From Negaprion brevirostris (lineage: Eukaryota), in the NCBI GenBank assembly GCA_030324005.1, contig JARDVH010000025.1:74600336-74664335 (forward strand): a DNA stretch of 64,000 bases, in the 5' to 3' direction. A program made the position numbers and the translations under genes. How positions within the stretch are numbered: the stretch's first letter is position 1; every line of letters starts with the position of its first letter. Under the pieces are notes generated by a model. The model did no database searches and was not told the DNA's origin. It saw nothing but the letters and a program-made list of their open reading frames with translations. Shown here one piece after another: positions 1 through 64,000 of this stretch.

Positions 1-39
1 AGGGCTTTGCATGGCACACAAGTCTTATTCCAGGTCTTG

Positions 40-600
40 TGAGGGGATGGAGAAAGGCTGCTCAGAACAGTGATGATCATATACAATATGGTATACAGGG
101 CATGGGTCAGTCACATAAGGGATTTGGTCCTGGAGGTTCGATCATGGTGTAGTGATGCAAAGAACATTATAACTTTCAGGAGAGGCAGCTAAATGCTATA
201 ACTTGATAACTGAAATGTCATGGAGGAGCTTATTGGATGATCTCATTTTGAGGCGGTGCTGAGAAGTAAGGGTATATTTGACCTCAAGAAGAGGAAGGGT
301 CAGGTTGACAAACAGCGTTGAGATATCAGCATTAAAATGTTCAGAGGGAAGAACAACAACAGCCACGTGATCAACAATGGGGTCAAAGGTAAGAGGGAGA
401 CTGGATAGTTACAGGATGATTTGGAATTAGGAGGCTATGAGTATGGAAGAAGATGGGACGAATTGATGAGTAATAGGGGAAAGTTGGAAGCTGCTTCATA
501 CACAAAAGTCAACACCACCATTTCTTCATTCACCGAAGAATGGCACAAAACAAGCTGGAGAAAATCATTCAGGGAGGGGTCTCTAGGCTCTGCATTCTTT
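40..600 (-). mobile_element. Old LINE (L2/CR1-like) RT remnant
   Basis: The reverse strand near 385-420 gives a degraded NY(R)P(I)SLLP-like motif. Heavily decayed. Confidence 0.4.
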
Positions 601-1099
601 GGCTAATTGAAGGTGCCCCCCTTTAAATTTCCTGCTCAAGCCATGGAGAGCGTGGCTCAACTGAGTGCTGGACTCAGAGGCCTAATGCACAATGAACAAG
701 TGGGGCTCCTTTATAGATGGTACTCATTCAGGCGACAATCCATTGTGTTTGGGAGCTGTGGTGCATCTGGTATAAAATGAAGGGCTATATCTGCTGCACT
801 GAGATGGTGTGGGTCCTACAAGCCTCCATGTTCCCAGTGTACTAGTCACGGCATTCAAGGCATCATGCTTGCAATCATGATATGCGTGCAAGGATTGGCT
901 ATCAGTAGTTATTATCAAGGCCACTGGAGGACAATCACTGACTGTGGGTTATAGGACAGCTGTGATTAGAATGAGATAAAGGACCCCTTGCCAATTGACA
1001 CAGCTCAGGGAAGACCATCACCCTAAGGATCAAGAGCCATTGGGTCCCCAGGAAATCCCACTGGCTGACTGAGGAATGGCCATATCCAAAACGATGTTT

Positions 1100-2110
1100 G
1101 GCACAACAAACAGGAGATGCAGCTCATACATGGAAATGAATGAAAGACAGTAGCACAGGTGCCTGCACTTGTCTGGAGATGTGGTAGCTCATGTTTGTTA
1201 TATTATCTTTGAGGAACCATGCTGCTCAGCCTTGGAGAGCATCTGATGCCAGTTGCTCTGAAAGTTACTGCTGCATTTTGCAAACAAAACCTTCCAGGGC
1301 CCTACTGGGGATCTTTGCAGAATTTCACATTCAGTGACATGCACAAGGAGGTGACATGTCCTTTTCAGTAAAGCTCATCATTATGTGCAGTTCCACATGG
1401 ATGACACAAGCCAGACTGCTAGAGCTGTGGGATTCCCATAAGTATGGGGTGCTATCAACTGTACATATGTGTCCTTGAGAGCTCCTTTGCAGCAGCCTGA
1501 TAGATCTATTTATATTAATATTTATATATTGAAGGAGATTTCCCTCTCTGAACATCCATCTCATTCATGGTCACAGAAAGCAGATCTAGCCTGTCTGTGC
1601 TAGTTACTCAGGGAGCTCACATCACTGGTACATTATTGGGTATCAGAGATACCTGAGGGACCTTGGTGCTTAGAGAGTTGGCTCCTGGCTGACAAGGGAT
1701 ACCCAGAAGACATGTTAATGATGCCTCTTTATTGCCCATGGAGTGCATCTGACAAGAAATACGATGCCACACATTCAACACAAGGCCCTGAATAGGATAA
1801 AGTATTGGTCTCCTAAAGATATGTTTCTGATGTTCAGACAGGTCAGATGGGGCTTTCCAACACTCATCACGGAGATTCACTACACACCTTGTGCTGCAAA
1901 GGGGGGATGTGTTGCCAAAGGGTGATATTGAGTTGCCTTCTTGAATGAGGAGGACTCGAAAGGGATGACTGAAAAGAGAAAGGATTCAGATGAGCAACAT
2001 GAATAAGCTATTGCATGGACACAACATGGCAGATGTGGTCACGCCAACCTCATGGCTACAAGATATCAAGAGGAATGAAAGAGAAGAAAGGGTTTCACAA
2101 AACCTTGATT
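1100..2110 (+). mobile_element. PIF/Harbinger transposase (HARBI1-like) remnant
   Basis: Motifs MPVALKVT (1246), GFP*VWGAINCTYVSLRAP (about 1429), SLNIHL...CASYSGSSH and WLLADKGYP (about 1679), followed by an acidic tail. Multiple stops and frameshifts. Confidence 0.85.
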
Positions 2111-2974
2111 CTCAGCATCAACATGTCAGGAAAGTTGATCAATTTCACCGTATCATTAAAACAGCATAAATTACCTGCTTCCCTTATCATGAAGTCAACC
2201 TTGGAAGGCCTTGAGTGGGAACATGTGTCCATTGAGCGATGTGATTAGCACTGCACCAGCACTCCTTAAGCAATCCCATTCAAACATGACACCAACAAGT
2301 CAGTGAGCATGGCAACCTTGAAACAGCTGCAACACCATTGCACACGTGGATGCAGTTGTACCAGAATGGCAGCAACTGAGCAAGGCAGTACATTTATCAT
2401 TGGTTAGTGCTTGACCATTTTAAGAGGGAGCAGCATCTGGACAGCACCATCTCTCCAAACGCCAGCTTTCGTGGATGAATAATGGAGAGGCTTCATTCTA
2501 ATACTGAGCACCAATATCCTTTCAGACATCAGGACACAGTGCCCTGTTACTCTTCAACAGTGTGCACGCAAAGCTGCAAGTTACGTCCCCCTTTAGCAGA
2601 CACTTCTAATGTCACCGAGTGGAACCTACTTCTCTTGTTCCGATGAGAGTGGGAATGAAGAAATTAATGATGTATAGCTTTAAATGCTGAGATTAAAACA
2701 TGCTGCGGGAGATATGAAAGGCTATGGTGCTCAAAGATGAATATTACATTTTCTGAAAATTCACTGTCATAAACTAGCTGCCATTGCTACACAGAGAAAA
2801 GATTCTAACATTTGTCACAACAAATACTTGTTACATTGACAAATTACAGACTTCAGTGCATAGCATCAGGATATCACTAAACTTGGTGAGCAATCCTCAT
2901 GAGCCCAAATAATATTTGACTGAGATTCAAAGGTCACATCAGTGTAGTCCAGCCATCATTTTTGCATGTTTATT

Positions 2975-3250
2975 CATAGAATCCATACAGTACAAAAGAG
3001 GCCATTTGGCCCATTGAGCCTTGGAAAGTGCACCCTACCCGGGCCCAATCTGCTGCTCTAATCTCATCACCCCGCGCATTGATCATGGCACATCTTTGGA
3101 CTATGGGAGGAAATCAGAGCACTCAGAGGAAACCCACACAGACATGGGGAGAACATGCAAACTTCACACAGTCACCAAATACTGCAATCAAAGCTGTGTT
3201 CTTGGTGCTGTGAGGTAGCAGTGCTAACCACTGTGCCACCTTGCCACCCC
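2975..3250 (-). mobile_element. HE1-type V-SINE (tRNA head, CR1-derived tail)
   Basis: Reverse complement gives ggtggcacagtggttagcactgct..., the V-domain gtttgcatgttctccccatgtctgtgtgggtttcctc and a tail ending ggattctatg. Confidence 0.9.
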
Positions 3251-3526
3251 TGAATGTTGCTGTTTTTGATGTGTAAATAAAGACAATTTACTATGATGAG
3301 ATTGAGTGAGAGTTAATGGAACTGAGGATGCAAATGGAAGATAATTGGAAGGGGTTGATGTTGGACCCTCAAATGTAAGTAGGACCTCACAACTTCAATT
3401 AGCTATTCAGTACCTGAGATTAGGAGAAGGATAAGTGCGAGCTATATTTACAATAGTGAAGATTGTACGTAGTAAATGAACACCCATGGCACCGTTGTGC
3501 ATTCATAACTTATTAATGTTTTGTCT

Positions 3527-4375
3527 CCTACAAAGAGACATTGATAGGATGTAGAGCTGGGCAGAAAAGTGGCAGATGGAATTTAATCCTGATAAGTGTG
3601 AGGTGATTAATTTTGGTAGGACAAACTTGAATGCAGATTACAGGGTCAACAGCAGGGTTCTGAGGAATGTGGAGGAGCAGAGATATTTTGGGGTTCATAT
3701 CCACAGATCTCTGAAGGTTGCCACTCAAGTGGATAGAGCCGTGAAGAAGGCTTGTACTGCGTTCGCGTTTATTGACAGGGGGTTTGAGTTTAAGAGCCGT
3801 GGGGTTACGCGACAACTATACCGGATGTCGGTGAGACCACATTTGGAATACTGTGTTCCGTTCTGGTCACCTCACTACAAGGAGGACGTGGAAGCATTGG
3901 AGAAAGTGCAGAGGAGATTTACCAGGATGCTGCTTGATTTGGAGGGTAGATCCAAAAGGAAAGGTTGAGGGAACTGGGGCTTTTCTTTTCGGAGCGAAGG
4001 AGTGTGAGAGGCGACTTAATAGAGGTTTATAAGACAATGAGAGGGATTGATGACAGTGGACGTGCAGAGACTATCTCCTCAGGTGGATGTAGCTGTCACT
4101 CGGTGGCATAACTATAAAGGTTCACGGTGGGAGATATAGGGGGGATGTCTGAGGTAGATTCTTCACTCAGAGTGGTTGGGGTGTGGAACAGACTGCCAGC
4201 TGTGGTAGTGGAGTCAGACACTTTAGAAACTTTCAAGCAGTTATTGGATAGGCACATGGAGCACTCCAGAATTATAGGGAGGGGATTGCTTGATCTTGGG
4301 ATTGGACATAGCTTGGCACAACATTGAGGGTCAAAGGGCCTGTAATGTGGTAATATTCTATGTTCGATGTTCTAT
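3527..4375 (+). mobile_element. CR1 LINE 3' end (RT C-terminus plus 3' UTR)
   Basis: WQMEFNPDKCEV...VRPHLEYCVPFWSPHYKEDVEALEKVQRRFTRML, with a ttctatgttc tail. Confidence 0.95.
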
Positions 4376-5930
4376 AAACTGAAATTGCACTCCGCCTGTA
4401 GTATATGTGTTTGTCGCCACATTATCTTTTGTTAGACTATTTTTGTCAAAAATAAGTATTAAACAGCTGATGAAAACAGACTGGGCAATCAACACTCCAG
4501 ATCGTCAAGCCCTTTATAGTTTGAGGTCAAGAAGACTGTCGACATTCTGAATATTCTATTGTTTTGAATAATACATATAAAAGACGACAGAAGTCTATTT
4601 TTCACATAAAAGACCAGTTATATTTTTATACCTGCTCAGATTTCAAATGGAATTATAAATATTGCAACGAGTTACGTAAACATTTATCTAAAGTATCAAC
4701 AAACACACACAAATAAAGGTCACAGGACAAAATTCAGTACACCGCATTTCTCAAACCGTCGCTACCACCGAGCTCGCAATTCATCAACGAAAATCGAGCA
4801 AAATAAATGCTGACAGTGAATGCTGAACGAATGTAATTATCTTCTGCTAAACTGTTGTTACAATTCGTTGCAATTACACTCCTTTTAATTGCACTGTGAT
4901 AGGTTGAAAAAAAATCAGTGTGTTCCAAAAACCTGTCAAACTCACATTCAATTGGGAACTCATGCAATGTGAAAAAACGAAAAGCCGAACCATCTCGCCA
5001 AACATCTTACAGAAACAATAGCCATAAATCACAATTCATGATGCTCAGACAGTAGGAACAGATTAAAGGCATTTACTTTCTTCAAAAATGATATTGCTTC
5101 TCTTTACCAATTCTAAAACAATGAATACTACATAAACAGGATCATCAAAACACAGCACAGGAGCCCACTATTTGGTCTATCACATCTGTGCATGCGACAA
5201 AGAGCCTAATCCTTTTGGTTCTTGGTCTGTCACCTCCAAGTGCACATCCCGGTAATTTTTAAAATGGCATCAAGTTCCCTGTATCTAACATCCTTTCCAG
5301 ACAGTGAGCTCACAAATTTAACGGTGCAGTAATTTAAATAGGTTCCAAGACATCACAACCAAAAGAAGTTCCCTTTTGCTTTTCGAAAGAAACCCCTGTT
5401 AAGATTGTTGCATCAATAATACAATAAACGTTGGACCATTACTTTTTTTGTGCGTCATCATTTCCTGTCACAAGCCTATGTGGCACATGAATAAGATTTC
5501 CCAACATTAAGCTAATTATCACAGATCCCCAGCTATACCATTGGGTGGCGCTTCAGTTCCTCACAACCCAACATGCTGGTTCAATGTCTTAGAACCAACT
5601 TCACATCCTCCGCTTACATCATCCACTCAAATAAATCTACTCACAAAATGATTTTTTAAAACTGCCCTAATATGGCTCAATTTTTTACTTTCAGTGTATA
5701 ATGTTTCCAGGCCCTGCCTACCTCTTATCCAATCTTAACATTCATCTGAAGCATACCACCCACCACCATGGCAACCCTTCCCCCGTCCTCCCTACCCCTC
5801 CATAAAATCTGCACAGCCCTCCCTAATATTAATTCCTTGCCGTTATTCAGTCTACAATTTCTTTTTTAATGCCCATCGTTAGTGGTTAGCTTTTTCACAT
5901 TGCAATATCAACAGCAGGATCACCCACCGT

Positions 5931-6165
5931 GAGGCAGTGGCTTGGTGATATGGTCACTGGGCTGGTAACCCAGTAGACCCAGGGTAGTGCTCTGGGGTTC
6001 AAATCTCACCATGGATTCAATAAAAATCTGGATTAAATTCAAAAAAATAAAACCATTGTTGATTGTTGTAAAAACCCATCTGTCCTTTCAGGAAGGAAAT
6101 CTGCCTACGTATGACTTCAGAGCCACAGCAATGTGCTTGATGCCCACATCCCATGAATTAATTAA
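5931..6165 (+). mobile_element. tRNA-derived SINE, second family
   Basis: A-box-like gaggcagtggcttggtg and B-box ggttcaaatct. The core ctttcaggaaggaaatctgcc is shared with 59750-60000. Confidence 0.7.
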
Positions 6166-6374
6166 AATAATAATGAATAAAAGCACAATAACAAAGAGGG
6201 CATAATATATGTCAAAAGTTACACAATGGTGGTCAATATAATTGTCAACTTATATGCAGGACAGTGCCATATGATCAATCTCTGCATTAAAAACACAGCT
6301 ACATTACAATGCAGCATCTAATACATTTGAAAGTATCAAAATATTTCACATTTAGCTGTCAGAATGCCACTCAA

Positions 6375-6540
6375 CTTCCAGACAATGGCCAACCTCCAAC
6401 AAGAATTCATCTGCCATCACTGAATCCCCCACGATCAACATCCTGAGGTTTACCATAAACTAGAAACTGAACTGGACCAACTATTTAAGAGTAGGCTGGG
6501 AATTCTGAGGGGAGTAACTCCCCTCCTGACTCTCCACTCA
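6375..6540 (+). mobile_element. LINE RT fragment
   Basis: ESPTINIL-x-x-TI...KLNWT...LGIL, homologous to the fragment at 41490-41680. Confidence 0.65.
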
Positions 6541-7899
6541 TGTGCTAATATGTACAGATGGCATGTCCTGGGGTTGAAGCTGTTGACGCTGTTATTTTGA
6601 ATCCAGAGCAGAGTCAGCCATGAGTACTATGTGCATTTCGGAATCCACAAAAAAGTATAGTTCGCATTTTGCAAACCCAGAAAGAAAGTCTGGGTCCAGG
6701 CATGCTCAATTGCTAATAATTGATTGTAGAGTTTTACAACTTCCTTGACATCTGATAGCTTTATTTGGCTGGCTTAAGTGATCTACAATGCACTGTTCCA
6801 AGTGTTTCTCGTACTTACTGCTGTTGTGCATTAATTACACTAGTTAAGGCATCCATCCAGTGGAGGCATTTAATTACTTCTAGTTTTTATGTGATCTGCT
6901 GTGATGCGTTAATTGCCTACTCAAAATATAATCAGAACCTTGGTGTAGTCCGCTCGATTATGAAATCGTGCTGTGTTACCAGCTCAAAGGGTAGGTTTAC
7001 ATTTGCAGTACAAAATTATTCAAAAACTTTTAGTTAGCTGTACTTGGATTGAAACGCAAAGTTTAAAGCACATGGTATGGTGGCATATCTGTCACGGGAA
7101 TCATTTTAAAGATGACTACTCCTTTGTGGGATTGCATAGCACAAGTTTCACTGTGAAAACAATTTCTCATTGTTAGTACTGTCATGCACCAGGCATTTGA
7201 CTCAATACTACATTGGAGTCAGTAAGAGTGTTGTGCTGAAATTAAAAGTGAAGTGCTTTCAAATCATAAATTGACGTGAATCGGCACGGCTATCAAAGGG
7301 TTTTTTAAAAATCTGAACTCAAAATTTCTCACCTCGGTCGATAGTTAAGTTTTCTTTTTTGTTTAACAGACGCTGACCAATCAGCTGAATATTTGTGGTT
7401 TCCATGTTTATTTCAAGTCCCAACGGCCTATCTTTTATCAAAGTTAAACCTTCTCACAGCAGTTATTAATGTTTCCAAACTTGTTTAAAAGCTTATTTCT
7501 GGTGGCACGTCAGCACTTTGAATATAATATTTAATTCCTGGAACCCATCGAGTGTGTTCGCTTGCTTCGTCAACTGCTTTCGTGCCATTTCGTTTACGAT
7601 ACAGTCTAGCCCTGCTGTTCTTTTCCAAAACAACTGCCTTTCTTATATTCAAGAAGCAGCAGCACTCTGCTTTCTCCCGAAGGGTGATCGGAATTTGACC
7701 TTTCTATATCCATTTCACTACCAGCTGCAAAGCAGACTCCACTGTCCCAGTATTTCAACAGAATGTTCCAATGATATCATCGTGATTACCCAACTTATAA
7801 TTCAATTTGTCTTTATGAAAGTTAATTTTAAGCTTTAAATTGCCCCATCAAGATACAGGAAACATTTTAGCTAAGGTCCATCCTAAGTCACAGTGTGGA

Positions 7900-8977
7900 G
7901 AAACAGTCTGTTGCAACATGGGATGGAGGCAATACAGCCTTCTGAGGCCACCATCAATGCTCGCAGGCAGACATGGGGACCTTTCAGCAGTTATCCTTAA
8001 GCTCCAAATATGGCTCCACGTATACTAACTTCATGGTGCAAGAAGCGGAGGCCAGCCTCTTAAAACTGCAAAGTCACAGAGTGCCAAATTCGGTCTCCAA
8101 CAACCAATTAATAACATGGATGAAGACTGACCACGGACACCGACAGACTATGAGAGAATTGTTATTAACTAAGAAAATGCCAGATGCAGAAAAAAACATC
8201 TATTCGCCGGTATGATTTTGCATGTTCTCAAGTAGGGGTCAATAACACATACTGCAAGTCAGGAGTTTGGGAAAGTATGAACACGGAGTGGAAGCCAAAT
8301 TAAAGGAACCATCCATGGAGGCAATGCAGATAAATGGGATTCTTTCTATCCTGAACAAGGAATGATGCAAGGCGAGCCGTAATGGAAACTGGCTGTGCCC
8401 AAAGTACATGCTCATAGACAGACTGAAGTGTGGGGACAAATCCTACAACTGTACTGTCCTTCCGGGCCAAGAGCCATGTGATAAATTATGCTGTCATACA
8501 GAACACCATTTATCTTTTACATCGTATGGACAGCATCAAAAAAGGAAGTACGAACCGCACTCTCCCAGGCCACAACGTGATAACAACCAATTTAACAGAA
8601 TCTACAATAACTGGTGATCCTGAGATTCTCCCAGACAGCCTTGTAGAAGAGGAAGACAACCTGAACCGGATTAATGACAACCAACAGATGTGAGAAAACA
8701 TGCAAAAGGAGTTCGCACAAGTTCCTCGCTTTAAGGTAGATTGGAATAAATTAAATAATCAGGCCCGTGACATGGAACATTTTTGAAAGGTAGAGGCTGA
8801 CTTAATTAAAAAACACGAGAAGAACGACGCTAAGACCCTTTAAACCCCGAGTACATGGGCCAATATATAGGATTGAATGATAATATCCATATGTTTTTGG
8901 ATCATATCCCATATAACAGTGATTCTGCAATTGTTTGTATTAATTGTTATTGTTGCAACATGCTCCATCAAACAGAC
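7900..8977 (+). pseudogene. Decayed retroviral-type envelope glycoprotein (TM-subunit-like) fragment
   Basis: Stitched frames give ...LLKLQSHRVPNSV...LQVRSLGKYEHG...E*CKASRNGNWLCPKY...KCGDKSYNCTV...TNRT...TNLTE...QVPRFKVDW...STWANI...WIISHITVILQLFVLIVIVATCSIK. This shows a Cys cluster, three N-glycosylation sequons and a C-terminal hydrophobic segment, with several stops and frameshifts. It ends at a 100-N gap. Confidence 0.55.
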
Positions 8978-9077
8978 NNNNNNNNNNNNNNNNNNNNNNN
9001 NNNNNNNNNNNNNNNNNNNNNNNNNNNNNNNNNNNNNNNNNNNNNNNNNNNNNNNNNNNNNNNNNNNNNNNNNNNNN

Positions 9078-9522
9078 GATGCTGCCTGGTTTGGAGGGTA
9101 GGTCTTATGAGGAAAGGTTGAGGGAGCTGGGGCTTTTCTCTTTAGAGCGGAGAAGGATGAGAGGCGACTTAATAGAGGTTTATAAGATGATGAGGGGGAT
9201 AGATAGAGTGGGTGTGCAGAGACTATTTCCTCGGGTGGATGTAGCTGTTACTAGGAGACATAACTGTAAGGTTCATGGTGGGAGATATAGGAGAGATGTT
9301 CGAGGTACTCTTTACTCAGAGAGTGATTGGGATGTGGAATGTTCTGCCTGCTGTGACAGTGGAGTCGGACACTTCAGGAACTTTCAAGCGGTTATTGGAT
9401 AGGCACATGGAGCACTCCAGAATTGTAGGGAGGGGATAGCTTGATCTTGAGTTTGGACGTAGCATGGCACAACATCGAAGGCCGAAGGGCCCGTACTGTG
9501 CTCTATTGTTCTGTGTTCTATG
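9078..9522 (+). mobile_element. CR1 LINE 3' end
   Basis: MLPGLEGRSYEERLRELGLFSLERRRMRGDLIEVYKMMRGIDRV. Same subfamily as 3927-4375. Confidence 0.95.
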
Positions 9523-11184
9523 TTTTACAGCTATGTCTAGGGGCAGCCCCAACATCTGCAGCAGAGGTGGAAACAACCTGTTGACTCGTATGTCTTGTTG
9601 TCTGAGATGAAACTGGGTGTCCCAGTCACCCGAGGTGTGGAGAGTCCCAGCCTGCTAAGGGTTTCCTGCTGTTGGTCTGACCTACACAGGTCCTGCAGAA
9701 ATCTGGCAGAAACTGCTGGTGTGGTATCTCCAAGGCGTTTGTCCCTTCCCATGAGCACCTACACATACATGCCAGAACTACAACATCAGCCAGAACAGGT
9801 GGGAGGACCTCCTGCTCCCATCGCTTGGAAAGAGGACCTCCCGCTTTTCCAGTGGAGGAGAATCCTCAGGGAGACCTTGCTGAACAGTGGAGTGGCAGAT
9901 TTTGTTCTTTTAAGTCCGATGGGGAACCTGGAAAACACAACATACCTGGCCTGCAACAAGTAAATGTCTGTCCAGGTGCTGTTTAAATATGGTGCCAGGA
10001 CCTTCTGCCCGTGAGGTAATGACTGCCCTGTCACGAGATTCAGTGAGCTCCTCACTAGTGCATAATTAACAAACTNNNNNNNNNNTGAAAACCAGATAAT
10101 TATGTGAGCTCATCTGACCCACTGCCCAGTGGAAATCATGCCGATATTCCTGCTGCCACCTCACTTTGTTCCAGCATGGAAAATTCTGGCCTATAAAACA
10201 TCCTGGAAATCCTGAATGCATCCAAATTATACATAAAATTAATTTGAGCATTTCTGGGACTTGTTGATGCCTAGTCATTTACGTAGGATGTTTGAGATTT
10301 GATAAATTAATTAATTCAGTGTGAAGTTTCATCCACATAATGGATTAGAATAAGAGAGTGTTTGCACAAGCTTCAGAATGCTCATTTAAAGATGTATGAT
10401 TGGCATTGGTGATTGATTTAATGTTCGAATAAGCAAGGTGTAACTGGACAGAACAGCCCCAGGAGATCCTTAAGTCATTGTACTTCTGTATCAAGTCCAC
10501 AGCTTGACCTAACAGCGACAGCCACTTGTACATGTAGAAATAAACATGCATTTCATAACACATTTTGCCTCAAGACTATGTGAGTAAATAGCAATATTTG
10601 CTTTGCCCGACAGTTTGACATGGCTTAGAGTGAGGGACAATAAGTGGATAGCACAGTCCCTCATGATAATGGGACAGTGAGTTATGTTATCTCACTGGTT
10701 TATAAAGACCTAGGTACATCCTCAAGAAAAGGAATTTTGGTATCACAATTTGTTTAAAGTCATGTGATTTGGTGTTTCGTTTGTTTCCAAGTCAAGAGTA
10801 TCATTTAATTTTTCATTCAGGTGTGTAGAACCTAAGTCTGAAGGTGAAGTGAAATAATCTCCAGATCAGATTGCCCCACTCCATGTCATAAGAAATTACA
10901 TACAAAAATCGACTGCTTCTGAGATATCTAAATATGCCATGTGCCCATGAACCTGGGAATTCTACTCCACACAATTCAAGGTCATCTTGTGGTTGTTTAT
11001 ATTTGTCTCTGGTTATTTATATTTGTACTTTAAGGGCTTGGAAGATTGGAAATGACTGATTTTTATTCAATTACCTCATTGCTGGACAAACATCAGGTCT
11101 AAACACTAGAACTTCTAGTATTTATTTGTAACTTAACTGAAACAGTTTTTTCACTTCTTCATGTGGCCTTTGAGACTCTGGTAA

Positions 11185-11360
11185 AAGGTAAAGTCGTCGT
11201 AGTCCCAGATCACCAAAGGCACTGACTGGTGGTGTTTTAACCTGAGGATCACCACACGACAGGCGAGGGGTGAGGTTGAGAAGGCGGGGCCTTCATGAAT
11301 AACCTCAACCAGTATGGGAATTGAACCTATGGCCACCTGCGACCATGGCGACTTTAGCCT
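11185..11360 (-). mobile_element. tRNA-derived SINE fragment
   Basis: The reverse strand has B-box ggttcaattccc followed by a SINE-like body. Confidence 0.55.
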
Positions 11361-12115
11361 TATTCTGTTGTATTCCATATCTAAGGAGGCCACAATGACT
11401 AAATGCTTAGAAATTCCTGGATTATTGTATTTCGGTCTTTCATTTAGTATGGGTCCAGGATAGGAAAGGGATATTTGGTTGAAGGAATGGCTGGAATTCA
11501 CCGACCTCAGATGTAGTTGTGATTCTCCAGTTCTACTGCAGTGAAAGGAATTTTGGTTGAGCAGGAACAGGATTGGAGAATCCCACCCACATCTTTGTCT
11601 TGGTGTCATACTTTTTTTTGCTAACAATAATAATCCTAAATATGACAAACTTTTTTTTTATTACTACAATTAACTTCTTGATCATGACATTGATGAAGCT
11701 TGGACTTCTTTTGGAAAGACTGAACCATTCTTGTCTGTCATCTGGTGAAGACTTTTTCCATAACCAAGGTGAGAATTATCCAGAAGAAAGAGAAAAAGTA
11801 TAAATCATAAGCATAAGAATTCTACTAATGACCACAGCAAACAGACAAAGGGCTTATTTTGCAGCAGCGCATGAGAGTCTGGGCATGTCATGGGCAGTTA
11901 TGCTGCAGGAATGTAGAAAAAAATTGCATTTTTAAAATCTTCTGATATTTACATCGATTCTTCATTCCATTCTAAGCATGAAATGTGCTTGGCCTCCTCT
12001 CAGTAAGCCATAAACTGTCTCTTTCAAAAATGAATTTGAAACACTAAACAATACCCAGTTTAATAATGACCTGTTGTCATAGTAACTAGAGTACAGCCTA
12101 TTTCCTCCAAAGCCT

Positions 12116-12152
12116 GTGTGTGTGTGTTGTGTGTGTGTGTGTGTGTGTGTGT
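12116..12152. repeat. (TG)n microsatellite next to a ~925-N gap
   Basis: Directly visible. Confidence 0.95.
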
Positions 12153-13176
12153 TATCTNNNNNNNNNNNNNNNNNNNNNNNNNNNNNNNNNNNNNNNNNNN
12201 NNNNNNNNNNNNNNNNNNNNNNNNNNNNNNNNNNNNNNNNNNNNNNNNNNNNNNNNNNNNNNNNNNNNNNNNNNNNNNNNNNNNNNNNNNNNNNNNNNNN
12301 NNNNNNNNNNNNNNNNNNNNNNNNNNNNNNNNNNNNNNNNNNNNNNNNNNNNNNNNNNNNNNNNNNNNNNNNNNNNNNNNNNNNNNNNNNNNNNNNNNNN
12401 NNNNNNNNNNNNNNNNNNNNNNNNNNNNNNNNNNNNNNNNNNNNNNNNNNNNNNNNNNNNNNNNNNNNNNNNNNNNNNNNNNNNNNNNNNNNNNNNNNNN
12501 NNNNNNNNNNNNNNNNNNNNNNNNNNNNNNNNNNNNNNNNNNNNNNNNNNNNNNNNNNNNNNNNNNNNNNNNNNNNNNNNNNNNNNNNNNNNNNNNNNNN
12601 NNNNNNNNNNNNNNNNNNNNNNNNNNNNNNNNNNNNNNNNNNNNNNNNNNNNNNNNNNNNNNNNNNNNNNNNNNNNNNNNNNNNNNNNNNNNNNNNNNNN
12701 NNNNNNNNNNNNNNNNNNNNNNNNNNNNNNNNNNNNNNNNNNNNNNNNNNNNNNNNNNNNNNNNNNNNNNNNNNNNNNNNNNNNNNNNNNNNNNNNNNNN
12801 NNNNNNNNNNNNNNNNNNNNNNNNNNNNNNNNNNNNNNNNNNNNNNNNNNNNNNNNNNNNNNNNNNNNNNNNNNNNNNNNNNNNNNNNNNNNNNNNNNNN
12901 NNNNNNNNNNNNNNNNNNNNNNNNNNNNNNNNNNNNNNNNNNNNNNNNNNNNNNNNNNNNNNNNNNNNNNNNNNNNNNNNNNNNNNNNNNNNNNNNNNNN
13001 NNNNNNNNNNNNNNNNNNNNNNNNNNNNNNNNNNNNNNNNNNNNNNNNNNNNNNNNNNNNNNNNNNNNNNNNNNNNNNNNNNATTTTAATTCATACCAGA
13101 TTCCTCAAAGCATGGATTAAATAGGTGACTCGTAACACTTTTAGTTCTGGGGCTAGATTCTTTGATTTTGCCCACA

Positions 13177-13285
13177 GCTGGGATTCTCCAGTCCCACTGC
13201 TGTGAATGATGATTCTGCTGAGTGCTAAATTCTCCATTCTCGCTGGCAGCAGAGGCAGGGCATGCGAAACTGGAGAATTATGTCC
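13177..13285. mobile_element. Short MITE (Harbinger-like TIRs)
   Basis: Inverted ends gggattctccagt...actggagaatt. Related copies at 31862-31975 and 15933-16060. Confidence 0.55.
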
Positions 13286-13769
13286 GTTTTCTAAAATGAT
13301 ACAATTTATTTTGAAAGGAGTTAAGAAGTAGATATATATATATGTTTGTGCNNNNNNNNNNGATTATTATGTAAATTTTCAAATCACAGTGCCTGATGTA
13401 AATTATATGTTCACATTACCACGGAGTAACTGCAGTAACAGTCCATAATCTTAATAACACTGTCTTTATGAACTTGTGGTCTAATCAGTGAAAGCATGCT
13501 TATTTAAAAAAAATGCCCATTTAAGTACAAAATGGTAAAAATCCATCTTTTACTGGGGTTTATTTTCATTAAAGTATCGTGAACATAACCTGGTAATTGG
13601 ATGCGAAATTATCAGCAAATGATTTTATAAAGTAATTATGTTGCTGCTGTGGAAGACAAGTAGCAGACATTGAAAAACATTTTGGTTTACTGTTGCCAGT
13701 GATACTTAATTTTTTTAAACAGAGGTGAATATTGCAGAGCAGGGGAGAATTGCATGCCCAATCTCACTC

Positions 13770-14208
13770 CCAGGTATGGAGGGACTGCCACCTGAGAAAG
13801 ATTAAACTGTTTGGGTCTGTGCTGATATGANNNNNNNGATTGAAACATCTCAGATTGTTAGGGGTAAAAAATGCTGACAGAATGTTTCCACTAATGGGAG
13901 AGTGGAGGACCAGAGGCCAAAGTCGCAAAATACAGGGGTGCTCACTTAAAACAAATTTGAGGAATTATTTCTTCTCCCTGAGTGGTGAATTTTTGGAATT
14001 CTTTACCACAGGAATCTGTGGAGACCAACACTTGAATATTTTCAAGGCCGAGATCAATAAGTTTTTAATCAATAAGGTAATTATGAACTACGGGAATAAG
14101 GCAGGAAAGTGGACTTAGTGAGCATTAGATCAGTCATGATCTTATTAAATGGCAGAGCAGGCTCAAAGGGGTGAATGGCTTGCTCCTGTCCCTATTTCTT
14201 ATGGTCTT
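13770..14208 (+). mobile_element. CR1 LINE 3' end
   Basis: RMFPLMGEWRTRGQS...RNYFFS...IFKAEINKFLI, with a cctatttcttatg tail. Confidence 0.9.
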
Positions 14209-15179
14209 GTTACAAAAGTTGGCCATAAAGCAACTGACTTAAAGCTGCCTTGCAGCAATCACAAGCTGCCCCTTCATGACTGGAAGTCCTGCCCTCAGGA
14301 ACTGCTGGCCGGTCAGATTGGCCAGCAGCTGTAGCAGTGCCAGCAGCGCCAGCACTCAGCAGTGGGTGCTGTTGGTACTGCAATGGAGCTCCTGGAAGAA
14401 GAGCAATCCATCCTGGTCTAAAATAAGTCCCACGCTTTTAGAGTGGGATTGGGCACCGTGAGGAGGGAAGGCAAGNNNNNNNNNNNNNNNNNNNNNCCTG
14501 TACACACAGAGCACCCTCTGAAAAATCCCTCTGTTCCTATTTTTTAAAAGAGACAACTCCCCACTCTCACACATCAGCCTACTTCAACTCCTTTTTGGTG
14601 TGGGCAGCATAATATTTGGGTCAATTGACTGGTTAAAAAGTCCATTTGCCCATTAATGTTTTTCACAATGGTGGGTAGGTTGCCAATATCGGCGCCTGCC
14701 TACCTACCTGCGCTATTATGCTCACTAAGTTGTGGGTGGGAAGGAAGGCTGTGGGTTAGCCTTTATGTGCCTCCATGCTGCTGAAAACACTCCCAGTCAT
14801 AAAATCCAGACCATGTTGTTTTGATTAGTAGCAGAATTAAACAAATTTGGTGTTACATCATTTCTGTTCATTGGCCGTAAAGTACTTTGGAATGTCCTGA
14901 GGCTATTTAAGGTGCTATAAAAATGCACGTTTTTCTTCCTTACTCATGCAAGCACTAGCTGAAATGCTTGTTAGGCAAACCAAAACACACATTTTGCTTG
15001 AGAGTTCTTCGAAGTTGATCAGAAGTGTCTCTTACACCGAGTTACAAAGCAAATTTGGATATTGTTTCTGTCTGTGACAGTGATATAGGTTTAGGGATAA
15101 GGTGATTGAGGAGAAAATAGCAGTATCTTTGCACTCAAAGAGGCTGGAATTGTGGTTACACCATCTTTTTTTTACTTGA

Positions 15180-15635
15180 TCTGATTTAATATTGTGACAT
15201 ATATTGGTATACAGTGAAAAGTATTGTTTCTTGTTCTACAAGCAGAACATACCATTTATAGAGTACATAGGGGAGAAGGAAAGGAGAGATGACAGGATAT
15301 AGTGTTACAGGCATACCTAGGTTGTTGTGAAAGAACAAATTAATATATGGTAGGTCCACTCAAAAGTCTGATGGCAGCAGGGAAGAAGCTGTTCTTGAAT
15401 CAGTTGGTATGTGATCTCAGACTATTACATCCTTTTCCTGATGGAAAAAGGGGGAAGAGAGTATATCTGGGGTGCGTGGGGCCTTTAATATGCTGGCTGC
15501 TTTTCCAAGGTAGCAGGAAGTGGAGACGGAGTCAATGAATAGAAGGCTGATTTGTCTGATGGACAGGGCTACATTCACAACCCTTTGTAGTTTCTTGCAG
15601 TCTTGGTCAGAGCAGGAGTGATACCTAGCTTTGAT
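15180..15635 (-). mobile_element. Rex1/Babar-like LINE 3' end
   Basis: The reverse strand encodes FKNSFFPAAIRLL, a typical C-terminus of this clade. Confidence 0.75.
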
Positions 15636-16179
15636 ACCTCTTGGGTTGTCTAAAAGTCCTGTCCTTGAAAGATGAGCATATTATCTTAATTGTGGACAGT
15701 TCCTTTGCTGCATCGAAACTGCTATTAACAAATTTAAGTAGGATTATATCTACAGCTATGCCCATTCCCACAATTAGAGGCAATAGTGATAGAAAAGAGG
15801 CAAAGGCAATAAAAACAGATTTGGGAAAATATTGGCCCGCTTGAACAATTCGCAGATTTTATCAAAGGTGCAATATTGCTGGGAGGGTATGGAGCTCTCG
15901 GTGGTTGAAGCATAGTACTCAGAAGAGACAATAGCCAGGATTTTCTGGCCGCACCTTGTCAGGACCCACCACAGAGGACACAGAGATTCAGACAAAAGTC
16001 CATTGCTTTTAAACAGCCCTGGGTGATCCTGACATTAGGCAGAGCTAGAAAATCCCACCCAACCTTTGAAGTTTTTTTTAAGTAATGGTAGAGGAATTGG
16101 CTAAGTATTTGTCCTGTGGAATTGTTCTCTTACAAGTAATTTGTGGTTCAGGTTTTCTGTGCTTTGGCTGGTAATAAGA

Positions 16180-17205
16180 AAGACAACAACCTGTATTTGT
16201 ATACCATTGTTAATGTAATAAATTGTCACAGGGCACTTTACAGAGGTACCATCAGATAAAGTTTGGCATAGTGTCACAAAAGGAGATATTAGGACCAATG
16301 ACCAAAAGCTTAGTCAAAGAGGTTAGTTTTTAAGGAGAGTCTTAAGTGAGCTAAAGTGGCAGGGGGGCTTAGGGATGGAATTCCAGAGTTTAGGGCCTTA
16401 GCAACTGAAAGCATTGCAATGAATGGTGAAACTATTAAAACAGGGATATTCAAGAGGCTAGAATTAAAGGAATGCACTAATTTTGAAGGGTTGTAGGGCT
16501 GGGGGAGTTCACAGACATTGGGCAGGACAAGGTGATGGAGAGATTCTAAAACAGGATTAAAATTTTAAAATTGAGACATTGTTTAACCAGGAGCCAGTGT
16601 AGGTCAGTAAGTATGGGTGAACAGCATTTTGTGCAAGTTAGGATATAAGCAGCAGAGTTTTGGATGACCTCAAGTTCACAGAGGGCAGAAAGTGAGAGCC
16701 CCGCCTGGATTGCATTGGCATAATCTAATCTGAAGTTAACAAAGACATGGATGAAGATATCAGCAGCAGCAGCTGAGGCAGGGTGAAGGCCAGTAATGTT
16801 GTGGAGTTAGAAATAGGCAGCCTTACTGATGATGTGGATATGGTCAGAAGCTTGCCTCAAGGTGAGTTGTGACTCTGAGGTTTCAAAAAACCTGGTTCAG
16901 CCTCAGGTAGTTGCCTGGCAGAGGGATGGAATTGGTGGCAATGGAGTGGATTTTGTGGGTGGGTGGGAGGAGTTGCTTCTGTCTTCCCAAATAAAAGGAA
17001 ATTTCTGCTCTTTCAGTACTGGAATTTGGATAGAAAAACTACAGCACAAACAAGCCCTTTGGCCCACAAGTTGTGCCGATCATATCCCTACCTACTAGGC
17101 TTACCTATAACCCTCAATCCTATTAAGTCGCACATACTCAAAAGGTTTAGAGAGGTGCTGCTGAAGCAGAGTTTGGTGTCGTCAACATACATATGGAAAC
17201 TAGTG
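16180..17205 (-). mobile_element. L2 LINE remnant
   Basis: Reverse-strand SFHMYVDDTKL (YADD motif) near 17165-17200 and an L2-like 3' region. Confidence 0.75.
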
Positions 17206-18689
17206 TTGTGATAGATGGAAAAACTTACTGGACCCTGTTGATATAAGATGAGAAAAAGTTCAAGAAGCCTGTGCATACAATACTGGAATCACTGAATCCT
17301 ACCAAAACTGCACCTCTCTGATTTTCTAATAGTTGGCATGTTCCAGGCCGTAAGGGAGAGGAGTTGACAGGGTGCAGTTCACTCTGACCATATTGTTATT
17401 CCATTATTTGTTGTCATCCAGATATTGATGGATTATTACATTGGAATTAGAACAAGTTGTTATCCCTGAGATAAAAGGTAGTCAAAGAAACTGTAGTGTA
17501 GATTTATTTCTTTTAACTTAAATTCTGTATTTCATTTTTTCAAATCTTTTATTTAATCTGAGAACACAGATCGTCCAAAATTTGAAACTAAGGAAAATTT
17601 TAAAGATCTTTATGAAGTATGATCTTCAGTTGTATTTCTTCTAGAGCCCTTACCCTGAGTGCAGTAACATTTAGATTATAAAGGCCTCTGCTTGTCCCAG
17701 TTGTCAGCCTGTTTTGGTTCTGAATAGAATGATTTAGTGGCATCTGATGTGAGTAGCCAGTGAGTGAGCATGGTTTGGTACTGGGTGCTGTGCTGATGGT
17801 TTTTGATTCTGTCCATTTCTTCTTTGATTAAAACTAAAATGGAATTGATTGGGTTCCACATGTTTTCCTTTCTCTGATGCAGGTAACTTTTAGGAATAGC
17901 TATGTTTTGAACATCTGACTGCATTTTATTCTTCATAGGAGCTGGCTCACCCATATTAACATAATTTAATGGAAACATATTTTTGAGGTACTGTTTTATT
18001 AAAAATATGTAATTTCTATAATGGTAAAAGTCATGTAATATTTCAAAATTACATCTCAAGGTCCCCTTGTGTTCTGTCACACTAAACTATTGCTGAGTTT
18101 ATATTGTCATAAAGGACCCTATAGAATTGAACTATTGGATGATCAGTATCCTAAGGGACTTGCTAACTGTTTGTACATTTCCTTGCTGAAAAAAATAGTC
18201 CTGAAGGAAATTCTTATACATGGAATTATGATTTATTTTTGGACAGCTGGGTATTAATTATCTACTATGCAACAGTATTTTAAAGAATTTGTTACTCCCA
18301 GTTATCAGTTGTGAATTAAAATATTTAGTGTGGATAATTGTTACATACATTTGTTAAAATGCATTTATTGTGCTTACAAGTTTGATATGATCAAAGATTA
18401 TTAATTTGCCAATGACAGCTGATAAAGCAAAGCTCTATTTTCCATGCATCTACAGTGTGCATTGCCAAGACCAATGTTTACGTGCGTTCAGGTATGGGGA
18501 TTGTTTGGTTAACTGTGGTGCTTGATTTTGAAGGAAGGTTTTGAGCTCAGTATGTTGTTGGCCTTTGTCTATTGGAAAAGGTAGCAACTGTCCAAACTTG
18601 CATAGATTCAGATCATTCACTAGGTGTAGTGAAATAGGCCTACATTTCATGAAGATTCTCTCATGGGCTCTACATGTTGTTACTTAAAA

Positions 18690-19058
18690 CCATAGAAACC
18701 TGAAAGTGCAGAAAGAGGCTATTCAGCCCATCGAGTCTGCACCGNNNNNNNNNNNNNNNNNNNNNNNNNNNNNNNNNNNNNNNNNNNNNNNNNNNNNNNN
18801 NNNNNNNNNNNNNNNNNNNNNNNNNNNNNNNNNNNNNNNNNNNNNNNNNNNNNNNNNNNNNNNNNNNNNNNNNNNNNNNNNNNNNNNNNNNNNNNNNNNN
18901 NNNNNNNNNNNNNNNNNNNNNNNNNNNNNNNNNNNNNNNNNNAACTCCACACAGACAGTGACCCGAGCCGGGAATCGAACCCAGGTCCCTGGAGCTGTGA
19001 AGCAGCAGTGCTAACCACTATGCTACCATGCCACCCCCACTATGCTACCATGCTGCCT
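18690..19058 (-). mobile_element. HE1-type V-SINE (internal gap; head locally duplicated)
   Basis: CR1-like tail at 18690-18744 and tRNA head at 18943-19035. cactatgctaccatgc is repeated twice. Confidence 0.85.
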
Positions 19059-20112
19059 TATTCACAATTATTTGGTGACCTTTTAAGATGCAAGTGAAAA
19101 CTTCCACAGTATATGTTGAACTTTTTATACATAAATCAACAATCATCAGGTAAATTGTGAAAAGGAGCAGTGTTGTAGACTGGTACGAGTGTTGCGAGTA
19201 ACAGCATTTATTTCAGTTTTGGATCAGGATTTGGCACAAGGACTGGGGCCAGGTTCAATAGTTGGGGTTGGAGAGCACTCCCTAATGTTCTGGTTTATTG
19301 ATCATCGGGTCCATCTTCGCAGTGTGTGATTTTGTTTTATTTTACAATTAAATTTGGCAGAGTAGGAAAAGAGTGCGCACATGGCAGTCATCGCTGATAC
19401 AAAACAATTCCAACTTGAAACCAAGCTGAACATTTTCCAGTAACATCATCAGCTGCTGGTCATGTTGCATGATAGAATGCACTGTAATTTTCAATTTTGC
19501 CTTTAATGTTAGAGTTAGGAATGGTCTCCAAGTTAGCTGAAGAAAGACAGATACAGTTTAGTACTTAAAAGCAATCAACTGTTACTACACAAGCTCCTAT
19601 AGTTTGCAACGTTGCTAATTTACGTGGCTGAGAATGACAAAAATGCATAGATAAATGGTACTGACTTTGGACAGCTAGTAATTTACCCTGTAGTTAAAAT
19701 ACAAATTCTAATTTAGTGTGCTTTAAAGATAGCTAAATGCTATTTAAGTCATACAGTTAACCACTCTTAGCAGTAAGATGATTAATCACCATAAAAAGAT
19801 TATGGTGCCATTTAGTTTNNNNNNNNNNNNNNNNNNNNNNNNNNNNNNNNNNNNNNNNNNNNNNNNNNNNNNNNNNNNNNNNNNNNNNNNNNNNNNNNNN
19901 NNNNNNNNNNNNNNNNNNNNNNNNNNNNNNNNNNNNNNNNNNNNNNNNNNNNNNNNNNNNNNNNNNNNNNNNNNNNNNNNNNNNNNNNAATTGACAGTGG
20001 GATTGGGAAGCCAGCTCCAATCTGTCAACCTCTGCCTATCACTGCAATTCTTTAGGCTGTGTGCATACTGACCCCATTGAGAGAGGTGTATTAACACACG
20101 TTGATCATTCAA

Positions 20113-21790
20113 TTAGAATGATACTTACGCAGACTTTTGATTTTAACACCAGGTCCGTGGGTTTCCTGAGCTTTTTAAAATTTCCCAGTGATAACAAGGG
20201 CACAGTGGCCATTCAGGGGGTCGATCCATCTAATAGGAATTTAGTGAGAAATATTCAGAAATCATATTTAATATTCAGTTGCTTCCTTTCCTGCTAGCGG
20301 AAAGGAGTACTCACAGTACTTTTTATACTTTGGAGATTTGTTCTAGCACAGCAGATTGGGATTTCTTTGGGCGCCTTAGATTGGACCCCAGCTGAGGAGC
20401 AACATGACCTGTAGCCGTAGAACCCCTCCGCCCCCGCCAGTGGCCAGTACAGACCTGTAACCGAATAGGAGAGAGTGGACCACCAAGAGAGAAACAGATG
20501 ACAGGGCCTGAACATTCAAGCCATGCAAGTGCTGTAATGCTGGCCTAGTCAGTGACATCTACATCCCAATGAAAGAATGAATAAAAAAAAAGCAAGAAGC
20601 CATTCAGAGGAGGCAGTATACATGAAACATGGTCTGTGTTTCCTTGGCATGCACAAAAATCTGTATCTCAGGAGACTCAGGTTGTCATGTCAGAAGGCGG
20701 CAGGTATCTGTAGCTCCTAGAAGAAGGCTAGAAGAGGATGAGGAAAATAAGGAAGAACAAGGTGAAGATGGCAGTGTTCCCTGAGCTGATTACATTGCTG
20801 CCTATGATGCCTAGGATACTGTTATTAATACAATGTTGACTCATGTCACAGACATATGCACTAAACACCTATTGATACAAAACAGTCATGCAGACAGCCA
20901 ATCACCACCTGACCATCATCCCACTGGTCCACATCAATTCATGCATTCCCATTCATCAAGAACAAGTTAAAAGTGACTTGCCTGCCTGTGCGCAAGAATG
21001 AACAAAATAGAAAAATAATGCAAGAGTTATATTTACATTTGCATAAAGTATAAAACTTTAACAACACAACATTTTCTCATACACAAATTCTCATATATAC
21101 ACGCTTGTGCCACTACAAAGCCTGAATCTTCCTACAACTCCAGGGGGGTACAATGCCTGTGGTTTCAGCAGAGCTGGAGGCAGACCATTCAGGTCCCTGC
21201 TCTACTCTGAGATATCTGGGCCAATATCTCCCTGGTTTTGGAGTCCAGGAGAGCCATGTCAAAGACTGTGCCACTTGCACCCATGCAAAGGTAGACTCAG
21301 CCATTGGGTGACATTAAAACACGTTGGGTGCTGACCGAGTAGCGAGAAGAAAGTCAGATGAGAAGTGGATGCATTCTTCAACTCCATGAACCTTTACCAT
21401 CTCTCATAGTGCAGTTTCCTTTCATTGCTGTCCCTTGGCTAGAGACAATATTGTGCAAATCAGTAAGGCGCCATAAGGACAAGGCAAAAGTATCTGTCCT
21501 CATATTTAATCTGTACAGTCATGGTCAAGCTGTATGTGGAATCATTTGATTAAAGCATTTAATATCCCATAGTGCTGGCCACACTATTCATGCATGCCAA
21601 TTTTTTGCCTGAAAATGGGCGACTGGTAAAGAAAATTCTTGCAGGGTCCATGGACGCCCAAACACAAATTTCAGGGCGGTCTTTAAATGATCATCCAGTA
21701 TTCCCCTGATACCACTGGAAAATTTTAGAAAGCTCAGGAAACCCATGGACCTGATGTTAAAATCAAAAGTTTGTTTAAGTATCATTCTAA
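20113..21790. mobile_element. Non-autonomous DNA transposon (probably Harbinger-derived) bounded by ~90-bp inverted repeats
   Basis: 20113-20200 is the reverse complement of 21701-21790 with few mismatches. The interior has an acidic-tail remnant like the Harbinger element at 1100-2110. Confidence 0.65.
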
Positions 21791-22924
21791 TATATTACAG
21801 CACAGTCTTTAAACGATCGTCCAGTATTCCCAGCCTAAACAGGCGGCAGCCTGTTTGAAGTTACAAATCAGAGTCCCACATTAGCTGTTGATCTCTGATT
21901 GCCATTTGCAGGGAGACATAATTAGAACGTGCACACCGCAGCGCTGAATGGAGGCATTGAGTGGTGTAAAGGAATGCTGCAAGTCTCTCACAAAGTGTTA
22001 GTTTTCACTTAATTTTAAGATTTTTGCAAGGTAAGGAGGAGCATTTCAAAACTCTTCCAACCTGTCGGCCACCAAAATCACATTCACCACACTAACCCAC
22101 TGGATGATTCCATTCAGGAGCCCAGTGAGCTTCCAGTGCATTGAAGTGATTAGTTACCCTCTTCATTGGTAAACCTCAACTGAGGTCTGAACCTTAAAAT
22201 GGTCCAGTTGTCCTGACTGCATTCCTGTGCAAGTGCCTCTGAACACAGCGTGAATATTGTACCCATTTTGGGAGTGACTTGGAAACCTTTCTCTATATGT
22301 CTCTCATCTTTGGCCATCAAGTCATTTTTAAACAATCCTTGAAGCTACGGATAAAAATGTCACACATCTGGTAGAATATTTTCTTCAGTGAGGCCCATCT
22401 GAAAAGAAGGGGTTGGCTCAGAGTTAGTGTTATGGTTAGAATCTCACATTTCATATACGAGAGTCTCAGTTCACATTAATTTATTGCAGTGCCGAGGGAA
22501 TTCTGAACTTTGCAACACAAATCATGGTTTTCTTCAGGTTTGTACTTGTATATGATTTAATATAGTGTAGTAATTACAGCAGGTTTTTAGAGAGCAGGAC
22601 TGGTGCCAGGAAATAGAGTAAGCCAACATCAAACTTAGTGCAACTTCAGCAAAGCATTTTTCAGCAAAAAACAGAGCAGCTTCCATCCAAAGCATGAGAA
22701 AAATGGATAGGGTCAAACTATGAAGGCCAGTTGCTCTCTTCTCTCTGTACATATAAATGCATGAAGAATATATCACTTAGAAAGATATTAAATGTAGAGG
22801 AGATTGTCTCCCCTAAAACATTTACATCGGTTTGTATTTTGTTTGTTTTAGATGGACTTTTTTTTAAATGGTAAGAAGAGAACTCCTGTATTTCACTGAT
22901 GGGTAATTTTGTATTTGGTTTCAT

Positions 22925-23225
22925 AAGGTTCAGTGGTAGCACTCTGCTTCTGAGTCAGAGAATTGTAGGTTCTCGCCCCACTTCAAGCACACAATCTAGG
23001 ACAGCACTTCAATGCAGCACTGAGGGACTCCTGTACTGGAAGTGGAGTTTTGACCTCTACCTGTCCACGCCTTCTTATCTGATTGTAGAAAATCCAAAGA
23101 CATTATTTGAAGAAGAGCAGGGTGGTTCTCTTGAAATTTGGACCAATATTTATTCTTCAACCAACATGACTAAATCTGATTACCTGGTTATTTATCTCAT
23201 TGCTGTTTGTGGGATACTTATGGCA
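22925..23225 (+). mobile_element. DeuSINE (SacSINE1/AmnSINE-like)
   Basis: tRNA head cagtggtagcactct...tgagtcaga, then the Deu-domain-like attatttgaagaagagcaggg...ccaatatttat...cattgctgtttgtggga. Confidence 0.7.
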
Positions 23226-26200
23226 TCTACAAACAGAGTTACGAGCAAATTATCTACACATACATCTTAAGTCCCTGATCCCTCATGTCGTTCTAGTAAT
23301 TCTCCTCTGCACGCTGTCCATGGCCTTAACATCCCACCTAAGAATGCCTTGGCCAGAATTGAATGCAACAGCTGATAAAATGGGGTTATGGTAATTTGTT
23401 TTTCAAAATATTTTCCATTATGGCGGAGTACAATAATCTACTTCATGACAGTCAACAATAGGTCAGCACACACTATACTTAATCAATGCAGCAGAACAAT
23501 ATGTAGAGGAATAGTGGTTTTTAAAGTGCAGTCTGCACGCTGGTCCACAATGCAAATTACTGATGCACAATGCCAAAGCCATATGAGAGAACAAACCAGA
23601 TTCCTTATCCAACCACTCATGTTTTGTTGCACAACCAGCCTGATATCCATGTACATGCCGCGAGTTATCATAAGTAAAGCAATAATAGTGTCATTTTATG
23701 AGTAGGACTTAAGTTACTGTTACTACATAAATCTGTGAGTTGAGACCTTCAACATTTGTGAGCTGAAAACCAAGAGGAGCCAACTGAACATAGAGTTTGA
23801 CTGAGCTTCTCCAGGTTGGAAGTGGACATCATCTCATTGGTGTCTCATCAAAGTGGTGCCTTTCTTCACATCAATTCTGCTCAGTGTTTTTGCAGTAAAA
23901 AGCAAAAGCAGATTGGCTTTTGACTATTGGGAGGTGGGATTGTTTGACCCACCTAAATAGTCTGTGGGGTGACCAAGTTTGTGAGCCGTTGATATAGAAG
24001 GACATTATAAATCGTCATCATTACTTGAAAGGCTTTTTTGGTTACTTTGAATAAAACTTCAACAAAGTCAAGCATTTATTATCGGCCAACAAGTTCTGAA
24101 GCAAACACAAAAAAGCGGGAGTGTAGATCGGACTGAGGTGCCTGAGAATGTGATTCAAATTCTCATACTGGTATTGCCTTAAACAAGCATTCTGCTGTGC
24201 TATATCTGTCTGATCAAGGCAAGTGGGCATCATTCACATTAACTCCTACAGCGGTGGAAATCTTTTACTGAGTTTTGACGTCAGTGGTAGTTGATAATTG
24301 AGATTAAAAGCAGCTGTTATATCTCACCTAAACGAATGAAACGCTGGTAAATTGATACATTAACACAAATAAAAAATAATGTTTACATTTCAAACGCTGA
24401 GAGGACTTAGATTAAGTCGCTGTTGTTTAGCTTATGCTACTTTCCTGCTTTTAGTAGAACACTACGGGATTTATTTTCCTCTGTGCGTAATCTTGAATTT
24501 TTTTAACCAACTTGTCTTATAAACAGGGACAGTTGAGTAAAATATTTTCTCTTTAATTTTATGTAGGAAAATGTACTTACGGGCAGCAGTCGTGTTAACT
24601 TCTCACACAGCCACGGCATTGTTATTTTAGTAGCAAGGCATGAGTCATTATGAGTTTGAATTAGGAACAGTGAATTCATATATCATCATTTAAAAGCAAT
24701 ACAGCCAGTCATAAAACATTAATTACAAGACCATTTCTGGGTTGAAATTCCTCCTGTCTCAATTTTTGGTGCAAAATAGCAGTAACTACAAAAAAGAAAA
24801 TGTTATTTCTTAGTAATTTTATAATAAACCTATCACTGAGAGGAACTCTTGATGTCCAGTTTTTAGTGAAATGAAAACTACAAAGAAATTGCAGCTGTAG
24901 AGCCTATATTGAATAATCCTGAAAGCTACATGTGCTTTGCTTCTTTTCTGTAATTCTGCTGACACCAGTCATATGCTGAGTTGTAAAATTGTGCCTGAAC
25001 TGCTATGGGTTCAGGTTCCAACTCCCTTACCCACATGCGGTTATATTTGGCTGCCTTTGTCAGATTGCCGAGTGGGATATAGTCAATCTTGCCCTTCATC
25101 CAACACCCCTGCTGTTAGCTAAATCAGAAGAGGAATATCATCACAACATTGCATAAGTCATCTCACCAGTTTTCCAGCTGAAGGAGGCACAGCCCCTTGA
25201 GTCAAGTTCAGTTCTGTTTGTTAAGGCAGTGCCTAAGAAGCCAGAAACACATTTAGTCAGCTCTCAGAAGAGAAGTGTAATTTTCAGTATAAAAAATAGT
25301 CCATATTAATTCTCTGACAAAATGTTTGCTGTATTAAANNNNNNNNNNNNNNNNNNNNNNNNNNNNNNNNNNNNNNNNNNNNNNNNNNNNNNNNNNNNNN
25401 NNNNNNNNNNNNNNNNNNNNNNNNNNNNNNNNNNNNNNTATTAAATCAGTGAGAAAATACCGAAATATTACTTTAGTTTTGAGGTGGCCGCTGGAAAGTA
25501 ATGGCCTTTATATTTTCTCAATGCCTTATCAATGCAAAATGATTTTATTTTCCTTAAAATGGACCACATTGTTGCACCGATTAGCACCAGCTGTGAGAAC
25601 AAGCCATGTCAAATGAAAGCAGTGGTGTATGTTAATCAGAAAGGGCATTTATGTTGAAACGTAAACACGTCAGGTTAAAATATGTCATCACGTGTTTATT
25701 CACTAGTAGATTACTTAACTCCAAAAGATTCCCTCCAATTTTTATTTCTGTCTTTGCTCCTGAAGACAAGTTAGGGGCACTTTTCATCTGGCTACAGATT
25801 CGCCGGTGCTTGTAGCAAGGCAGTAAGTAGACAACATTTAATTTAAACTGTGGTTTATTGATTACTTGATGTCTGTCCCAGTCAATATTTGAATGGTCCT
25901 TGAAATAGGCCAGTGGTCCCAATAATAACAGTCAACAGCCATCACCGTGTGACAAATGGAAACATTGCTGAGGCGGAAGGAACAGGGGAACACTGCATTA
26001 GCCAAGAGCATCGGGCCGAACAACCAGGAAACCAATGATGATTAAAAATATTCATTTCTGCGAATTACCTACTCAATGTCAATGTTGTGAGATGGGAAGA
26101 CAGCAGCCTTGCCATGTTCTGTCGGTATCTCAATGTATATGACAGCAGCCACCTCCCAGTGTGCAGCTTCCTCCTCATACTTGCCAGGATGCAGACAACC

Positions 26201-26374
26201 TGAGGCCCACAGAATGCTGAGAAAATGACAATCAGCTCTCAAAATACCTGCTTAGTATCTTAACAATTGACATAACTATTTGCTCACTGCTGTCTGGTGT
26301 TTGCCATTGCTGGTGCTTTGTTGCCTTGGGGAAAGCAATAGAAGGCAGGAACATGTTAGGGAGCCAGTCTCCCA

Positions 26375-26678
26375 GGTGGCACAGTGGCACAGTGGTTAGC
26401 ACTGTTGCTCACAGCTCCAGGGACTCGAGTTTGATTCCTGGCTTGGAGTTTGCACATTTTTCTTGTGTCTGCATGGGTTTCCTCCAGGTACACTGGTTTC
26501 CTCCCACAGTCCAAAGATGTGCGGGTTAGGTGGATTGGCATGCTAAGTTGCCCCTTAGTGTCAGGGGGACTAGCTAGAGTATGCATGGGGTTGTGGGGAT
26601 AGGGCCAGGGTGGGATTGTGGTCAGTGCAGACTTGATGGGCTGAATGGCTTCCTTCTGCACTGTGGGATGCTATGATT
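26375..26678 (+). mobile_element. HE1-type V-SINE, full length
   Basis: ggcacagtggcacagtggttagcact head, V domain and CR1 tail gggctgaatggcttccttctgcactgt. Confidence 0.92.
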
Positions 26679-26819
26679 CAATCTAATGTTTTCATTTCTA
26701 AAATTACACAATCAAGCCTTCTATTCACCTTACCTTCTGCACCTGCCATTTCCAAATCTACCTTAACAGGGCCAAGAATATTTGGGCAAAGTGCAAAGGC
26801 CAAATATTAATGCTACATA

Positions 26820-28510
26820 AACCATTGGTTTAGCCGCAACTGGAGTGTTCAAGTCTGGCACCACACCTTTGGAAGGATATGAGGACTTTTGAGAGTGGAC
26901 AGAAGAGATTTCCTGGAATGGCATGGATAGAGATTTGGCTAATGGGCAGGAAACAACGAGTAGGATAAGGGGTTCTTTTTTAGATTGGTGATCTATAACC
27001 AGTGGATTTTCACAGGGATCACTGCTGGGACCGAAACTATTATTAATGACTTGGAGGAAGAAAGCACATATTCTGTAGCCAAATTTGTAGATGACACAAA
27101 AATAGTTGAAAAATCAAGTTGCGAGAGGAATACAAAGAGATATTGAAAAGTTAAGTGGGTAAGATGTTGGCAAATGGAAATGTGGGAAAATGTGAAATTG
27201 TTCATTTGGGAAGGGAGAACAAAAGAACAATATTATTTAAATGGAGAAAAAACTGCAGAAAGCGGCAGCACAAGGGGACTTAGGGGGTACTTGTGCACAA
27301 AACACAGAAGCTAGCACACAGATGCAGTAGGTAATCAGTAAGAGTAATGGAATGTTGGCCCTTATTTCAAAGGGTTGGAGTGTACGTGTCAGGAAATCTT
27401 GCTGTAACTGTACAAGGTCCTGGTGAGACCTCATCTGGAGTAGTGTGAGCAGTTTTGATCCCCTTATTTAAAGAAATGTATTATTTCATTGGAGACAGTT
27501 CAAAGAAGGTTCACTGGGATGATCCCTGGTATGGAGGGATTGTCTTATGAGGAAAAGTTAAAGAGGTTGGGATTTTACTCATTGGAATTTATAAAAATGA
27601 AAGGAAATCTCATTGAAACATATAAGATTCTTAAGAGGCTTGACGGAGTAAGTGCTGAGAGGATGTTTCTCTTCATGGGAGAGTCTTGGACCAGAAGGCA
27701 TGGTCTCAGAATAAAGGGGTGCCAATTTAGAACTGAAATGAGGGGGAATTTCTTCTCTCAGAGGGTTGTCAGTCTTTGGAACTCCTTTCCACAATGAGCT
27801 GTGGGGGCAGAGTCCTTGTGTATATTTAGTTTAGTTTATTTATTAGTGTCACATGTAGGTTAACATTAACAATGCAATGAAATTACTGTTAAAATCCACT
27901 AGTTGCCGCACACTGGCGCCTTTCGGGTACGTTGACGGAGAATTTAGCATAGCCAATGGATCTTTCAGACTGAGAGAGGAAACAGGAGCACCCGAGGAAA
28001 CCTTGAAATAAGGGCCAACATTCCACTTGTCTTTCCGATTACCTGTGCATCTGTGTGCTAGTTTTCTGTGTCTCATGCACAAGTACACCCAAATTCCTTT
28101 GTGTTACAGCTTTCTGCAGTTTTTCTCCATTAACATAGTACCCTGTTCTTTTGTTCTTCCTTTCAAAATGAACAATTTCACATTTTCCCACATTAGACTC
28201 CATCTGCCAACTTTTTATGCAGACACAGGGAGAATGTGCAAACTCCACACAGACAATGACTCAAACCGGCAATTAAACCGGGTCCCTGGCACTGTAATGC
28301 AGCAGTGCTAACCACAGTGCCACCATGCAGTCCCTACTTAAGTCTGTGATAGATTTTTGATGAGCAAGGGAATCAAAGATTACAGGAAAAGGGCAGCAAA
28401 GTGGACATGAGGAGTGTTGGATCAGCAACATTCAATCTATTTGAATGGTAGAGTAAGCTCAAGGGGCCGAACATCCCTCTCCTGTTCTTATTCCTTATGG
28501 TGTTATGGAG
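26820..28510 (+). mobile_element. CR1 LINE 3' portion, interrupted by a V-SINE at about 27828-28330
   Basis: KFVDDTK, VRPHLE and LETVQRRFTGMIPGMEGLSYEEKLKRLGFYSLE. The 3' UTR resumes after 28335. Confidence 0.92.
27828..28330 (-). mobile_element. V-SINE with alternative tail, containing an inverted CR1 fragment (28001-28215)
   Basis: The tail tttattagtgtcacatgtaggttaacattaacaatgcaatgaa and the V domain, which is split at gaggaaacc|...|atgcagacacagggaga. Confidence 0.8.
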
Positions 28511-28589
28511 AGATTGTAGTGACATGGATAGAGCAGAGAAGCTAGGGTTGTTATTTGAGCAGTGTTGGCCAAGAGATTTTGTTAAAACT

Positions 28590-28883
28590 TTAAAATTTAT
28601 TTATTAGTCACACTTAGACTTACATTCTCATTGCAATGAAGTTATTGTAAAAATCCCGTAGTCGCCACACTCCACCATCTGTTTGGGTACACTGGGGGAG
28701 AATTTAGCCTGGTCAACGCATCTAACCAGCACATCTTTCAGACTGTGGGAGGAACCCGGAGCACCTGGAGGAAATGCATGCAGACACGGGGAGAATTTGC
28801 AAACTCCCTGTGACCCAAACTGGGAATCGAACTTCAGTCCTGGCGCTGTGAGGCAACAGTGCTAACCACTGTGCCACCTTGGC
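28590..28883 (-). mobile_element. V-SINE with alternative tail
   Basis: Same head, V domain and gcaatgaagtta tail as the other copies. Confidence 0.88.
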
Positions 28884-29268
28884 TTAAAGAATGATGGATT
28901 TAGACAGAGTCCATGAAAGAGAAACTGTTTCCACTGGCTGAAATAGAGTATAAAGATTGATGAAATAGAGTATAAATAGAAATAGAAATAGGCTGAAATA
29001 GAGTATAAAAATTAACTCGAAGTGAATGGGGGAAAGTGTTTTTATGCAACAGTGAATAGGATTTAACAGATTCAATGGTAGTGCTCAAAAGGGAATTGGA
29101 TAAATAAGTGAAGGAAAACAGGTTGCAGAGATATGAGGAAAGAATGTGAGACTAACTGGGTGGCTCTTGGAACCAGAACTATCTCAGTATTTGCAATGTC
29201 CATAAAAGCTCTTGGTTAAAAATATAAGGCTTATTCTTTTACCAAATTCTTTCCCTTTGATTCTTGAA

Positions 29269-29369
29269 TCATTATGTGATGCTCTAAACCTTATTTCTGT
29301 CAAGCTAGATATATAGCAATTAGCAATATCTAGCTTGACAGAAACACAGTTTGGAGAATCACATAATGA
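29269..29369. other. ~100-nt imperfect palindrome / stem-loop
   Basis: tttctgtcaagctagatat and atatctagcttgacagaaa form a perfect 19-bp stem, extended by the outer arms tcattatgtgat and atcacataatga. Confidence 0.9.
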
Positions 29370-30584
29370 GCTCTTTATGCAGATTCATGATGTTCCTGAT
29401 TTTCCAATGATGATTGTGACAAAGATCCAAATGCTTCAAATACCTTTTAAGTTGCTTAAACTGTGATTGGTGCATGTATCAAAATAATGGAGCACGGATT
29501 TTGTTGCAAACAGATTTAACATCCATACTCTCGTAATCCCACAGCATCATTTGAGCACCAAATTTCTATAACTTCTAAATTTGCATAAGCCTTAGCACAC
29601 TTGAGATTTGCCCTAGAAATGATTTCTGGTTGACCTTTATGTTTATGTGGCATTGTACAGCATTATGTAGTGAGTGCCAGTAACCTTACCTTGACCTCCC
29701 ACCACACAAGGGGAACCCCTCCATTGGGGCTCCTCAGCGGTCATGTCCCTGGAACTGGTCCCGGCACAGGTTAGCACTGTCAACCTGTGCCAGAGGCAGT
29801 GCCATCCTGTGCAGAGGGAAGTATCAGGGCACTACTTGGCATGTCCATCTCTCCTTGAGGGCTATACTTACCTCAGCATCCTGGCATTCTTCAACAGTGA
29901 AAACTGCTTCTGAGCCACTCTGACAAGTAGGTAGCACACCAGCACAAAGCCTCGGTCAAGTGAACGATGCAGTTGTGGCCTCCTAAATAAGACATCTTTT
30001 GCTGCCACAGACATATGCATATGCCTGGATATGCCTGATACATAGTGAGTGAACACCGTGACCCAAAAAAATGTCAATTTTCTTAATCTTCCTAACCTAC
30101 TTCTATGTATAGGTACAACCCTGATACATGCAGCAGAGACAGAAGCAGGTTGCTGACTTTTACACCCTGTTTTCTTTGATGACTTTGGTGGGTGTCCTCT
30201 GGAGGGCTAGACCTGGAGAACCTCACCTTTCTTTGGGGTTCCTGCCGTGAGGCAGGTGCGCCCTCCTCAGCCTGTGCAGCTAGAGGGAATAGGGTGACAG
30301 GCAGACTGAATTGGGCTGAACACTCATCGAGTCACTCGACTGGTGTGTCTGGCTGTGGGTGCCCGAGGGACCCCTGCCTGACTCTGTGAAGCGAAGGGGC
30401 CTCTGCAGAGTATCCCTGTCATGCTGAAGATGTAATTTGTGCAGGACGATAGGTGAGATGCTGATAAAGGGGCTTTCAATGCTGATATCTCCCCCACTCA
30501 TGTTGTGTGAGATCCCTGAGCTGTGAGATGCTTTGAATGCATGATGCCATTATGAGAGTGTGAGTTTGGAGTGAGCTGAAAGTT

Positions 30585-30800
30585 GACTTACCCTAATGGA
30601 ACAGAAGAGATCTTTCATCCTCTTCCTGCACTAGCTGGCATTTCTGTGGTGGCTGCAGACAAAGCTGACCTCCTCCTTGAATGCCTCCCAGACTGGTGAG
30701 GTGAGGTTGCAGGACCTCTTGATTTCTTCCCTGTGTGTCAACAGTCACCTCTAACTTAAAGTCCTCAGGGAACCATGACTAAACCTTGGTGCATTCTTCT
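30585..30800 (-). mobile_element. Harbinger Myb/SANT-like accessory gene remnant
   Basis: The reverse strand reads APRFSHGSL...TSPVWEAFKEEVS...RNAS*CRKRMKDLFCSIR, followed by the donor |gtaagt. Confidence 0.7.
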
Positions 30801-32432
30801 TATTGCTCGGGAACTTTGGACTCACAATCTGGCTACAGAGAGTAATGTGTGCATATGGGTGGCATTTGAATATGGTACCAAGAACTTTGACCTCTATGAG
30901 GTATGGCAGGTGGATGAATGAATGCTTGCCCTTCAATGAGCTTATGTATCATGAAGTTTCAAACACAAGATCAGATATGAGAGCCAGATCCACTAATCAG
31001 TGAGAAAATCATTGCTCATCCTGCATATCAATGCGTTTAGTCACCAGAGCAGAATATCCCACCCAACATAATGTTAGCTATCTAAGACTCTCTAGGCTGG
31101 CCTGTCTTAACTCAATCCAAGGTTTTATTTCTGTTGGAGGGGGAGGGAAAACAACACATTGTAGATTTAATTGAATGATTCCAGTCTCGATTTATTTTCA
31201 GAAGATTACAATCCGGATGTTTTGGGTATTAAAACACTTGCATCTTTCAAATCCGGCCTAGCATTAACTCCAAATAAGGACTCCTACCTTCAGCTTCTGG
31301 TGGGAATTGAGGTTTTTCCTCTACAATCCAACCTGTTTATTTTCTTCTGACCTTTCCCTATGGTCAACTTCCACATCTAAAGGTCATCCATGGTCCATGT
31401 TCTGGATGAGGGAGCTGCATTTGGATTTCCTTCAACAACATTCATATAAATATTGCAACATTTTATAGTATGGTTTCATCTGCAAAATTCAACTGCTCAG
31501 AATCAAAAATTGTATACATTTAACACCATTTAAACATTTTACAGTGCTTATTCATTTACCCAATTTGTGTTTTTCTTCAGATACTAGTGATTGTGTGTGT
31601 AAACTCCAACACCAGTTGTGATATTCCCAGGTGACTGGTTCACAGTGCAGTCACATAAGTTCTAATCATCCACACAGTGAGAATGATCATCAGTTTTAAG
31701 CATCCACCACAAAATGTGACTGGACCACATAAAACCTTTGCTCCCCTCTTACCAATTAAGAACCATCCAGGACACAAAGCAAATAGCAACTCATTAAAGT
31801 CCTTCACACTGTTTGCTCCCTTCAAACCCTAACCTCCACCGACAAATGCAAGGAACTAATTGGGCAGGATTTTCTGATCCCGCCAGCAGCGATCAACTGA
31901 CTTTTACCACTCTCCAAATTTTCTGGCTGTGCCTGTGCTGATGCACACTGAGAGTGGGACTGGAAAATCCCAACCATTGTGCTCTTTGTCATGAAGATTG
32001 ATGACATTGGTTCAGTTGCCTCTGCAGCATTCCTCTTTTCCCAGCCAAAACTCCCCTAAGATTCCTCCTGCTCTCAGTATGAAACTGTGTGCTGAATTTA
32101 GTGGTCATGTGGAGAGCCCATCCATCAGCTGGAAAACTAGTGGCAACTCAGCACGGCAACTTTAGGAAGGCCCAACAGGATTACGTCCAACTTGGGTACT
32201 TACCTGCCCTGCTATTGGGCTTCCCGTCTCCTGTGAATGAAAGTTTTCTTCCCCACCTCCCCTCAGATATCCTGGTGTGGATTTCTCCCAAGTACTGCCA
32301 GCCAATTGAGGCAGTCAGTTTTCAAGTCTTGGCGGTGCCACAAGGAGCAGTGTCCATTCCTGGCACTGCAAAGTAGCCTATACTGGGGATCGATAATAGA
32401 GCCCTGAAAACACAGGTAATTGGGGCGAGTTT

Positions 32433-32752
32433 AGAATCATAGAATCCCTACAGTACTGAAGGAGGCCATTCGGCCCATCAAGTTTGCACCAATCACAAAC
32501 CCACCCAAGCCTAATTCCTGTAATCCCACATATTTACGCTGTTAATCCCCCTGATTTAGCATGTCAATTTAGCATGGCCAATCACCCTAACCCGCACACC
32601 TTTGTACTGGACTGTGGAGAAAACTGGAGCACACAGAGGAAACCCACGCAGACATGGGGAGAATATGCAAACTGCATACAGTTCGTGACCTGAGGCCGGA
32701 ATTGAACCCGGGTCCCTGGCGCTGTGCTAACCGTTGTGATGCTGTGCCGCCC
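32433..32752 (-). mobile_element. HE1-type V-SINE
   Basis: gaatcatagaatccctacagt tail, V domain and tRNA head. Confidence 0.9.
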
Positions 32753-32805
32753 TTTACCGGGAGGCTCTGGTGAGAGGATGGGGGGAAAGTTTGAAGGGCA
32801 AGGGT

Positions 32806-33083
32806 TATTATTTATTTGTGTCACAAGTAGGCTTACATTAACAATGCAATGAAGTTACTGTGAGAATCCCCCAGTCACCTGTTCAGATACACTGAGGGAG
32901 AATTTAACATGGCCAGTGCACCTAACCAGCGCGTCTTTTAGACTGTGGGAGGAAACTGCAGCACTGGAGGGAACACACACAGAGCATACAAACTCTGCAC
33001 AGACAGTGACTCAAGCCAGGAATTGAACCCAGGTCCCTGGTGCTGTAAGGCAGCAGTGCTAACCACTGTGCCACATACCACCC
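32806..33083 (-). mobile_element. V-SINE with alternative tail
   Basis: gtcacaagtaggcttacattaacaatgcaatgaagttac tail plus V domain and head. Confidence 0.9.
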
Positions 33084-33674
33084 CATAAAGTGTCAGGAAA
33101 AGAGAGACCACAGGCCTACCCACCAGAATATTCTTGGAGGTAAGCCTACGTGGCTTCGACCCTATGGTTAAATATTTTCACGAGCTATTTTACCTCTGCT
33201 CACTCACATATTAATGCTAATCCCTCAACACAAAGCCTAACCAAGAATTCATTTCTATTAGACAGGAAAAGGTTAGGTCAAATAACTGATGTTTATATCA
33301 TGCTGAGAATCGGGGATTCAGAAATAGGAACAGATTTGATAGAACTGAGCACTTGGAGTAGCTTTTAAACAGATTTCCCTGCCATCTTTACTCTCATTAC
33401 TCCATGCAGTTGTGACACATGAGTGGTGGAAGGGGATGTTATGAATCTTCCCTGGCAATGGGGAGCCTTGTCTGCCAGATGTGCAGGTTAGAAATTCTGG
33501 TGTGTGCCACCCATGATTTCCAATTACTCATCAGAAAAATGGCTTCAGCTTCTGATCCGCACTGCTAGCAAAGCTTCCCACTGGTAGGTTAGAGCCAGAA
33601 AACCAGCTCTATCTCACTTACCATTATTGCAGGTCTCANNNNNNNNNNATGAAAAAAGGGTTACAGAAAGCTAA

Positions 33675-34610
33675 ATGCCTCAGAGGCTGGAGATCTAAAT
33701 TGAAAAAACAAAGTGCAGGAAATACTAAGTAAGGTCTGACAGCATCTGTGGAGAAAGAAGCAGAGTTTATGGTTCAGATTTTGACTAGTGAGAAGGGAGA
33801 AGATATACTGTGTGTCGGAGTCCCATTGAAGAGGGAACACCAATAGAAATGGAGCCAGGTGAGGTGAGAACACAGGGCTGGGGGAGGGGTGGGAACTGAT
33901 GTGCATGAAGTAGAACAGCCGTGGGTCTTGTCAGCCAAGGTGGAGTGAATTTCTTGCTTGAGAATTAAGGAAGGCATATCTGAAGCACAGGTGTGGAGGA
34001 TAATGTCAGAACAGATGTCAAGGAGATGGAGATACAGGGAGAATGGAATAGAATCCCTTCTAGGAAGAGAGGTGGGAGGAAGGACAGGATAGCTGTGGCA
34101 GTGACTGGGCTTATAGTGAATATTTGTTGACAGCCTGTTTCCAGAAATGACAAGAATGAAGTCAAGGAAGGCTGATAAAGGACCATCTGATAATGAGGGA
34201 AGGATGGACATTTGAAGCAAAAGTTAATGATTTTTTTCAGTTCAGGGTGAGAGGCAGAAACCACACTGACACAATGTACTTGAGAAAGGAATGGTACCGG
34301 GCACCTGAGTAGGACTGGAACAAAAAATATTCCACGTATGCCGAAAAAAGTCAGGCATAGCTAGGACCCATGCATATTCTGATTGCAACACATTTATTTC
34401 ACTTGGAAGTGAGTAAGTGGAGTCAAGGGAAAGTTGTTCAATGTGAGAGCAATTTCAGTCAGGTGGAGAAAGGTAGATGTGGATGGAAGTGTAGCAATAT
34501 TAGACATCCATAATGAAAAGTTTACAAAGCCAGGGAAGTGGTGGAGGATATCACAAGACTTGCACAATGTGCACAGTGTGCAATGAAGAGACTGGACAAG
34601 GAAGAAGAGA
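33675..34610 (-). mobile_element. Penelope-like element (PLE) remnant
   Basis: LSAFLDFILVISGNRLSTNIHYKPSHCHSY and DSIPFS, the PLE RT thumb region. The terminal sequence ccacagatgctgtcagacc is shared with the elements at 45290 and 48757. Confidence 0.8.
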
Positions 34611-35065
34611 CATTTGTGATCAGTTCAGTTGTTTCAGAGTTGTATTGTAGCACTTAAAAGAATATTTTCTAGAATATTTCCCAAAATAGTTATTTGGTAA
34701 AGTGCTGTCATGGGTCTTCCAAATTTATGCTGTTTCAGTTTGCCAACTCCACTTGCTGTACAGATTGAGAAATCATGGAAAGCATTCCTGTAATTTCTAA
34801 CATGCATGGCTGGCAAGTAAGACTCCCCATGCATTGCACAAGCGCAGAAATCGATCCCCTCCTCATTGACAATTCTGACTAATCCCTTTGTATTTATCCA
34901 AACTTAACTGCCTAATTCATAGGCTTTGTTGTGATTGGTTTTACCCACATAGGTCATGTGCTCAAGCCATTATTGACTTTATGCACACAGACGTGGACAC
35001 ACACATGCACACACACCAACAGCACAGAATCCATTTTGTGGTCAGCAGGACAATCTACCACTATT

Positions 35066-35915
35066 ACAGAATCACACAGCGCAGAAGAGGCCCTTTGGCC
35101 CATTGCGTCTGCTGCAACACATTAGACACACCTGACCTACCTAATCCCATTTACCAACATTTGACCCATAGCCTTGAATGTTATGATGTGCCAAGTGTTC
35201 ATCCAGGTACCTTTTAAAGGACATGAAACAATCCGCCTGTACCACCCTCCCAAGCAGTGCATTCCAGACCATCACCCTCTGGGTAAAGGAGGTTTTCCTC
35301 GTATCCATCTCCCCCCCCCACAAACCTCCTGTCCCTCACCTTGAATATGTGTCCCCTCATGACTGACCCTTCAACCAAGGGGAACAGCTACGACTTATCC
35401 ACCCTGTCTATGTCCCTTATAATTTTGTACACCTCAATCAGATTACTCTTCAGTTTTCTTTCCTCCAACAAAAACAACCCAAGCCTACATAACCCATCTT
35501 TATAACTCAAATGTTCCATCCCAGGCGGCATCCTGTTGAATGCCTCTGCACCTCCTCTAGTGCAATCACATCCTTCCAATAATGTGGTGACCAGAACTGC
35601 ACATAGACCTCTTGCACCAATTTTCTATACAACTCCAGCACAGCTTCCCTGCTCTTGTAATCTATGCCTCGATTAATAAAGGCAAGTGTCCCATATGCCT
35701 TTTTAACAACCCCACAAACGTGCTCTTCTGCCTTCAGAGATCTATGGATAAATATGCCAAGATCCCTTTATTCCGCATGCCATTCATTGAATCCTTCCTT
35801 ATCAAAGTACTCCTTCCAAAGTGTAACACCTCACATTTTTCAGTGTTAAATTCCATCTGTTATTTATCTGCCCATTTGACCATTCTGTCTATATCTTCCT
35901 GGAGCCCAAGTCACT
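35066..35915 (-). mobile_element. CR1 LINE 3' end
   Basis: Reverse strand reads MEHLSYKDGLCRLGLFLLEERKLKSNLIEVYKIIRDIDRVD and FTQRVMVWNALLGRVV. Confidence 0.92.
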
Positions 35916-38900
35916 CAACTACTAAACAGGTTGCAGGCAAAATGTGGTAGCTCTGCTGAAGGGACAGTAATAAGCTGGTGCAATACAAATGTTTCACACT
36001 TTGGCATATTTTTACCTTGATTATCATGAAAGATATTGCATAGTAAAAACAGTACTTTATTGCTGCCCACTTTAATAAAAAAAGGCATTAAGTATTTCTT
36101 TGCAGGTCAGACTGAAATAGGGTGAAGATATTTAGTAATAAGTGAGAATACAAACAAAGCAACTTTTTGATTTTTGTTAAAGTTGGAAAATTGAAGCGAT
36201 CAGACCTTTACATTAGAAATCATGCAAAGATTGTGTAATCAGCTGGGATCTTTGGAATGATTTCTTTGTTACTGTCGGACTCAATATATACATTGTCAGA
36301 GGTGAGGCCGTCGGTGTTACAGAGGTGATATGCTAATGCAAGGTATCTGTATCAATGGATGGCATTCTTAAATAAAATACAAACAATTCTTAACTTAAAT
36401 TGCATGTTTTAATGTGGTCTCTAGTGATTACACACATTACTTTCTCCCTGGACAGAGATTGATAATCAGTCAATAGATGATTATCACTTATGCCACCACC
36501 ATCTTGGTAAGCAGGTATGATCCATTATAAGAAAGGAGGATTAGTCACCAAAAAATTGTGTTATAATGCTGTGCTGAGCAAACATATAGATCTCACGGTG
36601 AACTGGTATGAGACCAGCTTGCATCAGCAAAAGGCACCAGCTGCTTCATTTGGTTGCTTCACTCATTCCCCCTCCATCACCCCCACTAACCCACACACGA
36701 CCAGGGAAAGTTTCTACAACAGTACAAGCTTCATCTCGGCGGTCAACAGAGAGCCTAAGTCGGTGCATGCAACAGTTCCTTAAAATGTTGCAACAGAATT
36801 ACAGAAATGTTAGAAAAAGCTATTCTGTTCTACATCTTAACCAAATGAACAAAACTATGAGTGAAAGATCAGGTGAAAGGGTACATGGCACACTGGTTCA
36901 GAACTTTCAAAAGAACATGATGGAGGCTTCTCCGCAGATCAGACTGAAACAGGGTGACGATAGTTTAGTTTGTTGTTTGATTGACTACTGACCAACGCAG
37001 GCCAAAAAGGTGATGTCACAATGATAGAATTTCTAGTTATGTTAGTATATATTTATTTTAATTGTAGGTAAGAAACACCGCAAATTTATTAATGTTGTCC
37101 CCGTTCCATTATGGGTGTTCTTTTCATTTACTTATATTTTTCCTGTTTNNNNNNNNNNCGTCTCACGCTAGGAGGGTGAGTAAAAAGGCTGCAGACCCCA
37201 CTGATGCTTCTCACTTGAATGCCACTCCATTGCTTAGCCAAGAGGAAGCACTCTTACCGTGGGGTGAGATGGAAAGAATATCATATTTTCCCCGAAGTGG
37301 GAATCTTCACCCCCTCCCCCAGACTGAGGTACAGTGTCTAAACCATTACACTACTGGGTTACTTTGTTTCAGTGAATAATTTTGTCACCCAGCGCATAAA
37401 GCAGGGGTGCATAGAGTAATCGCACAAATTCCTGTGTGTGTTATCAGGACATTTCTGATTGGTTGTTGCCCTGAGATGCCTTAATGATGTCATAATCTTG
37501 TTCCTAAGGAAACCATCTTTTTGTCACTGACTGAATGATTGAATATAATGGCAGCAGGTATTGGTTAAGATCCAATAAAGTGATACCCTAGCCCCTTGCT
37601 TCAAGTATTGAATGCCTATCATAGGAAACTTTAATCAGAAAATCACATCCATAACCTAAGCAGCGATGCCCCATCATTTCCTGAACAGTGCTCCCATGGA
37701 GTGCTGTTTTGTACCAAGAGCATCTTGAAATAGGTTGGGCTTGTGGAATTAACCCCTAATGTAGAATGGAATTACTCAATGGGTAGAATTGGCCTCCCTG
37801 GATGGTTCAGCAAGTTTACCAAAGAAAAGTTGAGCCAAAACGGATCAGAAAGGTTCAGCCTGCTACTGACGAAATGTTAGGTGATCCCATCAGGGTTCAG
37901 GAGGGAAGGATGAATCATGACTCCCACTTCTGATCACAATCTGGAGACATGTGTTTGTGAGTTGATGAGGGTAGGATACAGCTTTGTGGTGGTGACATTC
38001 ACCACTGTTATTGTCAAGAAACCTGCTGAGCTCTCTGGATAGACTCAAATCAGTGTAGCTCAGGAAGAGTCAACATCTTAAGGAAAGAGGAAAAAAAGAC
38101 TGATGAGGTGAAAAAGAGCAGGATGAGGGAAAAAAAAATTTGGAAAGTTAGCAGAAGTGGGGCCATCTGTAGAATAGGCCGTCTCTTCCATGAGCTTTCA
38201 GGGGATTTTGGAAATTTCATGGTAAGGAATATTTGTCAGTGGGATTTTTTTCCCACACTGCCAACTTCCATTAAGAGTAACAAGCACTCCCTGATTGATA
38301 ATGACATTGCTCCGAAACAATGTAGAGCATTCTCCACAAGGCGTTGACATTACATGAATCTTAACCTCAGGAAATTCACACTGCTAACTGGTTGGTTACA
38401 TGACCTTTATATTCCCCAAGCCTTTGGACTATTTCCAAGGATGTTGATTAAGTGATGAATTTTAGTTCTGTGTGATTCCATTAAATCCATGATCACTTCC
38501 CAAACTTCAAACGATTAATGAAAATTTCTCAGGCCATTAGTGAAGTTTAGTGAAGATTTCCTTTGTTGAGAGAAATGGTAAGTGGATCATTATAATTTGT
38601 ACCTATGATTTCCACTTGAAATAGTGAATGCAAATGTACTTACAATTGATTTTTCACACACACTGTAACCAGAGGAATTCTTACCTGCTTGACTATGTGA
38701 AATCATTCTTTATATCATAGTGTTTTTGCATTGTTATTTATATAGTTACTATGTGTAACATCAATAAAACTGCCAGTCATATCCTATCTAGGATATCAGG
38801 AAATAAACCTAATCTAAGAAAAGCATGCGGAGTGATTACAAATTTGACATATTTTGAACACATTCCATTCTTCCACTCCCCCCCCCCCTTTGTTCTCTCC

Positions 38901-39150
38901 NNNNNNNNNNTCCATTCCTGGTTGTAGTCTCTACCACAAGTGGAAACATCCTTCCTGTGTTCAGTCTGTGAAGTCCCCTCAAGGTCTTACAATTCATTGA
39001 GATCAACACTCAAATCTCTAAACTCTAATACAGGAGGTCCAGCCTAACCAATCTCTCTTTGTAAGGTAAGACCACTCTCTTCCACTCCCACCCCACCCAG
39101 CCCACTTTTCTCCTGCTTTCCCTTCACTCGCCAACAACTGGGAGACTGAC

Positions 39151-39222
39151 ATGGAAATCGGAAGATTTCTGCACCACTCCAGTAGCAGCGCGTTGTATAG
39201 CAGAGGTGCAGAGAGTTGTAAG
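39151..39222 (+). CDS. Candidate alternative first coding exon of a short DNMT3A isoform (MEIGRFLHHSSSSALYSRGAESCK)
   Basis: gacATGG start, 24 open codons and a phase-0 donor AAG|GTGACA compatible with the 50176 acceptor. CpGs are locally retained and the sequence is not an obvious repeat. Confidence 0.4.
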
Positions 39223-41689
39223 GTGACAAACAGAATTTTCTGAACCTCTACTATAGCAATGTAACAGTTTAAAGTTTGAACTTGTTACCACAACAGTCAC
39301 TTTTTTGCCCCTCCCCCTAGCAACCACCACTTCACCCCCAGTGCTGTCAGCACTCCCCTCCCACCTATGTAAATTCCACCCCACTTCCCTGCAGGAAAAA
39401 GAACAGTGACTTAAGTGTTGGTCCGGCGGTTTTAGAGACATCTCTTAGAATACTAAAACATGACTTTNNNNNNNNNNNNNNNNNNNNNNNNNNNNNNNNN
39501 NNNNNNNNNNNNNNNNNNNNNNNNNNNNNNNNNNNNNNNNNNNNNNNNNNNNNNNNNNNNNNNNNNNNNNNNNNNNNNNNNNNNNNNNNNNNNNNNNNNN
39601 NNNNNNNNNNNNNNNNNNNNNNNNNNNNNNNNNNNNNNNNNNNNNNNNNNNNNNNNNNNNNNNNNNNNNNNNNNNNNNNNNNNNNNNNNNNNNNNNNNNN
39701 NNNNNNNNNNNNNNNNNNNNNNNNNNNNNNNNNNNNNNNNNNNNNNNNNNNNNNNNNNNNNNNNNNNNNNNNNNCTGCCTGCTACACAACCTCACCAACA
39801 TGAAGAGTTAGACCTGATACCTGCTGTACAGTGAGCAGATGAGGGCATGAAGAGGAAGAGGAGGAAGAGAAAGGAAGGAGGCAACTTAGATAGCCACTGT
39901 ATTGAGTACAATACTAGTTACTGCAAATCCAACTCTTTACTCACCAATATTCCTGCAGCTTACCTTCCCTCTCTACTGACCATCATAGCATCTGCTTGAC
40001 CCCAGTGCAAAAATGAATAAGAACCAACCTAAAAAATGCAGCATTATTTATAAGTGAAATGATACCATATCGTGCACAAAAGTCAGTTAATCATCACTCT
40101 GCATTCCCCTGGTGTCTGTCTTCCATGTGTGTTACTGTCCTGGTGCTCCTACATAGTAATGGCTGAGGTCCTGGTGTGGTCTAGTGGATTTGGTCACTGA
40201 ACAGGTAAACCACAAATCTAGAGCAATGTGGGTTTCCAGGCTAGAATCCCACCACAATAGATGATAAGCTGTCTTGTGGCAGGCATGGATGAGCTGAAGA
40301 TTCTTTTGTTTCTCAGCATTTTGTTAAGATCCAGCGTCAGATCAAGCCCAAGGTCAGGTACAATGTCAGCTGGGATCTTGCATGTCTCCCTTGTGGGGAT
40401 TATAAATGGGATTCAATTTGAATTTGGATTTTGGAGCCAACAAGGAGCTGGATTCGGGCTTGCTTGGTCCACTCTGTGTGTCAGCTTTGTAACTTTAAGA
40501 ATGGAGTAAAACAAAAGAAAGTTGATGGCCTTCAGTGGGGGTGACTGAAGATGACGTTGAAGGATGACCTTGAGCAACTTTGGAGCTGGTAGGCCCAGTT
40601 AAGGCTGCAGTATCTTGTCAGAGGCTGGCTGGCTGACAGACAAAAGGAACAGTAATGTTAGAGTGAGAGGATGAATGCTGTGTTCTTCAGCAGCTTTATG
40701 ATCCACACAGCCACTGTCACTCCCCCAGCAATTCGAGTAATTTGTTGGAGGGCATCAGAGCACAATGGTGGCAGGCTCATTAAATATTTCTAAGGCAGAG
40801 ATAGATAGATTCTTGACTAACAAGAGGGTCAAAGTTATCAGGTGAGGCCATAATCAGATCAGCCATGCTGTTTATGAATTGCAGAGTAGGCTGAAATGGT
40901 CAAATTACTGACTCCTAATTCGTACATTCGTCTATAGCTAGACTGCTGTGACACCATGCACCCTTTTAGAGACTGATCCACAGCCATGATGGCTGTAGTA
41001 TAAACTTGAGTGGCAGCAAGCTAAACTTGCATGTCAGCAGTCTGAGGTCCTGTCAAATACAGATTATGTTTGGGTCCAAAGGTGTAGAGATGGCCACTAC
41101 TTGCATGCTTGGAAATGATGGACTTTAAGGTCTTTGTAAAAGCTCTGTATGGAGTTAAATGTTCAATTCATCTGTGCTCCTTGACATTAAGCGTAGGCGT
41201 TCTGGCAGGTTTCACAATGCACTAAGCGTTTTGCTTTGCATACCTTCAGTGCTTTTCTGTAGGTTGCCCCAGGTCTTCACCTGAGACCTCTGTAGCAAAA
41301 ACTGTGTGTGACCTTACCCTCAATGATCTGGCACCTGCCGTATCCTCATGGTTTGCTTACATCGCACTAATGCTGGGTGTCTCACCTCAAGCAGATCGTG
41401 TTCCTGATTTACCCTCTAAGATTCAAGCTATGTCAGCATCTGAGCTTATGGCTTTGAATGTGAAATTAAGCAATGTTACGTCTTGGTGTTCCTCCATTGC
41501 CAACTTCTGGGGGGTCACCAGTGACCAGAAAGTGAACTGGACCAGCCATATAAACACTGTGACTACCAGAGCAGGTCAAAGGCTGGGAATTTTGCAGCAA
41601 ATAAGTCACTTCTTGACTCCCCAAAGACTGTTCGCCAGCTACAAGCTGCACATCAGGAATGTGATGAAATATTCTCCACCTGCAGAAAC

Positions 41690-44450
41690 ACCAGAAAGTA
41701 ACCATACCAGCAAACGGAGGCAAATAAAGGCCAGCAAATCTGAAGATATACGTATGTTGGGATTGGATAAAAGCTGAAAGGAAGTCCGATCCATGACAAA
41801 TCCAATTTTCAACATCAAAACTATCACCAGAATCAGCAGCTGGAACATCAGAATACTCTTCCCATGGGGGAAGATGTTCCAGGTTGAGAATTTATTGATT
41901 TGACATCTTAGGCCTCAGTGAGATACTGTAGACAAGATAAGGACAAATCAATGGTGAGGGTGCAATGATTCTGTACTATGGACCAGAAGAACACCACAAC
42001 CATGGAGTTGGCCTTATACTCAAAAGATGCTGAGCGCAAGCATTAGTTTAAAGTTTATTTATTGGTGTCACAAGTAGGTTTACAACTGCAATGAAGTTAC
42101 TGTGAAAATCCCCTAGTCGCCACAAGTATCCTGAGGGAGAATTTAGCATGGCCAGTGTACCTAACCAGCACGGTTTTGGACTGTGGGATGAAACCGGAGC
42201 ACCTGGAAGAAACCCACACAGAACGTGCAAACTCCACACAGACAGTTACTCAAGTCGAGAATCAAACCCAGGTCCCTGGCACTGTGAGGCAGCAGTGCTA
42301 ACCATTGTGCCAGGTTGGGTGGAAGCCAGTAAACCATTGCATCAGTATCACCAGATCCCACACAAGGCACACCAAAGTCACTATCATGCAATTTATGCAC
42401 CAGTAGGCAAACATGGAGAAAGATGAGCTCAACCAATAATTGCAGGTCACACTGGATGAAGCACCCAGCTGCGATATCAAGCTACCAAACGGTGACCTCA
42501 ATGCAAAGGCAACTGGCAAGAACCAAACGGAGGCACGGTCCCGTAGATCAGCAAGTATGCTCCGTGGAAATGGTGAGTATCTCCTCACCTTCTGCAACAG
42601 CAGCATTGGAAACATGAGGACATGGCATAAAAAGACATGGAGGTCTCCAGCCGGTTACACCCAGAATAAAATTGATTATATATGCATCAGCATCAAATGG
42701 AGGACATCCCAACAAGGTGTTGAGGTGCTGATGTGGGATTGGGCCACCACCTTGTGTTCAGCAAGATCAACCTAAAGCTGAAGAAGACAACGAACACGAA
42801 GTCACAATGGCCATTTGCAACAGAGGAACAGGATGCAGTTGAAGGATAGGGAGCAAGAAGCGAGGTGGGTGGAAACTTTCAAGAGATCCTCATCCCAAAC
42901 CCAGCTCCATGTTTAAGTTTGATGACAGCCTGGGAGAAATTACAAGGTCAGAGGTCTGAAGAGCCAGCAAGAGCCTGAAGAACAGCAAGTTACCTCAACC
43001 GACGCGATATCAGTAAAGCTATTGGAAGATGGCAAGCAAACCATCATAATGGATCTGTTCAACAAGATTTGGTCTATGGAGAACATCTCAGATGACTGGA
43101 GGGGAAGAATAATCATCAAGCTATCAAAGAAAGGGAACCTCTGTGCCTGCAACATCTGGAGGGACATAACTCTGATGTCAGTACCTGGCAAGCTCTTCAA
43201 TATGGTACTCTTCAACAGATTGAAAGCAAAAATATATAGTATCCTTCGTGAAGACCTAGCAGCAGGTTTCCAAATAGCTGGAACATCATTGAACAGAGCC
43301 TAGAATATTGCTACTTGATATCAACTTCATTTACTTCAAAAAAGCTTTTGAGAGTGTCCATCAGCAACCACTGTGTGTACATCGCAGGACAGTGCAGCAT
43401 CCGGGAGCAGTTATTAACATCTTCAGAACCTCATAGCTGCTGCATCAAGACCCCCATGGGGACTATGGCTCATTCAGCATTGTCACGGGAGGGCGGCAAG
43501 GCTGCATACCCTCCCCATTCCTCTTCATCTTGAGGAAGCTGAAGGTGGGTGCAGAGTTTTGAATCTGCAGTCAACATCATCGTTTGATGCACGAATGTCG
43601 CAGATAGCATTACCTTGTTGACCAGAGAATCATGCGTAATCCAAGTCATGACCAATAATGCCAAGAGCAGCAGCATCAAGGTTAATTTATGGAGCAACTG
43701 TGAGGAAACAAAACAACAAGGCCCTTCCATCACCATTGGGCAACAGAATATCAAGGACATTGACCACTTCCCCTATCTGGGAAGCACCATCTCCAGAGAG
43801 ACTAATGTAGAAATAATCAAAGTCCATACAGAATCAGCAAAGCAGCATCAGTCTTCCTTCATGGTTTGGGCATCTAATACCATCAACACAGCCGTGAAGC
43901 TGTGACTCTACGGGAAGAATTTTCCCAAAAAATAAGTGTCTGAAGTGCCCCCCTGCTGCACAAAACTCTTTAAATATGCTAATTTGCTTCGCGCCCTATA
44001 TGGGTGAGATTCAATTTGTGCCAGTAGCCAGGGACCGGAACAATTGCAAAACCTGTTTTTCAGGATTAGCATGATGTGTGTCAGATGCAGCAAGGCCAGA
44101 AAATTGCTGGCTTCATGTCTGTTGTATCAGCAACCACAATCTGTGCCAGTGAGACAATACCAAAGGTGCCTGGAAGATGGACATCTTTCCCCAGCATAAC
44201 CAATGTAAGATCCTGAGTACCACATGGAGAGATAGCATCAAAAATGAAAAACAGAGACAGAGGCACTTGTGGGCCATCATGACTGGGGTTGGCAGGATAT
44301 GTCTTTGGTTTCCTAAATGACAGTAGAATGGACACCACCAGGTGGAAGGAGAAAATGGGACCAACCAAAGAAGACCTGGCGATGGACCACCAAGAACAGG
44401 GCATCTCCTGGACTGAAACAAAAGAGATGGTGATGAACCAGGACCAGTAA
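41690..44450 (+). mobile_element. RTE-clade LINE, near full-length but decayed (APE endonuclease plus RT)
   Basis: Endonuclease motifs ISSWNIR, GVGLIL, GDLNAK and TWRSP...NKIDYICI; RT motifs DDWRGRIIIKLSKKGNLCACNIWRDITLMSVPGKLF and IDHFPYLGSTIS. A V-SINE is inserted at 42046-42312. Confidence 0.88.
42046..42312 (-). mobile_element. V-SINE with alternative tail, nested in the RTE
   Basis: Same head and tail as the other copies. Confidence 0.88.
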
Positions 44451-45289
44451 GTTTATGTAATCCAGTTATGAGGCATGGATCATTTGTTCATTAGCATTAA
44501 GAACAGAATGACAATCTTTTTGAAATCCATCATGCCTTAATATTTATATTAATCATTAAGTCTCTTCATGGCTCTGTAATGCTAATTTTTGTCCATGAGT
44601 ATTCATATGAATTGTGGGATTATATAGTTATAGCTCATGTAGCAATTGATCTGAAAGAGAGCATGATTTTGTTGACTCTGCCACACTATTAATGTAGGTT
44701 GCCTAGCAATTTACCTCATGGGACAAAATATTTACATCCAACCTTGCAACTACCACCACCATGCAAAAGACAACTTCTGGATGTCTGGTAGTCAGAATTA
44801 CTTTGGGTGGAGAAATGTTGAATTGAAGCCAAATTGCTGGATGACCCCATCATATAAACAAATATAAATAATTAAAGCACTCATTGCGAACACAAACACT
44901 TCTTTCTACTTCTGTTCAGTCCTTAGATTATTAGTTACAGCATCTGAAGAATTGCCGACATGAATGTTCAATATTCCTAGTAGAATACCAAAACTAAAAT
45001 GTGAGATAAGAGACATTCTATGTCAGTTGGCACAAGATTTGAATGACAAAGTATGAGGATCTGAATTTTTTGTACATAGTTTCAGTACATGGCATTTTAA
45101 TGTCTTTCATTGGCATCAGTCATGTAATCTTGATTTAGATCAGTGTTGGTGATGCTTTGCAGATTAGGCAGCATTTATGGAGAGAACAGACAAGATTTCC
45201 CTTCATCAGAACTGAAGCTTAAAAGTAGGCACATTAATATGGAAGGGGAATATATGAGAAAAAAACAGAAAAGAGGCATCCATAAAAGG

Positions 45290-45478
45290 AAACTGTTGCA
45301 GATATTGAAAACGTGAAATAAAGGCAGAAAATGCTGGAATTACTCAGCAGATTTGACATAATCCATTGGAGAGTGAAACAATTCTGAAGAAAGGTAATCA
45401 ACCTGAAACGTCAACTGTTTCTCCCTCCACAGATGGTGCCTCACCAGCTGAATGTTTCCAGTATTTTCTGTTCTTACT
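45290..45478. mobile_element. Palindromic PLE-terminus mini-element with a minimal hammerhead ribozyme motif (45375-45421, + strand)
   Basis: Inverted arms cagaaaatgctggaa and ttccagtattttctg, with the core CTGAAGA-A-AGGT-AATCA-ACCT-GAAA-CGTC. Confidence 0.7.
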
Positions 45479-45493
45479 TTGGAAAGAAAGCAT

Positions 45494-45716
45494 CAGTCCA
45501 AAGATGTGCAGGTTAGGTAGACTGGCTATCCTAAATTGCCCCTTAGTGTCCAAAAATGTGTAGGTTAGGGGGATAAACAGGGTAAACACACAGGGTTACA
45601 GGGATAGGGTGGGTCATTGGGCCCTGGGGAAGATGCTCTGTTGGTGGGTGTGTACAGACTCAATGGGCCAAATGGCCTCCCTCTGCACTCTAGGGATTCT
45701 AGCTTCTACAGTTCTA
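45494..45716 (+). mobile_element. HE1-type V-SINE, 3' half
   Basis: cagtccaaagatgtgcaggttagg...tagggattcta. Confidence 0.85.
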
Positions 45717-46076
45717 TAAGTGGAAGAATGTCGCACATCATCTCAGTATGTAATAGGCAAGGCATTAAATCACAGAAGAAATAAGGTGTGCAATTATCTA
45801 AGGAAATGGGCCACTTGGGAAATAGATAAAAACATACATTGGAAAAGCTCGGGGTTATTTAGTTTGGAAATGAGGATACATCATAAGAGAGCATGTAGGG
45901 TGTTTTGTTGAAATAATTGTCCATTGACCTACGGAAGTCATCTAGTTCATCAATTATTTTGGTAAATATATTTTATGTTGCAAATTTTGGACTGTGTTAA
46001 ATATTTAGAATAATTGAGAAATTATAGTTCTTTGTCCAGCCTAAATAGAGCCATAACTATGCAATCTATGGTTAAA

Positions 46077-46372
46077 GGGGGGCAGCACAACGGTTAATAC
46101 AGCTGCTTCACAGTGCCAGTGACCCAGCTTCGATTCCCGGCTTGGGTCACTGCCGGGTTGTAGTTTGCACAGTCTCCCCGTGGCTGCGTGGATTTCCTCT
46201 GGGTGCTCTGGTTTCCTCCCACAGTCTGAAGGACATGTTGGTTAGGCGGCCATGCTAAATTTTCCCTCAGTGTAACCAAACAGGTGCCAGAGTGTGCCAA
46301 CTAGGGGGTTTTCATGGTAACTTCATTGCAGTGTTAATGTTAGCTTACTTGTGATTAATAAATAAACTTTTA
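46077..46372 (+). mobile_element. V-SINE with alternative tail
   Basis: Head and V domain, with the tail aacttcattgcagtgttaatg...aataaataaac. Confidence 0.88.
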
Positions 46373-47801
46373 ACTTTCACTTCAAAGGCAGAAACAACAT
46401 TATCAAACAGCTCATTTTATTCCCAAACTTTACAAATGATTATTCAATCATATTTTGTTCCATGTGGAATTCTTTAACATCAATTCTTCACTGACTTCTC
46501 TACCAAAGAATAAAACAGAAATCTGAAGTCATATCCACAACTATCCCTCATACTGTTATTTAGGTGAATGTTTTCCATTCTTAATAGGAAGCTCAATGTG
46601 GACATTAATGTCTATTTTGCAATGACAACCTCTCTGGCCTAATTGAACGACATTCAGTGCCCAATAATGATATCAAATATGGTCTCATTTTTAGGATTGA
46701 CACTGTTAATGTTACAATCCTGTCACAATGAAGTGCATGCTCTAGAGGGCAGCTGTTACTAATTGGAGAAAGGTTAGAACATTATTCTTAAGTCTAAAGA
46801 AAAACTGGAACCTGCGTGGGGAAAGGAAAAGGAAATCTGGGCCTGTGTTCCCTGGGTTATTGAATAAACCTATGTTAAAGAAAGACTGGCTTCAGATTCC
46901 TCCTTTTACTCAGTGAATAAGCAGCTAATTAAATCAAGTACCTAGTTCGAGAGTAATCCTTTTTTTGCTATTGCATCATAAAATGTTATGATTTACTTTT
47001 GCCAGTGGCTGATTTAAGTAAATTTAATTGAAGACATACCAGCCAGAAGGTTTCAGATTTCATCTTTGGTTAGGGGCTAACCTTGCCAGTCTAAGCTGGT
47101 ACATGTTGAACTGCAGAATGGCAAAACTTTCTGTCCAGTGACTTGTGTTAGAAAGTGTGGATGTTGAACGTTAGAATCTTGCTCAAGCCAGACACCCTTC
47201 ACAGTCAAACATCCTGCCAACTCTAACTGTCTAAGCTCATGGATGAAGAGTAGTTACTTTGGTAAGGTGCCATAGTCTAGTATTCAATGAACCTTAATCT
47301 AGTCTGAGTTGGTGCCTATAGGACAGGAAGAAAAAAATTGAAGAGTACAAAATGTTCTTGCATGTGCATCAGTGTAGGAAAACAGGTCATGGTTTGTCTA
47401 CTCACCAGTTGGCACTTACATTAAAACAGGTTTCAAACAAAGAGAAATCTTGGCATTTCTAAAATTTGGATCTTATGAAACATATCAAGAAATAATAAAA
47501 TACACCCAATGTAAAATCACAATCTAAAATCACAAAATACAATAGCAGGATTGTGGATCATTCCTATATTTACTATTCCTTTCTTGAGGATCAACAGGAA
47601 TTGTTGGTTGGGATGATGTGTTCTTTTTTAATTTGATTGAAAGTGGTAGGTATGGCAGGTGGGTATTTCAATATTACCTTTCACAAACAGTCCTTCGGAG
47701 CATATTGTTTCCCAAGTCATGGAACCTTATACATTTTATGGATTGTTTGTATATGTAACACTTTTATACTGCATTGTACTGCTTCACTTTGCCTAAAACA
47801 A

Positions 47802-48103
47802 AGGGCGGCACAATAGTTAGCACTGCTGCTTCATAGAGCTAGGGACCTAGGTTTGATTGACCCAGCTTGGGTCATTGTCTATGCAGGGAGTCTGCACCTT
47901 CTTCCTGTGTCTGTGTGGGTTTCCCCTGGGTTCTCTGGTTTCCTCTCACAGTCCAAAAGAAGTGCTGGTTAGATGCATTAGCCATGCTAAATTCTCCCTC
48001 AGTGTACCCGAACAGGCACTGGACTGTGACAACTAGGGGATTTTTACAGTAACTTCATTGCAGTGTTAATGTAAGCCTACTTGTGACATTAATAAATAAA
48101 CCT
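47802..48103 (+). mobile_element. V-SINE with alternative tail
   Basis: Same head, V domain and tail as 46077-46372. Confidence 0.88.
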
Positions 48104-48756
48104 TAAAAGTATTCAATGATAAATTTCAGCACACTATGTACACTGCAAATATGTAGTTTAAAAACAAGTTATCTTTTTTCAATAAGGCCCCATTTCTACT
48201 TTACATTCATTTCCAAATTTACTGACTATTTTGCGTAATTATACAGCAGTCATTTTAACACAACAATGTCAAAAAATAGTTAATGAATATCTCCCTGTTT
48301 TTCACCTGTCTGAAAATTATTTGTTTTTCTCCACTTCAGTCTGCAGATTCTCTCCCAGAATGAATTTGTTTTTTAATTTTTTTTTAGTCACTATGGCAAT
48401 GGGTGTTGGTGCTGAGGAATAAATGGGAACCCAAATATATAGTGTGGTTGAATACCCATCATAAAAACATCAGTAAATTCATCTTAGTCACACAGACCAG
48501 AAAGTCTTGGGTTTGATCCCTGATATTCAGCTACTCTGCCGAGGCATCAGCCCAAAGCTCCAAAGAGCATCCTAAATCATTGTGACATTTACTTTTCCCT
48601 CACAGGCCATCATGTCATCTCCAACTCAGGCTGGCAATTTGATACCAGTTAGTTCTAAAGTAAGATTAACTGCTTTCCAGGAAAGGAACTGAGATTGCCC
48701 AAACTCAGTTTATTGAGCTGGGTTGAAATTGAATACCCAACACATGGTGGAGCAGA

Positions 48757-48983
48757 AAGTGCTGAAAAATCTCAGCAGGTCTGACAGCATCTGTGGGAAG
48801 AGAATAGACCAACATTTTGAGTCTAGGTGGTTCTTCGTCAGAGCTGATGAGTTCTGATGTAGCATCATCTAGACTCGAAACGTTGGCTGTATTCTTTCCC
48901 CACAGATGCTGTGAGACCTGCTGGGATTTTCCGGCACTTTCTGTTTTTGTTTCAAATTCCAGTATCCACAGCATTTTGCTTTT
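48757..48983. mobile_element. Palindromic PLE-terminus mini-element flanked by a 16-bp direct repeat
   Basis: Arms aggtctgacagcatctgtggg and ccccacagatgctgtgagacct. cacatggtggagcaga occurs at 48741-48756 and 48984-48999. Confidence 0.8.
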
Positions 48984-50175
48984 CACATGGTGGAGCAGAC
49001 TTGATATGCTAAATGGCCTACTTCTGCTCCTATCTCTTATGGTCACATAACAGTGAGCAGTGTTCTCCCTCCCGGGGTGGGAAACATGGTTCAGGACTGT
49101 TCTGAGATGATAAACCCATCCAAGGAGGAAGCAGTTGCTCACTGGGATTTTCATCTGACACTGGGACCTGCAGTTCACCGTCCAATTAAGGACAAGTGAG
49201 CAGACTCTTGAAACTGGAGGGTCAATCAGACACTTTTCTATAGGAAAAGAGCAGCAGTGTAAGGTAAGTAAGAGAGCACGCACTTGAAGATGCAGGCACT
49301 TTCTAACTTCTTAAAATCTAAATTAAAAATTGGCTTTGCAACCAAGCCAGAGCTGGTGCATGGGATGGAGTGGTGGAGGCTTACACGTTATTAGTCTGTG
49401 GCAGTCAGGAAGGCAAGGAGGGCCTATGGGTCTACTTGGGGCACTGGGTCCCTGCCACCCTATGGAAACCTGGAGACCCACTGGAAAATTCCAGTCAGCC
49501 TCCCTTAGTTAGCATTGCAGCTCAGGCTAGCCACTCCTGTCACCCTGCCTCTTCTCCATGCTACCCCAAAAATAGCCCAGAGACTGGATGGAGCCAAAGG
49601 GACTTTTAGCTCCTGCCCACCTCCAGTCTAGGACTTTCAGCCCCATATCTGATCCAGCATTACCTGATAAGATAGTGGGCAAGTTCCATGCTCTCAAAGC
49701 TCTGCAACACTTTGTAAAACTTGCCACCAGGAGATACATAATGCCATCCTGGGGTTGCTCAACCTAATTTCCATTTTTCCATCGGTGAGATAAACTTCAC
49801 CTTTGGGACATTGTAGGCATCCAACATTGGTTTTAGCAATCTGTGTGGCTGATCGACGTCCAACTGTAAGTGCGTCATTAAACCCGATGAATATTTCTAA
49901 GCACAGGAAATGCTTTTACCACCACTTTACTTCGTCATGGCTTAGTTTTTACAAAAAGACAACAGCTTGAAAAATGTGTAAAATACACAATTTAATTGAT
50001 AATACCTGTAAAGCAAAGGCTCACATCCAACTAACGTATTATTGTTAAAAGTGCTTAATTTATAGTTATGTTTAACAAATAAACTTCATGTTAGAGATAT
50101 TCATTTAAATCTTCACTTATTTATGCCTATTCTAACTTGTGCCTTCTTTCCCCATACACCCTTTTCTATCCACAG

Positions 50176-50244
50176 GCTGAGAAGAGGGCACAACTTGTTG
50201 CTGTAATGAGTGCACAGGAAGATACCCCCGTTCAGAAAGAGAAG
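50176..50244 (+). CDS. DNMT3A: DNA (cytosine-5)-methyltransferase 3A, exon equivalent to human exon 7 (5' part only; the rest runs into the N-gap 50245-50409)
   Basis: Acceptor cttttctatccacag| is followed by AEKRAQLVAVMSAQEDTPVQKEK, which resembles human AEKKAKVIAGMNAVEENQ. Phase 0. The internal ATG at 50206 corresponds to the MNAVEE Met used by Dnmt3a2. Confidence 0.9.
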
Positions 50245-50493
50245 NNNNNNNNNNNNNNNNNNNNNNNNNNNNNNNNNNNNNNNNNNNNNNNNNNNNNNNN
50301 NNNNNNNNNNNNNNNNNNNNNNNNNNNNNNNNNNNNNNNNNNNNNNNNNNNNNNNNNNNNNNNNNNNNNNNNNNNNNNNNNNNNNNNNNNNNNNNNNNNN
50401 NNNNNNNNNGTGTACATTGGTCAGGTAGTTTGGCAGTTCTGTGAAAAGCACCATGCTCATTAAGTTAATATTCAGAAAAATATACAGAAATTT

Positions 50494-50785
50494 GGGCAGC
50501 ACACTGGCACAGTGGTTTGCACTGCTGCCTCATAGCACCAGGGACCCAGGTTCAATTCTAGCTTTGGGTTATCATCTGTGTGGAGTTTGCATGTTCTCCC
50601 TGTGTTTGCATGGGTTTCTTCCAGGTGCTCCAGTTTCACTCCACAGTCCAAAGATGTGCAAATGACATGGATTGGCCATGCTAAATTGACTCTTAGGTTA
50701 GCAGGGTTATGGGGTAAGTTGGGGTAATAGTCACTGCAGACTTGATGGGCCAAATAGCCTCCTTATGTGCTGTAGGGATTCTGTG
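50494..50785 (+). mobile_element. HE1-type V-SINE
   Basis: Head, V domain and CR1 tail tgtagggattctg. Confidence 0.9.
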
Positions 50786-51888
50786 ATAAATAGCATCAAA
50801 GTGAGATGCCTGTACTGTTTGGTTAAGAGATCATTATATGACGTTGATTCTTTACAACAGGGACCCCTAAACAAGGGGCCATGATCCCCTGTGGGGATCA
50901 TAAAGAGAACTTTTCAGATCACAAGCTCCCCCTCCTCCAAGGCAACAGTAGTCATTGACATGGAGATCACACTCTGGCAGGGCTGCCCCAGACTCACTGA
51001 CTGCTTGCCACAACACAGCAAAGGCTAAATGGTGTGCCCAAAACTGTCTTTAACCTTAAAAAACACTTTCAATAGTGAGTGCAGAACAGACACGGGATCT
51101 TTGTGCACTGACTTAGTGAAGGCAGGGGCAATGAAGGGTCACTTAGTGACTGTCTGTGTGCAGGAAACACCAGGAGGTTTAGCAGCTGAAACAATAAGTT
51201 GAGTAGTGGCTTAAAAGATGTTTGAAGCCACTAGACTCTAGAGAGACTAGAGTCTGTCTTTCTCTAGAGAAAGATAGACTCTAGTTACTAGCTAGCAAAC
51301 CACCAACAGCAGAATTCTCGCTCCAGGAAGACAAGAAGACCTCCTTCCAGCTAGCCAGCAGAATTTATACCAAGGAGAGAGAAACACTGTTTTTCAGGTG
51401 TCCAAACACCTTCAAACTAAAACAGCAGCCAGCAGCCCAAAACTGAAAATGAAAGAACTGCTGTCACCTGACCTGTCAATCATTCTTCACACTAAAAATT
51501 CGGGGTCATAAAAAATCCTACAAAGTACCTGGGGCCCAGAGTAAAATTTAACAAAACCCCATTTAAACCATTGAAGCAGCAGTGTAGGACTTCTAAGCAG
51601 ACAGCTTAGCAACAATGAAAAAAACCTGCTTATAAACTGCAGAGAACATGATTTAAAAAAAACATTACTTAAAGGTACACTGGCATCAAATAACCATGGT
51701 TATCAAAGGAGCAGCCACTGCAAGGTGGGGGGAATGGTGGTGGTGTGGTATACGAGGGGACTAGGGCTGCTAACAGTGATGGTGGAAGAATGTGCTATCA
51801 ATAAAAGGGAACGGAGGAGCTAGCATTGGAAAAAAGGCTTCAGGCCTAGACTCATGTTGTGGGAAATTTCCCGCCACAGCAAAACAAA

Positions 51889-53030
51889 ATGGCACCTCAA
51901 TTCAGAGCTATAGGCCCTTCGAAGACAAGGCAGAGAGCTGGATACTTTATACAGAGTGCTTCAGTGTTCATCTGCAGGCCAACAAACTTGGCAATGACCT
52001 GGTTGTACTGGTTTTCCCTAAGTATCATGGGGAGCAAGGCTTGTGCTTTTTTAAAAAGTTTGGTACAACCTGAAAAACGGGCTGAGAAGACTTAACAATG
52101 TTTTGCAATGTATTAGAAGCTCACTTCATTCCCAAGCCTTTGATGTTTGCAGAGCAGTTCAGATTTTATAAGCACTGGACACGAAAGACCCAATGTCACA
52201 AGTAAAAGCGAATTGGTCACATTGCCCAAAATTGCTGGGTGCAACTAAGCCGAGAGAGAGGGAAACAACAGGGAGCAGTTAGAAGGACAAAACAGAAGGT
52301 CCATACTGCCAGCCATGGAGAGGATAGAGAATCAGCTAGATCTGCGGGGGAAGCAGACTGTTCAGAGAAACAGGAGTTCAGGTTAAACATTCTGTCGATA
52401 CGGGGTGAAGCCAGTCGTTTCTGGGTTCTCCCTGAACTGGAAGGGAAGACCACGAAAATGGAAGTCGATGTGGAGGCAGCAGCAGTGTCCTTGATACTTG
52501 AATCAGTAAAAAGGGATAAGTTAAAAGCCCTGCAATTAAAATCTGCCAAGATCACATTGCGAACATATACAGAGCAAGTGGTAGCCCTCGAGGGTTGTAT
52601 ACTGGTGAAGGCACAATTGAGGACCAATTTATAGAGTGACAACTATATGTGGTAAAAGATGTTTTGCGAGGTACCCTTGGAGAGATGAAGAGTGTCGAGA
52701 TTTAGTTAAGGCTGAAGCCAGATGCTTGTCCTAAAAGTCTAATGGCGTACTGTCCTGGACATGCTTTTAAACTTTTAGGTTAAGTTATGGCTGAAGTAAC
52801 AAGCTTATCCGAAAAGCCTAAAGGCATTTCCAGGACAGTATGCCATTAGACCTAAAATGAAGGTTAATTTGGAATGGTTGGTGGGTCTGGGTGCTTTGGA
52901 ACAAATAACCACCAGTGAATGGGCTGCCCCAATTGTCGCGGTGTTGAAATCAGACGGCTTGGTGAGAATTTGTGCAGATTTTAAGGTGAAAGTAAACCCA
53001 ATTCTGTGTGCAGACCATACCCTCTAATTC
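51889..53030 (+). mobile_element. Ty3/Gypsy LTR retrotransposon remnant (gag-protease-start of RT)
   Basis: IGPFEDKAESW (gag start, frameshifted), KMEVDVEAAAVSLI (degenerate DTG protease site), ITLRTYTEQ and SEWAAPIVAVLKSDGLVRICADFKVKVNP. Confidence 0.85.
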
Positions 53031-53379
53031 AGAGGCGTATTCCAGGGATTGGTTGGTTTGTGGCCTCCTACATAAAACCACCTAGTGGAGGCCATTAGCT
53101 GAACAGAATTTAGAATTCAAGTCTGCTTTGAAGATCACAGTTTCTATGGAATTGGCTGCCAGTGAAGCAGTGCAGTTGGGTCTCAGTGCCCAGGGGCACA
53201 AGGAAGCGGAAGCCCCGCAGCGTTCAGCAATGCCAGCGGAATGCCGCCGATATGGCATTACTATTACATTATTTTTTGAATAATAATGTCACATTTGCAA
53301 TTCTCTAGGCCCCTGGAACCAACCTCCATGTCTAAGGTGGATGGGGAGATAGAGCTCATCAGCTATAAGTACAGTTGGA

Positions 53380-54150
53380 CTTACTGATATCAATTTTTAA
53401 TGCATCCAATACCTTAACTATCTTATATCTCTTTATGGCTAAACTCTTTCTTGATAAAATAGAGATGCAAAGCACTCATTTAGCAACCATGCCCTCTACT
53501 TCCACATTCCACGTAGGTCTCCTTTCTGATCCCTAATTGTTCCCACCACCCTTTACTATTTACATATCTAAGGATGACTTTTGGATTCCCATTTATGTCA
53601 ATTGCCACTCTCTTTTATTTCCTTTTTTCACTTTCCCTCTGAGCTTTCAATATTCAGCCTGGTCCTCACGTCTGTTAAGAACCTAACAGCTGTCAAATGC
53701 TTCCTTTTCCTGCATCATCTCATTCTTGATCTCTTTTGCCATCCAGGGAGCTCTGGCTTTAGTGGTCCTACCTTACTCTGTTGTGGAGATGTGCCTCAAA
53801 AGTATTGAACCATCTCTTTAAAGCGGCCCATTGGTCAGTTAGACTTCTGCTTGCCAGTCTGTTATTCCAGTTTACCTGAGATATGGATACTGAAATTGAC
53901 CCTCTTTAAATTCAATATTTTTATTCCTCCTTTTCCATAACAAATCTAACCCTCATGATACTATGATCACTATTCCCTAAGTGTTTCCTCATTGACACAT
54001 GATTCTGTTAGCCCACCTCATTCCTCAAAACCAAATACCCGCTCACTGGACCAGAAATAATTCTGCTCAAGAAAATTTTGTCCAACACATTTCAGAGTCT
54101 GTTTCCCATGTCCTACTGTCCCAGTCCATAGTGGAATCATTGAAGTAATT
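53380..54150 (-). mobile_element. CR1 LINE internal fragment
   Basis: Reverse-strand similarity to the CR1 endonuclease-to-RT linker (HLGNSDHSIMR-like; LNECFAS). Confidence 0.65.
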
Positions 54151-54359
54151 TGTCACCAGAATCCACAATGGATTTCCTTTTATTTCATTTCTGCAAGACA
54201 GTTTGCTACAGTTATAGCAAAGCCTGGCAAATACATAAAATTAATCATAAAGCTTTATAGAGGTGTAGGATCATTTCCACTTCCCTCCTCCTGGGCTTTG
54301 GCACTACTCCAGCACAGTTTGTTCCACTTGTCACAACCTGAGCAACTGCTATATGTGAA

Positions 54360-55238
54360 GGTCTCCCTGGTGAATGTCTGTTGTGGAAGCAGGCTCTTCA
54401 CAACCTTGGTGTCATACTTAACACTAAAAGGAGCTCCTGGCCACACATCGGCACCAACATTAAGATCACCACCTTCCACCCAGCTCCTGTTTCAATTCTT
54501 CTGCTACTGAAACCCTCATCATTACCATTGTTATCTCTAAATGTGTTTATTCCAGCACACTCATCCTCTGTTCTACCTTTCCACGTCCTAACCAACTGCA
54601 GTCTTGTTCAGCCGCTGTGCCCACTGATCTAGATGGGCAACTTGTCAAGCAATACCTCTACTTTAAAATTCCCATTTTTTTTCAAATCTCTCCCTGGTTT
54701 TGTTTCTCCATTGCCCTGTAATATTCTTCAGCCCTATACCCTCAGAGATATCTGTGTTCCTCCAATTCTTGCCTCTTGAACATCCCCAATTTTGATTGCT
54801 GCACCATTGGTGACCATTTCTTCAGCTGCCTAAGCCCTATGTAAGTGAGTTAAGTAAGTTTCTTCATTAGTCACAAGTAGGCTTTCATTAACACTGCAAT
54901 GAAGTTATTGTGAACTCCGGCGTCTGTTCAGATACACTGAGGAAGAATTTACCATGACCAATGCACCTAACCAGCACACCTTTCAGACTGTGGGAGTGAA
55001 CCGGAGCACCCAGAGGAAGCCCACACAAACACAGGGAGAATGTGCAGACTCCAAACCAGGAATTGAACTTGGGTGCCTGGCATTGTGAGGCAGCAGTGCT
55101 ACCCACCATGCCACCCTCTACCTCACATTTCTACCTCACCACCTCTCCTTCAAATGGTCCTTAAAATCTGCCTGTAGATCAAGCTTTTGATCATATGCCC
55201 CACTATTTCCTTCTGTGGCCCTCTGTCAAATTGTGTTT
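54360..55238 (+). mobile_element. L2 LINE 3' remnant with a V-SINE inserted on the - strand at about 54858-55115
   Basis: HNLGVIL and AETLI...LDY-like motifs. The V-SINE head and tail are visible inside it. Confidence 0.7.
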
Positions 55239-55802
55239 NNNNNNNNNNNNNNNNNNNNNNNNNNNNNNNNNNNNNNNNNNNNNNNNNNNNNNNNNNNNNN
55301 NNNNNNNNNNNNNNNNGGTTCAATAGGGCAAATGCTCCCTCACTGCAGGCACATCACTTACTGCCAGGATGCATCTCTTCAGAACAAAGGAGGAAATTCA
55401 GTGATAGTTCCCAAATCTTACCTCTTTTGTTATAGTGGCCAAATCTTGCTTCTTTTGACTAAATGGCAAGGAATTGGGATTAGAATGGATGACGCCATTT
55501 GAAAAGCCATTACTCGCACAGGTATGATGAACAAATTACTTCATTGCCAGTGCTATGATTTCTAAAATTCATTAATATTTAAAACAAATGCTTTGGAAAA
55601 AGGTTGCACCTGACCAGAACTGGAAGATTATGGAGGTCAGTGAATAAGGAGTACAAATTTGTGTCTGTAGCACAGAATCTTTTCATTTGTCAGCCATGGT
55701 CCTCAGTCAGCCTCATATGTCTTCTGTTTATTAAAACTAATGAATGAGGACAAAAACTACCAGAATAATGAACTGTTTTGGTACAATTTTGCAGTGAAGT
55801 AA

Positions 55803-56081
<279 letters not shown>

Positions 56082-57819
56082 TGATTTTCACTACACTTGC
56101 ACATACCTTTTTTCTGTATCAGGAAGAATAGAAATAGTTGATCTCATAAAGATGCCTTGTAATCTAGGCTCTTTGCATAAAATCCTCTTTTATCTCTTCC
56201 AGGCCTGCTTACTTTCAAATACTATAATTTAAAAGTCATTACATGTTATTGCTTTTTTCTCTGTTCACCTGATAATACCTTGTCGGATGCTAGCTAGTCC
56301 TCGAAGGGTGATTGGCTTTCTGATGATCAGAGAAAGTCCAACATTATATCATATTACCTAGAAGCAACTGTCCTCATGGGATGAAACAGCATTGTAGCAA
56401 ACCACACTGAAGTATGTGTAGGCCATGCTGTAAAATGACAAGATGGAAATGCAAGCCCATCCACCAACTCTCAGTTCTCAATCTAAGTGACATTAATGTG
56501 GGGAGATACTGGACTAAGACCAAGGGATTCCTGAGGGAGGAAAAATCACTGAGACAATAGTCACTTCACATGAACCTTTTCAAAATCAGTTCAGAGCAAA
56601 AAGGTCAGTGAAATGGCGAACAGTCACCCACTTGTCTATTTCGCCGCAGATAATAAATACATGGTGCAAGGAGATCAAAGAAATACATGGGACTTCACTT
56701 TTCTGCAAGAAAAATCTTAAGGAACATGCAGGGGCCCATGGTTACAATTCTAAAATCTTAGTTGCGGCAACAACTGGCTCTTGGTTAGTGACAGGAAAAT
56801 CTGGTATAAATGAAATATTGACTGCATTTTGATTTCAAGACACTGAAGGGCAGGCTGGACAAATAAGATACAATAGAAACTGGAGAAATAGAGAAACTGG
56901 GAAATCATGCTAAGGGAGATATGAGGGTAATTCTTGGGGTAAAGTAAATAGAGGGAGGGGGAAACAGTAAATAACTAAAGGGAATCTGAAATTTAGGGAG
57001 AGGGTCAGAATAAAATCAAAAGATCACACAAGATGGGAACAAAACTAATAAAGCTAAAGGAAAGAAACAAAATATTGAGAGAAGATATGCCTATTTTTTT
57101 GGAAGAATGTGTTTGTGCTGCAATCCAATAAGAGAGCACAGTGGTGAATAGACTACAGCTGCAGGAGATCTGAGACATGTTATTCTGTCTTCACACTATT
57201 GGACATGAATTCCAACACACCAATACAAAAATACATGGGGTACATAAGGGAAAGTAAACAGATGCACAATCTGAGCATGGTATGGCAACACTGCTTTAAG
57301 TTTTCTTGTTCATAACATTTCAAAACTACATTATTCAGGTGCTCCGCTGCTTGAGGTGTGCAAGTGAAACACCACAGAGCTTTCTGCTCTTGTGGTGTGG
57401 GAATAAGCCACCTCACATATTTTGCTCCTTGAGGGTTGTAGACAAAGTGCACCAAATGCCTCTTTTCCCATGGTGTGTGAATGAGGTTTCCAGAGCTTCT
57501 TGCTAACCTTCCTCTACCAACACTGAAGGCAGAATAATTGTCTGTTGATCTATGTAGATTTTAATTAGCTGCTGCATTTGCTTACAGAACAACAGTGTGT
57601 GTATTAAAGAACAATTCACTGTAAGTGAGATGCTTTGAGGTGTTTCTCAGAGACGTGACGCAAGTCCTGGATAAATATGTCTTTCCTATTTCTTTCTTTC
57701 CTTTCTACTTACCCTCTTTGTCTCAGACGCATTGGTCATCAGGAATGTGGGTAAAAGGTCATAAGTACTTATGTCATGATTGTGATTACCACTAAGTTTG
57801 GTCTTCTCTGGTTTGACAG

Positions 57820-57927
57820 GTCTGTGTAGAAAAACTGATGCCTTTGAGTTCTTTTTCTACTGCCTTTCACCAGCCAACCTATAGCAAACAACCTATGTAT
57901 AGGAAAGCAATTTTTGAAGTTTTACAG
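57820..57927 (+). CDS. DNMT3A: DNMT3A exon (human exon 9 equivalent), C-terminal half of the PWWP domain
   Basis: tttgacag|GTC...CAG|gtatga, 108 bp. Translates to [36 protein letters not shown]. Too short to appear in the ORF track. Confidence 0.97.
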
Positions 57928-58329
57928 GTATGAAATTCATTCATTAATCTGCTCTTTAAATGCTTGTTCACTATTAATATATGTCAACAACTTCAGTGAG
58001 TTGATTTTCATTGGGTCGGTCTCAAGAAAAATAATCTTTGTTCACTTTGATGTTTACCGGAAGTGTTCGCTAACATAGTTGTGTCATTTCAAACACTGAA
58101 GCAGGAAGACCATTGCCTTCTTGATTGTATTTTCTAGAATCAGCCTCATTACTTATTCAGAGCAAACTGGAGTGGGCCTTTATCATGGAGCTTATTAGAA
58201 TGCAGGAAGCAGAAAATGTTGCATACTTTTGAACCTTAAATAACAACACTTGCAACAAAGCAGATAGCACATAGATCAGGAGCGAACAGGAGCACTGACA
58301 GAGATAAAGAGGTTGGAATCTGATGGTTA

Positions 58330-58915
58330 GAAGACCAGCTCCTTTCCATTCAAAGCTGTCCAGCTATTTGATCCAACAAGCCCTATATTCTGAAGAAGGA
58401 TCCCATCAGCAATATTTGACCATGTATTATAGAATAATACTGCAATGTTTGGGTATGAATCTGAAAGAGTCTGCTGCCTACATCTGTGCCAGGCAGATGT
58501 GGCAGTTGACATTTAATGCAGAGAGACATGAAGTGATTCATTTGGTAGGAAGTATGAGAAGAGACAAGACAAAATGAAAGTTACAATTCTAAAGGAGGTT
58601 CAGGAATAGAGGGATCGAGGACTTTATGTGCACAAATCATTGAAGGTGAAAGAGCAGGTTGAGGGAGCAATTAATAAAACATAAGAGCTGCTGGGCTTTA
58701 TAAATAGGGGAATAGAATATAAAAACAAGGAAGTTACGATAAACATCCACAAAACCATGGTGCTGCCTCGACTGCACTATTGCATAAAGCTTTGAGCATC
58801 ACACTTTAGAAAAGATATGAAGGTATAAGAGGGAGTGCAGGAAAGACTCACAAAATTGATTCCTGGGAATGGGATGAGGAACTTCAGTTATGTGGGTACA
58901 TTGGAGAAGCTGGAG
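58330..58915 (+). mobile_element. CR1 LINE RT fragment
   Basis: WQLTFNAERHEVIHL, LGFINRGIEYKNKEV and LEGVQ-like motifs. Confidence 0.85.
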
Positions 58916-59084
58916 CATGGGCCTTAAAACTGTTTCATGCCAACTTCATACAAATCACCTGATAGTTACAATCCTCTGTGTTGTTGTTGCCTGGGACTTG
59001 GACGCTCAGAGATATAAGCTGCAGCTTCAGGTTTTAAGTTATCAAGGGGTTACCCTGACTCTTCAATTTACCGATCTAAACTAG

Positions 59085-59241
59085 GTGGCAAGCAACAGAG
59101 CAGGAAAACTCTTTCCAACACCATCCGGGAATGATGAGTTAGACACAGCCAAAGGCGTGGAAACCCAAACCAAGCAAATGATCGAATGGGCTTTGGAAGG
59201 ATTTCTGCCTTTGGGGCCAAAGAGTTTGGAACCACCAGAAG
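59085..59241 (+). CDS. DNMT3A: DNMT3A exon (human exon 10 equivalent)
   Basis: aaactag|GTG...GAA G|gtaaga, 157 bp, phase-1 end. Translates to [52 protein letters not shown], matching human VASSRAGKLFP...[21 protein letters not shown]. Confidence 0.96.
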
Positions 59242-59749
59242 GTAAGATTGAGCACAGATTTTGACAAATGGACACTATGTGTAGAGATTTTTCTGTAGTG
59301 TAAATGACAATGTTGTTGCATATATATTGAGATGAGAAATTATTACAGTAATTATGCGTAGAGCAGAAGATAGCCTCAACAAATATTCTTGCTTTAAAAG
59401 AAAAGGCATCATTATGATAATCTGGAAATTTCTGTTTCGGTGCTATTGAGGTTAATTGAGGGAGATTGAAGATTGTGAAGTTTTTTTTGATGCGTCATTT
59501 GACAGTTTTCAGCATGTGTGCTATTGTATCACCCACACAATAGTTTACCCACTAAATGAAAGAAACTTGAATTAGTTCTGAACTGATATTTGGAGACGTG
59601 TAAACAGTGGAGCTGGTGGAATGGCCAATACATAAAATTAATTGAATGAAATTGTTGAAAAATAGAACATCTTGAATTAGTGGCTGGTGCACCAATCTTC
59701 TTTGTACTGTTGGTTCCACAGCTAAATTTTCACTGGCAGCTTCAGCTGA

Positions 59750-60000
59750 TCTACTGATGATCATGAAACTGCCAATGATTGTTGGAAATGCCCATCTGCT
59801 TCACTAATACCCTTGAGGGAAGGAAATCTGTCGCCCTTATTTAGTTTGGCCTACATGTGACCCCAGAGCCATAGCAATGTGGTTGACTCCGAACTGCCCT
59901 CTGAAATGGCCTAGCAAACTATTCTGTTCAAGGGCAACTAGGAATGGGCAATAAATGCTGGCCAGCCAGCAATGCCCACGTCCCACAAATGAATGAAAGA
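59750..60000 (+). mobile_element. tRNA-SINE, second family (3' part)
   Basis: gggaaggaaatctg...ggcctacatgtgac...gggcaataaatgctggcc...atgaatgaa. Same family as 5931-6165. Confidence 0.75.
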
Positions 60001-61016
60001 AAGCTTATTTGCTTTCTTACAGCTTTGACCTCCAGTTACTTAATTTAAAACTGAGGTTTTCTTGTTGTGGCATGAAGCACATCGAAGTTGATATTTCTCC
60101 TAAAAAGCTTGGTGTGTTGCATTGTAATCTAGCTCCCAATTATTCAGGGTATATGATGTGCTTGTTCAAAATTTCAGTGGCATATTTGAGAATTATTCTG
60201 ACTGTGGAATAAGATTAACTTTACCTGTGTGGTACCACAAGGATTTTTTGACCTTCTCACATTACTACTGGTGTTCATTAGGAGAATGATGGAATTATTT
60301 TCCCCACTGAATAATGCAGCAAATTGCTGTCTCATATGGAACTAATGTTTTGTGACCCAGGACAATGGTATAGGAAGAGGTGAATGGACAGGTGTTACAT
60401 TTATATAGTTGCCCGGAAAAACAGAAGGCAAAATGGAATAATTAACCAATATCTTGTGGAGGGAATCAGAGAAGAGAAGAACATATGCTTCATTGCAAGC
60501 TCACTTTGTGGGTGGTAGAAATTGTGGGAGAGCATTTGGCAAATGTGGAAGATGATCAGGATGAAGGTGAGGAAAAGTGGGAAGGGTTGAAATCAGTGGC
60601 CCTGGAATTGGGACAGACGTAGGCAGTTTGAACTGACAAAAATCAATACATTTCAGAAGGCCTGGTAATGAAAGTGGAACCATCACAGTAAATGCAACAG
60701 AGATGGAGTAACTGGAAGAAACAAAGCATAGGCAGCTTNNNNNNNNNNTCCTATGGTTAAAAGCATAGCATTGACCATTGACTTGATGCATTATTAATGT
60801 ACAGATTCCTAACTCATTAATATGGATATTCCTTTGCTAGATTAGCAGCAACATTTTAAAAATTTCAGATGAATACTTTTATTACCCTATCAGACAGAGG
60901 AATCTCTGGTGATGTGTTCAACATTCATATGCTAATATTGCAAATGGTTTCTCAGCTATCATGATTAAAACTGAAGGTACTGGCAACTCAAATCAGGTTC
61001 ATTATTAATGGCAAAT

Positions 61017-61735
61017 TCTTCTTCTTGGGCAGTCTCTCGGAGTCGAGGATGACTTGCTTCCACTCTAAATGTGAGTTCTCAGGTGACTGAGGAATCCAAT
61101 GTGTGACCGACAGTCTCTGTCACAGGTGGGTCAGACAATGGTTGGAGGAACAAGTGGGTAAGGTGCCCAGATTGCCACCCGTTCCTTTCTCTGTTGAGGC
61201 TTGGCTTCAGCTTGCTCCCAGTTTGAAAGTGTTAAGCTCCTTTCTAGATCATTTTCCTCTATTCTGGGCAGTCTTGTGCCAAAATTCCCTGGTGTCGGCA
61301 TGGATGTGGCATTTCTTTAAGGAGGCTTTGAAGGTGTCCTTGAAGCATTTCATCTTCCCTCTTGGGCTTGCTTGCCGTGTGGAAACTCCGAGTAGAGTGT
61401 TTGTTTTGGGAGTCTTGTGTCAGGCACGCAGACGATGTGGCATGCCCTGTGGAGCTGACTGAGCCTGGTCTATGCTTCAATGCTGGGGATTTTGGCCTGA
61501 GCAAGAACACTAACATTGGTGCACCTAATTGGTTCCTGTGGATTTGCAGAATCCTGTGCAGGCAGCGCTGGTGGCGCTTCTCCAGAGTTTTGAGGTGTCA
61601 GCTGTACAGAGTCCATGTATCTGAGCCATATAGGAGGACGGGTATCACTGTTGCCCTATAGAGGATGAGCCTGGTGCTGGGTCTGAGGTCTTTGTCCTCA
61701 AACACTCAAGTGACAGAAGGCTGCACTGGCACACT
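61017..61735 (-). mobile_element. RTE-clade LINE 3' end
   Basis: Reverse strand ends ggaagcaagtcatcctcgactccgagagactgcccaagaagaagaa. The frameshifted C-terminus contains FKDTFKASLKKC. Confidence 0.85.
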
Positions 61736-61739
61736 AGTA

Positions 61740-62490
61740 AATCTTTGTTAAACTACTCAAGTGGAAATATCTTTTACTTTGAACGAAGGTAAACGGTACA
61801 CCGGTCATTTCTGGACGAGTGAGGAAGTACACTCAGAGTGATCTGACACTCTCTGTATTGATGGACATGGTACTACAAGACTAGACCTCAGAACTAACTT
61901 GAAACTGTACTCCTCCAGAATGTTGGAGCTGTCAGTACAGTCAGGGTATCTTCTTTGGAGGCTCAGAGCAATCAGTTTGTCACATTGAGAAGATGAGTAT
62001 TAGACATGTTACGTGGGGGCCATTATGAAATTGGATGCAAGAAGGAAATAGCCAGGACTTATTTCTGATGTTCTGGATTGAACATGGAAATTAAAGAGAA
62101 AGTAGAACATGTTCCTCTTATGCAAAGCTAAGAAACCTGCCACCCTGACACTGCTGCACCTATGGAAATGGCCAGAAGAGGCTTGGCAGTGAGTGCATGG
62201 GACCTTTTGAAGGACATATATTCTTAGTAAGTCAATACTTATTCAAAGTAGCGAAAAGTCCCTATAGTGAAATGGAATTAATCAGAAAAGACTAGCAAGA
62301 GGCTAGGAGAATTCTTTAGTGGGTTTGGATTCCTTGAACAAGTGGTACATGACAATGGACCTCAATTTGTCTCCCAAGGATCCACAAGTTTCTTGAAAAA
62401 GAATGGTATTCAACATATTAGATTTGCACTGTACCATCCTGTTACAAATGGACTAGCAGAATGTTTTGTCTAAACCATGAAAAATACATT
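61740..62490 (+). mobile_element. Ty3/Gypsy integrase remnant
   Basis: FGFLEQVVHDNGPQFVS...FLKKNGIQHIRFALYHPVTNGLAECFV, the integrase DDE core. Confidence 0.88.
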
Positions 62491-62880
62491 CAGAGCAAAA
62501 TGAACATCAGCCTTTTAGAAAATGAATCTGGGGAGATGGCTATGGGGAACAAGGAAATGGCAGAGGACTTAAACAGATGTTTTGCATCAGTCTTTATGGT
62601 GGAAGATAATTTGAACGTCCCATTAGTATGAAAGAATACAGTAAATAAATAAGTAAAGTAATAACATTGGCTATCCGCCAATCCTCTGGGAGTGTGGCCA
62701 ATGAGGAAACAAAGATTTCTGTTAGATTTAAGAATTCATCCCTTCTCTCCCTCAGTAATTTGGGATAGATGCTACCTGGCCCTGGGGATTTGTCTACCTT
62801 AATGCTTTTAAATATACCTAACACTTCCTCCCTCATAATGATGACTTGATACATTGCTCTTAGTCTCCCTAACCTACATT
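62490..62880. mobile_element. CR1 fragments in both orientations
   Basis: MGNKEMAEDLNRCFASVF on the + strand and IKVDKSPGPGSIYPKLLRE...PEDWRIAN on the - strand. Confidence 0.8.
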
Positions 62881-62898
62881 TTTTCTCAATTATTAGCA

Positions 62899-63125
62899 TC
62901 TCTCTCACTGTCTCCCTTCCTCCCTCCCTCGCCTGTGCTTCTTCACCCTCCTTTCACCCATTTCCCTACTTTATGCCTCCCTTTTCTGTTCTCTAGCTTT
63001 CTCCCCTCCCCCCTACTTTTCTCCTTCTCTTTTTCTTGCGCTCCATCCTTTCCTCTTCTCCACCTTACTGCCACATCCCATTTCCTTGCCTTTGTTCCCC
63101 GTTCTCCCTATATTTTAAGCTCTCT
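62899..63125. repeat. Pyrimidine-rich low-complexity tract
   Basis: Visibly C/T-rich. Confidence 0.8.
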
Positions 63126-64000
63126 CAATAAGCACCCCTGCTGTGGCCAAACACATCATTTGGTGTCATCCGATTTGAGCAGTGAGAATCCTAAGGTTGC
63201 ACCCATTGGCACTGAGTTTAAAATGGTCCATCTCTGTGAGCAGTCTTTCAGCTGTTTGTTACCACTCTGGTTTCTGTATTTACCATTGCCTCTTTGCTGT
63301 CTATCACTGGTATTCAACCAACAGTGGGCAGGGGCCATACCATATAACCTGACGGGGGTAGGGTCCATCCTTGTCAGACAGTCTGTGTCCAGTGGAGGAA
63401 CTTGCGAATAACAAAAGAGGGATCTACAGAAAGCCACCCCCTTGCCATTTACAGCAATTCCCCCTCCCCCACAATCACCAGGGCCTTTGTGGTGATCCAG
63501 TCCCACTTCCAGAGGCTTTAGTATCAGTCCTCAGCCTACTGCAGTTCCAGCAGTGACTTCCGCTCTTGGTGGAGCAGCTGGTACTTGTGAGCTGCCAGCC
63601 TCTGATTGGCTGGAAGCTCTCGGAGGCAGAGCATCCTCCATAAGGAGAACTGCTGGAAATTCCCCCTTCATGAGCCAAAAACTCAAACAGAAGCCAACAG
63701 GCTGTCTGACTGAGATTTAATCCCAAAAAGACCTCCCAGAAATGGCTACAAAAGAGATTGCCACCTGCTCCCCAGTTGGTGGATGGGGTCACAACCATTA
63801 AATTCCACTGATTATTTTGATTTAATTGACCATTGTTTAAGCTATAGAATTGATTAAATAGTTACTTGAAACCTTGGAATGCCACTGCATCAGAGGTAGC
63901 TTCGAGAATATCAGGTGGAACTTCACAGCCTCATTTGTCCCAAAACCATAAAATCCACTCCGAGTCAACAGACCTTTCCAAGGTCCTCCCCTCACAAGCT

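Follow-up and report, generated by a model that had tools for sequence, protein, structure and literature searches.

A dead, 5′-truncated env copy in Negaprion brevirostris belongs to a multicopy elasmobranch family with a predicted F-type fusogen

The window, by which we mean the whole stretch of 64,000 nucleotides of Negaprion brevirostris DNA analysed here, carries at 7902-8977 on its + strand a decayed coding stretch that is almost certainly the remnant of a viral envelope (env) gene. Six-frame translation resolves it into two main frames, in agreement with an earlier sequence-only reading of the same DNA; the motifs LQSHRVP (8066-8086), VRSLGKY and QVPRFKV lie on the + strand where that reading had placed them, and a motif scan recovers the sequons NCT, NRT and NLT that it had listed. 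The most 5′ recognisable piece (7902-7958, +) corresponds to the end of heptad repeat A and matches residues 127-145 of the catshark protein P0008, with a border perhaps 20-30 nt further upstream. This match is weak in isolation, its score being reached by 10 of 200 shuffles; paralogous contigs cover 7911-7962, and by eye, the loose ends of the paralogues are still window-like to ~7883. The F1/TM-like ectodomain core, with LQSHRVP and VRSLGKY, follows at 8015-8476 (+) and is interrupted by stops at 8213, 8243 and 8363; tblastn aligns it at 35% identity to P0008 residues 167-317 and at 29% to residues 390-547 of the stingray protein P0016, and the profile of alignment A3 finds it at iE 2e-25. 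Within it, a motif scan places a cluster of four cysteines at 8366-8452 (+). The cluster had been described correctly apart from its first spacing, given as x8, the actual pattern being C-x9-C-x10-C-x6-C; in P0010, P0013 and P0016 the cysteines are spaced x8-9/x10-11/x7.

The second frame, 8478-8897 (+), holds the C-terminal ectodomain and, going by the layout of the homologues, a putative heptad repeat B followed by a membrane-proximal stretch (MPER) rich in Trp. It aligns by tblastn at about 30% to P0008 residues 326-508 and P0010 residues 95-266, and has stops at 8691, 8784 and 8841, on some alignment paths also at 8868 and 8874; frameshifts of the C-terminal part fall near 8480-8560, 8865 and 8900. 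The hydrophobic anchor of 22 aa noticed earlier is confirmed at 8898-8963 (+), where the top 19-mer reaches a hydropathy of 2.74, and it lines up with the transmembrane anchors of P0008, P0010, P0013 and P0016. A CX6CC/ISD-like motif, already reported as lacking, is absent from the two window pieces and five homologues scanned (0/7).

Downstream, the remnant runs into an assembly gap of 100 N (8978-9077), in which the cytoplasmic tail is hidden together with the insertion's 3′ end. In all four sequencing runs (4/4), one contig continues for 157-196 nt past 8977 and then ends, and an LTR 3′ of env, beyond 8977, is possible. The LINE 3′ end behind the gap (9078-9527, +) is separate from env and shares 83% identity over 454 nt with a second copy at 3926-4374; by its motif it looks to be of CR1 type. 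The window has two LINE 3′ ends, at 3555-4374 and 9078-9527 (+), and numerous SINE copies across its length. Upstream, 6570-7880 forms a single-copy 5′ flank common to four organisms, with flat single-contig depth in the four runs where covered. This flank holds no trace of gag, pol or LTR, and six-frame Pfam searches gave no match below E 0.1 in 6570-7910 and no pol in 1-12000; tblastn of RNase H leaders and N-terminal env parts against the whole window returned nothing below E 0.04. Around the env locus neither an LTR-like repeat nor a target-site duplication was found, the single 9-mer match standing against an estimated ~0.4 expected by chance.

Some 47 kb downstream of env, and like it on the + strand, a DNMT3A PWWP exon with AG and GT borders lies at 55908-56066; the assignment follows the E values of DNMT3A chains (about 1e-27) against those of single-copy DNMT3B chains (about 1e-16). 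It is the only DNMT3 exon that a motif scan of the window found. Two minor features lie nearby. A stop-free frame of 142 aa at 52206-52634 (+), with no Pfam match at E≤0.1, has motifs that resemble a decayed Ty3/gypsy zinc knuckle and the start of an aspartic protease. At 58326-58481 (+), tblastn weakly aligns several family proteins by their heptad A region (E 0.07-0.4), probably through a fortuitous similarity of helices.

Homology to an elasmobranch protein family is observed directly. A frameshift-aware alignment places residues 127-508 of P0008 (catshark, 513 aa) on 7902-8975. Of the 354 residues that match, 123 are identical (35%), and the score is 396, compared with 37-42 for four shuffled queries; by tblastn, the same protein finds the window at E about 1e-34. 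Across the family, 23 of 27 proteins match the window at E≤1e-3, every match falling inside 8015-8975. In-frame stops in the copy number 6-8, and it shows one to five frameshifts according to the homologue used for the alignment. Upstream of 7902, env does not extend at the protein level, 40 of 40 shuffles scoring equal or better; since the contigs also show the copy starting at ~7880-7910, it has lost the N-terminal domain together with the furin site and the fusion peptide. The window copy is without its front third and without gag, pol or LTR of its own, and as it lacks a furin site, a fusion peptide and an open frame, the fusogen cannot be made from it.

The relatives came from protein databases. 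A phmmer search of 1.84 billion proteins with the window piece gave four matches at E≤0.001, two of them uncharacterised proteins of the cloudy catshark (5e-16 and 9e-7). The remaining two, P0004 and P0006, consist of unrelated bacterial repeats of Ig-like and ankyrin type and were excluded. Profile searches from the catshark proteins then recovered 7 and finally 25 proteins among 7391 candidates, 24 from Scyliorhinus torazame and one from Hypanus sabinus; the catshark set consists of 23 scyTo models, on contigs that all differ in length, and one RefSeq model, and its identity to the window env is about 30-39%. Multicopy relatives, foreseen by the sequence-only reading, are therefore present both as the 24 catshark models and as diverged copies in 4/4 sequencing runs. 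As to the accompanying expectation of pol linkage, RNase H is joined to env in two of the 24 catshark models and nowhere in the window. Searches of Pfam and PDB sequences with the window pieces gave nothing, a word-indexed search for longer proteins gave 0 of 311 candidates, and no relatives were found in viral contigs or metagenome contigs.

The history of the locus can be followed in four of 13 sequencing runs (organisms A-D), compared over 6570-8977. The junction between flank and env is bridged by one contig in all four; one run is identical to the window where it covers it and may stem from the same source, and the other three organisms diverge by 4.1-8.5%. Conservation of env does not exceed that of the flank (divergence 6.4 vs 4.8%, p 0.09; 6.7 vs 4.1%, p 0.11), the trend being towards more change in env. 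Records less than 90% alike number 9 of 14, 10 of 13, 11 of 16 and 5 of 6 in the four runs, and those listed lie on env alone; among the tables listed, paralogue contigs of roughly 80-88% identity cover env and not the flank. Extra contigs on env but not on the flank mean that the family is multicopy in four genomes and that this copy starts at ~7880-7910. Near the 3′ end, the other three organisms lack some of the breaks, so decay continued after the split. All four carry an old, dead insertion at one shared locus, without any sign of constraint; being orthologous, it could serve as a minimum-age marker for the Env family. Under an assumed shark rate (PMC4422223) or a mammalian rate, the divergence would correspond to at least tens of millions of years. 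Events would have begun with a germ-line insertion before the split of the four organisms; everything 5′ of about 7880-7900 would then have been lost, also before the split, through a deletion or the retroposition of a truncated transcript, and neutral decay would have followed. A 5′-truncated transcript copied by a LINE remains the alternative to deletion.

What the window copy has lost can be read from its relatives. P0008 extends from a short F2-like part through to the tail, and two stingrays carry unbroken ORFs of 745 aa: P0016 (XP_059838750.1, Hypanus sabinus LOC132401028) and P0031 (XP_072911529.1, Hemitrygon akajei). P0016 opens with a signal peptide (13-31) and a domain of ~200 aa with a Thr-rich linker; next in the relatives come a part of ~70 aa, a basic cleavage site, a Gly/Ala-rich stretch resembling a fusion peptide and a long helix, and these are followed by a beta-rich core that contains the four-cysteine cluster, then by a further helix, a stretch rich in Trp and the anchor. 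These part names are provisional. From cleavage site to anchor, P0016 has 400 residues and P0008 411. The layout of a class I Env (cleavage site, fusion peptide, heptads, anchor) is found in both, and the window keeps the section from heptad A to the anchor. The parent protein would have possessed a signal peptide, a probably receptor-binding N-terminal domain and a short F2-like part; furin cleavage would have freed the fusion peptide, and heptad repeats A and B would have refolded to a six-helix bundle, merging the membranes in the manner of paramyxovirus F and foamy Env.

Judging from the Atlas comparison and the order of motifs, the product of the env family is very probably a fusogen of the F-type within class I. 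The Atlas results are those of the stingray relative (query P0016 residues 225-745), the window piece itself having none. The top features scored 0.95, for a cluster with 21% PF00523 and 11% Baculo_F, and 0.94, for F0 with 82% PF00523; values of 0.94-0.95 are reached by shuffled proteins about 1 to 10 times in 100. Among the structure rows, computed on an Atlas model of pLDDT 0.48 and with TM values all at or under 0.5, Baculo_F stood at 0.50, F0 at 0.45-0.47, Gypsy env at 0.45 and foamy Env at 0.41, the last falling below the Atlas bar for naming. When the F families were excluded, the best score dropped to 0.87, with foamy Env at 0.83. The F proteins of paramyxoviruses and pneumoviruses (PF00523) and of baculoviruses and errantiviruses (PF12259, PF07253) are accordingly the best neighbours of P0016 by language model and predicted structure; unlike them, the P0016 family is a multicopy genomic element, has an extra N-terminal domain and gives no sequence-profile match.

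Sequence profiles did not bear out the matches to foamy Env and F proteins for which the sequence-only reading had proposed a search: no family member matches PF00523, PF03408 or PF07253, the absence of PF00523 holding at E≤5 for P0008, E≤0.1 for P0016 and E≤10 for P0031. Weak Pfam matches on the helix-anchor end concern GP41 (E 0.016-0.06) and Baculo_F (E 0.08), and profile searches of PDB sequences gave nothing significant. The two AlphaFold models, with pLDDT 41.6 and 32.0, are too low in confidence to use; on these, Foldseek gave no match at E≤0.001, and VIA saw helical bundles only. In the sub-threshold Foldseek list of viral proteins, obtained with the pLDDT 32 model and without evidential weight, WDSV Env ranks first and WEHV1 Env third, with several mononegaviral F proteins below them, a ranking that raises the question whether epsilonretrovirus Env is F-type. 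In a second sub-threshold list, two groups make up 40 of the 47 matches listed: coronavirus spike, of which the PDB has a surplus of entries, with 35, and paramyxo-/pneumovirus F with 5. The remaining Foldseek search on a low-confidence model was noise.

An origin of the remnant as a pseudogene of a cellular membrane protein is extremely improbable. The intact, host-annotated 745-aa ORFs of two stingrays would suit such an origin, but the copies are intronless, dispersed and in many cases decayed, they show the furin site and fusion-peptide layout as well as linkage to RNase H, and the top Atlas sets are all viral or retroelement fusogens. The earlier view of the locus as a fossil viral env, not of gamma type, with a long F-like ectodomain and multicopy in elasmobranchs, stands.

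A hint at the kind of virus that carried this env comes from two catshark models on different contigs, P0023 and P0030, in which an RNase H piece of 50 aa stands first and is spliced onto the end of env. The two pieces are identical at 37 of 50 positions and match Pfam RNase_H at E 4e-4 and 4e-5, below Pfam's cut-off. In a PDB search, each piece gave nine RNase H/RT rows, all with MLV/XMRV-type names (best E 5e-6 and 2e-5), and no RNase H named after foamy virus, HIV or bacteria appeared up to E 1. The MLV/XMRV-only comparison presupposes that the PDB set includes foamy RNase H. By eye, the leaders of P0020 and P0027 look like ends of integrase and RNase H, for which the PDB gave no support, and P0023, P0024 and P0029 (all catshark) share a leader piece of 21-24 aa placed between RNase H and env. 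In the classification of Wang and Han, loki and foamy RNase H make up group I and most other retroviruses group III (PMC7947760); the MLV-like piece of 50 aa would fit group III, without separating clade Mu from clade Huo. The proposal of a spuma-like or loki-like parent finds no support, as the RNase H joined to env matches only MLV/XMRV, the layout of the stingray Env is unlike that of foamy viruses and PF00523 is not matched. A retroviral parent that is neither foamy nor loki is likely.

The loki alternative, a first lokiretrovirus env in cartilaginous fish with the MLV-like RNase H coming from neighbouring elements, has several points in its favour. The motif order is identical to that of lokiretrovirus Env, which shares the env position, a basic cleavage site (RXKR-type in loki), fusion peptide, coiled coil, anchor and a resemblance to mononegaviral F (PMC7947760), and the top Atlas features are F-type clusters of 430-560 aa. 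However, loki Env matches PF00523 at E 2.2e-7 (PMC7947760), whereas the elasmobranch family does not match it, and the stingray relative has an additional N-terminal domain of ~200 aa. Moreover, the RNase H linked to the family in catshark is MLV-like, and not of group I, in both of the two models with Pfam RNase H, and the main text of PMC7947760 names no cartilaginous fish among the loki hosts. On this evidence we consider a loki parent quite unlikely.

A foamy-like env is, in our estimation, very improbable. Foamy Env resembles the elasmobranch family in its F-type fold, which for the family is a prediction, and in a long, cysteine-rich TM ectodomain, ~380-410 aa across the two (Fernandez et al. 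2024, PMC11468914); in the foamy protein, the furin site at 567-570 and the anchor from 948 leave about 377 residues between. Spuma ERVs are, besides, reported from catshark (PMC10699275), and the Atlas did produce the sub-bar foamy structure row. On the other side, the foamy protein combines a membrane-spanning leader with two furin sites and carries its receptor domain as an insertion ahead of the second of these (PMC11468914), while P0016 has a plain signal peptide as its single N-terminal hydrophobic stretch, an extra domain ahead of the short F2-like part, and neither a second furin site nor such an insertion immediately upstream of the furin site. The lengths differ as well (745 aa in P0016, about 990 aa in foamy Env), no family member matches PF03408, the foamy feature score is just 0.83, and the RNase H is MLV-like.

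A carrier outside the retroviruses, either an env-bearing Ty3/gypsy or BEL element or an F gene acquired by endogenisation from an RNA or DNA virus and subsequently copied, is unlikely. Such a carrier would agree with the Gypsy (0.94) and Baculo_F clusters among the Atlas rows, with the window's lack of a pol of its own and with the wide occurrence of F-type env in Ty3/gypsy elements (PMC13524379; also PMC12583693). Yet the sole pol-like pieces joined to the family are of MLV-type RNase H, and a replicating element accounts for the more than 20 loci in catshark more readily than does the one-off insertion of an RNA virus.

On balance, we regard the window stretch as a dead, 5′-truncated copy of a multicopy elasmobranch env, predicted to be F-type and likely derived from an orthoretrovirus-type, epsilon-like or snakehead-like ERV. 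To the observed family homology, breaks, missing front part and insertion shared by four organisms, this reading adds a lineage, for which an epsilon- or snakehead-like parent is the best fit given the MLV-like RNase H, the non-foamy layout of the Env, the presence of such ERVs in elephant shark (PMC4422223; also PMC6001957, PMC4977317, PMC8922424) and the non-gamma Env of walleye viruses. The hallmarks of gamma-type Env are an ISD and CX6CC in TM, and walleye epsilonretrovirus Env is without them (PMC9967133). The likeness to walleye WDSV/WEHV Env and elephant-shark ERVs would consist of a non-gamma Env on an orthoretrovirus-type pol in aquatic hosts (PMC9967133, PMC4422223), although the walleye protein is much longer, at 1159-1317 aa compared with 745 aa in stingray, and its SU resisted modelling (bioRxiv 2021.11.05.467493). 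Against the lineage call, it rests on two 50-aa RNase H pieces from automatic gene models, possibly spliced across neighbouring elements; the models that bear them are catshark copies with just ~30-39% identity to the env of the window; and retroviruses commonly exchange their env genes.

One more alternative is a retroviral env whose parent in the window lineage had a different pol than the catshark copies, which would leave the lineage open. The low identity of the window env to the catshark models favours it, as does the frequency of domain shuffling in retroviruses (PMC7947760); but the paralogues of 80-88% identity in four runs form a coherent family, and nothing points to another pol. 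We therefore hold this alternative to be very unlikely and retain the epsilon- or snakehead-like parent.

F-type envelopes are already known from loki, foamy viruses and Ty3/gypsy (PMC7947760, PMC11468914, PMC13524379, PMC12583693), and the ERV ectodomains described from cartilaginous fish in PMC11521997 are filovirus-like and hence of a different type. Within the main texts of openly accessible papers, our literature search found no description of this env family, of a stingray env, of an epsilon or snakehead Env that is F-like, or of an F-type Env with an MLV-type pol; the last would add to the retroviruses for which such a fusogen is known. Only tentatively, and with doubt slightly outweighing belief, do we extend the interpretation to an orthoretrovirus-type ERV lineage across sharks and rays, whose F-type Env would bear its receptor domain at the front and be of the same class as walleye epsilonretrovirus Env. 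If true, F-type fusogens would occur in the loki, foamy and orthoretroviral branches, and F would be favoured as the ancestral retroviral envelope, later replaced by gamma- and beta-type Env. Wang and Han were undecided between the first retroviruses having an F-type envelope and its acquisition by loki (PMC7947760); foamy Env has since been found F-like (PMC11468914), and an F-type Env combined with an MLV-type pol would bear on their question.

The locus itself is an inert fossil, and the interest lies in the env family and the intact stingray ORFs, which supply structural studies with a full-length protein of natural origin and present a possible case of env co-option in a live-bearing fish. 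P0016 and P0031 show 29 differences, with no stop and no change in length, and H. sabinus has in addition a partial copy of 319 aa, P0032 (LOC132400333). As many as 29 differences without any break suggest selection, acting on either a replicating virus or a co-opted host gene; that the intact 745-aa copy of these two live-bearing stingrays is a co-opted host gene is conceivable, if somewhat unlikely. The N-terminal domain of P0016 has no Pfam or PDB sequence match. Its residues 30-200 are beta-rich in appearance and, by eye, seem closer to a sandwich of the galectin type than to an Ig domain.
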